DNA from: a virus
Virus record (IMG/VR): IMGVR_UViG_3300025647_000026
Location: 13,879 to 77,878 of that record
Length of the DNA: 64,000 nt
Strand: one strand, 5' to 3'
Within the stretch, counting starts at the first letter, position 1, and each line of letters begins with the position of its first letter. Below, piece by piece: positions 1 through 64,000 of the stretch. The notes under the pieces are model-generated. The model had not been told where the DNA came from. It did no database searches and saw nothing but the letters and a program-made list of their open reading frames with translations. The position numbers and the translations under genes were made by a program.

Positions 1-3
1 ACA

Positions 4-1032
4 ATGAGAGCAATGGTAGCAGCAGACTTACCAACAGTACCTTACGGTAAAGGTGGTAATGGACTTACTACATTAGGGACTGCTTATCAAATGCTTAGAG
101 CAAATAGTGCTGCTACTGCAAACGAATGGTTTACAATGGTTGCAGGAAGTAATAAAGTTACTTTAACTCCAAGTAGTGGTACACCTAATAAACTTACAAT
201 AGATGTTGACCCAACTAAAATAGAAATAAATACTTTAGCAGCAACTGCCCCTTTAGATATTAATAAAGGAGGAACAGGAGCAGCAACAGCACAATTAGCT
301 ATAAATGCCTTAACAGCAGTAGTGAGCGCTACTATTGGAGATGTTCTTACTAAGGTAGGCTCTGCGGTTGCATGGGCTGCTCAGTCGGTTGGAATTGTAA
401 CATTAAATGGATTAACAGGAACTTCGGTAACTATTGGAGCTGACGATATTGTAGCAGGCGCTACTAATAAGTGGTATACCGCAACAGAAATAGCGGCAAT
501 GGCGGCAAACACAGCAAAGGTTACTAACGCTACTCACACAGGCGATGTTACGGGAAGTGGTGCTTTAACAATAGCTGCTAATGCGGTTACTTATGCTAAA
601 ATGCAAGCAGTAAGCGCTACTAAAAGTTTATTAGGAAGAATTACCGCAGGTGCAGGAAGCACAGAAGAAATAGCAATTAGCGGTAACTTAGCAATGAGTG
701 CTACTGACCTAATTGTTAGAACTTCTAAAGTAAAAACTATTACAGCTAATTATAGTGTACCTATTACAGAAGGAACTGTTTTAGTAAATGGCTCAAGTTT
801 AACAATAACATTACCTGATACAGGTAGTATTTCACTATCAGTTGGCGATGAATTTATAATTAAAAACATAGCAGGAGCTACAAATAATTCGTTGGTAGTA
901 TTTAACGCTGGTATTGAAGAAATAGATGGTTCGGCTACCTATGCTGGTTTAAACTTAGCCTACAACTGTGTTACCGTTAAATTTGGTGGTTCAAACAGAT
1001 GGTATATAATGAATAAAATAACAACAGGATAG
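4..1032 (+). CDS. Tail fibre/virion appendage protein (probably 5'-truncated by window edge)
   Basis: Gly/Ala/Thr-rich, motifs KGGTGAATA and HTGDVTGSGALTI typical of phage fibres; C-terminal TITLP...GDEFIIKN...IDG domain. Confidence 0.7.
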   Translation: MRAMVAADLPTVPYGKGGNGLTTLGTAYQMLRANSAATANEWFTMVAGSNKVTLTPSSGTPNKLTIDVDPTKIEINTLAATAPLDINKGGTGAATAQLAINALTAVVSATIGDVLTKVGSAVAWAAQSVGIVTLNGLTGTSVTIGADDIVAGATNKWYTATEIAAMAANTAKVTNATHTGDVTGSGALTIAANAVTYAKMQAVSATKSLLGRITAGAGSTEEIAISGNLAMSATDLIVRTSKVKTITANYSVPITEGTVLVNGSSLTITLPDTGSISLSVGDEFIIKNIAGATNNSLVVFNAGIEEIDGSATYAGLNLAYNCVTVKFGGSNRWYIMNKITTG

Positions 1033-1034
1033 TA

Positions 1035-1898
1035 ATGGCAACAGATATAATTATTTCTTATGACAAGAATACAAACGAAACAATTAGCGTTTCTGATAGT
1101 ACGGACTATGCTACACTTGGTGTTAATATTTCCGCTATTAATGGTATTAGGTATTTATTTGCTACTTATAATAGTATTCTCAATGCTTCAGCAGTTGCTT
1201 CTTTATTAGCTAATACTGAATATATTGTTGTTAGCGGTTCTTTTGTTCTTAATGGAACTACTTACGTTGCTAACGATATGTTTGTAGTACACGCTGACTT
1301 TACGCTACCTACAAGTGGTGTTGTAGTTAATACTACTGGCTATTATTGTTTGCCTAACTTAACTATTCCTTACAGCCAAATTACTAGCGTATATACTCCT
1401 AGCACTATTGGCGAAGCAGATGTTTACTTTCAAGATGACTTTAGGTATGTTCGTTACGATATTTTTAATACAGTTTATAATAGTGGCGATTTACTTTCAG
1501 ATGGCGTTTGCTTAGTGCAAGGTACTTTAGGTAGTTCTATAATAGTTAATTCTACCGCTACTTATTATGTAGGGCAAACCTTTACAGCAGTTGCTAACGA
1601 TGATTTTGTTGCCACAGGTACTGCTTATGTAGTAGCTTTTTTAGATACATCTACTTCTGCGTTTTGGACTGACGCTAATGCTACCGATATAATGAAAACT
1701 TATAACGATTCACTAGCTAATAGTACTTATAATGTAAGCGAAGATTTTAGAGCAAATTATATTAAAGCAGTTACTTGCTTATCAATGCCTTATATACAAT
1801 CTTTTACAGGTGCTACTTATAGCGCAAGTGATATTCAGAATAACCTTGATTATATTAATTCAGTACTAACCGATAATAAAAATATACGCAATGCTTAG
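1035..1898 (+). CDS. Putative virion structural protein (paralogue of 12926..13804)
   Basis: Repeated EY-x-V...NGTTY...F motif shared with 12926..13804; lies in structural operon. Confidence 0.55.
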   Translation: MATDIIISYDKNTNETISVSDSTDYATLGVNISAINGIRYLFATYNSILNASAVASLLANTEYIVVSGSFVLNGTTYVANDMFVVHADFTLPTSGVVVNTTGYYCLPNLTIPYSQITSVYTPSTIGEADVYFQDDFRYVRYDIFNTVYNSGDLLSDGVCLVQGTLGSSIIVNSTATYYVGQTFTAVANDDFVATGTAYVVAFLDTSTSAFWTDANATDIMKTYNDSLANSTYNVSEDFRANYIKAVTCLSMPYIQSFTGATYSASDIQNNLDYINSVLTDNKNIRNA

Positions 1899-2121
1899 AC
1901 CACGATATGCAACCACTTTTAAAACTATTACTAACAAGATACTTTCAAGCGAAGGTTTGGCTACAACTGACTACACAAGAGGAAAGAATAAACCTAGCAC
2001 CCTTATTTCTTTTTATCCTTTTATTAGTTTATCTATTGTGGATTCTCTTATTTCAAGTGATACCGATACCGTTTCGATGAATAATAATTTAGACTTTTTA
2101 CTAACACAATGGCAATATTAA
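1891..2121 (+). CDS. Hypothetical (structural operon)
   Basis: ORF overlapping upstream stop. Confidence 0.5.
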   Translation: MLRPRYATTFKTITNKILSSEGLATTDYTRGKNKPSTLISFYPFISLSIVDSLISSDTDTVSMNNNLDFLLTQWQY

Positions 2122-2122
2122 T

Positions 2123-2506
2123 ATGACTATACTTAAAACACCAATACCCCAATCCGTAATGGATTCCCTTAGCGATTATATCGCTAATAATTCACCTTTA
2201 AAATTTGATGCAAATAATACTGCCACAGGTACTACTTCTGCTACTTTAAATACTGATAGCGGTGTTGTAGTTTATACTACTGCTATTCCTACTGCTATTC
2301 CTAAAGCCTATACTTTAACTAATAGCAAAGTAAAATCTACTAGCAAAGTTTCGTGGAGTCTTATTTATTCTCCACTAGCAGACGAAGCAATTGTGCCTTG
2401 TTACTATCAAGTACAAGCAGGAGCAATAGTTTTTTGGATAGGAATGCTAGGAGGTACTGTATCGGACTCTAGTATTGAAATTGATTTTCAAATATTAAAC
2501 CCATAA
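2123..2506 (+). CDS. Putative virion protein
   Basis: Thr/Ser-rich beta-type ORF, coupled to upstream gene. Confidence 0.5.
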   Translation: MTILKTPIPQSVMDSLSDYIANNSPLKFDANNTATGTTSATLNTDSGVVVYTTAIPTAIPKAYTLTNSKVKSTSKVSWSLIYSPLADEAIVPCYYQVQAGAIVFWIGMLGGTVSDSSIEIDFQILNP

Positions 2507-2577
2507 CCAACAACAAACATTAAATTATCAGCTAGTACTAATTGGAAGTTAGTACTAGCTTAATAAAAACAAACATT

Positions 2578-2967
2578 ATGCTTACAGAACAAGAATTAAA
2601 AGAATTACCCAAACTTAGCTTAGATTTTCAAATAAAAATTAAAGAATGGGATAGACTATTCTCAATTGTAAAAAAAAGCCACTCTTTAAGCACTTATATG
2701 ACTATTTATAAACAAAAAAAGTCTTGGCAAGATGAGATAGATAAGTCGCCTTTTACCATTCGTAGTAAACATGAAGATGAAGATGCACGAGCGCAGTCCG
2801 AAACTAGCTTAAAAATAATCAAACTATTACCTGATTTAGATACTGATTTAGAAAAGCTTTATATCAAAATGACTACCGATGAAAAAACAGAAGTAGAAAG
2901 AGTAAAGGCAGGAGAAGCAGAAAATATTTTAGCATTACATTTAAAAGCAAATGGCGAAAAAGCATAG
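2578..2967 (+). CDS. Possible terminase small subunit
   Basis: Helical ~129 aa ORF overlapping TerL start; ATG 2578 follows A-rich leader; call by position only. Confidence 0.4.
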   Translation: MLTEQELKELPKLSLDFQIKIKEWDRLFSIVKKSHSLSTYMTIYKQKKSWQDEIDKSPFTIRSKHEDEDARAQSETSLKIIKLLPDLDTDLEKLYIKMTTDEKTEVERVKAGEAENILALHLKANGEKA

Positions 2968-4951
2968 TGTAGAATTATTTGGAACGCAAGGCGAAAAAGG
3001 CGAAAGCGATATAGAGCCTAAAAATATGTTCTACGAATGCCCAGAGCCTTTTGAACCCGTATATAACAAAGATTTACCAAAGAAGCAACAAAAGTGGGAA
3101 AGACCTAAAGACCCTAACTTTAGCCACATGACTGTTGAAGAAAAACAAAATTATCAGTTAAAGGAACTATTTAGGTTAGAGAATGGATTTCACTTTTATA
3201 ACAATGGTGAGTTAGTTTATCTTACGGGTTCTCATTACGGGTTCTTGAAGCACTGGGATTTAGGCGGGAGTACTTACCCTAGTTATAGGTGGAGTCACGC
3301 TCAATTGGCTTATATTCAAGATATTTGTAAAAAAGATGACAATTGTTATGGTTTAGTAGCTTACACTCAAAAACGTTGGGGAAAATCGGAAATGATTCCT
3401 TCTCGTATGCTTTTTGATAGCTTATTAAGACCTAAAGCAAGTTATTTCTTACAAGCAACCAAAGACGACAAGGCACAGTCTTTATTCCAAAGAACATTAA
3501 ATGCGTTCCTTTCTTTAGGAAACTCCCTACCTTATATTTATCAACATACCTATAAGAATGATACTATATTCTTTCGCCAGAATCAAACAATTAAAAGAAG
3601 TTCAGACAAAGTAACTTTTAAAGACGGTAACTATACTCGCATTGAAGCATTGCCTAGTAAAATAACCTCTATTCAAGGAGAAAAAATAACAGAATATTTT
3701 TTAGATGAATTTAGTAGTCAAGAACTTATGGATATGGAACAGTTGTTTGGCACACTAATAGCACAAGCAACGCAAGGTACGAAAGATATTATTGGTAAGA
3801 TTTGGATGGTATCTACTGTTGAAAATGGTAAAGCTAAAGCTGTTCCTTTTAGTAAAGAGTTGTGGTACGCAAGTGATATTAACAAGAGAAATAAAAACGG
3901 TAGAACTCAAAGTGGCTTATATCGTATGCTTATTCCTTACTATCTATCAGACCCCTCTTTTATTGACGAGCATGGAAACCCTAAAGTAGAAGAAGCTAAA
4001 GCTTACTTTGCTAATATGTGTGAAGGACTTTCTGACTCTAAAAGGGCATTACTTAAAAGACAGTTTCCCGAAAGAGTTGAAGATATTTTTGATATAAATA
4101 GAAGTGGCGGATTAGAAATTGATGTTATTGAAACTTTAAGGTTAAGAGAAAAGCAATTAAGGGGTATTAATGCTCCTATGTATAAAGTTCATAGAAATCC
4201 TTCCACTAAAGAAATATCTTTAAACCCTATGGGGAAAGGTGAAGATACTAATGAATTTTCTTGTGAAATATTTGAACAGCCACAAGAACACCATTTATAC
4301 CGTGTAGGGTTAGATGCTACAAGTACGGATATTAGCAGTACAAATAAAAATGCTGATGGTTCTGAAAAAGGTAAAACTAAATCTAAGTACGCTCTTGTTA
4401 TTCATAGAGTAACTGGCGATAATCAATATGTAGATGTAGCTAATATTTGCATTAGACCCGATAAAAGAACTATGGTAGAGAAAGCTGCTTTATGGCTATG
4501 TATGTATTACAATAAGTTTGGTGGGCTTAGAACCTATATAGAGAGAAATGCTAGTGCAGGAAGTACTATTACCGATTTATTTGAAGCAGAAGGTCAGCAA
4601 AAGTTATTGATAAGGCAGTTAGTAAAGCACAATACTGATAAATTGCTTGAAAAAAGCGGTAATGCTTACGGAATCTATTTGGACTCAAACAACAAAGAGT
4701 ACCGTACTTCGGTTATGAATAAGTATTTAAGGCTATATGGGCATCAAATAAACTCTTTACGAATTGTACAAGATTTATTAATCTATGGTAGTGAGAACTC
4801 CGATTTGTCCGATGCTTACGGTGTAGGCTGTATGGCTTGTGGAAACTTTGACCCCGATACTCAAAATATAGCCAAAGAAAAAGTTAAATCTCAAATGTGG
4901 ACAAGCAAATATGTCAATGGCGAGTTTAAATGGGAACTAAAAGAAGGATAG
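2951..4951 (+). CDS. terL: Terminase large subunit
   Basis: GFHFYNNG...LTGSHY N-terminal motif, Walker A-like KRWGKS, Walker B YFLDE, coupling motif VST, RNase H-like VGLD...D; directly upstream of portal. Confidence 0.9.
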   Translation: MAKKHSVELFGTQGEKGESDIEPKNMFYECPEPFEPVYNKDLPKKQQKWERPKDPNFSHMTVEEKQNYQLKELFRLENGFHFYNNGELVYLTGSHYGFLKHWDLGGSTYPSYRWSHAQLAYIQDICKKDDNCYGLVAYTQKRWGKSEMIPSRMLFDSLLRPKASYFLQATKDDKAQSLFQRTLNAFLSLGNSLPYIYQHTYKNDTIFFRQNQTIKRSSDKVTFKDGNYTRIEALPSKITSIQGEKITEYFLDEFSSQELMDMEQLFGTLIAQATQGTKDIIGKIWMVSTVENGKAKAVPFSKELWYASDINKRNKNGRTQSGLYRMLIPYYLSDPSFIDEHGNPKVEEAKAYFANMCEGLSDSKRALLKRQFPERVEDIFDINRSGGLEIDVIETLRLREKQLRGINAPMYKVHRNPSTKEISLNPMGKGEDTNEFSCEIFEQPQEHHLYRVGLDATSTDISSTNKNADGSEKGKTKSKYALVIHRVTGDNQYVDVANICIRPDKRTMVEKAALWLCMYYNKFGGLRTYIERNASAGSTITDLFEAEGQQKLLIRQLVKHNTDKLLEKSGNAYGIYLDSNNKEYRTSVMNKYLRLYGHQINSLRIVQDLLIYGSENSDLSDAYGVGCMACGNFDPDTQNIAKEKVKSQMWTSKYVNGEFKWELKEG

Positions 4952-4953
4952 AT

Positions 4954-4984
4954 TTTGAAATTATAATGTTTTAACGTAAATTTG
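4954..4984 (+). promoter_or_regulatory. Canonical Bacteroidota promoter TTTG-N19-TAAATTTG for portal
   Basis: Exact -33/-7 consensus; ATG 7 nt downstream. Confidence 0.7.
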
Positions 4985-4991
4985 CAATGAA

Positions 4992-7154
4992 ATGAAATCG
5001 AAATTAATAAATTCAGTTATATCAGGAGGAGCTTCTCCTTCAATACAACCTAATCAATCAAATGATAGGAAAGAATGGGAAGGTTCTGATTATGCTAAAA
5101 ACATTCGATGGATTGTAGGTACTTCTTATAACCAACCAATTGTTTCTACTCAAATGAGAGGTGCTATTGGCGACCCTTACGATAGAATAAACACTAGGTT
5201 TATAGACCAATATGTATTTGCTGCTCGTTATATTTACGGTTTGCAGTATAATACTGAATACGAATGGGCTTCTAAAGATGCGACAAATGCTGCTACTCAA
5301 ATACCAATGTGGCGTGGACTTGAAATATCTGCTATGTTCCGTTATTTTGATGGAAAGTGCCGCCAACAGTTTAAGCCTTTACCTAAAATATTACAAGCTA
5401 ATGGTATTAGTGAAGGTATATTAAGTAGGAAAGCTTTAAAATTAAACGTATTAAAGTCAGTAGTAGATGCTAAAGAGTTTCTATTAGACCAAAAAGAATT
5501 AGGTAATATTGAATTAGAAATACCTCAAGGGTTAAATATTAACGATGAAATGAATATCCAAAAGTATTTTAAAACTTTTATGGATGACATAGAATCTGCT
5601 TATAGAAACTTAGGTAAGGATTTCTTATACCGTAATCGCTACTTTGATTTATTCCTTAAAGCTGCTCAGTATTGTTTTATTGGTGGGCGTTCTTTAATTA
5701 GAATTTACGAAAGTAAAGGTAGGGTTTATATGAGGGTTGTAGAACCTGAATATGCTATTATTGATATGACTCGTAACGAAGACCATCATATTAACGATGC
5801 TTTAGCGGGTGAATTTAAGCCTTATTCTGTTTCAGATATTGTTGCTAGGTTTGACTTTACTTCAGAAGAAGTAGAGGACTTAGAAGCAATTGCTATGAAT
5901 ACTGGTAATGCACAAGCCCCTTACGTTCAAGGTTGGAATTTTATTAATTGGTACTCTAACATGACTACCGTTCCTAAAGTGTGGGTAGCAGACGTTGAAT
6001 GGCGTTCTATTACTTATATTGATGGAGTTCCTGTTGAATGTATTCGTCAAGGGCAATTAATTGGAAATAAATATTTAAGAAACTGTGGTATTAAGCCTAA
6101 TAGTGTTTCTGATAAAAGAGATAAATCAAGACGTAGATTAGATTTTTGTGCCTTTACTCCTTTCACATTACTTGGTAGTAACATGGGTGTAGTAATGCTT
6201 GTACATAAAATTCAAGATATGAAAGATGCTTTAACTACTACTATGCAAGGTATGTTAGCTAGGGCAATGGGTAAAATTCCTTTCGTAGATACATCTCAAC
6301 TACCTGACTTTATGAAAACTCCCGATATGCTTGCTATGATGAAACAGCAAGGTATATTAGTAGGGAATAGAACAGAAGTAGAAGCAGGACAAGAAAAGAC
6401 TAACAAGATGATTGAAATTCTTGATATGACTGTTGACCCTAATGTTCAATTATACTTAGGTCAATTACAATATTGGGATAACGTACTTGCTGATGTACTT
6501 AATATGCCTATACAATCTCGTTTAGGTTCTTCTAACTACGTTGGTGAAGCTCAATTACAGAACAATATACTTAGTGCCGAAACAGGTACACAATGGCTAT
6601 ACGGTGGTTTAACTACCTTCTTTCAAGATGTAATATCGTTAGGTGTTGATAAGACTAGATTAGTTCTTGCTGACCAAGATGAAGGAGCATTTAGCTTACA
6701 AATAGGTGATACTGCTGCTACATTACTTAAAATGGATTCAGTACAAGAAATGCTTAACGATGACTTTGAGATTAGATTTGATTTTGATAGTCAATTAACA
6801 GAACAAGTGAAAGCTACATTATCTCAAATTACTGTTCAAGAAGCAGGTGTTAACCCTGATGCTAAACGTGAGTTTATTAAGATAATGAGAGCAGAAACTT
6901 TAGATAACGTAGAAGAGATACTTGATAATATGGCTTTATTACGCCAACAAGCTGAACAAGCTGCTATTAAACAACAACAAGATGCTGCTGCTGCTAATTC
7001 AGCAATGCAAGCACAAGCCCAACAGAATATAGCTGCTACGGGTGCTGCTACAAGTATGCAAAACAAAGAAGAAGAAGGCGACCAAAAGTTAATGCAACAA
7101 ATGCTTGACCAAGACCACCAAAAAGAAATGCAACAAGGAGAAATTAAACAATAA
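4992..7154 (+). CDS. Portal protein
   Basis: 720 aa after TerL, Q/A-rich C-terminal coiled-coil barrel typical of podoviral/crAss-like portals. Confidence 0.85.
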   Translation: MKSKLINSVISGGASPSIQPNQSNDRKEWEGSDYAKNIRWIVGTSYNQPIVSTQMRGAIGDPYDRINTRFIDQYVFAARYIYGLQYNTEYEWASKDATNAATQIPMWRGLEISAMFRYFDGKCRQQFKPLPKILQANGISEGILSRKALKLNVLKSVVDAKEFLLDQKELGNIELEIPQGLNINDEMNIQKYFKTFMDDIESAYRNLGKDFLYRNRYFDLFLKAAQYCFIGGRSLIRIYESKGRVYMRVVEPEYAIIDMTRNEDHHINDALAGEFKPYSVSDIVARFDFTSEEVEDLEAIAMNTGNAQAPYVQGWNFINWYSNMTTVPKVWVADVEWRSITYIDGVPVECIRQGQLIGNKYLRNCGIKPNSVSDKRDKSRRRLDFCAFTPFTLLGSNMGVVMLVHKIQDMKDALTTTMQGMLARAMGKIPFVDTSQLPDFMKTPDMLAMMKQQGILVGNRTEVEAGQEKTNKMIEILDMTVDPNVQLYLGQLQYWDNVLADVLNMPIQSRLGSSNYVGEAQLQNNILSAETGTQWLYGGLTTFFQDVISLGVDKTRLVLADQDEGAFSLQIGDTAATLLKMDSVQEMLNDDFEIRFDFDSQLTEQVKATLSQITVQEAGVNPDAKREFIKIMRAETLDNVEEILDNMALLRQQAEQAAIKQQQDAAAANSAMQAQAQQNIAATGAATSMQNKEEEGDQKLMQQMLDQDHQKEMQQGEIKQ

Positions 7155-7171
7155 AAGAAAACAAACAAACA

Positions 7172-8398
7172 ATGAAAAGAGAAGTAACAATCAAAACGAA
7201 GCAAGCCCTAAGCGCTGCTCCCAAAATCAGGTTCGAAACGAAAGCTAGAACAACAAACGTAAACAAAGGAGATTGGGCTTGCCTTATTTCTGAAGGAAAT
7301 GTATTGCGTAAATTAGATTATTTGCCTAGTGGCTTAGATGAGAAATCAATACAAGCTGCTGAAAGAAATAAGATTCATTCAATTGAATTAAATGGATTTA
7401 TGACAGAGGGCGATAAGAAAGTATTCTTTACTACTTTTACTTATTTTGATTCAAGTACAGAAGCAGTAGAAAATGGTCTATCGCCAGAGGATAATGATAA
7501 TATTAAAGTATTGTTAGCTTTCCTTAAACTTCATAACGAAGTATCTTTTAGAAACGATGCAGGGGCTGAATTAAACCCTAATGTGAACTTTAACTTAGTG
7601 AAGTATGATTACATTGATAACGTAGCTAAAATTGAAAAAGTAACTGAAAATAATTTCTTAGTTATTGATGCTACTTCTCAATTGAAATCATGGTTCGAAA
7701 ATGACAAGCAAAAGCTAATTGATTTCGCCTACATTTGGGGTGTTAAGAATATTAGTGGTTACGAAGAAAGAAGTTTATTTAACCATTGTGTATCGTTAGT
7801 TAATTCTGACATTAACAAATACAGCATTGTTGCTAAGAAATTAGAAGATTCAATGCAAGTAGCTGTTACTAAAGGTACTGTTTTGATTAAGAACGATAAG
7901 TTTATTATTGAAAAGGTTGGTGCTTACTTCATGTTTAACGAAGAAAATATAGGTACTGATGCTAATGAAGCTGTGGCTTACTTTAAAAAGAACAAACAAC
8001 AGTATAACTTATTGAAGCTTGAATTAGGTATTTCAGAACCTAGTGCTGATATTCAATTAGCAGAAACTACTGTTGAACCTATTGGTGATGGATTAAAAAC
8101 TAAACCTGCTGTGTTTGAACGCATGGAAAAGGATAGAGATTTTAAAGAAATTGAAAGCACTAAGCTTAAAATAAGTAATAAACTGATGCAAATCATGGGT
8201 AAAGGACAAGATGTTACTGCCGATATGATTTCTAATAGATACCAATTCCTTAAAGATACTGGTAAAAGTGAAGCTAAGTGTATTGCTGAATTAGCGCAAG
8301 ACCCTCGTATTTCAAGCGTAGAGTTACAAGAGTGGTATTCAACTGAAATAGAAAGAGTGAGAGTTGAGAAAACTCCATACATAATTAAAACTAAATAA
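7172..8398 (+). CDS. Hypothetical virion-associated protein
   Basis: 408 aa ORF in portal operon. Confidence 0.5.
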   Translation: MKREVTIKTKQALSAAPKIRFETKARTTNVNKGDWACLISEGNVLRKLDYLPSGLDEKSIQAAERNKIHSIELNGFMTEGDKKVFFTTFTYFDSSTEAVENGLSPEDNDNIKVLLAFLKLHNEVSFRNDAGAELNPNVNFNLVKYDYIDNVAKIEKVTENNFLVIDATSQLKSWFENDKQKLIDFAYIWGVKNISGYEERSLFNHCVSLVNSDINKYSIVAKKLEDSMQVAVTKGTVLIKNDKFIIEKVGAYFMFNEENIGTDANEAVAYFKKNKQQYNLLKLELGISEPSADIQLAETTVEPIGDGLKTKPAVFERMEKDRDFKEIESTKLKISNKLMQIMGKGQDVTADMISNRYQFLKDTGKSEAKCIAELAQDPRISSVELQEWYSTEIERVRVEKTPYIIKTK

Positions 8399-8400
8399 TA

Positions 8401-9066
8401 ATGACTAACGACAACGGGATTTACGATGTGGTTTCTGAAAATGAAATTATACAACGAGTAAAATTAAAACTAGGAATAAGTGATACGCCTTTACACGATG
8501 CGTACCTTTACAATAGTTTAAATGATAAGGTAAGACAATTAAGGAACTTCTTTGTGTTTCCTTCTCACGTTGCGCAAATACCTATTGATTTAACCACGTT
8601 TACAGCACCGTTGCCGAAAGGATTTATTATTCTTGAAGGTCATAATCCTATAAGAACTTTTGCTTCTATTGGTAGTCTTAATTCTTCTGCTCCTTATATG
8701 CCAACTAACGGTTTTTATAAGGGCAGTTTTAATAATAATACTTCTGCTAGGGTTAAAGACGGATATGTGTGGTTTGGAACGCAAATTGAAGATTCTTATT
8801 GCCAAATATCATATATTGGTATTGCTTTAGATGAAAATGGCGAATTATCTTTGCCTAGAGTAGCTGATTTGTGTTTAACCTATGGAGTTATGTCTGATTT
8901 CTGTTTAGAGCGTGGCGACCCTTCGCAAATGGCTAAATATGCTACCTACTTGCACGAATACAAGGTAGAGAAAAGATATATTCGAGGATTGGCTGCTGAA
9001 AGCGATAGCCAAGAAGGCAAACGAATTGCAGATATTAACAATCACTTTGCTTTCAAGACTTATTAA
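8401..9066 (+). CDS. Putative head-tail adaptor/tail ring protein
   Basis: Size and helix-beta-helix layout (IIQRVKLKLG...LPKGF...ISY...P...LTYGV) like P22 gp4-type ring proteins. Confidence 0.6.
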   Translation: MTNDNGIYDVVSENEIIQRVKLKLGISDTPLHDAYLYNSLNDKVRQLRNFFVFPSHVAQIPIDLTTFTAPLPKGFIILEGHNPIRTFASIGSLNSSAPYMPTNGFYKGSFNNNTSARVKDGYVWFGTQIEDSYCQISYIGIALDENGELSLPRVADLCLTYGVMSDFCLERGDPSQMAKYATYLHEYKVEKRYIRGLAAESDSQEGKRIADINNHFAFKTY

Positions 9067-9103
9067 CAAAAAAGCCCTAATGTTTAGTTAGGGCTTTTTT
9101 GTT
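9065..9103. terminator. Bidirectional intrinsic terminator
   Basis: aacaaaaaagccctaa/ttagggcttttttgtt perfect IR between convergent genes. Confidence 0.9.
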
Positions 9104-9114
9104 TGTTAAAATTA

Positions 9115-9801
9115 TTATCCTAGAATACTATTCTTTAAAGCTGCTTGCTGTTCATTCCCAGCATCAGCAGTTACATCTTTTATGGCTCTAAACTCTGTTC
9201 TTAACGCTGCTATTGCTATTTCTTTCATTAAAGGAATATCACCTTCTCCAATCGGAAAAGTGTCCGTAGCGTAGTTAAAATTAGCTTTAGCTGCGTAAGG
9301 GTTTTGGTATATTCCTACTTCTAACACTTCTTTTAAAAGTTTATTTCCGTAAATCCTTCTTTCGTTTCCTACTATTAGCACAGCAGGTTTTTTAGCTAGT
9401 AGGCGTAAATCTTTAAACTGTTGAATTTCGTTTAAGCTTCTTGCGTAAAAGAATCCATTAGCTATGCTTTTAGTTCCGAAGTATTGTATTCCATCGTTGT
9501 ATTCATTTAAGCTTACTATGGGTAATCCTTCTACCGTTAGATAGTCTAATGTTGGGTCTTGTGATAATAAATTAATCGTATAGGTTACTTCTTGCTTCCA
9601 ACTTGCAGGTATAAGTTTGTTACCTTTTATAATAGTATTACTACCTTGTAATTTACCGCCATTGTAAGTAAGTATCATCACTTGCGCTCTCCATTGTGGC
9701 AGCATTTCAAAAATATAATTATCGTCAACTTTTTTATCGCTGCTGTTATAGCCACTATTTACGGCTCTAACTAATTCATCTACGAGTTTTAATGTATTCA
9801 T
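9115..9801 (-). CDS. Putative tail ring/adaptor protein
   Basis: Resembles crAss-like ring proteins (N-terminal helices, C-terminal GIYQNP...FPI motif). Confidence 0.55.
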   Translation of the reverse strand: MNTLKLVDELVRAVNSGYNSSDKKVDDNYIFEMLPQWRAQVMILTYNGGKLQGSNTIIKGNKLIPASWKQEVTYTINLLSQDPTLDYLTVEGLPIVSLNEYNDGIQYFGTKSIANGFFYARSLNEIQQFKDLRLLAKKPAVLIVGNERRIYGNKLLKEVLEVGIYQNPYAAKANFNYATDTFPIGEGDIPLMKEIAIAALRTEFRAIKDVTADAGNEQQAALKNSILG

Positions 9802-9810
9802 GTTGCAAAG

Positions 9811-10065
9811 TTAAGCTATTACTTGAAAATATCCGTTAAAAATTCCTTGCGTGTAACGTGTTGTCGCTCGCCAAAATCCTAAAAGTTGGTTTAGCCTATT
9901 AGTTATTAAAAGTGTATCGCTTTCAGTACAGCCTATAAATTGTTGGGCTGCTAGTAGGTTTGTTGCTTCTATTATTATTTTGTTTAGGTAGTTGTTGTTT
10001 GGTAGTCCTTTTTGTTCTAAGGCTATTTGTTCTAGTATTATTTCGTTTAGTTTATGAGTGTTCAT
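9811..10065 (-). CDS. Hypothetical protein
   Basis: Own TATCTTTG promoter at 10073-10080; its TAA stop forms the TAACTTTG promoter of the next gene. Confidence 0.6.
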   Translation of the reverse strand: MNTHKLNEIILEQIALEQKGLPNNNYLNKIIIEATNLLAAQQFIGCTESDTLLITNRLNQLLGFWRATTRYTQGIFNGYFQVIA

Positions 10066-10092
10066 GTCATTACAAAGATAAGGGTTTTATGC

Positions 10093-10140
10093 AACAAAAA
10101 GAAAAGCCGACTTGAAGTAAGTCAGCTATCCCTTTTTGTT
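10093..10140 (-). terminator. Intrinsic terminator fused to downstream promoter
   Basis: gccgactt/aagtcagc stem with T-tract on minus strand; related modules at 14823-14870, 19065-19110, 20846-20895. Confidence 0.7.
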
Positions 10141-12875
10141 TATTTTTTAGGCTTCAATGCTCGCTCACTAAAATCTCTACTTACTGAGTACCCACATTTC
10201 CAACACGTTTTGTTCTCGTCTTTTAAAGGCAAATGACTTTTTGCTGTGTCGTAACCACAGTTTTGACATTTTTTATACCAAACGTCAAAGTCCCCTAGCG
10301 TTTTATTTTTCATAGTCAGCACTAATCTACTTGAACCAATTGCGGGGGAGTAGATAGTAAAGATGCTTTCACTCTACCTAATTCAAACCCTAATGCAAAA
10401 CGTGCTTCTGCTAGATATTGTAAAGAAATATTTGTATATCGTTCTAGTTTAGAATTAGGTTTAGTATTTACGCTTTCATCAACTTCGCCTTCAATATTTT
10501 CTAGCTTATCGAATATTGCTTGGATTTCAGTTCTTATCCAATCTACTCTTTCAACGTGGTTGGTACTATCCCAATCAATTACTTGGGTAAAAGTATCTCT
10601 ACCTCCCGTTGCTACATCAGTAGGTAATTCAATATCTTCTACCGATTTTCTTTTACCATCGTTAGCGTAAGGTGTTTTGTCGCCAAGTTCTGCCATACAT
10701 TTCCCTAGCCATGCTTTTGCATAAATAAGGCTATGTGCAGCATCTTCTATTTCTTGTGAGTTACTAAATTTGTAATGCACCTCTTTTGTTACGGGCATTA
10801 GTAGTAATGTTAATTGGTGTAGCGCATCTATTTGAATACGCAATTCTTTGATTTGATTTTTCATATTATTTGTTTGTTTTTATAAATTTTACTGTATCTC
10901 CAATATTAAATTTACCGCAACTATCGTTAAAGTGCCTAAATCTTGGTACTCCATTAGTTTGAACGGTGTATTCGCAATAATTATTGTAGGAATTAAATGC
11001 TGTAACTATTATTGGTTCTGTATTGTCAAAATTACAACCAATAATCATTATTATCAAGGCTAAATATATTCTTTTCATATTATTCGTTTGTTATAAAGCA
11101 GTTCATTAATTCATCTGTTGTAACTATATCAGGCTTTAAATTTGGCTTATATTTTATACACCACAAGCCCGTTGCGGTATTATACTCTACTGTCTTAATG
11201 TTGTTAGTTAATTCGATTGCTTTAACTAACTCTTCAATTGTTGTTCCCATTTTTATTTGTATTTTATGATTATTATTTTTTCGTTATTTAAAACCGATTC
11301 TCCAATTAAATCATGCTTGGTATTCTCTAAATACTCCCCAATTTCCATTGGCTCTACAATAGAAGATAAACGACCTTCTTGAGTAGAAAATCTTAAGCAT
11401 CCTGCATTATTAATAAAATAATCAGTGCTGTCTTTTGGTACTTTTACTAAAATATGTTTTTCCATGTTTTTTATTTAATTTAATTACCTATATTGTATTT
11501 AGTCCAATCTTTAAATTCTTCGTCAATATCTCGCTTAATACCACTTTCTGTTGTTTCGTTTGTATAAATAGACCCTAGAAAGGAATCTCCATTATATACC
11601 TCTAATTTTATCCACATTATTCTATTATTTGTTTTTGTAAAAATTTAATTACTTCTTTTAATTGGTCGTTTGGAATCCAAGTTTCAACTATGTATTTATC
11701 TTCGTTATGAATTTGAATCCTAACTTCTCCTTTTTCGTCTTTAGTAAAGAATAGAATAGGGTCATTACCAAATGAGCGCAGCTCAATCTTTTCGTTACTT
11801 AAAGCAACTGTGCTAAGCGATAGTCTCATTATTTTTTAGTTAATTCTAGTTGCTGTGGCACTAAATCTTCAATAGTTTTGATTATCTTAGTTGTTCCATT
11901 AAGTAAATGGTCAAAAAATATTTGATTATCTTTTTTAAAGAATGAAAGTTGAATCCTTCCTCTTGTTATGCAAATTACATTTTTAAGTTTAGAAATATCT
12001 TTTTGGTTTAACTCCCAACCTTCAAATAAAACTGATTCTTTTTCTTTTTCGTATGCTTTCCAGTACTCTGTTTTAACCGAAGTTCCCCATCTTTCTTCGT
12101 TACTTTGCCATTTGTTTTGAGGCGGTACTGAAATATTACCATCTTTATCGCAAGGTATAAACATTCCTAGTGTAAGTGGTTGCTTTAAAAAATTAGCATA
12201 ATCAACTATTTGCTTATATCTTACTTCTTTGTGTTTATCTTGTTCCAACACGTAATCTATCATTGTCATCAGTCTTTCCATTTTTATCTTTTAGTTATTA
12301 ATTCAACATTTGTTTTTAAAAGTCGGCTTCTTCGAATTAACCAATTTTAGCGGTAATTTATTGTATGGTGTTTAATCTGTTCAACCCCTTTAAAGTTCCG
12401 ATTTGCTTCTGCAATAAGTTCATTCATTGTGCAACCACCTTCTCTTCTTCTCAGTTCTTCAATCATCCAAATAAGCGGAACTAAATCTCCGTTATTATAT
12501 TGTGGTTGTTCATAATTACCGCTAATATCGGTTTTGCGAAGAAGACGTTTTAGTGCTAATTTTAATCTTTTCATTTCTGTTTATCTTTATTTATTAATTC
12601 GTAATTTTTTGTTTTGTCGTTTATTAGTTTCCATTCAAGCCAAATACTAATATCTATCTCTTTTAAAGCCATCATTATCAAAGTCTTTTAGTTCGTTCAT
12701 TTTATAGCTTTTTAAATATTTGTGGGTAATCAAATAGGCATACGTCTTCTGAATTTTGTAAAGCGTAAGCATTTCCTTCTTTAAAAGTGTATATCATTTC
12801 GCCTTTTTTATACAAGGCGTTAGGATAGTCTGCAATTACCTCAAATTGTATCATATTTTCGTTGGTCGTTTCCAT
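10140..12875 (-). other. Island of ~11 small hypothetical genes (incl. Zn-ribbon 10140..10322)
   Basis: Tightly packed minus-strand ORFs headed by promoter 12880-12915 and closed by terminator at 10093. Confidence 0.7.
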
Positions 12876-12925
12876 AACACAAAAATAGTATTCACTTACG
12901 CTAAACCTAATTAAACTTCTTTAAC

Positions 12926-13804
12926 CTAGTAATTATTATTTGCCAAAGCTGTGCAAGTGTTGGCTATGTCTTGTATGTTGTCGTAAGTGTTTGTTTGACT
13001 TACGTTTCCTAGTCCGTTATTCCACGTCATTGCTTGAATCCTTGAGTATAACCTTGCTATAATTGTTTGGTACTGTTCGTTTTGTGGCTTTGGATTGTTA
13101 ATATTACTCACAATTAAATCCTTTAATTGCTGAGTAATATTGAACGAGGTTTGAAATACATTGTAGTAACCTCCTTCGTATGGGCTAAAATCTCCGCTTG
13201 CACTAGCAACGCTATAAGCCGTGAATGTTTCCCCCGCCCTATAAGTATCGTTCTCGTATGTTGCGCCATCGCTTTGAACTAAGTATTCCATTCCTACTAC
13301 CGTTAAAGGGTCGCCCACGCTTGCCCCAAATACTTTATATTCTATTGGAAGTATTGTGTCTATAATTGTATTGTTAATTCCTAGCCCTAAGTTTTCGCTT
13401 GTCAAATATATTGGCGTAGTTACGCTTGGTCGCCATGTCCCTATCGGTGTGTAATAGTAGCCCGTTTCTTCAAAAGTATCTCCGCTTTGAACTGTTATAC
13501 CCGCTATAAATGGCGTAAAAATACTTCCAACTCCTATTAATTTATTGTCGTAGGTTTTTATAGTTCCCGCAGTTTTTATATACTCCTTGTATTGGGTTAA
13601 AGCCCCGCTACTAATGGAGTTTAGGCTTTGTAAGCTAAGGTAGTTTCCTACTCTAAGTACGCCAAAACTATCAGAAATAGGGAGATTTGGCGAGTTATAG
13701 CCTCCGCTATTGTTAGCTGAATACAGTCCCGTTGTGTCTAAAATTTCTACAACGGAATTGTCTTCGCTGTTTTGGTATAGGTTTATTTTTGGTAGTAGTG
13801 CCAT
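12926..13804 (-). CDS. Putative virion structural protein (paralogue of 1035..1898)
   Basis: D-x-TG-x-Y...GGY N-terminus, EYLV...YENDTYRAGETF motif; own promoter 13812-13819. Confidence 0.55.
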   Translation of the reverse strand: MALLPKINLYQNSEDNSVVEILDTTGLYSANNSGGYNSPNLPISDSFGVLRVGNYLSLQSLNSISSGALTQYKEYIKTAGTIKTYDNKLIGVGSIFTPFIAGITVQSGDTFEETGYYYTPIGTWRPSVTTPIYLTSENLGLGINNTIIDTILPIEYKVFGASVGDPLTVVGMEYLVQSDGATYENDTYRAGETFTAYSVASASGDFSPYEGGYYNVFQTSFNITQQLKDLIVSNINNPKPQNEQYQTIIARLYSRIQAMTWNNGLGNVSQTNTYDNIQDIANTCTALANNNY

Positions 13805-13825
13805 TGTGGTACAAAGATAATGATT

Positions 13826-14134
13826 TTAACTGTCAAACAAATTTTTAAAACAATGCCCGATATATCCTTTGTATTTAGTGTAGAAAGCCACAATTTCTTT
13901 TTGCATAAAATTGCCGTCATTAAATTTATTATCATCAAGCCCTATATGCGCTTTAGATAATAGTAAGTTCATTTCTTCGTGTATTTCTTTTTTAAACTGC
14001 CTCTCACGCTCTAGAATTTTCATTACAACAGTGATTACGTTTTCATCCTTTGCAAGAGAGTTAATAATTTCAGCTTTTACTACGTCATCAGGCAGCCCCG
14101 AATTGATAATTGATTTTAATTCTTGTAGGTTCAT
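13826..14134 (-). CDS. Hypothetical single-gene island
   Basis: Own TTTAATTAG-N19-TATTTTTG promoter, ATG 4 nt downstream. Confidence 0.65.
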   Translation of the reverse strand: MNLQELKSIINSGLPDDVVKAEIINSLAKDENVITVVMKILERERQFKKEIHEEMNLLLSKAHIGLDDNKFNDGNFMQKEIVAFYTKYKGYIGHCFKNLFDS

Positions 14135-14174
14135 AATTCAAAAATAAGAAGTACTTCTGCTATTCCTAATTAAA

Positions 14175-14798
14175 TTATCTTAACACAGTATTATTTGTTT
14201 GCATAATTTCTCTCTCCCATTGTTGGTAGCGTGGGTCTGAGAGGCTTAATCCATAAGCAGAAAGTAATTGACGTACTATGCCTGTTATGGTGTTTAGGTT
14301 GTAAGTTAATTGGGTTGTGCTGTCTGTTACGTCTATTGCAAATGGTGTTCTAAAATAGTTTCCTTCTGCTAGTGTGCATTGCACAGTACTTGGGGAAATA
14401 TTTATATCGTTATTTACTATAAAGTATTTGGGGTATAAAAATGTTCCATCGCTGAAACTTCCTTTCATTGCGTTTGGCGGTAATGGCGAAGCAGTATTTG
14501 TGTAAGTATTGCCGTTTACTACAAAGGTTGCGTCTAGGTTTATTAGCCCAAAGTAATTTGTCATATCAGTTGTTTTTGATACTTTGTTATTGGTTGGTGT
14601 CGCTACGCTAAAGGTTTGCATTAGTGGTTCTAATTCTGCGTTTATTTCACCGTTCTCGCCAAATAGTTTGAACATTGGTTTGAAGTATTCTCCTTGTATT
14701 TGTTCGAGTTGTTTGTTTACGCTTGCAGTTGGTACTATTCCGTTAATCGGGAAGTCGTATAATGCTTTTAATATTCCGTATATCTGTGAACCTGTCAT
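14175..14798 (-). CDS. Putative tail ring protein; true start likely 14798 (MTGSQ)
   Basis: Promoter at 14804-14811 and terminator lie inside the longer ORF call; N-terminal YD...VNKQLEQIQGEY and YFRTP motifs resemble ring proteins. Confidence 0.55.
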   Translation of the reverse strand: MTGSQIYGILKALYDFPINGIVPTASVNKQLEQIQGEYFKPMFKLFGENGEINAELEPLMQTFSVATPTNNKVSKTTDMTNYFGLINLDATFVVNGNTYTNTASPLPPNAMKGSFSDGTFLYPKYFIVNNDINISPSTVQCTLAEGNYFRTPFAIDVTDSTTQLTYNLNTITGIVRQLLSAYGLSLSDPRYQQWEREIMQTNNTVLR

Positions 14799-14872
14799 GG
14801 GTACAAAGATAGTAGTTTTATGCAACAAAAAATAGGCTATCTGAAAATTAGATAGCCTTGATTTTTTGTTTG

Positions 14873-17800
14873 TTATTTCAGTTCGTTCTCTAGTTCTTTT
14901 TGCTGAACGTCTGTTATCCACTTCAATTCTTTGTATCTCTTTATGTCGGTTGACGGGTCGGTTGATTTCTTTAAAGTAGGTAGGTAAACTTTGAATTTTA
15001 AGTCGTCAAAAGATTTCCCTTTAGTTCTTTCTCTGAACGCTTTTTCTTCGGCAGTTACTTCATGCTTCTCGTCAAAGGCAATTTGGTCTTCGGTATCTTT
15101 TGCTTTCTTTTCTTTTTGAGCCAAACTTTCTTTTTCTTTTTCTCCAAAAAACTGCTTAAAGTCATTTTCGCTAAACGAAACCTTAGCTTTAGCTATAACT
15201 GTTGCTTCTGAAACTCCATTGCTAATAGCTTTTTGAGCATCTTCTAAGTCCATTTTCTTTAGTTCATCGTAATTATCCTCTAGGAATTTAGATATTTCCG
15301 CACCTCTAGTTTCTGAGTATATTTTAAATTGTTTGCCGTTCATTACTTTATCCTTTTGTTCGGCAGTATCAAAGTAAACTTCTTTTCTTATGTCGGGCGG
15401 TTTTATTAATGATTTCTTTTCTGCCAATAGCTTAACTATTTTATTGCCTTCTCCCGCAGAAACTAATATATCGGTATCAGGGACTACTTCTTTGCCTAGT
15501 GCGTCTATTTTATTCTCAAAGTAGTTTCTCAAGTAAGGAATATCTTCAACTATCATTCCTAGCGGGTTTAGTTTCGTTTGTTTTACGGGAATATCAAACG
15601 CTGCTTCTACTTCCTTAGCAGCTTGGGTGTATAATGCGGGGACAACTACTGATTTAGTTGTTTTTACTGCTGATTTATATAAGTTAGTTGCGTTATCTTC
15701 CGAAGCTGCTGCGCCACTAAATAAAGTTCCTAAAAACGTATTAATAGAAGCCAAGAAAGTTGCGTCAAAAAATACTCGTGAAGTAGCTGTCATTGCCACG
15801 CCAAGTTTTGTCCATTGCGAATCAGTTAGCTTTTCTCTCCTATATGCTTCGTAATCCTTTAAATTACCAATGGCAGAAAACATTACTATTAAAGGGGTAT
15901 ATCTATAAGAAACCCATGCTCCATATTTTTTAGTTATAGGATTCCATACTCTAAGTGAATATGGTTGCCATCCTTCGTCTTTCTTTAATAATTCATTTTT
16001 TTGATAGTCTCCTGTTCCGTTTGCAGTAATTTGTAGTATAGGCTCATCGTCATCATCTCCTTTAAGTGTTGTTAGCATTGCCACTGCCGTTGTTAGCGCA
16101 AGCCCTATTAATGCTTTTGTTTTAAGTTCTGCCTTAAATTCTGCTTGTCTTGTTTCTGACATATCTTCAAAATCCTTTCTAGGCATATTTGAAATAGAGC
16201 CGTTACCCATTCCTCTTATATATCCAACAGGTGTATAGTTTAGTGCTTCATTTGCTACGTTTGCTACAATTGTTGTAAAAGGAACTACAAATTTCAATAG
16301 TTTTGTTTTATTATTTTTTTCTATGAAATTATTGATACTTGTTACTAACCCACCTAAAAGCCCTTCTGTTTTGTAATTAAAAGTTGACCTTGCTGCAAAG
16401 TTAGCACTTTCTTCTATTATTTCAGAGCCTCTACCCATTTCAATTAATTCAAATACACGTCTTCCTTCATCGTTTTTAGCCTTATTTATTTTGGCATCTT
16501 TTTCTTTTTGGCTAATAGGCTCATTATTTATTTCCTCTATTTCTTTTTGTAGTTCAAGTGCTGCTAGGTGTTTAGTTTCATTTATTGAATTATCGTCTTT
16601 TCTTAAATATTCTAAAGCTCGCTGCCTTGTATTTACGCTAGGTTCTAACTTGCCATCATTTACCGCCATCATTCTTGCCCATTGGTAGGCTCTCATTTCT
16701 TTAAGTCCACCTGCAATAAAAACATCGGTAGCAGCCATTATTCTTCTTACGTACTTCAAATAATTAGCAGGGTTAATACTCCCACCTTTAAATGGATATA
16801 ATTCTAATGTTGAAGGTACTTCTACTCTCCCTCTTAGTGGGCTGTATCCAGTTACTAATGTGCTTTTAGCTTCAAGCATACCTTGTTTTATTCCATTCAG
16901 CCAACCATTTACAAGGAATGGTACTGATTTAGGTCTTCTTAATGTTGCTATACCAAATACCGCAAAAGTATTATATAATCCCGAAGCGGCATTTACTATT
17001 TGTGTATTATACCCACTTAGTAAATTTGCATACCACACAGAGAACATTACGTCAATAAGTGATACTCCTTTAAGTTTAGCTTGGTATCCTAATAAATCCT
17101 CAATAGCACTTGCTTTTTTTAACCCATCGGCAGTTCTTTCTACTATGTTTGCTAGTCGTTCAATTTCTTTAATGTTTTCTGGAGTTAATGTTGCCCAGCC
17201 CATTTTCTCTGCATAAGCACTTACTAAAGCATCATCGCTAAATGCGCCTAAGTTAGTTAGTCTTATTAACTCCGATTCTAGGTTTTTTATTTGATTTTTG
17301 CCACGTTCTTTTTTGCTAAAAATAGTTGCTAGTATTTGTTGTTTTTTCTCTAAAGCCAATCTATCAAATTCTTTGCTTATAGCGTCTCCTAGTTCTTTTG
17401 CTTGCTCTTCTGTTAAGCCAGCTTCTTCTGTTAACTTTTCTATTAGGCTTCTTTTTGTTGCATCGTAAATAGTATAATGCTGTTGAGCTACTTTTGCAAT
17501 AGTTTCGCCTTCGTCTTTAAGCCCTTTTATTACAGCTTTTGTAATTTCTTTTTGACTAAATGGCGTTGCTAATATATCTCCAAAGTAAGCATCAATAGCT
17601 TCTAACGCTTGTTCGTTGTCTTTGTATTTCTCCTGAAACTCTGCTTTAGTTTTCTCCCAAACGTCTGCATATTTATCTAAGTTTTTATAAGCATCGCCAA
17701 TAACTTCAATTGAACTTCTTAATGGTTTACTTATTCTTTCGCTTTCTGGTAATGACTCTATAATCTTTGCTTGCATATTTCTTACTAATCCATTAGTAAA

Positions 17801-19021
17801 ATCTTCTAAGGCAGCATTTTCTCTTATATCTGTACTTGTTTGTTCTAGGCTAATGTTCTTTAACCTTTTTGCAGCCATATCCCTATATTTACCCCATAAG
17901 CCATCTTCTTTTGCTATGTTTTGTAGGTTAGCTATTGCTTTTTCGATTCCTTTTCTATCTGCTCTTGCTAATGCTGCTTCTAATTTGTCTTTCCATTTCT
18001 TGCCTCTTGCTTCATTAATTTCTGTATCTACTTTATCAATAGCTGCGTTATAAAGGTCGGTTAAGAATGGTTTTACCTTTTCTCCTACTGCTTCTATTAT
18101 TGCTTCGCTAAATGCTATAAAATTTCTTGTCCCTGCTTCTATATGGTAAACTCCTATTGGAATCAATTGAACAGGTAGCGCAGCAGCAAAAGTCATTTTA
18201 TTTAAGTCTTTTAATAACTTATCATAATTTTCTTTTGTTACTAATTTATTTTTAGACCCGTATGTTGGTGATTTTCTATTAGGGGATTGGGTAATCTTGT
18301 TTATTTTGCCTTGTACTTTTTCTACTGCTTCTTTTGCCGCTTCCTTATTGGCTTTTTTAAATTCTTTGGCAATCTTTTTAGGTTTGCCATCTTTTTCAGC
18401 ACGTTCTTGGTTAATCTTTTTTATTGCTTGGCTTACAGCAAATACTTCTGTTGCGGGGCTTAGTGTAGGTAGTTTCCAATTTGCTTGGTTAAACTGTCCG
18501 AAATCTGTACTAGCAAATGCTAACCATTCTCTCAAGGCTATTGCGTCTTGGCTTCTGCCTAGTCTATCATATTCTTTAATTATTAGTTGAGCAATAATAT
18601 TTCTTACAGCACCGTTCATTCCGTTGTTTAAATCTCTTATTCCTTTTTCTAAATAGTCAATAGGTGTTACTTCAATTATTTTTCTAGCTTCTGCCTCTGA
18701 AAGTTTGTTTGGCATTTGGTCGTAATAAATAGCATCTTCCGAAAGTATTTCCGCTAAGCTAGGGTTTTCTTTTAGGAATTGTTTTGTTACACCTCTCATT
18801 AGCTTCTTCCCTCCCTCACTTGGGGCAGCTTCTTTTTTAGGTGCTTTTGGTGGGGTTATTGGAGGTAATGCGTTATCTGTTCCTGCTAGTTTTTCGGTTA
18901 GCTTGTCGTATTCTGTCTTGCCGTTTTCATCAGGTGTTGCTAAAAATGTTATCCATTCTGCTTCTGTTAGTGTTATAGGTTCTGTTGCGCCAATAGGAGT
19001 GAAAGTTATATTACAAGGCAT
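14873..19021 (-). CDS. Large internal virion/ejection protein
   Basis: 1382 aa helical protein with NLLSG-x-TQ-x-N, VPFTTIVAN, GWQPYS motifs typical of large ejection/polyvalent protein C-termini. Confidence 0.7.
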   Translation of the reverse strand: MPCNITFTPIGATEPITLTEAEWITFLATPDENGKTEYDKLTEKLAGTDNALPPITPPKAPKKEAAPSEGGKKLMRGVTKQFLKENPSLAEILSEDAIYYDQMPNKLSEAEARKIIEVTPIDYLEKGIRDLNNGMNGAVRNIIAQLIIKEYDRLGRSQDAIALREWLAFASTDFGQFNQANWKLPTLSPATEVFAVSQAIKKINQERAEKDGKPKKIAKEFKKANKEAAKEAVEKVQGKINKITQSPNRKSPTYGSKNKLVTKENYDKLLKDLNKMTFAAALPVQLIPIGVYHIEAGTRNFIAFSEAIIEAVGEKVKPFLTDLYNAAIDKVDTEINEARGKKWKDKLEAALARADRKGIEKAIANLQNIAKEDGLWGKYRDMAAKRLKNISLEQTSTDIRENAALEDFTNGLVRNMQAKIIESLPESERISKPLRSSIEVIGDAYKNLDKYADVWEKTKAEFQEKYKDNEQALEAIDAYFGDILATPFSQKEITKAVIKGLKDEGETIAKVAQQHYTIYDATKRSLIEKLTEEAGLTEEQAKELGDAISKEFDRLALEKKQQILATIFSKKERGKNQIKNLESELIRLTNLGAFSDDALVSAYAEKMGWATLTPENIKEIERLANIVERTADGLKKASAIEDLLGYQAKLKGVSLIDVMFSVWYANLLSGYNTQIVNAASGLYNTFAVFGIATLRRPKSVPFLVNGWLNGIKQGMLEAKSTLVTGYSPLRGRVEVPSTLELYPFKGGSINPANYLKYVRRIMAATDVFIAGGLKEMRAYQWARMMAVNDGKLEPSVNTRQRALEYLRKDDNSINETKHLAALELQKEIEEINNEPISQKEKDAKINKAKNDEGRRVFELIEMGRGSEIIEESANFAARSTFNYKTEGLLGGLVTSINNFIEKNNKTKLLKFVVPFTTIVANVANEALNYTPVGYIRGMGNGSISNMPRKDFEDMSETRQAEFKAELKTKALIGLALTTAVAMLTTLKGDDDDEPILQITANGTGDYQKNELLKKDEGWQPYSLRVWNPITKKYGAWVSYRYTPLIVMFSAIGNLKDYEAYRREKLTDSQWTKLGVAMTATSRVFFDATFLASINTFLGTLFSGAAASEDNATNLYKSAVKTTKSVVVPALYTQAAKEVEAAFDIPVKQTKLNPLGMIVEDIPYLRNYFENKIDALGKEVVPDTDILVSAGEGNKIVKLLAEKKSLIKPPDIRKEVYFDTAEQKDKVMNGKQFKIYSETRGAEISKFLEDNYDELKKMDLEDAQKAISNGVSEATVIAKAKVSFSENDFKQFFGEKEKESLAQKEKKAKDTEDQIAFDEKHEVTAEEKAFRERTKGKSFDDLKFKVYLPTLKKSTDPSTDIKRYKELKWITDVQQKELENELK

Positions 19022-19120
19022 AGTGTTTGTATTTTTAAAGTAACAAATTTAGTCTTTTTTTGTTACAAAAAGAAAGCCACCTTGAAATAAGGCAGCTTAC
19101 TCTTTTTGTAAGTTGTTTTC

Positions 19121-19330
19121 TTAACCTTTTATGTATCTCATATAATTAATGGCAGCGTACTCTTTGATTATCTTATCTCTATTCGGCTCGTAAACCATAT
19201 CCATTATAACGAAAATTTCTTCGACACCGTTTTCTTTTTCGTCAATTAAAACTACTTCTGCGCCATGCTTTTTAAGCAATAAGCTTAAATCTTTTTCAAA
19301 AGATTCTATTCTTTCTTTTTCTGTTATCAT
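19121..19330 (-). CDS. Hypothetical protein
   Basis: ORF downstream of BRO gene. Confidence 0.55.
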   Translation of the reverse strand: MITEKERIESFEKDLSLLLKKHGAEVVLIDEKENGVEEIFVIMDMVYEPNRDKIIKEYAAINYMRYIKG

Positions 19331-19342
19331 GTTTTTGTTTAT

Positions 19343-20095
19343 TTAATTCGTTATTTCTATTCCTAGTTTATTTAATTCTTTAAATGCTGGTAAAAAGGCT
19401 TTATCAAGTTCTCTTAATTGCTCTAATTCTACATGGTGGTTAATAATTAAATGGTCATTTAAACTCATTACTGCTGCCATTTCTGGTTTATTTTCTCTTA
19501 ATACTTCTTTTGCTGATTTACTTTTATTTGCATTAAACAAGTTTTTTATTTCTTTTGGCTCAAGCCCTGTTACTTGTTTGCAATTCTTTCTATTATAGTC
19601 AATAGTAGAATATTTACCGCCTTTATTGTAGTTTTCAGTATTTATTAATTTACTATTATTTAATTGAGTTAATCTATCTGTTTGTGCGTGTAGAACCGCT
19701 TTGCTTATCTTTAAATTATAGCTACCATATTTTCTAATATTAGGTAAAACTTCTTTTGTAACCCAATCTTTAAATGGTTGCGCTGTTTCTAAATTTGATG
19801 CAAGTGATAACTTATACATTCCGCTTTCTGCTAATAATGTTACCGAAGACGCTCTCCCACCGACTAATTTTGAATTAGTCAGTTGTTTTTTAAAATCCTT
19901 AAAGTCTTTAAGATTAATTACTTTGTATTCCGTACTATCTAAACTTGCTGCTTTTATAGCTTGGGTTAAATTTGTGTGTCCCCAAATATTTGCTATTTCA
20001 GTTCCCAAGAACATTGTTACCCCACTTTTATTATTTGTGAATGTAGTTAGTGAGCCAAAACTTTCTTTGGTAAATTTTTCTATGTTTATTTTCAT
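19343..20095 (-). CDS. BRO-N domain antirepressor-like protein
   Basis: LAESGMYKL...AQPFKDWVTKEVLPNIRKYGSY is the BRO-N signature. Confidence 0.85.
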   Translation of the reverse strand: MKINIEKFTKESFGSLTTFTNNKSGVTMFLGTEIANIWGHTNLTQAIKAASLDSTEYKVINLKDFKDFKKQLTNSKLVGGRASSVTLLAESGMYKLSLASNLETAQPFKDWVTKEVLPNIRKYGSYNLKISKAVLHAQTDRLTQLNNSKLINTENYNKGGKYSTIDYNRKNCKQVTGLEPKEIKNLFNANKSKSAKEVLRENKPEMAAVMSLNDHLIINHHVELEQLRELDKAFLPAFKELNKLGIEITN

Positions 20096-20231
20096 GTGGC
20101 AAAGATAATTAATTAAACCATTTACGAAAATATATTTAGTTAAAACTTATCCACACAAAATAGAAAGCCCTCCAAAGTGTGCATCGCAATGATAGGCATG
20201 GAGGGCGTTTTAAAATTGTAATGTGTTAGTG

Positions 20232-20333
20232 TTATTCTTCTTCCATGTCCATCCAATCAGCGTGTTCTCGGCATGTGCCGCAAATACCTGTATCTTGAAT
20301 CCATTCTTCTGCTCCGCAGCATTCGCTTTCCAT
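20232..20333 (-). CDS. 33-aa Cys/His microprotein (MESECCGAEEWIQDTGICGTCREHADWMDMEEE)
   Basis: Read directly; below ORF-track cut-off; starts 2 nt after ferritin stop; CC...CxxCxEH. Confidence 0.7.
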   Translation of the reverse strand: MESECCGAEEWIQDTGICGTCREHADWMDMEEE

Positions 20334-20335
20334 AG

Positions 20336-20824
20336 TTAGTTCTCCTCAAAAATGCTATGTTCTGCTATTAATTGACCGCTTTTATCTAGCCCTTCAAATG
20401 TTGCTGCGTAGTCTTTGTATATTGCTACTGCTGCTGTTTGAATTACTATATATTCTATTGCTTTTATGGCAGTAGGCACGTCTATGCTTAGTAGTTCGCT
20501 GTATGCTTCGTTGTAGGCTATGCTTACTTCTATTTCTTTTTCTAGGCTTAGTTCTATAAGTTCTGTTAGGTCTTTGGCTTCTATGTCATATTCTTCAGTT
20601 GATGGCACACAGAAGTCGTTTCCTCTGCCATTAACGTAATTTTGCCAGCCTAAGAAGTGTTCATTCTCTTCTATGCTTTCGGCTATGAAATATTTCTCGG
20701 CTAATAGGAATCCGCTTTTGTTGGCTTGTTGGGCTAGTCTTTTGTAAAAGCTTGTTTGTCCTAGTTCTAGTTTAGCTAATGAATTTATGATGTTCATTGC
20801 TTTTTTTGGTATTTCGTATTTCAT
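20336..20824 (-). CDS. Ferritin-like protein; true start likely 20824
   Basis: E...Y...AESIEENEH...YVNGRG...EKE...Q ferroxidase-like pattern; promoter TATCTTTG at 20829-20836. Confidence 0.8.
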   Translation of the reverse strand: MKYEIPKKAMNIINSLAKLELGQTSFYKRLAQQANKSGFLLAEKYFIAESIEENEHFLGWQNYVNGRGNDFCVPSTEEYDIEAKDLTELIELSLEKEIEVSIAYNEAYSELLSIDVPTAIKAIEYIVIQTAAVAIYKDYAATFEGLDKSGQLIAEHSIFEEN

Positions 20825-20905
20825 GATGCAAAGATAGGGATTTTTCAACAAAAACAAAAAGCTACGCTGTATTAGCATAGCTTTCTATTTTTGTTTGTTA
20901 TCTGA

Positions 20906-21059
20906 TACAAACAACCGTTCCGAAGGTATTAGTCAGACACTCTCACCGTTTAAGATTTACCCGCTTTACGGTAATGGGAATTAGTAGGCAGCTCAGAAAG
21001 GTAGCCGAGCAGTCTTTGTTTAATGTGGGAATCGCTATTAACCCATTACTTCGTTTGTA
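20906..21059. ncRNA. Candidate structured RNA
   Basis: ORF-free, GC-richer; nested stems tacaaac/gtttgta, gtaatggg/cccattac, ttagtag/ctattaa, gctc/gagc. Confidence 0.4.
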
Positions 21060-21067
21060 CTAATATT

Positions 21068-22089
21068 TTAAATTATCCTTACCTCTCTGCACTCGGTACA
21101 CTTTTTAGCGGGTTTGTGGTTTTTAGTCGTTCTGAACCACTTATGGTCGCACTCTTCATTGCTAGGGGCAATTGTAAAATTTGTCTTGTTTAAGCCATCG
21201 TCTATCCAATAAATATACTTGGCTTTAACTCCTTTGTAATCAGGAAAATCCTTTTTAAGTTGTTGTTTTAACGTAGCTGTATCGTAAAGTAATTTCATAA
21301 TGTCAGCAGAAAATCTTTCCCAATTCTCTACCGTAACTATATCGAACATCTCTTGTATTGTTGTTATTTTATGCGCTTCCATTTTTAATCTAAGTTAGCT
21401 TTATCTAATATCGTTCTAAGTTTTTTCTTGTCTATCTTTACCCTTAACTCAGGGTTATTTAAATAAAAATCTAAATTTTTCTTTGCTTTGGCTTCAAATA
21501 CCTTTGCGCTAGTCCCATTTAGTTCTATTACCATACTTTTAAATTAAACACCCGCACTTGCAGTATAAATGGATTACTGTAAGTGCAAGGTGTTTGTTTG
21601 CCCTGTACGAATACTGTGGGGCTTTTATCTTTAATGGCTAAATCGCCACTTCTTCGTAGTTCGTGTTGAAATTGTATTTTTTCAATGCTCTATCGCAAAG
21701 TTTTTTTATTGAATTTTTATGTAATCCACATACATTTTCACTTACCGTATTCCCTCTTGTGCCTTCTCTATAAGTTACCTTATATTTAGCTTCATTTTCG
21801 CAGTCATCCCAATAAGGTAACCCACAATTTGTTCTTTCAATTGACCTATCGCATTTCATATTTATAAATTTGTTAATCCATTAAAAAGAGGTGTTGCAAA
21901 ATATCCATTTTGGATAGAGCAAATACAATCCATTTTAAAAAACTTCCTTTGTAGTTTACTCATTGTAGCATAGTCGTATCCTAATATGTCTGATACTTTT
22001 TGCGCTTGCCTTGATGTTATTCTAATTGGAATAACAAAGTCATTTACGTTTTTTAAAAGATATTCAAAAGCTTCGTCTTGCATTGTCAT
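21068..22089 (-). other. Island of four small hypothetical genes
   Basis: ORFs 21068..21382, ~21386..21534, 21638..21859, 21862..22089; promoter 22106-22140. Confidence 0.65.
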
Positions 22090-22136
22090 AGTTTTTATTT
22101 TTTGACAAAAGTATTTCTAATCTCAAATATTCCTAA

Positions 22137-25100
22137 TTAAACTTTTTTAACCCAACTACAATCAATCGCTTTTATATCTCCACTAGCTAGTAATTTCTCT
22201 CTTATTTTGTCTAAGTTGGTGGTTATAGCTAGTATTGCATTAGCGTTTTCAGTTTCTTTAATTGTTTTGTCGGCTTCGTTTTTCCTTTTTCTATTGGAAA
22301 TAGCATCTCCTAGCTTTATCCTTTCCTTTTCTTCCGCAGCCAAAACTTTAGTTACCGCTTCTACTTCTGCGGTATTCAAGGCTTTTGTGGCTTTTTCTGT
22401 CGCTTTTTTTGATGATTTTTGCGAATTAGGCTTTCTTTGCCCATTATCTTGGTCAAAAACAAAACCCTCTGCCTCGTACAGTTTTTTAAGCCCTTCTTCT
22501 GTTGTTGCGTCATCTTGAGGCGCAATATCCAAAAATAAAGTAGCATTGTTTTCGTCAGCCCACTTAGTTACTTTTCTTAATAATTCTTTCGCTTTCCCTT
22601 TGCCTCTTTCTTTTGGGTCGGTATATAATAATTCTACCTTAACGCCATTTGTAACATTTTCAATGCTATTATCATTCTCTTCGTCCTCAACTTCTACTTC
22701 ATTAGGCTTAATGAATATACTAGCATCTTTTGTTTTGTTTTGAAGCACATCGCCCATTTCATCTCCGAATGGATTTACGTTGTCGCCCCATTGTCTTTCG
22801 CTGCTTTTAAACCCTAAGTCGGCTACTGCTTTATTGTAAAGTTTTTCGCCTTGCTCTTGTTGTTCCTCTACCTTAGTTCTAGGTATCTTTGGAAGTTTAT
22901 CAATCTCCACTTTAATATTGTCAGAATCCTCTTTCATCATCTGAACAATTGCTTTCTCCCCATCGCCTAGTTCTAACGAAAGCTTATCGTATCTTTTTTT
23001 CTTTTCTTCGCTAGTGCCTTCTATTCTTTTTCTTATCTCTTGTATTTTATCAAGCCTTTCGGTTATAAATTCTTGCTTGCTTTTATTTTTAAAAGGGCTT
23101 TTCTCTTCCTCCTTTGTCCCGTTTTTATCACTAAAAACTGGACTTTCGCTAGGCGGTGTTTCTTTGGCAGTAGGCTTCTCGGTGGTTTCACCTATGGGTG
23201 CTTTCTCGGTTAGGTTGGTTTCGGTTTTTTGTTCAAAAGATTCATTAAATGCTTGTTCTTCTTTACTCCCTTTTTCTAATATTTCAGTAGGTATGTTTTT
23301 TAACAAACTTGGCGAAACATCTTTATTCATAGCTAAAATCCATATATCTTCAGCAGATATTCTACCCTCATTATATGCTTTAATTACGCTACCGCTAGAA
23401 ACCGCTTTATCTATTATTGCTTTTTGCTTTGCAATATTTGAACTTCTTGAAGGTAAATTCATCCAATCTTCTTTAGGATTACCTTTTAAGTCTTTATCTC
23501 CTTTATATAATATAGAATCTGTATAGCCCTTTTCCTTTTGTAAAGCTATCTCTTTACTTTTATCTTCTGTTGGTAAGGTGGTGGGTTTGTTTTCTGCTAC
23601 TACTTCTATTGGTTTAGTAGTTTCTTTAGGCTTATATTCTTTTGGTAAAATAAAATCAGAATCTTCCAATTTTACAATATTTTCATACAAATTTTTACCT
23701 TCTTGAATAGCTTTTTTAATCAACAATTCATCAATATTGTCTGGAAGATTTCCGTTATCCTCTATCGTAGCATAACTCATTCCAGACCTGTTTGATTTTC
23801 CGTCAAGAACTGTTTCGGGATTACTCATTCTTAATCCAAGAACTCTGTATTTTTTACCTTTTTTTTCTATAATTTTAATAAAAGATTCGCCTGAATTTTC
23901 TCCACTTTCATTTCTTGGGTCAAAAGCCTCTTTATATTGAATAGAATCTTTGGTTATTCCTGCTCGTGTTTTATTGCTTACAGTCCATCCGTCACTAAGT
24001 CCTGATACTATTATTTTGTTTTCTAAAGCTACTTCTTCTTCACGCAGTTGTTCACTACTTTTCCCGACTTCATTTTGTTGTTCGTTATTTGTTATGTTAA
24101 TAGGTGTCTGTACTTCACTACTAATATTGCTGCTTGGTGTAGGAGGGGTTTTAGTTTCTTCAGGTGTTTCAATTATTGTTTCTTGATTTATGTCAGCTTC
24201 TTGTTTAGCTTGTTCTACTAAAAGTTTATGTTCTTTTTCTGTTTCTTTTATTTGACTATCTATCGCAATAATAGCTTCACTATTATCTGCACTAGATAGG
24301 TCGTTTTTTGCTTGTTCTAGTTCGTCTAATTCGCTATTTTTGGCTTCTATTAGCTGTACTGTTTCTTTGTTTGCAAATTCGCCTATTTTATTTTGTTCTT
24401 CAGCTATTTTATCCGCTTCTGTATGTAGCTTTTCTGCTTGTTTTTCTAAAGCATTACTCACTACTTGGCTTTGAGAGTCTAATGATTGATTCATTAAATC
24501 ATCTGCCTTAGTTTTTAGTTCTTGATGTTTTGCAGCTTGTTTCTTTTCAATATAATGATTTAAAGTTGTTGTTGCACCTCCTTGACCTCCTCCTGCAAAT
24601 AAAGATATAATAGCAGCATCTCCAACTCCATCAAATAACCCAACATTTTTTTTATCAAGTATATATTTATCAACTACATTTGAACCTATTTGATTAACTA
24701 CCTCTCCTCCAATTTCTTCTGCTGTGTTTTTACCTAATTTACTAGTAAGTGTTTTCTTTAAAGCAGCTTCTATTGCTTCTTTAGCCATTCTTTCGGCTGT
24801 TTCCTTTCCAAACTTAGCTATTAATTCCCTTGAGGCTTTACCTGCTCCAAACATTCTTTCTGTTATAACCTCTAAACCTGCTTTTATAACACCTGCTGCC
24901 AAATCATTTGCATTTGCGCTGCCTTTTTCTGCTATTGCTTCGTCTAGTTGACTGCCAACTGTACCTCCAGAAATTGCTGTTGCTGTGTATGGGTTTAAAA
25001 ATAATGCGCTTGTTGGGATACTACCTATAAACCCTTTGAACCCATAATCTGCCGCTTGTGCTATTTTGCCATCTTTTAAAGACTCCCATGCACTACCGCC

Positions 25101-25946
25101 ATTTTCTAGTCCAATATTTTTTATTTCAGATTTTTCGTTTGCTGCTTTTATTAAATCTTTTCCTGTTTGAGCGATAATATCTGAAGGCTGTTTAAATCCG
25201 CCTTTACTTTCTTCTAAAAATTTAGCATAAGCAGCTTCTGATTCTTTAGATGGTGCTAATCCAACAGATGCCCATAAATCTTTTTTAATAATATTAATTG
25301 ATTCATCTAGCGATGTAGCACTTCTTGCTAACATTCCTAATGCTTGTTGCCCACCTATTAGTAAGTTATTTGAAATAGTATTTGGTTGGTCTATTTGCGC
25401 TTGTTGTTTTTGAGCATCTATACCTTTGTTTAAAACCTCAATTTTCTTTTGGTCTTGGTCTATTTGCGTTAGAATATTACGCATACCCTGCTCATCCCCT
25501 TGTTGTTTAAATTGGTCTGCAAGCAAAAGATTTTCAGAAGTTCTTTTTTGAATATTATTTAAAGTGTTGGTATAAAGTCCTATTCTTTCTACTGGTTTCT
25601 TCTCTATTATTGGCTTAACTGTCGGTATCTCCGATTTTAAGTTCGATTTTAATGGAGATTGCGAAACTTCTTCTGCACCACTTGGTAATGGCTTTGTATA
25701 GTCTTCCACACTTGTTGAAAAAGTTGGTTGTGAACCATTCTTTTTTTTTTCGCCATATAAAGGTTTTGCATTTGGCATATCCTTTATAAAATCATTTACT
25801 TCGTTTACGGGGATATCAAAAGTATCTTTATCTAAAACAAAAGATTTTACCTCTACAGCTTTTGGCATATCTTTTAAAAAAGAACCTGCTTCATTTTCTT
25901 CTATGTCGTAAAGGTCTTCACCTACTTTATATGTTTTTTTTGGCAT
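22137..25946 (-). CDS. Large ejection/polyvalent protein with C-terminal GNAT acetyltransferase domain
   Basis: G/A-rich membrane-active middle region; LYTDPKERGKGKAKELL...ADENNATLFL...LKKLYEAEGF GNAT motifs A/B. Confidence 0.75.
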   Translation of the reverse strand: MPKKTYKVGEDLYDIEENEAGSFLKDMPKAVEVKSFVLDKDTFDIPVNEVNDFIKDMPNAKPLYGEKKKNGSQPTFSTSVEDYTKPLPSGAEEVSQSPLKSNLKSEIPTVKPIIEKKPVERIGLYTNTLNNIQKRTSENLLLADQFKQQGDEQGMRNILTQIDQDQKKIEVLNKGIDAQKQQAQIDQPNTISNNLLIGGQQALGMLARSATSLDESINIIKKDLWASVGLAPSKESEAAYAKFLEESKGGFKQPSDIIAQTGKDLIKAANEKSEIKNIGLENGGSAWESLKDGKIAQAADYGFKGFIGSIPTSALFLNPYTATAISGGTVGSQLDEAIAEKGSANANDLAAGVIKAGLEVITERMFGAGKASRELIAKFGKETAERMAKEAIEAALKKTLTSKLGKNTAEEIGGEVVNQIGSNVVDKYILDKKNVGLFDGVGDAAIISLFAGGGQGGATTTLNHYIEKKQAAKHQELKTKADDLMNQSLDSQSQVVSNALEKQAEKLHTEADKIAEEQNKIGEFANKETVQLIEAKNSELDELEQAKNDLSSADNSEAIIAIDSQIKETEKEHKLLVEQAKQEADINQETIIETPEETKTPPTPSSNISSEVQTPINITNNEQQNEVGKSSEQLREEEVALENKIIVSGLSDGWTVSNKTRAGITKDSIQYKEAFDPRNESGENSGESFIKIIEKKGKKYRVLGLRMSNPETVLDGKSNRSGMSYATIEDNGNLPDNIDELLIKKAIQEGKNLYENIVKLEDSDFILPKEYKPKETTKPIEVVAENKPTTLPTEDKSKEIALQKEKGYTDSILYKGDKDLKGNPKEDWMNLPSRSSNIAKQKAIIDKAVSSGSVIKAYNEGRISAEDIWILAMNKDVSPSLLKNIPTEILEKGSKEEQAFNESFEQKTETNLTEKAPIGETTEKPTAKETPPSESPVFSDKNGTKEEEKSPFKNKSKQEFITERLDKIQEIRKRIEGTSEEKKKRYDKLSLELGDGEKAIVQMMKEDSDNIKVEIDKLPKIPRTKVEEQQEQGEKLYNKAVADLGFKSSERQWGDNVNPFGDEMGDVLQNKTKDASIFIKPNEVEVEDEENDNSIENVTNGVKVELLYTDPKERGKGKAKELLRKVTKWADENNATLFLDIAPQDDATTEEGLKKLYEAEGFVFDQDNGQRKPNSQKSSKKATEKATKALNTAEVEAVTKVLAAEEKERIKLGDAISNRKRKNEADKTIKETENANAILAITTNLDKIREKLLASGDIKAIDCSWVKKV

Positions 25947-25951
25947 AATAA

Positions 25952-27301
25952 TTATTTCCTTTTGTTTTTACTCCAATCCTTCTTTTCAGTAGTAGTTTCT
26001 GGTTTCTGATAAGGATGAAATCCTGATACATATTTTTTGTTTTCAGATGTTTTTAACATCTTATCCACTAATTCATTCCCAAAAAATGATTGCATTGATT
26101 TTGTGTCTGCTTTATGCTTCACCTTGTCTTCTCCAACTACTTCCCACATTCCATCACCCAAGTAATTACTTTTAGTGGGTAATATTCTAATAGCTTCAGG
26201 AGGTGGTTGTCTAAATTTACCGCTTCCTTCTGCATCACCTCCTGTAACACTTGTTAAAAGTGCCTCTTGTAGGTCAGGGATAATAGTCATATTTTGTTCA
26301 GTAATTCCGCTTGTTGCACCTGTATTTAATAACCAGCTTCCGTCTGCTTGTCTTATTCCTGTGAATCCACTTCCTTTTATTGGAATTATATCTCCGTTTG
26401 AATTTACTCTATATTTACTTTCGTCACCACTTGCTTTAGGTACGTCTTTAATGTCTACTTGCTTCCAAAACGTAGGCTCTAGTTCTTTTTTTACTGCATT
26501 TTTAATTGCAAGTAAGTGAGCAGCAACAACAGCATCAGGGTTATTTGCATCTACTTTTGCAAGTTCGGCAGGTAATTCGGCAGCTACTTTTTCTTTGTTT
26601 TTGTGTAAATAATTTTGTGCAAAATCTGGATTGTTAAATAATGAATTAATTTTCATATCAACAACTTCGGGGGCTATTCTTAATGCTGAATGCAAATGTC
26701 CATTTTCATCTTTGTATGATTTACTTGTAGTTTTATCTAACTTAACATCACTACCAAATACTAAATTCTTTTTGTACTCGGCATTTAAATCAACATCAGG
26801 AACAACGTGCTTAACAACAGGTCTGTCAGATACTTTATCCCAAGTTATATTACTATCAGGTATTTCTGCTAATTTCTTTAACTTAGTAAAATCATCGTTT
26901 TTTAATGCGGTTCTTTCTTCTTCTGTTAAAAGTATCTTATCAGCACTTTCTTTTAATTTATTAAAATCGTTACTATATTGCACCTCCCTATTCATTTTTT
27001 GCTGCCCTAACATTGCGCCCATTTGGGTTTTAAATTCGCCTGATTGCAATCCTTCAATAGTTATTTTTTGTATTCTGTCAGCTCCAATTTTATCAACATT
27101 TGCAGGAGGTTTAATAATATTTGCATATTCTTTTTCTACCTTAGCTTTTTCAGCAGCTAGTTTAGCTTCATCAGCTTTAGCTTTTAATCCTAAAGTTAAT
27201 TCTTGTTGTGCTGCCCTTGTAAAAGGTTTGTCACTTATAGGTTTTAAGTTAGTGCTTTCGCCTAATATTCCTGCAAGTCCTAGTGTTACGTCTTCTGCCA
27301 T
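25952..27301 (-). CDS. Putative internal virion/ejection protein
   Basis: Between pilot-like and large ejection genes. Confidence 0.55.
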   Translation of the reverse strand: MAEDVTLGLAGILGESTNLKPISDKPFTRAAQQELTLGLKAKADEAKLAAEKAKVEKEYANIIKPPANVDKIGADRIQKITIEGLQSGEFKTQMGAMLGQQKMNREVQYSNDFNKLKESADKILLTEEERTALKNDDFTKLKKLAEIPDSNITWDKVSDRPVVKHVVPDVDLNAEYKKNLVFGSDVKLDKTTSKSYKDENGHLHSALRIAPEVVDMKINSLFNNPDFAQNYLHKNKEKVAAELPAELAKVDANNPDAVVAAHLLAIKNAVKKELEPTFWKQVDIKDVPKASGDESKYRVNSNGDIIPIKGSGFTGIRQADGSWLLNTGATSGITEQNMTIIPDLQEALLTSVTGGDAEGSGKFRQPPPEAIRILPTKSNYLGDGMWEVVGEDKVKHKADTKSMQSFFGNELVDKMLKTSENKKYVSGFHPYQKPETTTEKKDWSKNKRK

Positions 27302-27308
27302 AATTTAA

Positions 27309-28082
27309 TTAACCTCCGTATTTATTTATAAGGTCTGAATCTCCGTATTCATCACCCATATTTCCACCTGTTCCGTAATTAGGAATTGGGGCTGTGTAGG
27401 TTGCATTTCTAAATCTATTAGGTAAATTCATTCTGCTTCCTGTACTTAAATATGTTTTGCCTAAGCTACCACCTAAACCAGTTGTTGTCGTAGGTAATTT
27501 CGGTGTTAATCCTGCTCCTAGTAAATCTCCGCCCATATTCATCATCGAGCCTTGCCATTGGTCACGATTACTTTTTATAGCGTTGCCTAATGCTTGTTCG
27601 GTTTGTTGTCTTCTATTTTGTAAGTAAGCAGTATTTTGGTTTTTCATGCCTTGAATTTGCCCTACTATGTTGCTTAATCTACTTTGAGCAATATTTCTTT
27701 GCCCTCTGTTTAAGTTAGCATCAGATGCAGCAAAGTCAGCGTTAGAATTAAAAGCGTTAGCACTACCCATTGCACCAATTGCTCTTGAAACTCCTCCTCC
27801 ACCCATGTTTTGAGCGTTGCCTTGTTGAGTAGCAAGTATTTGTGATAGTCTATTTTGGAATTTAGAAGTTTCTGCTCCACTATACCCTTGTGGGCTAGCT
27901 ACTCCAGCAGTTGCCATCCTAAATTGTTCGTTAGTTTGCTCTGTTGGTTTATATTCAGGAAGTGGTTGTCCTGCTAATTGTGCAGCTTGTGACTCGGCTT
28001 CCTTTTGGCGTTGGTAAGACGCAAGTGCTGATAAACCTTGCATAGCCATTCCTGCTATCGGTATAATTAATGGTAAAGCCAT
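27309..28082 (-). CDS. DNA pilot/ejection protein; start likely 28082 (MALPLII)
   Basis: Hydrophobic Gly/Ala N-terminus then Q/N/A-rich helices; promoter TATATTTG 28107-28114. Confidence 0.65.
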   Translation of the reverse strand: MALPLIIPIAGMAMQGLSALASYQRQKEAESQAAQLAGQPLPEYKPTEQTNEQFRMATAGVASPQGYSGAETSKFQNRLSQILATQQGNAQNMGGGGVSRAIGAMGSANAFNSNADFAASDANLNRGQRNIAQSRLSNIVGQIQGMKNQNTAYLQNRRQQTEQALGNAIKSNRDQWQGSMMNMGGDLLGAGLTPKLPTTTTGLGGSLGKTYLSTGSRMNLPNRFRNATYTAPIPNYGTGGNMGDEYGDSDLINKYGG

Positions 28083-28140
28083 AATATTAAATCTAATTTT
28101 AAGGTACAAATATAACATATTAGTTTTAAATTACATTAAT

Positions 28141-28929
28141 TTAATGGTTTAAAATTCCCTTCAATTCATTGTATTTTGATTGATAAGCGTAATGGGCATC
28201 TATTTCATTTTCAAAAGTTCCTAAAAACATATATTTTTTGTTTTTAACTATTTGAGCTTGAAATTTTCCATTTTTTCTTTTATGAACTCCTTTGTAAGTA
28301 GAAGAAACTACATACGGATTTGCAACTATATCTTCAACTTTCCCTTCTTGAATATATTTAAGAGCCTTTTTATAGGCAAGACCAGCTTCTTTTTCGTCAA
28401 TAAACGTACCTAAATATATTTGTTTTTTAGTTCCATTTTTAATTCGAGAAGTCCATTTTTTTATATTTTTATTACAAACCATTGTAACACCAGTATAATT
28501 ACTTGTGTTATTAATTCTGTCTTTGCTTGAGTTTTCTCTGTTAGATATTAACTGCAAATTTGATAATTTATTATTTAGCTTATTGTTATCAATATGGTCA
28601 ACAACTATTTTAAATTTATTTGGAATATGACCTAAATATGTTATTGCTATAATTTGATGATAAGTTAAATTTCTTTTAATATTCCCTATTTTTATAGATG
28701 TGTTTAAATAACCAGTATCAAAAATACTGCCTTTAATTTTTTTAGCTGGTAAAATTCTTTCAATACTATTTATGTTAATTTCTTTTACTTTTATTCTTAC
28801 AATATTACCATTTTTACTTACTATATAATTATTATTTAAAGGAAATCTTTTCCAAGTTTCACCATTAAAATCAAACTCCATTTCAACTGGAGTTTGATTT
28901 ACAATAAAATCTAATTCATCAAAGTTCAT
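28141..28929 (-). mobile_element. Free-standing homing endonuclease (NUMOD4-HNH-AP2x2)
   Basis: ETWK...YIVSKNGNI NUMOD4; HQIIA...VDHIDNNKLNNKLSNLQ HNH; two S-x-Y-x-GV...LGTF-x-x-E-x-x-A AP2 repeats. Confidence 0.85.
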
Positions 28930-28931
28930 TA

Positions 28932-29114
28932 CTAAAATCCAAAATATTTGTTTAGCCCTAATTCTCCTACTGTACCTCTAAACCATGCTTTTAAAGTTTC
29001 TAATGAGTCTGCTTCTTCTATAGCATCTTTTGTTTCAAGTGCTAGTTGAGTAAATTCTCTGCTTCTTAAAGCTATTTCTAGTGATGTTCTTTTTAATTCT
29101 TCTATATTTTCCAT
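28932..29114 (-). CDS. Hypothetical protein
   Basis: Leaderless-type promoter TACATTTG 29119-29126. Confidence 0.6.
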   Translation of the reverse strand: MENIEELKRTSLEIALRSREFTQLALETKDAIEEADSLETLKAWFRGTVGELGLNKYFGF

Positions 29115-29160
29115 AGTACAAATGTATTTAGTTAGAACCGAATTATCTAGTTAAATGTTT

Positions 29161-29613
29161 TTAATAGGCTCGTACTTCACTTTCACAGAAGTTTTTGAAT
29201 GGTTTCGGGAGGGTAGGTATGTTTTCCATAGCCCATTTAAGGTAGTTGTGAGGCACTTCTCCAATCGCATCTCCTTTGTATTTCCCAAAAGGTATTTTAT
29301 ATGCTCGGTTTATTTTTATTGGTGGTTGCTTTTTAGGTTTTGCTTTTGGCTTTGATACCTTTTTTCTTTCTAAAGTATAGTGTGCGCTTCTTTTTGGATT
29401 GCTAGTTACTATTGTTAGTGCATGATTTATTCTATCGTCTTCTTTTTTAAATACAAGTATTTCAGTTGTGATTAAATTTCTTAGTTTTAAGCTGTTTCTA
29501 TAAATCTCAACTATTCCATTTACTCGGTAGGCGTGTTCGTATTCAACTATTTCGCAGCCTTCTTGTTCCATTATAATTATAATAGTTGGCTTTTCGTAAT
29601 CTTTGTAGTCCAT
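29161..29613 (-). CDS. Protein with C-terminal DUF3820-like motif
   Basis: IPFGKYKG...VP-x-x-YLKW motif; likely ATG at 29613. Confidence 0.65.
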   Translation of the reverse strand: MDYKDYEKPTIIIIMEQEGCEIVEYEHAYRVNGIVEIYRNSLKLRNLITTEILVFKKEDDRINHALTIVTSNPKRSAHYTLERKKVSKPKAKPKKQPPIKINRAYKIPFGKYKGDAIGEVPHNYLKWAMENIPTLPKPFKNFCESEVRAY

Positions 29614-29648
29614 TGGTTTTATTGGGTTTGTAAATTTTTGAGTACTAT

Positions 29649-30543
29649 TTATAACATAAATATAACAGCTTCTTTCTTTAGAGGTTTGAGGTTGACTGAG
29701 TATCTGAAACACTCTTTATTATAGAGGTTGCCAAATTTATCGTAGAAATGCTTGTTTGGGTTGAACTTTTTATATTTAACCATTCTTACTGCATCTCTCT
29801 CTTTAGAAAGTACTCCGTTTGATTCTAGTAATTTAAGTCTTTTTTCTAACAGTATTAGTTGATTTAACTCCTAATAGTTCTGCTATTCTTGTTTGACTGA
29901 TACTTTGTGATTTTGCTATTGCTTTTCCCTCATGCGATTGTTTGTAAGCAGCTACTGCTATGCTTACTAATTTGATTCCACCTATAATATTATCAATTTC
30001 TTGTTCTTTATTGATTATACTATCGTCTGCGTAGATTCTCTCTCTTATGTTTTTAAATTCTCCGTTTTGGGCTAGTTCGCTAACTAATTCTTTAGCTTTA
30101 TTCTTTACTGAATCTTTTTTAAATATTTTCTTTGCTGATTTTTTAGCTTTATATTTTTGTCTTTTTAATTGTGTTAATAACTTTATTTTAGCCATTTCTA
30201 GCTTTAATTGAGTAGGGTCTATTTTAACTTTGGTTATTTGTTGGTAATGAGCAGCAGTATGTTTTCTATCTTTATTTATTATTGGGTTACGCCAAATAGA
30301 TACTAATACTAATTTATTTTTTTCTAATCTTACAAAACCGTTTTCTTGTAGTAAATTAACGTGTTTGCGTAGGCTGCTTTCGCTTATCTTTAAGTCTATG
30401 GCTATTTGCTTGTACTTAGTAGAAATATGCTTATAATGACCACTTTTATTGTGTAGCTTTAACTTGAAATATGTTTTCATACTTGGGCTGTAATTTAATT
30501 CAGCTATAAGTTGTACTGGTATTTTAAGTTTAGTTTTTTGCAT
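29649..30543 (-). CDS. Double winged-HTH DNA-binding protein, frameshifted in A6 run at 29840-29845
   Basis: HTH1 QIAIDLKISESSLRKHVNLLQENGFV; removing one A completes HTH2 SQTRIAELLGVKSTNTVRKRLKLLESNGVL. Confidence 0.65.
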
Positions 30544-30645
30544 AAAAAAAAGCCCCAAGAAATAGAGTCTCGGAGCTTTTTTTTTAAATATAAATATACA
30601 AAAAAAATTCAATTAAAATTAAGACTCTATTCCCTAATTGTTCTA
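30544..30645 (-). promoter_or_regulatory. Attenuator-like 5' leader
   Basis: Terminator hairpin + U8 abutting ATG 30543; 10-nt complement at 30622-30631; promoter 30646-30653. Confidence 0.5.
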
Positions 30646-30685
30646 CAAATATAAAACAATTATTTTAGAATCCAAATTTATTTTT

Positions 30686-30771
30686 AAAATAAATCCCTCG
30701 AAGTAAATCGAGGGATTATATTACAAAACAAATTATCAGGAATAGATTATGAGAACTACTCCTTCAACACA
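30686..30771 (-). ncRNA. Candidate ~85-nt sRNA
   Basis: Full promoter (30776-30811), no ORF, terminator stem 30692-30717 plus U-rich tail. Confidence 0.55.
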
Positions 30772-33270
30772 AGAGCAAATATAGGTATTCTAAAATCAAT
30801 TCCTAATTAAATCTTTTTAATTCGCCATATTTTTAATCATTGATTCAAACATAGCTTCTTTTTCAGTATCTGTCATTAGTATTTTCTCTTTGTAATCAAG
30901 TTTTACGGCTCTTGCTTCCTCGCATAACTTCCAAAGCTCTTTCTCGTTCCTACATATCTCTTTGCCGTATTTATCGAAAGCTTTCATGTCCTTATCTCCA
31001 TTTTTCTCGTACAAATACCAACCTATCCATTCGTTAGCATCTTCTCCATAGTAATGCTCTAGTAAAAGTGCTATTATAGCATTGTACTCCTCTGTAATGG
31101 TAGTTATGTTAATATATTTGTATAATACGTCAATAGTATCGTCTGTTTTCTTAATTTTGCTAAGAAGTTGTTTAAATATTGGTAGTTCCATTTTTTCTGT
31201 TTATTATTTCGCAATTTCTACTTTTTTTATTATAAAATACATTCTCCTTGTCTATAATCTTAACTTCACTTATTAAAATTTTACAAGGTTCATCTAAGTA
31301 CCAAATGTAATCAGGGTCTGTCTCTGAAATCATACCTACTTCGCAGTATTTCGGGTTAATTCCTTTTGGTTGGAAATATATTGGTGTCATTTTATTCTTG
31401 TGTAAAGTTTTCTTTAAAATAGTTATTACAGTCTTCTTCTGTGGCTATTGCTCCCTCATCGTAAGTTCCCTGTGCATAAGCGTTCTTTAAGTCCTGCTCT
31501 TCTATTAGAAGGAATCTCTGAAACTCTGTGTTTAAGTTATTACCTATAAAGTATTGGTTAGCCTTCATGTAGGTTATTAGCTGCGCTACTGCTGTTTTAG
31601 TCTTCATTCATTCTTATGTTTTCTGCTAATTCTAAAATATGATTGTCTATTTGGTCTTGATGAAATGTCATACCTATCAGCATTGCGTTTATTGCGTTGT
31701 ATATTTCTTCTAGTCCTGCCGCATCACTCATTGTAGCAACTTGCTTAATTCCATGTGCCTTGAATGATATTTTTAATTTTCCTTCTTCCATTATATTTTA
31801 TTTATTTTTCTTTTAAAAACTTCTATCCAAATATTTAACCAACCAATTTGGATGTCAACAAATGAATAATAATTTGAATATCCCATACCTTTAACTATTC
31901 TGAACATAATTCCAAAGTCTGTCCAATCCCATAATATATTTACTTTCATAGTTTATCGTAATTATTTTTATACAAATTTAAGGTTTCAATAAGTTCTTCA
32001 AAATCGTTAAAAGACCATCTTTCGGTTTTCATAATAAAGAAAGCACCTCCGCCTCCATCTTCTTCTGATTCTATACTCAGGAATTGACCTAAGTCTCCAC
32101 CTTCTACGCAATCGCTATCTTGAGTGATTGTTATAATAAGTTTTTTACTTAATATTTCTGCTTTTTCTGTTAGTTCTTCCATAATTCTTGTATTCTTTCT
32201 TTTAAACTTAATTTTATTACTACGAATTTGCCATCTTGCCTTCTTACTACCCTATCTTTGGCTAATATAAAGTTACATACTTTACATACATAGGCTTTAT
32301 TACAGCACCATTTAACCGGGCTTTTTGAGCTACCAAATAAGAATAATGGTAGCTTTAATTTGCAATTATAGCAGTCCCTCACGACATATCTCCTTCTACT
32401 TCTGGGTTAGTAGTGGTTGTTCTGTTACTTCCTGTTCCTTTTATCTCTATATGCATTTCGTACCATCTTTTGTTAGCTTCTACTAACTTATCTACTTCTT
32501 TTTGAGGAATATACCTGTCAGAAATCCTTTGCAAAGCTTCTATTTTATTCCTACTGTTTTGAGAAGCTATTTCTTCTAGTAAATGTTCCGTAGGTTTTAT
32601 GGCTTTCATTGGGTGTGGAATATCCTTTTCTAAGGGTGCTACTGCATCTACTAATTCCTTAGCTAAGTTAGTAGCAGCAACGTACTGATTAGTTCCTCCT
32701 AAGCCACTTTGACTAACGGATAATAGGCATGTTGGGCAGTAGTATGTAAATAAATACTGTCTGTATTCTTCTTGCGTGTTAAAATCGTTTTTACTTTTCA
32801 TTTTATTATTATTTAGTGCCATTTAAAAGGGTTGGTTATTTCCATTTCTTTCCACATTCCTACAAATCCAAACATTAAAATAGCTGTTATTATTATTATA
32901 GTTAATGCTACATAACTAAGCGGATTGTAAGGGTTGAATCTATATGCGTTAAAATATCCTTCACCTAATCTTTTTAAGCCTTCCTTATGTCTTTTTTCGT
33001 TTGATACTATTTGCAGAATTTGCAAGTACCCTAGTATTTTTCTTACCATGTTATATATTTTCTAAAATTTCTTGTACTTCACTGTAATGTAAATAAGCCC
33101 TGTCTGAGCCTGTATTTGAAAGCATTTTACTTACACATAACTTTGCGTGTAATACTGCTGTTGGGTATTCTATTCTACTATAATCACTTATTTTTTCCGA
33201 TGTTTGAGAGAATAATTCTATTAAATTATCTGCTTCTTCTTGTGGCGTGTTCATAGTTTTATTTAATTTA

Positions 33271-33343
33271 GTCGGAAGCAAGGAATTGAGCCTCATTTTC
33301 TACCTCTCATAGGTAGTGTAATTGCCATTATACGACATTCCGA
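33271..33343 (-). pseudogene. Degenerate tRNA (Gln-like scaffold)
   Basis: cggaatg-tc-gtataatggcaattac-a-ctacc-tatgaga-ggtag...gagg-ctcaatt-cctt; lacks U33, T-loop starts with C, acceptor 3' strand one nt short. Confidence 0.55.
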
Positions 33344-33390
33344 TATTTACACTTCCTCTATTCGTTGTATAGTGATAACCAACCCAAAGT

Positions 33391-33476
33391 CAGTCAGAAC
33401 ATGATTCGAACATGTAAAAATATAGGTAGTTAACACGCCTCAACCCTATAACGTATACCACTTCCGCCACCTGACT
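33391..33476 (-). ncRNA. tRNA-like RNA with non-canonical extended anticodon arm
   Basis: Acceptor agtcagg/tctgact, D arm ggcggaagtggtatacg, T arm acatg-ttcgaat-catgt; middle arm tatagg-gttga-ggcgtg-ttaac-ta-cctata. Confidence 0.7.
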
Positions 33477-33975
33477 AATTATTTATCTACTCACTACTAC
33501 TCCATTATGAGTTAGCGTTACCTGACAAGGATTTTCTTTATCTTCTATTTTTTTGTGTCTACGTCTTAAACCTTTACAGTATTGAGAATAAGTCCATTGG
33601 GTATCGTTCTTTATGTTATAATCTTGCCAACTAAATATCTTCCCTTTAGGTTTGTTATTATTCATATCGTAAGCTATATCCTCCATATTAAAATAATACT
33701 GTTCAATAAAACTTGCTATCCCACCTACTTCACTTGATACCCAGTAATCAAATTCGTAACCTTGTTTCTTTACAAATTCGTCTACATAAGCGTTGCAAAT
33801 ACGATTATATTCGTTATTTAAAGTGATTATAGTTTCTTTGCGTGTCATTATTTAATGTATTTCATATCACAAAAGTATTAATTTAATTCATAATAACTAA
33901 TTAAATCTTTTTAATTAACAAATTATGTTTTATATTCTAAATGTCATGTTTAACCTTATCTTCTTACTATAATAC

Positions 33976-34281
33976 CTATTTTTTACTTATCATATATTGA
34001 TGAAGGAAATTACCAAGTTTATCTACTAACTTCTCATCAAGCCAACTTTTACTATCAGCGTAGAATAACAGGCAATGCATCATCTCATGAAAAAACGTGC
34101 TATCAATAATTTCAGTTTTATAATCAACCCAAACCTTTTTACTCTTATATTTATTAGCAATTATTATCTTATTCTCGAAAGGTATAAACTGACCGTAACA
34201 CTTATTCTTATGGCAGTATTCGTTATCAATAATAATCTCAATCGTTTGTCCTAGAAGTTGGAAGGAAGAAGGTATAATCAT
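33976..34281 (-). CDS. HExxH metallopeptidase-like small protein
   Basis: TFFHEMMHC...E motif. Confidence 0.65.
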   Translation of the reverse strand: MIIPSSFQLLGQTIEIIIDNEYCHKNKCYGQFIPFENKIIIANKYKSKKVWVDYKTEIIDSTFFHEMMHCLLFYADSKSWLDEKLVDKLGNFLHQYMISKK

Positions 34282-34284
34282 AGG

Positions 34285-35499
34285 TTAAAAAATATAATCG
34301 TGATTACTAACTTGCCCGTTTAAATAATAGTTCCTAAAAGTAAAGCCACTCATACTGTTGTTAAAGTTGATTTTCACCCAATTTGATGGAGGAGCAAAGC
34401 TTGGAAAGTTATGGTACTGAAACTTTTTACTGCAAGATTTATCTATAAGTGATTGATGACTATCTCCTTTATCAAACTCTATAATAACATTTTTTTTGTA
34501 TAAGAAGTTCTCGTCAATAAAATGAGAAATAGTTTTTATAATTTTATCATTTATTTGCGGCTTAAGACCAAACTTCATTGTGCCGCCATCTTTCCCGTGA
34601 CACTCAATTATACAGAATTTATCCATAACCATATAGTAGTCCATAAACTTACGCTGTATGTTTACTGTAACCTTATTAGGGTATTTTATTTCAATGTAAG
34701 CTTTAAATGCTGAATTAACTATATAGGCAAATGAACCGCTATGGTTATCATCGGTAATATTATTACAAACAATCTTGTCGTAATAAGGAATTAGGCTGTC
34801 AATCATTTTAATCTTAAACCTTAATCCTACATCAAAAGCCATTTGGTTATCCATATTCTGCGGTAAATGGTGTTCTCTACGAATTGTCATGCCGTCCCAA
34901 CCGTCCATATAATCCCCTAAATCACTGATATACAACGTATTAAACTTTTTATGTTCTAATATCCATTTAAGGGATATTGCTAACCTATTATTTAACTCTT
35001 CCTCATCCCACTTGCCTTCGTACAATGCAAAGCCATCTTTATCTACACACATTCCAACGTGAACGTCTGTGTAAATAAATCTATCAAAGCCATCCATTTT
35101 AGTTGGAGTAGATGCTAGGCTAATAGGTTCTATTTTATCCTTAAATATTGATAGAAAGTCTATTTCTTTAGGTTCTGTTTCGCCTTCTTCTATAAAATTA
35201 GGATTCTTAATAAACAAACTAGCGGTTTTATTTTTAAGCCACATGTGTTTAACGTTCCCAAAATCTACGTTCAATTCTTCCGTTGCATCGTAAATGCCTT
35301 CGTGGTCGTCTAGTATTCTTCGTTTATTTCTAAGAATATACTTTCTAAACTCTCTTAATTCACTATTTTCAAGTGTAAGTTTTAGTTTTTGACAAACCTG
35401 TCTTGCAATTTCGGTGTCTGATTCTAAATTCTTTTCAATAATAATTTCTTTTATTGCCTCCTCATAAATCGCCCACCTAGATTTTTTGTTATTCGCCAT
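34285..35499 (-). CDS. Calcineurin-like metallophosphoesterase
   Basis: TDVHVG, LGDYMDG, DNH, HG, GDSH motifs. Confidence 0.8.
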   Translation of the reverse strand: MANNKKSRWAIYEEAIKEIIIEKNLESDTEIARQVCQKLKLTLENSELREFRKYILRNKRRILDDHEGIYDATEELNVDFGNVKHMWLKNKTASLFIKNPNFIEEGETEPKEIDFLSIFKDKIEPISLASTPTKMDGFDRFIYTDVHVGMCVDKDGFALYEGKWDEEELNNRLAISLKWILEHKKFNTLYISDLGDYMDGWDGMTIRREHHLPQNMDNQMAFDVGLRFKIKMIDSLIPYYDKIVCNNITDDNHSGSFAYIVNSAFKAYIEIKYPNKVTVNIQRKFMDYYMVMDKFCIIECHGKDGGTMKFGLKPQINDKIIKTISHFIDENFLYKKNVIIEFDKGDSHQSLIDKSCSKKFQYHNFPSFAPPSNWVKINFNNSMSGFTFRNYYLNGQVSNHDYIF

Positions 35500-35501
35500 G
35501 T

Positions 35502-35873
35502 TTATTTGTTTTTTACTATTTCTATTAATTTTTTAAGACATTCAAGTTCTGCTTCTTCGTAGGTTTTAAAATCTGTTTCAAATTCTGATATTGATTGGCT
35601 GTGGTTTATTATTTGATAATCACAATTAACATCATTTTCCAATGAATTATCTAATCCTATTGAATGATATAATCCATACTTCTCTCTAAACCATCTAAAT
35701 GCTTGTTGGTATAGTGGTGCTGAACATTCTTGGTCAGCATGTGTATATCCATCAGTTCTTGTTTTTTCTTGGATTAGCCAGTTTTTAGATTTCCAATATC
35801 CAAAACAAAGTTCGTCAAATCCTAATTCTTTAAGAGCTAATGCCTGTTCATAGCTAACAAATTCTTTATTCAT
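35502..35873 (-). CDS. Conserved phage hypothetical protein
   Basis: EFVSYEQALALKELGFDE...APLYQQAFRWFREK pattern familiar from Bacteroidota phages. Confidence 0.65.
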   Translation of the reverse strand: MNKEFVSYEQALALKELGFDELCFGYWKSKNWLIQEKTRTDGYTHADQECSAPLYQQAFRWFREKYGLYHSIGLDNSLENDVNCDYQIINHSQSISEFETDFKTYEEAELECLKKLIEIVKNK

Positions 35874-36270
35874 TATTTTTATTTTATACTATTTGGATTA
35901 ATTTAACAACCAAATTCTTTTTTTAATTTTTCAAACTCCGCAAATCTTTTTATTTTTTCCTCTTGTTTATATCGTTCATTATTTTCCTTTTGGCGTTTTT
36001 CTTGCTCTTGTCTTTCTACCTCTTCTTTATCTTTACGTATTTTAATTAGCTCGTCTAAATCGGTAGTTAAATCTTCCGCAGTAACTATTTCACTTCTATA
36101 ATCGATTCCTCCATATGAGGTACTCCACGATTCGTTACAATAAAAATCACCGTTACTAGTTAATTCAATTGAGTCTGGCGTACTATTGGTTTTGGCCAAA
36201 TAAATTTGTTCTACTCTGTTATAGATTGTTTCTAATAATTTTGTTGTTATTTCCATATTATTTGTTTTTA

Positions 36271-36810
36271 TTAAAAATTATTTATTGATTCAATTTTTGC
36301 AGTATCTAAAAAACCACCCATCAATTGTCTTTGTTGTAAATCGGTATTTAGTTTCATGTTTATTTGGTTTAAAAAACTTTCCATTTCTGGCATTGGAGGC
36401 AAATAACCACGACTACAATTAGCATATAATTGGTTTATAAAACCTCGCTTTAAATCGGATTCATACTGGTGTCCAGTTCTCATGTAATAGTAAGCAGCTC
36501 TAACAGTTTGACTTCTATTAACTCCCGCATGGCAATGCAAATAAACCCTGCTATTACTTTTTTCAGCTGCAAATAAAACTACCATCGCTCCATAAATTGA
36601 ATTTAAGCCAATATCTCTTTTACATTCGTTCATTGGAAACCAAAATGACTTTATATTATTGGCAATTAGTAATAAATGATGACTTGTGTAGTATTCGTCA
36701 GAAACGTTAATTACATAGTCAAATTCATTTACATCAAACCTTCTATTATCTTCGTGAGGGAATCCTCCAACTATTAAATTTTTTTCAAACCATTCTTTAA
36801 ATTTTGACAT
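36271..36810 (-). CDS. Dual-specificity/PTP-family phosphatase
   Basis: VYLHCHAGVNRS catalytic CX5R loop. Confidence 0.85.
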   Translation of the reverse strand: MSKFKEWFEKNLIVGGFPHEDNRRFDVNEFDYVINVSDEYYTSHHLLLIANNIKSFWFPMNECKRDIGLNSIYGAMVVLFAAEKSNSRVYLHCHAGVNRSQTVRAAYYYMRTGHQYESDLKRGFINQLYANCSRGYLPPMPEMESFLNQINMKLNTDLQQRQLMGGFLDTAKIESINNF

Positions 36811-36811
36811 A

Positions 36812-37024
36812 TTATTTGTTTTTCAGATTATCAATTTCTCGTTGTAAGTAAAATAAAGCTTTTTCTAAGTCTTCAAGTTTATCGCCTTTCTTGCCTGCTC
36901 TAAGCACATATTTTGTACAATTACCTAGCATAAAGTTTAAGTCGTAATGTTCTATTATCTTAATAGGTTCAAAAGGGTTATCTTCCCCTCCGTAATGTAC
37001 TGGGTGATTGACTTTGTTTTCCAT
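36812..37024 (-). CDS. DUF3310 (SaV-like) protein
   Basis: VNHPVHY...LGNCTKYVLRAGKKG...EDLEKALFYL. Confidence 0.85.
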   Translation of the reverse strand: MENKVNHPVHYGGEDNPFEPIKIIEHYDLNFMLGNCTKYVLRAGKKGDKLEDLEKALFYLQREIDNLKNK

Positions 37025-37355
37025 TTATTTAATTCCAAATAGGTTTTTAATATTGTTTAGCATATCGTCTGATGAGAAATCAGGCTCTGTAATATCTTCT
37101 ATGCTAATGAAATTTAGCCTGTCATTTATTTGACGTTTAGCATCTTCAATGCTATATGCTCTTACTTTTGTACTCATTTTCCTTCCGTAAAATTCAAAGC
37201 GCAATATGTAATCTTTCATTATACAAAAGTAGTGATATTTAGCTAAATAACAAGTTAAATTAATTTAATACAATTATACTATTAGGTATTATACCTTTGT
37301 GGTATGGAAATAATAATTGACAATACCTTGTTTACTGTAACCAAAAAGAAGAATT

Positions 37356-37573
37356 ATGGAAGCCACTTTAAAATTTAACCTGCCGAAGAAGCAACAGAAC
37401 ACCTTCGTTGCGTAAAAGCTGATAGTATATATATGTGCTTATGGGAATTTGACCAATATTTAAGGGAGCAAATTAAGTACCACGAGAAGAATGAACTGCA
37501 AGTTGTGAGGGATAGGCTGTCGGAAATAATGTTCGAGAATGGCGTTGGGTTTAATGAGTTGGCGGTGGGATAG
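37356..37573 (+). pseudogene. Small phage gene broken by 1-nt deletion (or sequencing error)
   Basis: MEATLKFNLP then shifted frame EEATEHLRCVKADSIYMCLWEFDQYLREQIKY...; 218 nt. Confidence 0.6.
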
Positions 37574-37671
37574 TAAAAACATTATGTTAAGTAGAAAAAT
37601 AAATAAAATAAAACTTGCACATATAACAACCGTTTAATATATTTGCACTCGTACTAAACGTATTTATTTAA

Positions 37672-38415
37672 ATGGAACATTCAATAATAACAAATCAAGA
37701 ACTAGGACACGCTTACTTTTATTGGGAAAGCAAACACGGAAGATTATTTTTAGCAAAGCAAATTATGTTTGAACTTGGCTATAAAGGAGTGGGAGATACT
37801 TTAAGAAGTTATGAATTAATAGATGGGCATGATTTCATAAAATTCACTAAGAAAAACGACCCTTTTCTGTTTAAAGAACTGTTTGATTTGAAATCAATCG
37901 GTCAAAGAGCTTCTGAGATAATTATGCTAACAGAAAGTGGTTTTTGGAAGTTATTAATGCAAAGCAGAAAATCTGTTGGTGTAAAAACAAGACATTGGTT
38001 AGCAAGTGAGGTTTTGCCATCTATAAGAAAAACGGGAGTTTATTCAATAGCGAATAATAGCCCATTAGCTATATTTACAGAAAGAGGAAAGCAACTAGAA
38101 CTAAGTAAGGCAGTAAACGCTCAAATAGGAAAAACAACAGAGGAGTATTCTAAGTTTTGGAACGACTTACATAAAATGGTTGTAGGGTTAGATGCGAAAG
38201 GAATTAAGAACTTATATCAAAGTAAAACATCTGCAAAAGAAGTTCTTAGGAAACATTTGCCGCATTTAGAAGCAACGGAAGCTGTTATAGAGGATATTTG
38301 GAAACAAGGAGTTGGATTAGAAAAAATAAAAGATTCTAATTTACATAAATCTTTAGCACACTCTTTTAACGCTATATTATCATTAGGAATTGATTTAAAA
38401 AATTTAGGTAAATAA
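37672..38415 (+). CDS. BRO-N domain antirepressor-like protein
   Basis: LTESGFWKL...WLASEVLPSIRKTGVY; C-terminal SAKEVLR domain shared with 19343..20095. Confidence 0.85.
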   Translation: MEHSIITNQELGHAYFYWESKHGRLFLAKQIMFELGYKGVGDTLRSYELIDGHDFIKFTKKNDPFLFKELFDLKSIGQRASEIIMLTESGFWKLLMQSRKSVGVKTRHWLASEVLPSIRKTGVYSIANNSPLAIFTERGKQLELSKAVNAQIGKTTEEYSKFWNDLHKMVVGLDAKGIKNLYQSKTSAKEVLRKHLPHLEATEAVIEDIWKQGVGLEKIKDSNLHKSLAHSFNAILSLGIDLKNLGK

Positions 38416-38417
38416 TT

Positions 38418-39251
38418 ATGGCTATATTTAGAAAAATACATACGTCATTTTGGAGCGACACATTTGTTTCTGAATTAACAGAAAAGGAAAAGCTGTTTTA
38501 TTTATACATTTTAACCAATGAAAGAACTACCCAATTAGGAGTATATGAAATAAGTAAAAAACAAATTTGCTTTGACTTATCATACAGTATCGATTTAGTA
38601 TCTATGCTAATAAAAAAGTTCGAAAAATGGAATAAAATCAAGTACAATAATACCACTAATGAAATTTCTGTGAAAAATTGGGATAAGTATAATTTAAACC
38701 CATCATCAAAGGTTCAAGTACTTGTAAACAAAGAGATTGCTAAAGTAAAAGACAAAGCCTTGATACAGTATAAATACAGTAGCGATACAGTATCAATACA
38801 TAATCCACAAGAAGAAGAAGAAGAAGAAGAAGAAACTAAGGAGAAGGAGATAGGCGGTTCTATCGAACCTGCCCTCCCACCTCTAACTTTAGAATTAGAA
38901 GCTACTACCCTACCCGCACCACCAAGAGAGGAATCGGAACATAAACTGATAATTCACATTAAATCTAATTACCCAACGGTAGCGAGGTTGGCGCAAATGA
39001 CGAATAAGCAAGCAGAAGAGTTGGTTGCTACCTACAAAAGAGAATCTATTTCTAAAAAACTAGGGGCTATGGAAAACAAAAAATCACTATTAAAGGACTA
39101 TAAATCATGCTTTTTAACCCTTAAAAATTGGTTGGATATGGATGATAATTCAAGATTAGTAAAACAGATTACTACTGGTGAAACCGAATCAGAAAAAAGA
39201 GCAAGGGAAATTAAAGAGCGAGAGGACTCTTGGAAAAAAAGGAATATATGA
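38418..39251 (+). CDS. Replication initiator (replisome organiser-type)
   Basis: FRKIHTSFWSD...KLFYLYILTN...GVYEIS N-terminal wHTH; internal iterons; ATGA-coupled to helicase. Confidence 0.8.
   Translation: MAIFRKIHTSFWSDTFVSELTEKEKLFYLYILTNERTTQLGVYEISKKQICFDLSYSIDLVSMLIKKFEKWNKIKYNNTTNEISVKNWDKYNLNPSSKVQVLVNKEIAKVKDKALIQYKYSSDTVSIHNPQEEEEEEEETKEKEIGGSIEPALPPLTLELEATTLPAPPREESEHKLIIHIKSNYPTVARLAQMTNKQAEELVATYKRESISKKLGAMENKKSLLKDYKSCFLTLKNWLDMDDNSRLVKQITTGETESEKRAREIKEREDSWKKRNI
38763..38800 (+). repeat. Iteron-like repeats, probable replication origin
   Basis: atacagta at 38763, 38774, 38785 and ataca at 38796 (11-bp period); another at 38582. Confidence 0.7.
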
Positions 39252-40207
39252 ACGCAACAGTAATTAACTATAACGAAAAAAACAACGAGTTTTTAAATTA
39301 CCACGAAACGGGCGGGGCGGGATTAAATTATACGGGTTTTGAAAGCCTAGTAGGTACATTCCAATTCGCTCACGATGGGGTTACAGACCTTACGGGGGCG
39401 GGTGGCTCGGGCAAAACTGAGTTCGCATTAGAGCTTTTATTTTACCAATCCGAGAAGTTTGGATTTAGGCATTTGCTTTACGTCCCTGATATTGGAAGTT
39501 ATAAAGAAATTCGCAGAAAACTAATGGTTAAACATTATAAAAAATCTTTTAGGGGATATTCTAATTCAATACAACAACACGAATTAATATCTGCATCAGC
39601 TTGGATTGACCACCATTTTTTAATAATTGGCAAAAAAGATTTCAAAAAACCACTTACCCCTCAAATGATTTGGGAATTTGCTTCTGAATATAAAGATGAT
39701 AGTGGAAGTATTCAAACATGTTTTATTGATTCTTGGAAAAATCTTTATCACCCAATTAGGGATTATGGTAGAGAAGACCAATATAACGATTATGTTTTAA
39801 GTTTTAGAAATGAATTAGCAGAAGCATCTTGTAAACATTTTATGACTATTGCTCATGCTATTAAAACAGAAAGAGAAAAAACAGGAGAAGATGATAAAAG
39901 CAAAAGAAGAATCCCTGATGCTGATGATATTAAGGGTGGTGGTTGGCTCGCAAATGGCAAAACAATTATAACAATTGACCGACCAAATAAAGAATACGAG
40001 GATTTTGATGTGTACTTTAGTAAAGTTAAGCCAGACACAATCGGTACTGCAAAACCTATAATAGGTAAATTTGGGTTTAATTGGCGAAGAAGCAGAACTT
40101 ACGAAACAATTGAAGGGCAAATGTATTATGCAGGAGAAGCTCAAAATAGAGAGCAAAAAGAAACAGGTTTTAGATTTGAACTAAACGAAGATAAATTAGA
40201 TTTTTAA
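39248..40207 (+). CDS. DnaB/SF4-like replicative helicase
   Basis: Walker A GAGGSGKT, Walker B FIDS, IAH, DIKGG, SKVK motifs. Confidence 0.8.
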   Translation: MNATVINYNEKNNEFLNYHETGGAGLNYTGFESLVGTFQFAHDGVTDLTGAGGSGKTEFALELLFYQSEKFGFRHLLYVPDIGSYKEIRRKLMVKHYKKSFRGYSNSIQQHELISASAWIDHHFLIIGKKDFKKPLTPQMIWEFASEYKDDSGSIQTCFIDSWKNLYHPIRDYGREDQYNDYVLSFRNELAEASCKHFMTIAHAIKTEREKTGEDDKSKRRIPDADDIKGGGWLANGKTIITIDRPNKEYEDFDVYFSKVKPDTIGTAKPIIGKFGFNWRRSRTYETIEGQMYYAGEAQNREQKETGFRFELNEDKLDF

Positions 40208-41862
40208 TGATGGACGAGGAATTAAAAGCATTTTTTGCGAAAGATGCTGAGATAAACAAAATAAGAACCGAAGACTACAAGAAACTTCGTAAAATCATGG
40301 ACGAATATTGTGGATTTACAAATTTATCTACACAATCAGAACCTTGTTGGGTTAATTTATGGGCTATTTCTTTGTTTATAGAGAACTTTGAAGACAAAGC
40401 TATACTAGCGGAAGGAAAGTCAAAAGATAATGCCTTAAAACACCTTAAAACGCTTTATGAAATTCAACAACAATATGGCAAATTTTATTTCGAGTCAATA
40501 ATCTACCGAGAAAAGGTAACTACACTTGAAAAAAATCAATTTAGGTTTATTGAAAAAATAAAAGAACTTCAAAAGGAAAATGCAACACTAAAACAACAAT
40601 TAAACTTTTAAACCAAACAAAAATCATGAAAAATAAAGTAAAAAGAGAAGCACCAATTACAAAACTAGAAATTAGTAAGTTAAGTGCAGAAGAAAAAGAA
40701 AAAATGCTAATGAACGTAAGAGTAGCTTTAGTAGGCTTCCATGCCACCTTAAAGGCATCAAAACATTTAGCGGATTTTATTGAGTATCATAGGTTTATGC
40801 TTAATCCTAAAACAGTAAAGCTAATTAAAGATGCTTTTATTGAACAAGATTACTTGTGTACAATTTTAGACAAGGCATTTGACGAAAGTAAAGACTTAGA
40901 CGCTCAGCACAAAGAAAATCAACAAGAAGCTAGCTATGAAATACTAGAATCTATTGAAGAAAAGTGTAAAGAGTACCTTCAAAATGAGATGGGATTTAGA
41001 ATTGTAAAGGAGGTAATTGGATAATGAAAAGCAGCGTAGAACAAAATAATATATATTTACTAGATAAATTAGTAAAAGTAACTATCTGTGATGCAGAAGT
41101 TGAGCGATTATATTGCTCAAAGAAAGAAATAAAGATTTTTGGAATAGTTTTTCGAAAAGAAGGCGTGTATTGGCGTTATCTTTCTCATAATTTTATTAGC
41201 GAAGGTGCGCCCGAAAACTGTTTTATTGACGGTGAAAATATTTATTACAATCCAAGAGTTAAGTTAGATTTTGGCAATAGAGTTACTGCTACGATGTATT
41301 TTGAAAGCATTGTAGCCTGTCATAATTATGTAGCTTTTATTACAAAAGGTAAAAATATAGTTACGACCATATAAAAAAAACAAAGAATTGTGGCGGATAA
41401 ATGCTAATTTAGCTGCCACAATTCTTAAATAAAACAACAAAAACATGAACATTAGACACATAATAATAAAAACCTACGACAACAAGTACGAATATTTCCT
41501 TGAAAAAGAAGAATTTAACTACGAATTTCGAGAAGAAACTAACGGAAAAGTAACCCACAAGGAATATAGAAGCAGTAATGCTGAAGCAATAGAACTCTTT
41601 GACGAATATATTCTAGCAGTAAAAGGAGCATTAGTAAGCATGGAAGTAAACTTCAAACAAACTGATTAGTAGTATGAAAATAACAATTCACCAACAAGGG
41701 AACTACGAAACAAGCGATGGATACGACCTAACTATAACAGAAATATGGTACGGAAAAGACGAAAGAATAGACTTTGAAGTACGAGGAAAGCTATATTCCA
41801 GAACCAGAGAACAGTTTGAACAAGCTTTAAGAGATAAGAAAATAGTAAAAATACCGAATTAA
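40207..41862 (+). other. Five hypothetical genes downstream of helicase
   Basis: Coupled ORFs; hairpin 41382-41426. Confidence 0.6.
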
Positions 41863-41924
41863 TAAAATTTAATTAGTTATTCTACTTTGCATTTTTAACT
41901 TTGTGAAACCAAAACGAACAAATT

Positions 41925-42632
41925 ATGACACAGAATACAACACAAAATACAACACAAAATACTAATAAGTATGTTAGTTATTTTAGGGTTTCGACCCAAG
42001 AACAAGGAAGAAGTGGTCTAGGACTTGAGGCTCAAGAACAAATGGTAAAAAGAATTACCGACAATGGTATAGTTCTATCTACTTTTACTGAAATAGAATC
42101 AGGTAAAAAGGCAAATAGACCTAAGTTACTAGAAGCTATTGCCTTGTGTAAAGCAAATAATGCTACCCTTATTGTTGCTAAATTAGACAGGTTATCTCGT
42201 AACGTACACTTCATTAGTACACTTATGGAAAGCAAGGTTAAGTTTATTTGTAGTGATATGCCAGAGTGTGATAGCTTCACTATAAATTTATTTGCAGCTA
42301 TGGCACAGAGAGAAAGAGAAATGATTTCCGAAAGAACCTCTAAAGCATTACAAGTAATAAAAGCTAGAATAGCAGCAGATGGCGAATACACTACTAAAGC
42401 AGGTAAAATAATATCTACACTAGGTAATGGCACATTACAAAATAAAGAAACCGCCAAAAAACAAATGGCTTACGTAGCATCTCATAGGGTATACGAAAAG
42501 AAATCAAACATAGGGTTTACTCTTGTCCAATCGCTTTCTCAAAACGGTATTCCTAAAAAAGAAATCAAACAAAGACTTGCCGATAACGGTATCATCGTAT
42601 CATTACAAACAGTATACAAATACGCAAAATAA
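41925..42632 (+). CDS. Small serine recombinase (resolvase/invertase family)
   Basis: YFRVSTQEQ catalytic Ser, SG...RP, AKLDRLSR, EREMISERT; C-terminal HTH-like; 12-bp tandem repeats at 5' end. Confidence 0.9.
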   Translation: MTQNTTQNTTQNTNKYVSYFRVSTQEQGRSGLGLEAQEQMVKRITDNGIVLSTFTEIESGKKANRPKLLEAIALCKANNATLIVAKLDRLSRNVHFISTLMESKVKFICSDMPECDSFTINLFAAMAQREREMISERTSKALQVIKARIAADGEYTTKAGKIISTLGNGTLQNKETAKKQMAYVASHRVYEKKSNIGFTLVQSLSQNGIPKKEIKQRLADNGIIVSLQTVYKYAK

Positions 42633-42788
42633 AATGAAAACAGTAATAAAAGTAATAGTAACCTTGTCAATTCTTTGGTTTTTATTTTTAGCCACTGATT
42701 CCTTAGCTAACGGGAATCATCAAGATGTATTTAACTATGCAATTTTAGCAATTTTAACAAATATTCAATATTTACTAATAACAAAAAA

Positions 42789-43865
42789 ATGAAAACAGAA
42801 AATTTAGAACAAGCTGCTGAAAACTATGCAGAAAAATGGAATGATTTAGAAAATCAATTTAAGCTAAGCAGTTGTTTTATTGCAGGTGCTAAATTCCAGC
42901 AAGAACAAGATAAAAAATGTTACCATCCAATGACAGAAAGGAAACACACATCAGATGTCCATTTTGAATGTACTATTTGTGGATATAATAATTATTAACC
43001 TATAACAACATTAAGAAGAAATAAAATGAAAAAAGAAACAATTGAACAAGCTGCTGAAAAATATGCAGAATCTACTCCAGATAACGACCCTGTAAGAATT
43101 AATTCATTTATTGCAGGTGCTAAATTCCAACAAGAAAGAATGCTTGAAACTATGGACGCATTTACCGAAGATGTTATGGGTGGCTGTAATTTACGAGCGA
43201 AAGAATGGTTAGAAACTTTTAACAAATAAAAATAAATAATATGGTAAGAACAATCAGAGAATGGGAAACAGTGTATTTCCAAGCAGTAAAAAAAGGTTAC
43301 AACTCAGTAACTATTGAGTTAAGTTTTAACCACAAAACAAATAAATACACACTATGTACGGCAAACGAAGAGAGTGTATCATTTAAAGATGATTCTATTC
43401 AAACTTCTAGAATGAAAATAGAAGCAATCACAGCAGCAATTAAATATGTAGATAATATCATTAATAAAAAGAAATAAAATTATGAACCAAGAAACACTTG
43501 AACAAGCTGCTGAAAGATTATATCCTAAATCTTCAATACCAAGAAAACTTTTTACTAAATGTGCGAAATGGCAGCAAGAAACACATCTGGATATTAAAGA
43601 TAACAAAATAGAATTATTAGAGGAAGATTTAGAATGTATTAGGATGTATCTAAATGATTTAAAAATACCTAGAACTGATAAAGATGATAAAGAGTATTCT
43701 ATTGTTGGAAGGATTAAATGGCAAACAGAAAGAAGTTATAGTGAGGAAGAAGTTTTAGAAATATTATTAAAACATCAATCTGATTATAGAAGTGCTGTAA
43801 GAAATACATCTCCTTTAAATTGGAGTTTTGATATTAATAAATGGTTTGAAACTTTTAAAAAATAA
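42789..43865 (+). repeat. Three paralogous EQAAE...AK(F/W)QQE genes with shared DNA blocks
   Basis: gaacaagctgctgaaa at ~42807, ~43044, ~43500; tttattgcaggtgctaaattcca in two copies. Confidence 0.75.
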
Positions 43866-44853
43866 TAAAATGAAAACAGCAAAAGAAAAAGCAGCGGAAT
43901 TAGTAGAGTCAAATTTAAAAGTTTTGTGTAGCAATCCTGCTGAATATGAACTTGAATTTTTTAAAAGCAGAGCAAAACAATGCGCAATTAATACAGTTGA
44001 CGAAATTATTAATACTTTGATTATTGAACCTATTAGAGTTAATAATAAATATCAAACACCAAATTATTGGCAAGAAGTAAAAGAGGAAATAAATAAATTA
44101 TGAATTATAAAATAAAAATAACCGAAGAGAACCAAGCAATTGTAAAGAGAATTGCAGACGAGAATGGAATGAATCCGAATTTATTTGATTTCAATCCAGA
44201 ATCTGTTTGCTACGAAATAATGGAAGAAAAATTCGTGTATCTTGGAACAATTTTAAATAGTGAATTTCGTATTTTAACAACTGAAAAATTTATTGAAATG
44301 TTTGATAAGAAGCAAAGCGAATGGAAGCCAAAAAGAGGTGAAAGAGTGTTAGTGTGGGATGAAAATGATGACCCCGTAGAACGGTTTTTTATAGATAAAA
44401 TAGATAATTGCCTTGACGGTATAATAATAGTACAACTAGAATACGAAAAAACTTTTTTAAATGGCAATGAGTTTAGGTGCGCAACTTACGAGTACATGAA
44501 ACAAATACCAAAACCAGAAGCAATAGTTGAAACTGATTTTAAAACGAAGGTTGTTGAATTAATTGAAAAAAGAATTGAAATACATAATAAACAAATAGAC
44601 GACTGCTATAAGGGGAAAGTAGCATATACAGCTTTAAATCTTGAAATATGCAAGGGGGAATTAGAAGATATTTTAGAACGAATAAAAGAACTATAACGAG
44701 CGAATAGTTATAGATAACGCCCTTGCGTTAGATAGAATCTATTCCTCCATAAAAGAAAAGGGAACTAGCTAACAACTACTTCCCTTTTATTGTTTATTAA
44801 TATTAAAGTTAAAATATTGTTGTAAATCTTAATAAAAACATTATATTTGCAAC

Positions 44854-45618
44854 ATGATACAAGTAGATGCTAACAACCAAGTAGAGGGAAGAGAACTACA
44901 TAAAGAAGTAGAAGTAAAAACAAGATACAGAGAATGGGTAAGAAGATGTATAGATTATGCCGACTTAATAGAAGGTAAAGACTATTGTTACGAACTGTGC
45001 GCTGGGAATAGAGGTGGTTCACCTGCTGTTAACCACACCTTTACATTAGACGCAGCAAAAGAAATATGTATAGTATCAGCTACTCCAAAAGCAAAAGAAC
45101 TAAGAAGGTGGCTAATAAACCTATCTAACAAAGTAGAAAACGGAGAACTATTCTCTCCAGAACAAATAATCTACATGACTAAACTCAAAGAAGTATTCAA
45201 ATACATTGACCTATGTAGAGAGCAAGAGAAAAACCATTTAGAAACATTCAAAACAAATAACCCTAAATCTTACAACATATACGCAGAGTTTCATACTATG
45301 AGAAATAATGCCTTAAACATACACCCTAACACAATAGACCAACGTATCAAAGAATGGTGTATAGAAAACAATAAAGCTACAACTAAAAGTAATATGTCTA
45401 AAACAGACAAACTACTACTATTAGACAAGTATGAAGTGCTTAGAAACGGTGTATGGGATTTCCTTAAAGCAAAGGAATCTAAATGGGCAGATAACGTAGC
45501 AAACCTCGTAAAAGCAATGGCTAAAACAGAAAGTATAGAAATGTATCGCAATAACAATGATTCGCTATTCCGTTCACAGCAAGTATTGCCCAATGTAAGT
45601 ACTAACATATTAAGCTAA
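44854..45618 (+). CDS. AntA/AntB antirepressor-like protein
   Basis: VEGRELHKEVEVKTRYREWVRR...EGKDY...TLDAAKEI...RRWLI. Confidence 0.8.
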   Translation: MIQVDANNQVEGRELHKEVEVKTRYREWVRRCIDYADLIEGKDYCYELCAGNRGGSPAVNHTFTLDAAKEICIVSATPKAKELRRWLINLSNKVENGELFSPEQIIYMTKLKEVFKYIDLCREQEKNHLETFKTNNPKSYNIYAEFHTMRNNALNIHPNTIDQRIKEWCIENNKATTKSNMSKTDKLLLLDKYEVLRNGVWDFLKAKESKWADNVANLVKAMAKTESIEMYRNNNDSLFRSQQVLPNVSTNILS

Positions 45619-46198
45619 GGAGATGGTTGGAGAGGATTGTGTTCAGAGAGGGGTGTTAAACGATGGTGATGTTAGAAAAAATATATGGGAGTATAAGTCA
45701 ATAGTCATACGCACTCATTTGACTTCTGCGCTCCTACAAAAAAACACCCGCACCCCTTATAAACCACTGCACACCAATTTTTTAAATATATATGTAAGCA
45801 ACAACAAGCATATAAATTTATTAAAATTAAAATATAAAAATCTATCATTCAACATTTTAAACCATGCTAAACGTTCAATGTACAAGGTTTAAGGCTTACA
45901 CTGTTAGCATTAAAATAAACCTTGTAAAACCCAACAAATAGGCTTAATGAATACCAATACATTACAAAAACAATGCAAAAATATAACTGCTTAATAATCA
46001 AATGCAAAGGCAACTTCACTCACGGGCTGAAGACAACTTTCCCAAGGGGTAAATTTTTAGGGGTTATTTTTAACAGTTTTCAATGTAAAAATGAATAATC
46101 ACCTCCATAAATAACAGTTCAAACCTCCAATTTTCATAGTACTATATTATTACCTACTTTTAAGCCTATCTAATTAACTAACTAATTAACTTCAATCA

Positions 46199-46450
46199 AT
46201 GGATAAAAAACAACAAATAAACTACTCAAATCAAATATTTGCCTTATTCGTTCAAGACTTATGCAATACTAATAATATTACTATCTATAAACTAGCTAAG
46301 GAAACTAAAATTAACAAATCTTTTTTTTACAATAAAATAAATAACTACTCTTTGCATTACGTTACTTTGCCAACTATCATAATAATCTGTAATACTTTTA
46401 ATTTTGCTTTTGACATACCTAAATATATTAAACAACTCGAATCAAAATAG
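46199..46450 (+). CDS. XRE-like HTH regulator
   Basis: ITIYKLAKETKINKS...TLPTIIIICNTF. Confidence 0.55.
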   Translation: MDKKQQINYSNQIFALFVQDLCNTNNITIYKLAKETKINKSFFYNKINNYSLHYVTLPTIIIICNTFNFAFDIPKYIKQLESK

Positions 46451-46729
46451 TTTCTTTCCTCCTTACATTCTTTGTCTTTTGCCCTATCATTTTTATATAA
46501 CATGTAGTTTCTTTTTTGTGGTTTATTTTCTTTATTTTAAAAACAAAATAAAGCCAAATAAACACACGTTTTAGCATAGAATCATTCTAAATAACATTTA
46601 TTTTAAGCCTTTTTGCATTTTAATTGATTGATTACTAACCATTAATTCATTTTAATTCTATTTATATTGTAGTTTAATACGCTTGGTTGTTCCTTTGCCT
46701 CATCAAATAACAACTAAACAAATTTAATT

Positions 46730-49700
46730 ATGAAAACATTACAACAACAATTTAATGAAATTACTTTATTAAGATTATTCGAGATTGAAGTAATAAACAA
46801 AAATACTTTTGAAACTGACTATATTATTTTCAATATTGAACTAGATAATAATTGCCTTATTGCTACTCATGAAAGTTTGACAATTGAGCAACAAAATAGC
46901 AATAAAATTGCTTTTGTTTCAATTGAGTTAGATGGTTGTTTTTCACTAGATGAAAATTTACAAGGTTTGCACGGTGAATGTATAGATGCAATTTTAAATA
47001 GTGACTTTTTTGAACTAGCTAAATAAACAAAATTATGAAAAACTTATTATTTACAATTCTTTATTTGGGCTTCATTTTAGCTATTATTTCAATCGCAACA
47101 ACTAATATATATTTATTAGGATTGTCGGAGCTAATTTGTTTCCCGATAATAATCAGATTATTATTTTTAAACTTCAAAAATAAAGTTTAACTAACAAATA
47201 ATTTTAACTAAATTTCATTTTAATAACTTAGCTGTAATATTGCAGCATTCAATTAACAAATTAAAAACACAAATCAAAATTATGAATTATTCAAACGTAA
47301 ATTTAAAAAGACCTTACGAGGCAAATCAAAACATTTTAGACTCAATTAATTTTGATGTTTTATTGTTAGAAATATCTTGCAATTTACCAATAATTAACAA
47401 AGAAACAATAAGAAAGCAGTTTGAAACAAGTTTAAACGCTAAAATTAACGAGGCGAAACAAGTTTTTAATGATAATTTAGAAAACATTTTAACTGAGGCT
47501 TTAGAGTATCAAAATATGAAATAAATAAGAGTTTAACTGACGAGAATTTAATATTCGAAACAAGGTTTAAAAGCCTTGTATTAAACAAATTAAAAAACAA
47601 AATTATGAATACAATTGAAAACAAAAAAGCTAAAAAATGGGATTACTCAAAAGTAATACAACAAAATTGTTGTTATGGTTGGGAAGATGTAAGCACATAC
47701 GAAACAAACAGCCAATTTTTAAACTTTCAAAAAAGCGGAGTTTTTAAAGAAAATAGCAAAGGGAAAAATTTTGAAGTATCTTTAATTAATCATGATTTTG
47801 CGGAGTATGCTCGTATGGGTTACGCTGTAAGAATAATAAAAAGAAAAACACTAAATAAAGGAGAATAAAAAAATGGATATTCAAGACTTAAAAACAGCTA
47901 AAGAACAAAAAGTTAGTTTATTGTTAAAAGATTGTAAAGTATTTTTTGCTTTCAGTAATCAACAATTTGAAGAAAATAAAACACCTTTAGAGGAGGGAGA
48001 AAAATATGTTTCTATTGGTGCGGGTGGATATATGCCAAAAAGCCAAAAAGAAAATTTTAATAATGGTATGGATTTAATACATAATTGGTATAAAGGCGAA
48101 ACGAAAAACAATAAATTAAGAAAGGAAAATATACTGTATGAGTTAAATAATCATGAAGCCTTTTATACAATGAGTATTGATACTACATTGGAAGTTTTAG
48201 GAAGCGAATATACAAGAAAAGAGGTTTTCAGCGTATATTCTAGGGAGTTAAAAAAATTAATTAAGGCGGATAAAATATAAAATTATGAAAAACGAAATTT
48301 ATAAAAACTGCAAAAGTATTTTAATTGATACAGCTAAAGAAGCCAAAAGGCACAATAAAACAGATAAGCCTTATATAAGACAATGTATAAACGAACAAGC
48401 CGACCAATTGCACCGACAAATTGATTTTCACGAAATAAAGGAAACAATAAGCCAAAAGCAAGCAAATTTATATAAATTATGGATTACTAATTTAGCTTGT
48501 AATTTACACCCCTAAAAATTAAACCAATGAAAACAATAATTAAAATCTTCCTTTCAATAGGTGAATTTATAGGCATTGCAATTTTATTATTTGGCTTAAT
48601 TATACTAATTGAATTACTTTAAAGCCTTATAACGTGGCTTAATAGCTTGAAAATAAAGCTATGTAAATATTGAATATTTGCCACGTTCAAACACAAAAAA
48701 ACAACAAATAAAATATGAATATTCGCACAAAGAGACCCATAAATACAGTTAGAATAGTTAAAATTAGTTGCACTAATGAAATAGGGCAAACCAATCAAAC
48801 TTTTACAGTGGATGAAAATAGTAAACAAAACAGCCCTAGTTTTGATAGTTATAATAATTTTATTGATTGGAAAAACAAACTTATTAATTATGCTTTTCGC
48901 ACTGATTTAGAATATACTAAACAAAACTATACTTCACCTTGTAACTAAATTAACCATGCAAAATTTAACCGATAAACAACTTCTTGATATGTGTGTAAAT
49001 TACATGTACACGCCTCAAGGCTTATTAATTAGCTGTATTGCATTTATGATTTTAATTGGATTAATAGGCTTAACAATTGGATTGTTTCGCACAATTGCGC
49101 TAATTAAAACAGACTGCGAGGAAATTTTAAAAGATAAATAAACATACAATTTTAAACAAATAAGGAACACAATAAAATTATGGAAACTTTACAGCAAACA
49201 AGCTTTAATTTAAGAAATGCAGCTATTCAAAATATTACAGACTACTGTAATAAAAACAATTGTATGGAGCAATTTAATTCAATCAAAAAAGAGTTAATTT
49301 TACAAGCGGAAAAAGATAATAATGAATTGATACCAATTGAATTTTACAGAAAATTTTATAATTTATCAATTGAATTTCTAAAATAAGGAACAAATAAATT
49401 TAACTTTAAAGTATTGTAAAATAACTATTTACCTACATTAAGGAACAAACAAACTAAAATAAGGAATATAAAAAAACATCAAAACATCATGAATAAAGAA
49501 AATTATTTTATAGTATATTGGTTTGGCAGCCCAATATTTCAAACAAAAGACGAATTAACTGCTTATGCTTATGCAAATACATATAACACAGCAATTGTAA
49601 AAAAATCAAATAAATCATTATTATAACATCATGCAAGCAATATATTTCAAAGGCACAATAATAGCTATATCCACAGCAGACAAAAATACAAGAGTAATTT

Positions 49701-52700
49701 TAAAACAACATAGCTGCGAAAGGTTGCAGCCAGCAGACTTTGCAGATTTATTTGTGAGCGGGCAAACTTATAAACTAAAAGATAATTATACAGTTAAACC
49801 AATTTATTTAAATCAAATATTTTAAACATACAAACACAAACAAAATGAAATTAACATACGTTTTAAAAGAAAATGTACTTTCTGATAATATTTTAGAAGT
49901 GCCCGAAAAAGGTTATATTTTCAAAGGTGGGATTATAGCAGTTTTAAAAGAATATAGTTTTCAAAATGAATGGAGCGATAAGCTAACAACTAAAAAATTT
50001 AAAAAGCAAAGTAGTTTATTTGAATACTTAAATAAAAACTATCAAAATTTAGATTTAGATTTTACAAACACAATTTTAACCAATTAAAAACTCGAACAAT
50101 TTAAAAACACAAAACAAAATTATGAAATTAACAGTAATTAAAAGCACAGAGTACAAATACAATCAACCTTCAGTATTTGCAATTGTAAACAAGCAATATG
50201 CAGGATGCTTAATTTATCCACAAATTAGAAATTATCCACCAATTGAATATTGGATTAACGCAACATCTTCAGACAGTGACAGAGGATTTACATTAAAAGA
50301 AAAAGATTTTAATGAAGTAGAAATATTGCAAATAGAAAGTTTGCAGACTGCAATTAATGGATTAAAAAAATTAATCCCCAATCAACCGTACATAGCTTTT
50401 AATCATAGAAATTTTAAAATAAAAAGAGGTGTAAATTATGAAATTTGGGCAAAAAAAGAAGCTGAAAATACTAATTTGATTAACAATTGGTTTGAAAGTA
50501 CTAAAATATTTGATGCAGCATTAACAAAAGCAATGCAAGATTTAAGAAACATTTTAAACAAATAAAGCAAATGAACAGCCAACAATTAAAACTAGCAAGT
50601 GAAATTTTAAAAGCACAATATCCACAGCCTTTAATTAATAGAACTGTGGATGCTAACAAAGGCTTGCAGCCTATTGAAAGACAAATATTGTTTGAAACAG
50701 ATAGAATGCTAGTTAAAAGATTACAGCAATTTAATGAAAGATTTTAAACATACGATAACAAACAAATTTAAAAACACAAAAAATTATGCAAAAAATAATA
50801 GTAAATAATTGGAAAGAAGTACCTTTTATAGATATGCAAATAAGAAATTTTACAATACCAAATGAAGCATTTAAATATGCAGAACACGAATATTTCCCAT
50901 ACGGCTATAATCTTGCATATTTTAGTACAGACATTAATACATTATTTTTAACCAAAAACTAAAAAATATTAAACAAAATTATGAACACTAAAAAAAATAG
51001 ACAATTATTTGTCAAATTAATGAATGCAGAACTAAGCAAAATTGCTTACAAAAATACTTCTGAAAATGAATATTTAATAAATACTATTCACGGAGATTTA
51101 AGAGTGCATTTAAGGGAAGAAGACGACCAAAAAAACTATTATTGCTTACATTCGCAATTTAAAGAATCAACCACAGAGGAAATGCAAAAAATAGGTATTG
51201 GGCAATGGAGCGGGAAATGGAACTTTTACCAACAAGAACAGAATCCAAAAGATGCAGCCAACTACATTATGGAACAGATACAAAACATATTAATTAAAAA
51301 CTAAAAAACACAAATTATGGAAACAAAATATTCTATTATCAAAACAAAAATGGGGTCTACAAGTATGAATCGAGCATGGAGTAAACATAAAAGCAAAAAA
51401 AGTGTTTTAAATGAACTTGAAAACCTAAAATTTTCATGGTTAAAAAATGGCGGTCAAATTGATTACTTTAATAAATCAAAGTTTACTTTGGTTGTTTCGG
51501 AGTCAGACGAAAGCGCAGAATATAAATTTCAAATTTCAGAAAATTAAATAATTAAACAATCAATCACAATTAAATTAAACGATAAATAAAAAACACAAAA
51601 CAAATTATGACATTCAAAGTAACAGCAACAAAGAAAAACAGCTATCAAAGGGTTATGATAAGCAAAGAGTTTGACGCAAAAAGTCAAGCAAAAATATTTG
51701 TAGCCAATTTTAAAGGAGCATTTATAAACCTAGAAATTGAAGAGTTTAAAAGCCTTAGCGAAGCGGTAGCAGAACTATTAAACGAACATGACGAAACAGA
51801 TATTTTGTTTGAAATGTACGAGCAAATAAGGAACAGCACAATAAAAGATGCTAAAGGGAATGGATTTACAGCCGATTTTAACGAAGCGCAAATATTTAAC
51901 CTTAACTGCGAGGGTTTTGTAGTAGTTAAAGCAGATACCCAAAAAGAGCAAATGGCTTTAACAGAACTATTGCAAACAGTAATTACGGGACATAACGACC
52001 AACAATCTAAATTATTTTTTAACCAAAACTAAAAAACACAATAAAAAATTATGAAAACAATTAAAGCAGTAACAGATTTTGGCATTATAGATGTTAAAAC
52101 AATAGGCAAGAAGAAACAAATTCTGGGGCATGATTGGATTATAGTAAATTATCCTTACAGGTACTTAAACAGAGAAGAGCCTTTAATGATAAGAAAGGTA
52201 ATGAATTACAATGTAGGAATGTGCCTCCCTTTGTACAATATGCAAAAAAATGCTACTCAAAAAGATTATTTCGAAAAAGCAGAAGAGTTTCTTTATACTA
52301 TTGGATTAGAAGAAATAAAAAAAGAATTTACTAAACATACAATTTTAAACTAATTTAAAAACACAAAAAAATATTATGCAAACAGAATTAGAATCATTAA
52401 CAAATGCTGCGAATAGCAACAAAATAGTAACCTTAACAGTACACGAGTATTTAACAGATGATAAGCGAAAAAAAGTTAAACATTATTTTTTAAATGCTTT
52501 TGGAAGAGGAACAGTCAGCCCTAAATTAGATTACGAAAATATGAATCATTTTATTTTAGGTTTTAATAATGCTTGTAAAATTTTAAACCCTCAAACAACT
52601 AACTAACATGAAAAAATTAAACACAGTAAACGTAAAGTTTGAAGATGCTCAAAACAATTATAGCACAAATGTAAGCGGGGATGTAAACGAAGATGAGGTT

Positions 52701-54580
52701 AAACGATACTTCATTGGTACATATTTTAATTGTGGAGCATATCCAGACGAATTAATGTATAAATGTATTGACGTAGAATTTATTGATAACAATTCAAAGG
52801 CACAGTAAAATGAACAGCCACCAAAAAGCAAATATAGTGGACTGCTTTAAACATAATCAGCAGTTAAAAGAAGATTTGCAAGAACCAACAATTAAAGCAG
52901 TTAGTTTGTTAAGCAAGCTAACTGCAATAAAACAATCAACAATTATTAATCATATAAAAACAGTACAGAAATTATGAAATTAACCAATGGACAATTAGCT
53001 ACAGAACTACATAATAAAGTAACTAAGCTAACAGCACAGCAGCGCAGAACTGTTATTAAAATATTAGAGTATCACCATGCCGAAAGGATTAAGGCAGCCG
53101 AAAGCATAAGCAAAATGCTTCGAATAACGCCAGAAGAAACTTACACAGTAGTAGAAATTATTATGGATGGCAAACTTATAAATCCTTTAAACATACAAGC
53201 TCAAACACTTTAAAAACATGAGTAGAAGTAAAAATTTTTTAAGCGAAGCATTAATGTATGCTGAAATGAATAGTATGATGTCATACAATAGTTCACGAGT
53301 TTATAGTAAAACAATATTAACAAAAAAGCAGAAGAAAGCAAGAGCAAAAAGTAAAGCAGCTAAAAAACACAGCAAATAATGAAACAAATAACCATAACCG
53401 AAAAGCAAAGGCAATTACTTTGTGCTATGAGTATAAAATACCTTAACAATTGCAAGGCACAACTAAAAAAGTTAGAGCGAAGCAAAAATACTAGGCTGAA
53501 ACCTATACATTTGCAAGAGCGCAGAGAAAACATTCAGGAAATAGAACATTTATTTATTAATCAACTATGAAACATGATAATTATGAAAAGAGCAAATTAT
53601 TTATACACCATTGAAAGACTTGGTGTTAAAAAAACAGTAGTAGATACACATTCCCATCCATTAATTTTTTTGGCTATTCAAAAAGAATTAGGTTATGACA
53701 CTGTATTGTTATTTGTAATGGAGATTACCGAAGATGAATGCGAATATCATTTAAACAATTTAAAAGCACAATAATATGAACAATCAAAAAACAGACTTCG
53801 AAGTAGAGATTGAACAAGTAAAAACAGACTTAGCAGACCTGCAAAAAGAGGTTGCAATTACGGAAGCAGTATTAACCGAAAAAAGAAAGCACATAGAAAC
53901 GCTCCAATTTTTCCTAGACACAATTGACAGATGAGAACATTCGGAGAAGCACTAGACAAGGCAACTATATTGTTTAATAAAACAAACAAAAAACAGTATA
54001 TCATTTACAACCATGTCAAAAATTCGTATCGAATTAGCACAAGTATTAAGTATAGTAATAATGAAGAGTTAGCTAATTTTGTAGGATAATCAATGAAACA
54101 TAACATCTCTCAGCTAATAATTAGAAGCATAATACTAATTTACTTTTACCTAATAGTAATTAATTAATTATGTATGCACTCGTAAAAGAAAACAAAACTC
54201 ACTTTCGCATGATTAACTCGTTCCAGTTAAGAACGAGGAAAGCAGCAAATGAGTTAAAACATACGTACTCAAACAGTTTAGAATTAAAAATAATAAAGCT
54301 AGACAAAAACCCTTACCCACTAGGAGTAATAACAATTAGCAATTTAAAAGCACCAATTAAAAATTTCATTCAAGAATATAAACCAAAACCAAGTAAAATG
54401 AACGTAAAAATAGAAGTAATTAGCGGTTCAAGCAAAGTAAAAGTAAAAAGAACCGATGGCAGCGAAAGCATACTGTGCCGAGATTTGCAACATGCAGTTA
54501 ACCATTGTAACGAACAAGACCTAACAGTAGTAAACAAAGACCAAATAGCAACATGGTTTAGCAAACAATTAAAGAAATAG
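46730..54580 (+). other. Probable early region: >25 small hypothetical genes
   Basis: Co-directional tiny ORFs, very A-rich, stereotyped aaaac(ac)aaaattATG starts. Confidence 0.7.
47531..47586 (+). ncRNA. Type I hammerhead ribozyme
   Basis: gtttaa-CTGACGA-gaat(ttaat)attc-GAAA-caagg(tttaaaag)ccttg-TA-ttaaac: full core, three stems, GUA cleavage after 47580. Confidence 0.9.
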
Positions 54581-54730
54581 GATTATGAACTACTTAAAAA
54601 CACAACTAGCGCACCTAACACCAATAGTACTTCCACTAATAGGTTTATTTACATTATGGATAGGGTTACTATTAGTAGCAGTAGTAGCAATAAGGAATAA
54701 CGAAAGTTTAAAATAGCTAAATTAATAAAG

Positions 54731-54766
54731 TTTAATTAGGAATAAAGTAAACAAATGTTAGTTTTG
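54731..54766 (+). promoter_or_regulatory. TTTAATTAG-N19-TAGTTTTG promoter reading into cassette array
   Basis: Same motif and spacing as seven other sites in the window. Confidence 0.75.
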
Positions 54767-54770
54767 TTAC

Positions 54771-54856
54771 GCATAACGTTTTGCAGATAAGCGAAGGCAC
54801 AAATAGCGTTGGCATTGTGCGGTGGAATTTGGGCTTTTGCTTATGTGCTGTTATAA
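54771..54856. repeat. attC-like site 1
   Basis: GCATAAC-gtttt-gcagataagcgaaggcacaaat...atttgggcttttgcttatgtgc-t-GTTATAA. Confidence 0.8.
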
Positions 54857-54895
54857 CCAGTGCTTTTGATTAATTAACTTATAAAAAATAACAAT

Positions 54896-55171
54896 ATGGA
54901 ATACCAAAAATACATTGATTTAGGATTTGAAAGAACCGGTATGAGTTGTAAAGTCGAGTTTAAACAAACAGGCTATCACGGATTTGCTTTAGAGAAAAAA
55001 GTAAATAAAAAACAAATGGTTTGCGTAACGAGTGGCGAACTTGATAAACCCAAACTATACATCAAGAAAAGGAATAGCGAAACATATCACATCATACCAA
55101 TTTCAATAGAAGCGGTCATTGATTTGTTCAGCAAGTCCGAGAATGTTGATTATGTGACTACTGCTTGTTAG
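54896..55171 (+). CDS. Cassette-borne hypothetical protein
   Basis: Stop codon abuts cassette end repeat. Confidence 0.75.
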   Translation: MEYQKYIDLGFERTGMSCKVEFKQTGYHGFALEKKVNKKQMVCVTSGELDKPKLYIKKRNSETYHIIPISIEAVIDLFSKSENVDYVTTAC

Positions 55172-55177
55172 CATTGG

Positions 55178-55295
55178 TTATAACGTTTTGCAGATATGTG
55201 AAGTGTGGAGAGAGGCTGAATAATATAAACCGCACCACGCAGGTGAATAAGTTGGTGAAAATCCAATCACACATTTCATATATCTTTTGTTATGT
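55178..55295. repeat. attC-like site 2
   Basis: TTATAAC-gttttgc-agatatgtgaagtgtg...cacatttcatatatct-ttt-GTTATGT. Confidence 0.75.
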
Positions 55296-55310
55296 TCTCG
55301 TTTTAATGGA

Positions 55311-55405
55311 ATATAACGTATGGTGCTATGAGCAGGTTTGCCTTGCAGAAATGTTCAAGTTACCGAAAATGTTATTGGCAAACTTGCTTATAGCACGTGT
55401 TAGCA
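55311..55405. repeat. attC-like site 3
   Basis: ATATAAC-gtatg-gtgctatgagcaggtttgcc...ggcaaacttgcttatagcac-gt-GTTAGCA. Confidence 0.8.
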
Positions 55406-55495
55406 GTAGTACGGATTTAAACCACAAATGCTAAATCGAAGAACTAAACCTTTTTCTTTTCTTTTTTGAGCGAGGGCAAATATTAAAATAAAATT

Positions 55496-56479
55496 ATGAC
55501 AATAGATTTAAGATATGGAGATACAATAGAACAAATGAAATTGATACCTGATAAAAGTATTGACTTTATTTGCTGTGATTTACCTTACGGAACGACTGCT
55601 TGTGTTTGGGATATAATTATACCTTTTGATAAACTTTGGGAACAATACAAGCGAATTATTAAAGATAAAGGTGTAATTGTTTTATTTGGCTCAGAACCAT
55701 TTTCATCTTTATTGCGTACATCTAATTTAGATTGGTATAAATATGATTGGATTTGGGAAAAAAATAATGCAGGAAATTTTCAATTAGTAAATTACCAACC
55801 ATTGAAAATACACGAAACAATATCTGTATTTTATAATGAAACACCTAATATAGAATTTGCTAATATTATGATTGAAAATATGAAACGACTTAACTTGAAA
55901 CAAATTGATGTTTCTAAATTAGAACTTTCAAAAACAGGTGGAATGACAGGTTGGGTTACAAATAAAATGAATGGCTCACAATTACCAACTGAACATCAAT
56001 GGAATAAAATATGTGATTTATTTGGAATTGAAAATAAGCACAACGAAATACTTTCAACCGTAAAAAAGATTACCTATAATCTTGAACTTGATGATACTGA
56101 ATTGATTTTATCAAACAAAGGTAAAGCAGGAACACTTGGGCATTTATCAAGTGAAAGTAAAAGGGAAACATACATACAAGACAAAACAGGTTATCCAAAA
56201 AGTATATTGAGGTATAATAGGGAAAATGGACTACATCCAACGCAAAAACCTATACCATTGATGGAATTTTTGATAAAAACATACTCAAATGAGAATGAAA
56301 CTGTTTTAGATAACACGATGGGTAGTTGTTCAAGTGGAATTGCTTGTATAAATTTAAACCGAAACTTTATTGGAATAGATAATACCAAAAAGTATTTTAA
56401 TATTTCTTTAAAGAGGGTGGAAGAAAAAAGAAAAGAAAAATATTTTAACGTAGTAACTTCATTCGGAGATGGAATGTAG
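55496..56479 (+). CDS. Orphan N4-C/N6-A DNA methyltransferase (beta class) with inserted HTH, cassette-borne
   Basis: DLPY motif IV, HPTQKP, VLDNTMGSCS motif I; XRE-like HTH insert. Confidence 0.9.
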   Translation: MTIDLRYGDTIEQMKLIPDKSIDFICCDLPYGTTACVWDIIIPFDKLWEQYKRIIKDKGVIVLFGSEPFSSLLRTSNLDWYKYDWIWEKNNAGNFQLVNYQPLKIHETISVFYNETPNIEFANIMIENMKRLNLKQIDVSKLELSKTGGMTGWVTNKMNGSQLPTEHQWNKICDLFGIENKHNEILSTVKKITYNLELDDTELILSNKGKAGTLGHLSSESKRETYIQDKTGYPKSILRYNRENGLHPTQKPIPLMEFLIKTYSNENETVLDNTMGSCSSGIACINLNRNFIGIDNTKKYFNISLKRVEEKRKEKYFNVVTSFGDGM

Positions 56480-56521
56480 TATTACTGCTAACTACTCGAT
56501 TGGAGCAATAAATGTATAAGA

Positions 56522-56764
56522 ATGCAATATTTACAACATATAAACCTTGATACAATTATAATTATATATGCAGGTATTAAGAATACAAACTTAGTATTAA
56601 GTGATATTGGGCTTATAAATTATACTAATGGTAAAGTTTATAAAAAACAATTAAACAGTGGGTGTTATGGATATTTTATTGGGAGAAAATTTAAATCCGA
56701 AAGCAAATTAGATAAATACCCACTAACTAAAATTATTATAATAAAAGAAAAATTGCCGTTCTAA
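56522..56764 (+). CDS. Hypothetical protein
   Basis: ORF directly after array. Confidence 0.5.
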   Translation: MQYLQHINLDTIIIIYAGIKNTNLVLSDIGLINYTNGKVYKKQLNSGCYGYFIGRKFKSESKLDKYPLTKIIIIKEKLPF

Positions 56765-57234
56765 ACCACAATCGTAGTGTAATAAAAATTCTTTAAATCT
56801 ATCATACGTTCCTCGGAGCTATGGTAGATTTTTAGTTTAGTCTTATCCTCGTTAGTCCATATTCTTTCGCAGTCATGGCAAAGAATAAATCTATTTAACG
56901 GATGATGATACAAAGCACTATTAGCACTTCCTGCTATAATGTGGCTTACGTTCCTTCCACTAGGTTCTATTATTTCAACACCACAGTTCTCACATGGGCA
57001 TAATCCTTTACTTTCAGCTATATGTCGGGCAATCTCTTGAGCATAATAGTCTTTGTTAGCTACTATTCTCCCTTTCTGTTTATCACTTACCTTCTTAATA
57101 GCTTTTCTAGGCTTGTTTTTGGCTCTCTCTTGGGCTTTAAGGTAATATTCGGTACGTTTACATGTATCACAAGTTTTACTGCTTAAATGCGGTGTAAAAT
57201 CGTTTTGGCAATTGCTGCAAGTTTTTATTTTCAT
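56761..57234 (-). CDS. HNH/NinG-like Zn-finger nuclease
   Basis: CxxC pairs, SHII...N...LCHDC. Confidence 0.65.
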   Translation of the reverse strand: MKIKTCSNCQNDFTPHLSSKTCDTCKRTEYYLKAQERAKNKPRKAIKKVSDKQKGRIVANKDYYAQEIARHIAESKGLCPCENCGVEIIEPSGRNVSHIIAGSANSALYHHPLNRFILCHDCERIWTNEDKTKLKIYHSSEERMIDLKNFYYTTIVV

Positions 57235-57249
57235 AATGGTATAAAAAAA

Positions 57250-57774
57250 CTACCCTTGTGAGGTAGTTAGTTGTTTATATTCGTGAATAATATTAAGGGC
57301 TATGGTTCTTTCTTTAACATAATTCCTACCCTCCATAATGTTGTCCATTTTATGTAAAGCACTTATTATAGTAGTGTGGTGGAGTCCAGATTTAACTGAT
57401 TTTCTTTTAACCTTGTCAAACACAAGCCTTTCAAATACCATTCCTATTTCAGTTTGAGAGAGCAATGTTTCTTGGTTAAGAACATAAATAGCTATATGCC
57501 TCACTAATACAAGTTCATTCTTCCTGCTGTTCTGAATTATATGCTCTTTAGTTATATTAGTAATTATAAATATTGCTTTAAATATATTATCTATAACAGA
57601 GTTATTGTTAGTGTCAATACTAGCTTTTTTAACTACTTTCTTTTCCCAAATACTTTTGTAGTTATTGTAGTCAACCGCAAATTTTATCATATCTTCTTGG
57701 CAAAATATCTTTGCTTTATGTGTATAAGTTTTGTATGAGGGGTGTTGTTTTATAAAATATTCTTGTATTGTCAT
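57250..57774 (-). CDS. DnaA C-terminal (domain IV)-like DNA-binding protein
   Basis: SRKNELVLVRHIAIYV...SQTEIGMVF...HHTTIISA matches DnaA domain IV. Confidence 0.8.
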   Translation of the reverse strand: MTIQEYFIKQHPSYKTYTHKAKIFCQEDMIKFAVDYNNYKSIWEKKVVKKASIDTNNNSVIDNIFKAIFIITNITKEHIIQNSRKNELVLVRHIAIYVLNQETLLSQTEIGMVFERLVFDKVKRKSVKSGLHHTTIISALHKMDNIMEGRNYVKERTIALNIIHEYKQLTTSQG

Positions 57775-57776
57775 AA

Positions 57777-58037
57777 TTAATTTGCTTTTAAAATGTTTAA
57801 CGGGCTTAATCCTTTTTCTATTAATTTAATATCTACTGCCTTAGCAGCTTGCTTCTCTGTGGTAAAGAACTTGTGCCATTTAAACTTAGCAATCTGTGCT
57901 TTATAGTATAATATTTTATTATATTCAAACATGCTAACATGCTTATAAATTGATTTCCCTTTATGTATTTTATCTTTACGGTAGTGAAGTACTTGTAATA
58001 TCTCATCCGTTGTCATCGGTGTTTTAGTAGTATCCAT
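57777..58037 (-). CDS. AP2-like DNA-binding protein
   Basis: SIYKHV...YKAQI...FTTEKQAAKAVD. Confidence 0.55.
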   Translation of the reverse strand: MDTTKTPMTTDEILQVLHYRKDKIHKGKSIYKHVSMFEYNKILYYKAQIAKFKWHKFFTTEKQAAKAVDIKLIEKGLSPLNILKAN

Positions 58038-58231
58038 TAAATTCTTTGTCTTGATTAATATGTTTGTATTGTTTTTTAAGCTTTCTAATCTTAGATTCCT
58101 TAATTGCTTGTAGTTGTTCTTTGGAAAGCTTTTGATAAACATAGCCACGAGAAACGTTAATTTTCTCGCAGCTATGTTCTAATGTATTTCCTTTTGATGT
58201 TAAAGCAATTAGACTTTCATATAAGTCTTTA

Positions 58232-59470
58232 TTACTTATTGTCAGCATCTGCTATAAACTCAAATGTTAAGTTTTGTTCTCCACGTTTTACTTCTTCAAT
58301 AATTAACTGCCAATTGTTTTTCTTAGCAATAGCAAGTATATGTTTAAGTCTTTCGTTGCCTAAGCTTTCGCCATGCTCTAGGCATATTAATCCTAAGTCA
58401 GGGTTCTGAGCCATTTTAAGTTTAAATCCTAACTCAATAATTTCAGAAGTAGCTAACGAAGCACTGCTTACAGGAACACCATTATAAAGTAATTGTTCGT
58501 CATCAAAGTATAAGCCTTCTACTATTGGGTTCATATCTCTAATAACATCTTGAAGTGTTTGCCTTCCAGTTTCAATTAGCACAGTTAATTCACCAACTTC
58601 TTCTTCTAACTTTTCTAGCTTAACTATCTTACGTTTTTGTTCGGCAGCTTGTTCTGCTTTTTTGTTATGTTCGCTTATTGTGTTAAACTTAGCAGTAATA
58701 GTTGTTACATCTATTTTAGGGTTAGCAGGAATCCATTTAGCCGCTAATTCATCAGATTGCTTAGCAGCATAAATCTTAGCTTGTATATGCTTAATTTCTT
58801 CCTCCCAAATGTTTAAGTCTTTAGCTCTTATTTCTAAGTTTTCTAAAACTTTATCCACCTGAATATTCTTCTTGTTAGCAGCTTCTAATTCCATTTGAAT
58901 TTCAGCAGCATCTAAAGGTTCTATATCTAAATCTCTCCCAAACAAAGGACTTTCCTGAATCCATGCTTTATGTTGTTTAACCTTGCTAGTTAGTTCTGTT
59001 CTGTCGTCAAACGAAGCCTTAATAGTATTCTCAATCTTGCGTAAGAATATTTTAGTTTCTTCGTCTAGCATATCTCTGTACGCTTCTACTTGCTCTTTTT
59101 GTCCTTTTTTAGTGTCACTCATTTTTACGAACCCATCTACATCAAAGTCTATTTTGCCTACTAATTGAGCAATAGCTGATTTAGAATTATCCTTTAAGCC
59201 TTCACCGCTAACAGTTATAATGCTTTTACCGTCTTTAAACTTTACTTTAAGCTCGTAATCAATTCCGTTTTTATCAATTAACACTAAGCCTTCTCCTTTA
59301 GCATCTGGCGGTACAGCAGTCTTGCTCCCTAATGCAATTTCTATGAACTGCATAAAAGTAGATTTGCCTACACCATTTTCTGCTTTAACGAATACGTTTT
59401 TACCATCTAGGCTTACGTCTATGTCCTTTAATTTCTTGAACTCGTTTATTATTACTCTCTGTACTTTCAT
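58232..59470 (-). CDS. SMC/Rad50-like ATPase
   Basis: Walker A ENGVGKS, central coiled coil, LATSE signature-like and C-terminal Walker B-like region. Confidence 0.8.
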   Translation of the reverse strand: MKVQRVIINEFKKLKDIDVSLDGKNVFVKAENGVGKSTFMQFIEIALGSKTAVPPDAKGEGLVLIDKNGIDYELKVKFKDGKSIITVSGEGLKDNSKSAIAQLVGKIDFDVDGFVKMSDTKKGQKEQVEAYRDMLDEETKIFLRKIENTIKASFDDRTELTSKVKQHKAWIQESPLFGRDLDIEPLDAAEIQMELEAANKKNIQVDKVLENLEIRAKDLNIWEEEIKHIQAKIYAAKQSDELAAKWIPANPKIDVTTITAKFNTISEHNKKAEQAAEQKRKIVKLEKLEEEVGELTVLIETGRQTLQDVIRDMNPIVEGLYFDDEQLLYNGVPVSSASLATSEIIELGFKLKMAQNPDLGLICLEHGESLGNERLKHILAIAKKNNWQLIIEEVKRGEQNLTFEFIADADNK

Positions 59471-59586
59471 ATTGTTTTTCCTCTATTTGTTTTTGTTGTG
59501 CGATTTGTTCTCTTGTCAAGGAAGCCATTTCTAGCTCCCTTAACTCGAAAAATAATTGTTTACTCATTTGATAATCAAATAGTTAG

Positions 59587-60423
59587 CTAAAATGGAAGAT
59601 TATCATTATCGTCTTGATTATCAGCACCAAACCCCGAAGTAAAATTATTGCTAGGTGCAGTAATTTCTTCTCTCGTTCTAGGTGAACCATAAACTGCTTC
59701 AGTGTTAGCTAATTTACTAGGCTCGGCAGTAGGTGTAGTAGGAGTTTCTTCTCTAGTGTTGTCTTTCTTTAAGTACACTGCTAAAAATGCTTGTAAGTCA
59801 TTATCTAAGGCAGCAGCTAAAACATTTGATTCTTCGCCAATATTTACTAGCGAAAACTTAGGAATATGGTAAGCATTAGAACCTTTCTTACAAATTCTAG
59901 TGTCTGCTTCCATTTTAACAGCATTACTGTAAACAGTTTTCTTGTTAGCGTTCATAAAGTCCATCCAACCATCTAGTTTGATTTTGTCTTTAGCTCCATC
60001 AGCTTTATGGTCGCCACCGCTTAACGATGAGCCAGTCATAAGGAAATTCCCTATTTCTAAACTACCGCTGTCGTCTTTAAAAGCTATATAACAGCTTCTT
60101 GAATACTTGCCGCCTTTGGCTTTTACAGCATCTTTAATGTCGGCATACAAGCCTACTTCCATTGTGTTCTTACCGCAACGAACATTTAACTTTTCGCTGT
60201 TAGTAAACTTTACTTCATTAGAATAAATACCTTTTTCTTCGGATTCACTGTACCCTGAAATTGTGGTTAATTCATCTAATAATAGGAATGTGAACGGCAT
60301 TTTTACAGGCACGTTTTCTTTCTTCTCTTTGTCGTAGTATGTTATACTACCATCTTTACCTGACCATCTGAACCAACGCTTAGCTGGGTTTACCGATGTT
60401 TCTTCTTGATTACTTCTACTCAT
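59587..60423 (-). CDS. Putative ssDNA-binding protein
   Basis: Acidic tail ending DDNDNLPF; recombination gene context. Confidence 0.6.
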   Translation of the reverse strand: MSRSNQEETSVNPAKRWFRWSGKDGSITYYDKEKKENVPVKMPFTFLLLDELTTISGYSESEEKGIYSNEVKFTNSEKLNVRCGKNTMEVGLYADIKDAVKAKGGKYSRSCYIAFKDDSGSLEIGNFLMTGSSLSGGDHKADGAKDKIKLDGWMDFMNANKKTVYSNAVKMEADTRICKKGSNAYHIPKFSLVNIGEESNVLAAALDNDLQAFLAVYLKKDNTREETPTTPTAEPSKLANTEAVYGSPRTREEITAPSNNFTSGFGADNQDDNDNLPF

Positions 60424-60462
60424 TTTTACTTAATTTAATTTACTTGGTTTTTATTGTTTAAT

Positions 60463-60894
60463 TTATCTTTCTAAGATTTCTATTCCATAGTACGCTTCCA
60501 CGCACTTCTTCTTTAGCCTAAACATTGCGTAAGCTGCTCCTAATTTACTTCCTTTAACGTCTATATGCTGAACAGCACCGCTTGAATAAGTAACCATGTA
60601 GTCCAAAATATAAACAAAACATTTAATTCCTTTTATTTCTATTGGGAATTTTACTTGTTCTTCTATTTTGCTTATCGGGTTTTCTTCGTTGGCGTACTTG
60701 ACTATTGTATCTAGCTTTATTCTGTACTTCATTTCAGCCGTGCTTGCATAAACAGTTCCGTTATAAGTACGTTTCTCTTTAGGATTTACACCGTATTTGT
60801 TAGCTTTTGGTTTTACTAACTTCTTGCCTATGCCATCTTCTCCTACATGAACGCCTTTAGCCTTCAAGTCCTCCATAGTCCATTTTTTAGCCAT
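60463..60894 (-). CDS. DUF1064-like PD-(D/E)XK endonuclease
   Basis: NKYG...YASTAE...EQVKF...YILDY...IDVKG. Confidence 0.8.
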   Translation of the reverse strand: MAKKWTMEDLKAKGVHVGEDGIGKKLVKPKANKYGVNPKEKRTYNGTVYASTAEMKYRIKLDTIVKYANEENPISKIEEQVKFPIEIKGIKCFVYILDYMVTYSSGAVQHIDVKGSKLGAAYAMFRLKKKCVEAYYGIEILER

Positions 60895-60994
60895 TATGTT
60901 TATTCTCTATTAATTCCTTAATGATAATGTACCAACCTATTCCTAACACTATTGCTGCTGCAATAACTACTGATATTATTTGTTCTGTTTCCAT
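60887..60994 (-). CDS. 35-aa single-pass membrane microprotein
   Basis: METEQIISVVIAAAIVLGIGWYIIIKELIENKHNG; ATG 4 nt after TATCTTTG. Confidence 0.6.
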   Translation of the reverse strand: METEQIISVVIAAAIVLGIGWYIIIKELIENKHNG

Positions 60995-61083
60995 AATGCA
61001 AAGATAGGTTTTCCACATTTAGTTCCTAATTAATTTCTTTTAATTATTAAATATGACATTTTTGTTTATTTTTGTTGAGAGTT

Positions 61084-61242
61084 ATGAAAGAAACAAAACA
61101 AAAATGTAGTGGAGAACATGGCGGCACTAGACTATTATGCAGCCAAAGATTTGATTGCGCTAAATATTGTAAGCATCACACCGAAACAGTATTTGCCTTA
61201 AAAGATAAGTGTGAAAGTTTTGAACGTAAGGTTAAGCCTTAA
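61084..61242 (+). CDS. 52-aa Cys-rich microprotein
   Basis: MKETKQKCSGEHGGTRLLCSQRFDCAKYCKHH...; TATTTTTG upstream. Confidence 0.5.
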   Translation: MKETKQKCSGEHGGTRLLCSQRFDCAKYCKHHTETVFALKDKCESFERKVKP

Positions 61243-61598
61243 ATAATAAGTAAACGCACTACCTCAAGTAATATAATTACGCCCAAAGTTTTTAAGTAAG
61301 TTTTTAACTCGCTATTCTTAGCCTTAAGGGCTTTATTTTCTTTTACAATTATAGTATTGGTTTTAATGCAAGTATCGGCTAAGAACATGGTTCTATTAGC
61401 TTTTGACACTAATTCTTTATTGATACTATCTTTTGATTCTATAATTACTCTTAATGCTTTTTGTTCAAAAAAACATTTGATAGAGTTCTTAATAGATAGG
61501 CTTGTAGAGTCTTGATTCGATTGACCAAAGCCAATATGCGCTGTCAAAACTAAGAGAGTCAATAGCGATAAATGTTTCAATAAGTTTTCCTTTTTCAT
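61239..61598 (-). CDS. Possible spanin component
   Basis: Signal peptide, coiled coil, C-terminal hydrophobic segment; overlaps 61489..61794. Confidence 0.45.
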   Translation of the reverse strand: MKKENLLKHLSLLTLLVLTAHIGFGQSNQDSTSLSIKNSIKCFFEQKALRVIIESKDSINKELVSKANRTMFLADTCIKTNTIIVKENKALKAKNSELKTYLKTLGVIILLEVVRLLII

Positions 61599-61794
61599 GC
61601 TTAATTTTTGATTCTAATTTTATAATTACTGTATCTGAATGTTTGTTAGCTGCTATTACACTATCAGCTATGTGATTAATGTCATAAACCACTTCTTTGG
61701 GTTCTTCGTGTAAACTCTTACAAGTAAAATATCCACCGATAAATGATAGTATAATTACTGTTAATGTTGATACTATAAATGCTTTTATTGTCAT
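61489..61794 (-). CDS. Possible spanin component
   Basis: N-terminal TM, downstream of endolysin. Confidence 0.45.
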   Translation of the reverse strand: MTIKAFIVSTLTVIILSFIGGYFTCKSLHEEPKEVVYDINHIADSVIAANKHSDTVIIKLESKIKHEKGKLIETFIAIDSLSFDSAYWLWSIESRLYKPIY

Positions 61795-62183
61795 TTCTTA
61801 TTTGTAAATATTGTTAAAAATATATCGAATGTTTTAGGTTTAATAATCACATACCCAAAAAGCACACAGAAAATAGCATATTTTAAATCGTATTTTGTAA
61901 TTAGTAAAGTCATAACAGAAGCAAGTATTAGCCCAAATGTTTTTACAAACTTAATTACATGACCACCGTTCCAAATAAAAGTCTTTTCCCAATAACTTAC
62001 TACTCCATCATTATTTCTATCCTTAGTGCCATAAAATGCCTTTTGCGACCAAAATATTTTAGCTGCTTCACTTTTAAAGTAATAGCTAACAGTATCGTAA
62101 TACCATATTCCCTCGAATATAGCCTCACAGAAACCCGCAAAAGCGTATGCTATAAGTGATATTGATATAAGTAGGATTATCAT
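61791..62183 (-). CDS. Multi-pass membrane protein in lysis cassette
   Basis: Three hydrophobic segments. Confidence 0.55.
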   Translation of the reverse strand: MIILLISISLIAYAFAGFCEAIFEGIWYYDTVSYYFKSEAAKIFWSQKAFYGTKDRNNDGVVSYWEKTFIWNGGHVIKFVKTFGLILASVMTLLITKYDLKYAIFCVLFGYVIIKPKTFDIFLTIFTNKK

Positions 62184-62644
62184 GGTTTGAAATAAAGTTG
62201 GCTCTCTCTTAATCTTCTACGGGTTAATCCTGCTAAAACCTTATTTCCTCCTCTATTCCACTTAGCAAACTCTGCTGCTATTGTTGGGTCGTTAGGGTTA
62301 GCGTTTACTTTCTTTAGTAAAGTTGAACTCTTTAGGTTAGCTGCTCCGCAATTATAAGCGAATGAAACTAATGCTGAAAACTGATTCTCGTTAAGAGTAT
62401 CTACGCAATAAGCATCTATATCTTTCTCATATTGCCCTAATGTGGCTGCTAGGAGCTGTTCTGCTGCCTCTAATGATATGCTTGGGTCGGTTAGTTTAAC
62501 TTTTCCGCCATGTAAATAGCGAGTATTTCCGTAACCAATAGTACAAATTTTTACTGGGCATAAATATGGTTTAGCACTAAATCCTTCAAACTCTTTTATA
62601 AGGTCTAGCCCTGCTTTATTTATTTTCGTTATTTTCATTTCCAT
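62180..62644 (-). CDS. Endolysin, GH24 lysozyme
   Basis: LIKEFEGF...TIGYG...NQFSALVSFAYNCG...GLTRRR. Confidence 0.95.
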   Translation of the reverse strand: MEMKITKINKAGLDLIKEFEGFSAKPYLCPVKICTIGYGNTRYLHGGKVKLTDPSISLEAAEQLLAATLGQYEKDIDAYCVDTLNENQFSALVSFAYNCGAANLKSSTLLKKVNANPNDPTIAAEFAKWNRGGNKVLAGLTRRRLRESQLYFKP

Positions 62645-62819
62645 TTATTTTAGTAACATACCCACCCAATGCAATTACCGCAGGAATTATTAATTTATTC
62701 CAATCCTTTGAAAATTCAAAAACACTAAAATCAATCGTTGACCATGCTGTTGCAATTGCTACTAATGCGCCTATAATTGTAGATGCGTGCGAATGCCAAT
62801 TTTCTTTAATTTTTTTCAT
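62616..62819 (-). CDS. Holin candidate
   Basis: Two TM helices, charged ends, overlaps endolysin start. Confidence 0.65.
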   Translation of the reverse strand: MKKIKENWHSHASTIIGALVAIATAWSTIDFSVFEFSKDWNKLIIPAVIALGGYVTKINGNENNENK

Positions 62820-62979
62820 ACCAATTTTTTATTAATTTAACGATTGATAAAATCGAAAACACGAAGGCAGCTACACCTGCTAACACTTGTATAATTGGCA
62901 GTATAGCCATTGCACAAGCTGTTATAACCCCACCCCAAACAACCCCGTTTTCAATTAATAATAATAAATTTTTTTTCAT
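62806..62979 (-). CDS. Second holin-like membrane protein (57 aa)
   Basis: MKKNLLLLIENGVVWGGVITACAMAILPIIQVLAGVAAFVFSILSIVKLIKNWYEKN read directly. Confidence 0.6.
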   Translation of the reverse strand: MKKNLLLLIENGVVWGGVITACAMAILPIIQVLAGVAAFVFSILSIVKLIKNWYEKN

Positions 62980-62982
62980 GTA

Positions 62983-63243
62983 TCAAATTTTTTCTATCGG
63001 TAAAATTATTTCATCATATTGCACCATTGCACTAATTTCTAATTCTGTAAAAAGGCTGCTTAATTCAGCATTCACAACTAGCCATATTTTGCCGTTTATG
63101 TCCTTTATTGGATTAGCATAATTAAGCGTACTCTCATCGTCAGACAGCCCTAATAAAACGCTGCATTTAGCTTCTAAAATATTAAAGTTAGCAAGTGAAC
63201 TGCACTTGTGATAGCGTGGGTAAATTGTAGTGATTTCTAACAT
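62983..63243 (-). CDS. Hypothetical protein
   Basis: Coupled to upstream tail-like gene. Confidence 0.5.
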   Translation of the reverse strand: MLEITTIYPRYHKCSSLANFNILEAKCSVLLGLSDDESTLNYANPIKDINGKIWLVVNAELSSLFTELEISAMVQYDEIILPIEKI

Positions 63244-64000
63244 TAGAATGCGTTGTTATTAAGTGAACGAATAAAGTTGTACATAGCTGTTCTTGTGGTA
63301 GTTGTGTCAACACCAATATTACATATATACGTATGTACATTTCCTTTTTGATAAAATGAACTCAATGCTAATTTACCAATTGTAATCCCAGTCCCTGATA
63401 ATGTAGGGGTGTAACTATTTGAAACTTCTGTATCGTTATTTTTCTGTAAAGTATTTAATACGCCTTGATTGTTAGTTGCTGTAAATAAACTTAAAGTAGT
63501 CCCTAAAGTTTTTGTTAATCCTGATAGAGTTCCGTTCATGTATAATTTCATGTTCGAAGCTTCAGGTGCAAATGAATTTTGATAATTCGCGCTTGCTGAG
63601 TCTAAAATCGTAACTCCAGAACCTGGTTCATTTTCAGTTTTATATACTAAATATTGTGAACAAATGTTACCTCTTGGCACGGTTGCATTTTTAATATTAT
63701 CATCAACCCCATCAAACATAACTATAATCCTATCACAAATTACCCCTTTATAACCAGTCGTTGCTGTACCTGTGTTTATCGTCCAAACCTCACCAGTGCT
63801 GCTTGTCCAAGCAGTTTGACTTACGCTTGCGTTGTATGTTGCAGGATTAAAGTCTACAACAGGTGCGCCACCGATTGAGTTTGATATTGTTACTCTGTAA
63901 ATATTTCCTTGACTTGCATTACCTGTAAATGCTGTATTATCACCTACAACTAATTGCACAGTATTTGTAGGTAAATTACCAACTGTACTTGATTGAGTTG
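63243..64000 (-). CDS. Tail/receptor-binding protein C-terminus (LamG-like), runs off window
   Basis: FDGVDD motif, Thr/Asn-rich beta content. Confidence 0.6.
   Translation of the reverse strand, partial: TQSSTVGNLPTNTVQLVVGDNTAFTGNASQGNIYRVTISNSIGGAPVVDFNPATYNASVSQTAWTSSTGEVWTINTGTATTGYKGVICDRIIVMFDGVDDNIKNATVPRGNICSQYLVYKTENEPGSGVTILDSASANYQNSFAPEASNMKLYMNGTLSGLTKTLGTTLSLFTATNNQGVLNTLQKNNDTEVSNSYTPTLSGTGITIGKLALSSFYQKGNVHTYICNIGVDTTTTRTAMYNFIRSLNNNAF

Follow-up and report, generated by a model that had tools for sequence, protein, structure and literature searches.

The segment at 54774-56521 of the window, i.e. the whole 64,000-nt stretch of viral DNA that was analyzed, raises the question of whether a phage may hold genes in exchangeable units resembling integron cassettes and, if so, which enzyme would move them. 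The phage is a freshwater, Bacteroidota-type virus with a complete genome of 77.9 kb and approximately 31% GC. The initial annotation had read the segment as an inverted array of integron-like cassettes with the integron integrase IntI as the likely enzyme. Our analysis indicates that it is very probably an orphan three-cassette array of an integron-like, site-specific gene-capture system found in Bacteroidota and their phages, and that the enzyme whose gene goes with such arrays, judged by genomic position, is a compact Xer-like tyrosine recombinase and not IntI. The practical result for the window is an exact annotation of three cassettes, their boundaries, and an entry site at 56492.

All features of the array lie on the + strand, and each cassette is ordered as hairpin, GTT, arm, cargo, complementary arm′, and TAAC. 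The left junction is the first TAAC (54774-54777), which would represent the half of the original entry site on the promoter side. Cassette 1 (54778-55184, 407 bp) consists of hairpin 1 (feet 54775-54852), an arm, an ORF of 91 aa without a family match (54896-55171), and an arm′ ending in TAAC, the complementary ends being 54850-54863 and 55171-55184. Cassette 2 (55185-55317, 133 bp) has no ORF; hairpin 2 (feet 55182-55291) is followed by a mini-stem (55289-55297 paired with 55309-55317) that surrounds an 11-nt loop motif, TCGTTTTAATG (55298-55308), and the same motif recurs as the loop of short hairpins of this family in viral contigs L015, L009, and L011 and in attC1 of Polaribacter phage P12002L. 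Cassette 3 (55318-56492, 1175 bp) contains hairpin 3 (feet 55315-55401), an arm, an N6/N4 DNA methyltransferase of 327 aa (55496-56479; Pfam PF01555, E 1e-23), and an arm′ ending in TAAC, with complementary ends at 55399-55412 and 56479-56492. The three hairpins and the complementary ends are thus where the initial annotation had placed them, and all three complementary arm pairs carry a conserved T.G wobble on the + strand. Beyond the last TAAC lies the conserved, hairpin-less right half of an attI-like entry site (56493-56521), 29 nt from TAAC to the ATG of a conserved 80-aa ORF with no known function (56522-56764). Searches of Pfam and PHROGs gave no matches for the 91-, 80-, 43-, and 136-aa ORFs. 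A possible promoter could be read from the sequence as a Bacteroidota-type -7 box of TAnnTTTG form at 54759-54766, 8 nt before the first TAAC, and a similar box lies at the corresponding place in the relative L091; such a box is a short motif, frequent by chance in AT-rich DNA.

Parts of this array recur elsewhere. A near-identical copy of hairpin 1 occurs at 774-850 of L148, in an array linked to a recombinase gene. The methyltransferase module of cassette 3, with homology ending at 56491-56493, was found in 15 contigs, among them L001, L005, L006 (right boundary only), L007 (with a different arm′), L022-L024, L032, L034, L035, L050, L063, and L076, while the lineage of hairpin upstream of it is also present in L005, L008, L034, L105, and L108. 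Among species-representative bacterial genomes the closest matches to the methyltransferase were metagenome-assembled contigs that have hairpin arrays of their own (L105, L108, and L129), and the L105 genome has a single recombinase match, on a contig other than that of the array.

The three hairpins begin with TAAC and finish with GTTA, with 4-5 unpaired bases after AAC on the 5′ arm and 1-2 before GTT on the 3′ arm, and the family pattern was matched at these three sites only in the whole 77.9-kb genome. Folded as single-stranded DNA, the + strand was more stable than the - strand for hairpin 1 (-17.0 vs -9.8 kcal/mol), hairpin 2 (-11.1 vs -8.9 kcal/mol), and hairpin 3 (-16.4 vs -12.8 kcal/mol). 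The + strand Z-scores against shuffles were -2.4, -0.4, and -3.0, respectively; the total energy of hairpin 2 was no better than that of shuffled sequence, and its basal stem has 17 pairs. For the comparison of + strand stability, the elements had been selected on that same strand. A symmetric scanner applied to 84 sequences (921 kb) detected 101 sites on the gene strand versus 20 on the other, compared with 17 and 9 in shuffled sequence, and compensatory changes occurred at 11 of 15 stem pairs among 18 aligned homologues. Conservation across the family extends to the feet (TAACG and TGTTA), the basal stems, and the sequence of the paired outer boxes (13-14 nt), and repeated motifs of about 18-20 nt occur in the loops. 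These loop repeats were considered by eye as DnaA-box-like, or as containing a promoter, and the idea was dropped.

A better fold on the sense strand, conserved wobbles compatible with G.U pairing, and a location in 5′ untranslated regions could also be expected if the hairpins acted as RNA, i.e. as intercistronic terminators, processing sites, or stabilizers whose position at module boundaries is incidental. This is highly improbable, in that the same folding strand is antisense to genes in chromosomal arrays, the fold tracks the polarity of the recombinase gene and entry site rather than transcription, no Rfam family was matched in the window at gathering thresholds, and both the single-nucleotide breakpoints and the complementary cassette ends would be left unexplained. 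Site-specific recombination at folded single-stranded sites is the reading we prefer. The initial annotation had further taken the hairpins to be attC sites. The RYYYAAC and GTTRRRY boxes of attC are present, as TAAC and GTTA, but the geometry differs from the canonical one in that 4-5 nt bulge out of the cleaved arm and the paired outer boxes are long. In canonical attC the extra unpaired bases lie on the arm opposite to that seen in the phage hairpins.

The strongest evidence for exchange of whole cassettes comes from nine Flavobacterium phage isolates (Muminvirus) with flanks 99.7-100% identical, which differ by entire cassettes through five independent events of gain, loss, or replacement. 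All five have breakpoints immediately after the TAAC of a hairpin's 5′ foot or of the constant end, and two of the five fall at the constant, hairpin-less end, where the new cassettes sit. More broadly, 33 of 158 homology ends lay within 6 nt of a hairpin 5′ AAC, with a chance expectation of about 1, compared with only 2 at the 3′ GTT, and TAAC was found within 6 nt of 41% of homology ends versus 8% of random positions. Breakpoints at the AAC/GTT triplet, as the initial annotation had predicted, are borne out both by these events and by the end of homology of the methyltransferase module. Because crossing over takes place at the 5′ AAC of the + strand, the cassette unit is a hairpin with the gene downstream of it. 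Boundaries are accordingly of the integron type, with a single position in the AAC/GTT box and complementary cassette ends.

Homologous or microhomology-mediated recombination between conserved hairpin feet during co-infection, with no dedicated recombinase, might produce some of the same pattern. Such recombination is the proposed route of exchange at the promoter stem-loops of T4-type phages. The TAACG and TGTTA feet and basal stems are conserved enough to offer short homology, the phages encode an HNH/NinG-like protein, an SbcC-like ATPase, and exonucleases, exchange also occurs in phages that have no recombinase, and an indel at Muminvirus gp008 lies between two 7-bp direct repeats and includes half a hairpin only. 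We nevertheless regard it as unlikely. The 5′ and 3′ feet are equally conserved and yet differ greatly in the number of homology ends, the hairpin-less insertion site has only TAAC in common with the cassettes, the arms remain complementary across each gene, and the position and polarity of the arrays relative to a tyrosine recombinase gene are strict in 47 loci. A half hairpin was observed in some exchanged cassettes, i.e. gp008 and the first cassette of L091, so exchange may sometimes proceed without a complete fold.

In the window's own lineage, the hairpin-less TAAC end is also the place where the last cassette varies. Six different last cassettes, including that of the window, end exactly 29 nt before the conserved 80-aa ORF, the other five types being those of L274, L275 (=L091), L276, L277/L280, and L278/L279, and because all six abut the same site, 56492 is identified as an attI-like entry site. 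This agrees with the proposal in the initial annotation that the hairpin-less junction is where cassettes enter, as do the new cassettes at the corresponding end in Muminvirus. One contig, which comes from a separate study, runs past 56492 into a different hairpin, and the right half of the entry site resembles sites that lie 51-52 nt before recombinase genes. The comparison with relatives that had been suggested was successful in one respect and not in another. Different cassette content was found, both in the six last cassettes and in L091, which has a different array with four methyltransferases at the same locus and whose left-flank homology to the window stops upstream of the array, at 54581. 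A precise empty site was not found: a pattern search with the right flank matched only the L091 contig, and the relative L092, in which the array is absent, does not represent the predicted empty site because it also lacks the 43-aa and 80-aa ORFs (54607-56761). Circular cassette forms had been predicted as well, and no excision or circle joints across the cassettes occurred in the Logan contigs of four public runs. One public run had a skip of 33 nt within the top of hairpin 1.

An alignment-based scan of viral contigs pointed to a candidate enzyme for such arrays. In 47 viral loci (L036, L148, and about 45 others) a compact Xer-like tyrosine recombinase of 273-286 aa is encoded just past the hairpin-less end, and 182 hairpins lie upstream of the recombinase gene on its strand, versus 13 elsewhere. 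The gene begins 54 nt after the last TAAC in L036 and 51 nt after it in L148, and the spacing from TAAC to ATG is 51-52 nt in 12 loci. No recombinase gene occurs about 51-52 nt past the window's hairpin-less end, the 80-aa ORF occupying the place that this gene holds in recombinase-bearing phages. Neither the idea that this ORF is a recombinase remnant nor homology to Muminvirus gp003 (E 9) was supported, and the match to the ORF that follows the L036 recombinase was not significant (E 0.013). As the initial annotation had supposed, there is no linked integrase, and the array is an orphan because the complete phage genome encodes no tyrosine recombinase (no PF00589 match). The same absence was found in four Muminvirus genomes and in P12002L.

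That a classical IntI integrase of the host acts on these sites would fit the feet, which match the attC boxes, and the cassette ends, which are complementary as in integron cassettes. Additionally, Qi et al. 2023 (PMC9892861), who reported CALINs in virulent phages, listed P12002L with two methyltransferases, and its attC1, called by HattCI within a CALIN, is a member of this hairpin family. That site was detected by HattCI only and not by the covariance model, however, and was, among six sites, the only one that IntI1 failed to recombine (Qi et al. 2023, PMC9892861). The linked recombinases scored 143-157 bits against the IntI model TIGR02249, matching in two pieces and below the cut-off of 265, they fit archaeal XerA and XerC/D better, and they do not have the IntI-specific insertion. 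Their nearest solved structures are XerA proteins, with IntI4 aligning over the N-terminal half only. Together with the bulge on the opposite arm and the inverted ORFs, this makes IntI a very unlikely agent. Single-strand transposition of the IS200/IS605 or REP kind, with an HUH (Y1) transposase moving the units, is extremely improbable. It would account for the strand specificity of the hairpins, for insertion just 3′ of TAAC, and for the re-creation of the target by an element end, but the gene found at array ends encodes a tyrosine recombinase, there is one hairpin per unit rather than one at each end, and the two ends of a cassette are mutually complementary. The Xer-like recombinase is therefore retained as the candidate enzyme.

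Chromosomes of Bacteroidota provided a counterpart. Homologues of the recombinase were detected in 163 of 301 Bacteroidia genomes, many at 33-43% identity that may be housekeeping Xer proteins; the unpublished genome G124 enters this tally only. Chromosomal hairpin arrays adjoin a recombinase homologue, and their hairpins are 69-79% identical to those of phages. The initial annotation had suggested a search of Bacteroidota genomes for the same cassettes in integrons; what was found there is homologous hairpins beside a gene for a homologue of the phage recombinase. In 10 of 13 chromosomal inter-hairpin segments ORFs were opposite to the hairpin orientation, versus viral loci in which ORFs and hairpin shared a strand in 49 of 56. 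Chromosomal and phage arrays of one hairpin family thus differ in the strand on which their ORFs lie, so the cassettes of the phages are inverted, as the initial annotation had argued. In an integron, the ORF lies ahead of its own attC and its reading direction leads away from attI, whereas the ORFs of the window point towards the hairpin-less site. Since the phage cargo lies on the folding strand, a phage promoter at the far end would drive its transcription in the direction of the entry site. We suggest tentatively, at somewhat less than even confidence, that Bacteroidota phages keep a mirror-image pool of cassettes with host-type sites, read from an early promoter, and that many borrow the recombinase from a host array or a co-infecting phage. 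If so, the host machinery that stocks defence and immunity genes would also restock the anti-restriction arsenal of phages.

Integrons and Xer-dependent single-strand integration suggest, by analogy, a possible mechanism. The + strand would fold, and the compact Xer-like recombinase would exchange strands between TAA and C in the 5′ foot of the hairpin. Cassettes would exit as circles, in which arm′ and arm would close into a long stem around the hairpin, and would then enter the hairpin-less site, composed of TAAC and a conserved flank, here at 56492/56493. For gain or loss of cassettes in this phage the enzyme would have to act in trans, from a host chromosomal array or a co-infecting phage.

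The system is common in Bacteroidota phages and chromosomes and would explain swaps of methyltransferases and small accessory genes between otherwise identical virulent flavobacterial phages. Most of the cargo consists of orphan DNA methyltransferases, whose role is presumably anti-restriction, and the methyltransferase of cassette 3 probably blocks host restriction; such swaps could let phages escape quickly from restriction systems. Inverted orientation and orphan arrays prompt new questions about recombinases that act in trans and about how genes pass between the arrays of hosts and those of phages. With Muminvirus isolates and their Flavobacterium hosts in culture, and five cassette events already at hand, these ideas are directly testable.

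Several known systems resemble these arrays in part. In the promoter-early stem-loop (PeSL) modules of T4-type phages, small accessory genes within hyperplastic regions are bordered by stem-loops, and homologous recombination between near-identical, promoter-containing repeats is regarded as the cause of their shuffling. Stem-loops as boundaries of accessory modules in virulent phages are thus common to both, but in the arrays described here the hairpin sequences differ from one another, breakpoints are defined to one nucleotide, and a recombinase gene is linked. In IMEX of the CTX-phi type, the host Xer acts in trans to integrate the folded single-stranded DNA of an integrase-less phage at dif. 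A Xer-family recombinase in trans, a folded single strand, and a phage without an integrase would be shared features, whereas IMEX integrate whole genomes into chromosomal dif and here single genes occupy dedicated phage sites.

Closer in layout is rAID-1 of Bacteroidales, in which a XerD-like tyrosine recombinase lies beside long arrays of short, co-oriented, low-GC genes, carried by more than half of genomes, with repetitive intergenic sequences called reminiscent of integrons (Ross et al. 2019, bioRxiv 10.1101/471110). Its recombinase is defined as at least 44% identical to a B. fragilis reference and located at the 5′ end of the cluster (Ross et al. 2019). The same layout was found in Bacteroidia chromosomes with hairpins homologous to those of phages, and the window likewise has two co-directional ORFs and three related hairpins; low GC says little here because the whole phage is at about 31%. 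rAID-1 is chromosomal, with toxin-immunity cargo and a recombinase 5′ of the genes. In contrast, the cargo of the window is a methyltransferase together with an ORF of 91 aa that matches no family, the ORFs are inverted relative to the sites, and the genome encodes no tyrosine recombinase, XerD-like or otherwise. The rAID-1 papers examined describe no hairpins, crossover point, circles, or phage copies, and we found no full description of phage-borne cassette arrays with a Xer-like recombinase, with which the window shares TAACG and TGTTA feet, a 5′ bulge, complementary arms, and ORFs on the folding strand.

Integrons and CALINs resemble the phage arrays in having promoter-less cassettes with one strand-specific folding site each, AAC/GTT boxes, a crossover at a single position, and cassette ends that in a circle would re-form the site. 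In both, the newest cassettes lie at one end, next to a primary entry site that has no hairpin, and complete versions of both have a tyrosine recombinase gene beside this site. The phage arrays are unlike integrons in the Xer-like recombinase, with its small size, sub-threshold IntI score, and missing insertion; in the bulge after the cleaved AAC, the long outer boxes, and the loop motifs; in the inverted ORFs on the folding strand; in a recombinase gene co-directional with the cassettes; and in the failure of IntI1 on a family member. Integrons are a gene-capture platform defined by IntI, and the arrays described here appear to represent a parallel platform with the same logic, run by a Xer-like recombinase.

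The array is the only one of its hairpin family in the whole window genome (source record 77,878 bp, an IMG/VR virus rated 100% complete, ~31% GC) and lies at the extreme end of a rightward operon, ~37.6–56.8 kb, that converges with a leftward gene block at ~56764. Hairpins 1 to 3, with feet at 54775–54852, 55182–55291, and 55315–55401, each start with TAAC and end with GTTA, their positions agree with those of the initial annotation, and the observation holds up, well outside what chance would give. The plus strand is the better-folding strand in all three because of G.T wobbles, and the inter-hairpin stretches have flanks complementary over 9–14 nt, with a conserved T.G wobble. Cassette 1 (54778–55184) carries an ORF of 91 aa that matched no family, cassette 2 (55185–55317) is a 133-bp unit without an ORF, and cassette 3 (55318–56492) carries a 327-aa N6/N4 DNA methyltransferase (55496–56479). 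A TAnnTTTG box immediately 5′ of the first TAAC, in the window and in the compared contig L091, would fit a Bacteroidota promoter, for which it is weak evidence. The sole tRNA noted was a tRNA-Ser (anticodon TGA) at 33389–33477 on the minus strand.

The window's methyltransferase led to 79 viral contigs. Across 84 sequences (921 kb), a scanner for NAAC, 4–6 nt, a stem of ≥12 pairs, 0–2 nt, and GTTN′ detected 101 gene-strand sites and 20 on the opposite strand, compared with 17 and 9 in shuffled sequence; the largest arrays by this count had 10 sites, and family hairpins ranged from 47 to ~125 nt. Aligning 18 homologues of hairpin 3 showed TAACG and TGTTA to be invariant, with compensatory changes at 11 of 15 stem pairs and several conserved G.U-type positions. 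For 53 of 56 elements, the plus strand gave the more stable fold, although this test is biased, the elements having been chosen on that strand. Arms beside the feet share a consensus, and their pairing spans the gene, not the hairpin. The shortest hairpins of the family share as their loop the 11-nt motif TCGTTTTAATG, present at window 55298–55308 as the sole content of ORF-less cassette 2 and also in contigs L015, L009, and L011; it tops different, co-varying stems, and in other metagenomes it replaces the tops of hairpin 1 and relatives (loose end 54843, run X8). Loops of the hairpin at 55315–55401 and of 118–125-nt hairpins in contigs L008, L082, L192, and L196 are built of degenerate, ~18–20-nt direct repeats, one to three per loop; these are oriented, recur in the stretch that separates the arm from the start codon (55413–55450), and could be bound by an accessory protein.

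Comparison of nine isolates of Muminvirus (Flavobacterium phages) showed array flanks 99.7–100% identical and differences of whole units. One difference was a single-gene indel; in another, the window's own methyltransferase unit had taken the place of a different one; in a third, three genes had been inserted; and in the remaining two, the hairpin-less right end had received one extra unit, or a C5-methyltransferase unit stood in place of the last one. Breakpoints of all five events fell directly after TAAC on the coding strand, at a hairpin 5′ foot or the constant hairpin-less end, and therefore the unit is hairpin, downstream gene, and TAAC. The newest differences were at the hairpin-less end. 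When all loci were pooled, a hairpin 5′ AAC lay within 6 nt of 33 of the 158 internal homology ends, where ~1 would be expected by chance, and 2 ends were at the 3′ GTT. The methyltransferase gene kept a constant upstream hairpin lineage across contexts, and its downstream hairpins were all different. Some exchanged cassettes (L003 4452–4957, the mumin6-1 gp008 unit, and L091 6469–7404) have only the 5′ half hairpin with no closing GTT foot; their boundaries are nonetheless directly after TAAC. Homology ends within methyltransferase genes reveal ordinary mosaic recombination inside coding sequence too. Compared with the mymlan6-1 gene (L001 3118–3906), which is 84% identical and annotated as a pair of ORFs (gp008 and gp007), the window methyltransferase (55496–56479) has a ~65-aa internal insertion.

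In the window's own lineage, homology to the methyltransferase module stops at 56491–56493 in 15 contigs (the C of TAAC, ± one base). L091, whose two flanks are each ~85% identical to those of the window array, carries at the same locus a different array of 3.5 kb with four methyltransferases, and its right flank is common with the window. The 80-aa ORF to the right of the array (56522–56764) is present in six further contigs, and six different last cassettes, including the window's, have their TAAC end exactly 29 nt before its ATG. An unrelated lake metagenome contig tracks the window methyltransferase to 56492 and then continues into another family hairpin. Judging from the shared flank, this spacing, and the lake contig's switch, 56492/56493 is a conserved hairpin-less entry site. 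Other cassette content is seen at this locus in relatives such as L091; a precise empty site was looked for and not found. In relative L092 (IMG/VR 3300042465_004839), 7 bp replaces window 54607–56761, a segment that includes the 43-aa ORF, the array, and the 80-aa ORF. Convergent with the array is a cysteine-rich 157-aa protein (56761–57234, minus strand), conserved in 12 related contigs, which matches an HNH-endonuclease PHROG weakly (E 1e-5) and resembles lambda NinG/Rap. Beyond it, the product of 57250–57774 (minus strand) has the C-terminal helix-turn-helix domain of DnaA (PF08299), and homologues of it are present in Muminvirus (gp028) and beside the recombinase in L148.

A tyrosine recombinase was present on the array-bearing contig in only 2 of 30 array-bearing records, L036 (286 aa) and L148 (277 aa), both at the array end and starting 54 and 51 nt, respectively, past the last TAAC; the L148 array contains a near-copy of window hairpin 1. 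A third match was on a different contig of the bacterial genome containing array-bearing L105. Best scores of the L036 and L148 proteins were to archaeal XerA and XerC/D, under every curated cut-off including that of the integron integrase (matched in two pieces), and XerA proteins were the nearest solved structures. Metagenomes hold a tight clade of relatives of 273–275 aa. An alignment built from this group retrieved 73 viral loci, and in the 47 closest, with up to 16 hairpins per array, 182 hairpins preceded the recombinase gene on its own strand, 8 followed it, and 5 were on the opposite strand. The TAAC-to-ATG distance was 51–52 nt in 12 recombinase loci, with related AT-rich sequence there. 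No such recombinase is encoded by the window genome, four Muminvirus genomes, or the Polaribacter phage P12002L.

Recombinase homologues (33–43% identity), some of which may be housekeeping Xer proteins, occurred in 163 of 301 sampled Bacteroidia genomes. Family hairpins adjoined the recombinase at nine loci among 20 chromosomal hits examined; they were 123–126 nt long and 69–79% identical to phage hairpins, with ORFs on the strand opposite to hairpin orientation and the stop codon 17–22 nt from the GTT foot, the classical order of ORF, site, and crossover. Inter-hairpin segments had ORFs opposite to the hairpin strand in 10 chromosomal cases and on the same strand in 2, compared with 1 and 49 in viruses, which bears out the earlier proposal that the phage ORFs lie backwards. 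An alternative explanation could be that hairpins act at the RNA level, but this tally argues against it, since the strand that folds tracks the recombinase, not transcription. Many chromosomal homologues in the 301-genome survey lay ~100 nt from a contig end, as expected if repetitive arrays break short-read assemblies, and arrays are thus probably under-counted in draft genomes.

The simplest model for what was seen, namely sequence footprints and gene linkage alone, is that the plus strand would fold, a Xer-like recombinase would exchange strands between TAA and C, cassettes would pass through circular intermediates, and circles would enter at the hairpin-less site. Against this model, half-hairpin cassettes were exchanged, so that a complete fold may sometimes be dispensable, and no cassette circles or excision joints were seen in contigs of four public runs. 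Recombinase-less phages need the enzyme in trans.

The window array is an orphan three-cassette member of an integron-like system; the initial reading as an integron-like cassette array is supported, with the correction that it is integron-like, not an integron. A literature search found no description of the phage cassette system, which is known in print only in fragments. One is rAID-1 of Bacteroidales, in which an XerD-like recombinase accompanies gene arrays whose intergenic repeats are integron-like, a system described without hairpins, crossover point, or phages (Ross et al. 2019, bioRxiv 10.1101/471110). Another is the report of CALINs (attC clusters without integrase) in virulent phages, P12002L among them, where attC1 of P12002L was called by HattCI only and was the one site not recombined by IntI1 (Qi et al. 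2023, PMC9892861); this attC1 is a member of the window's hairpin family.
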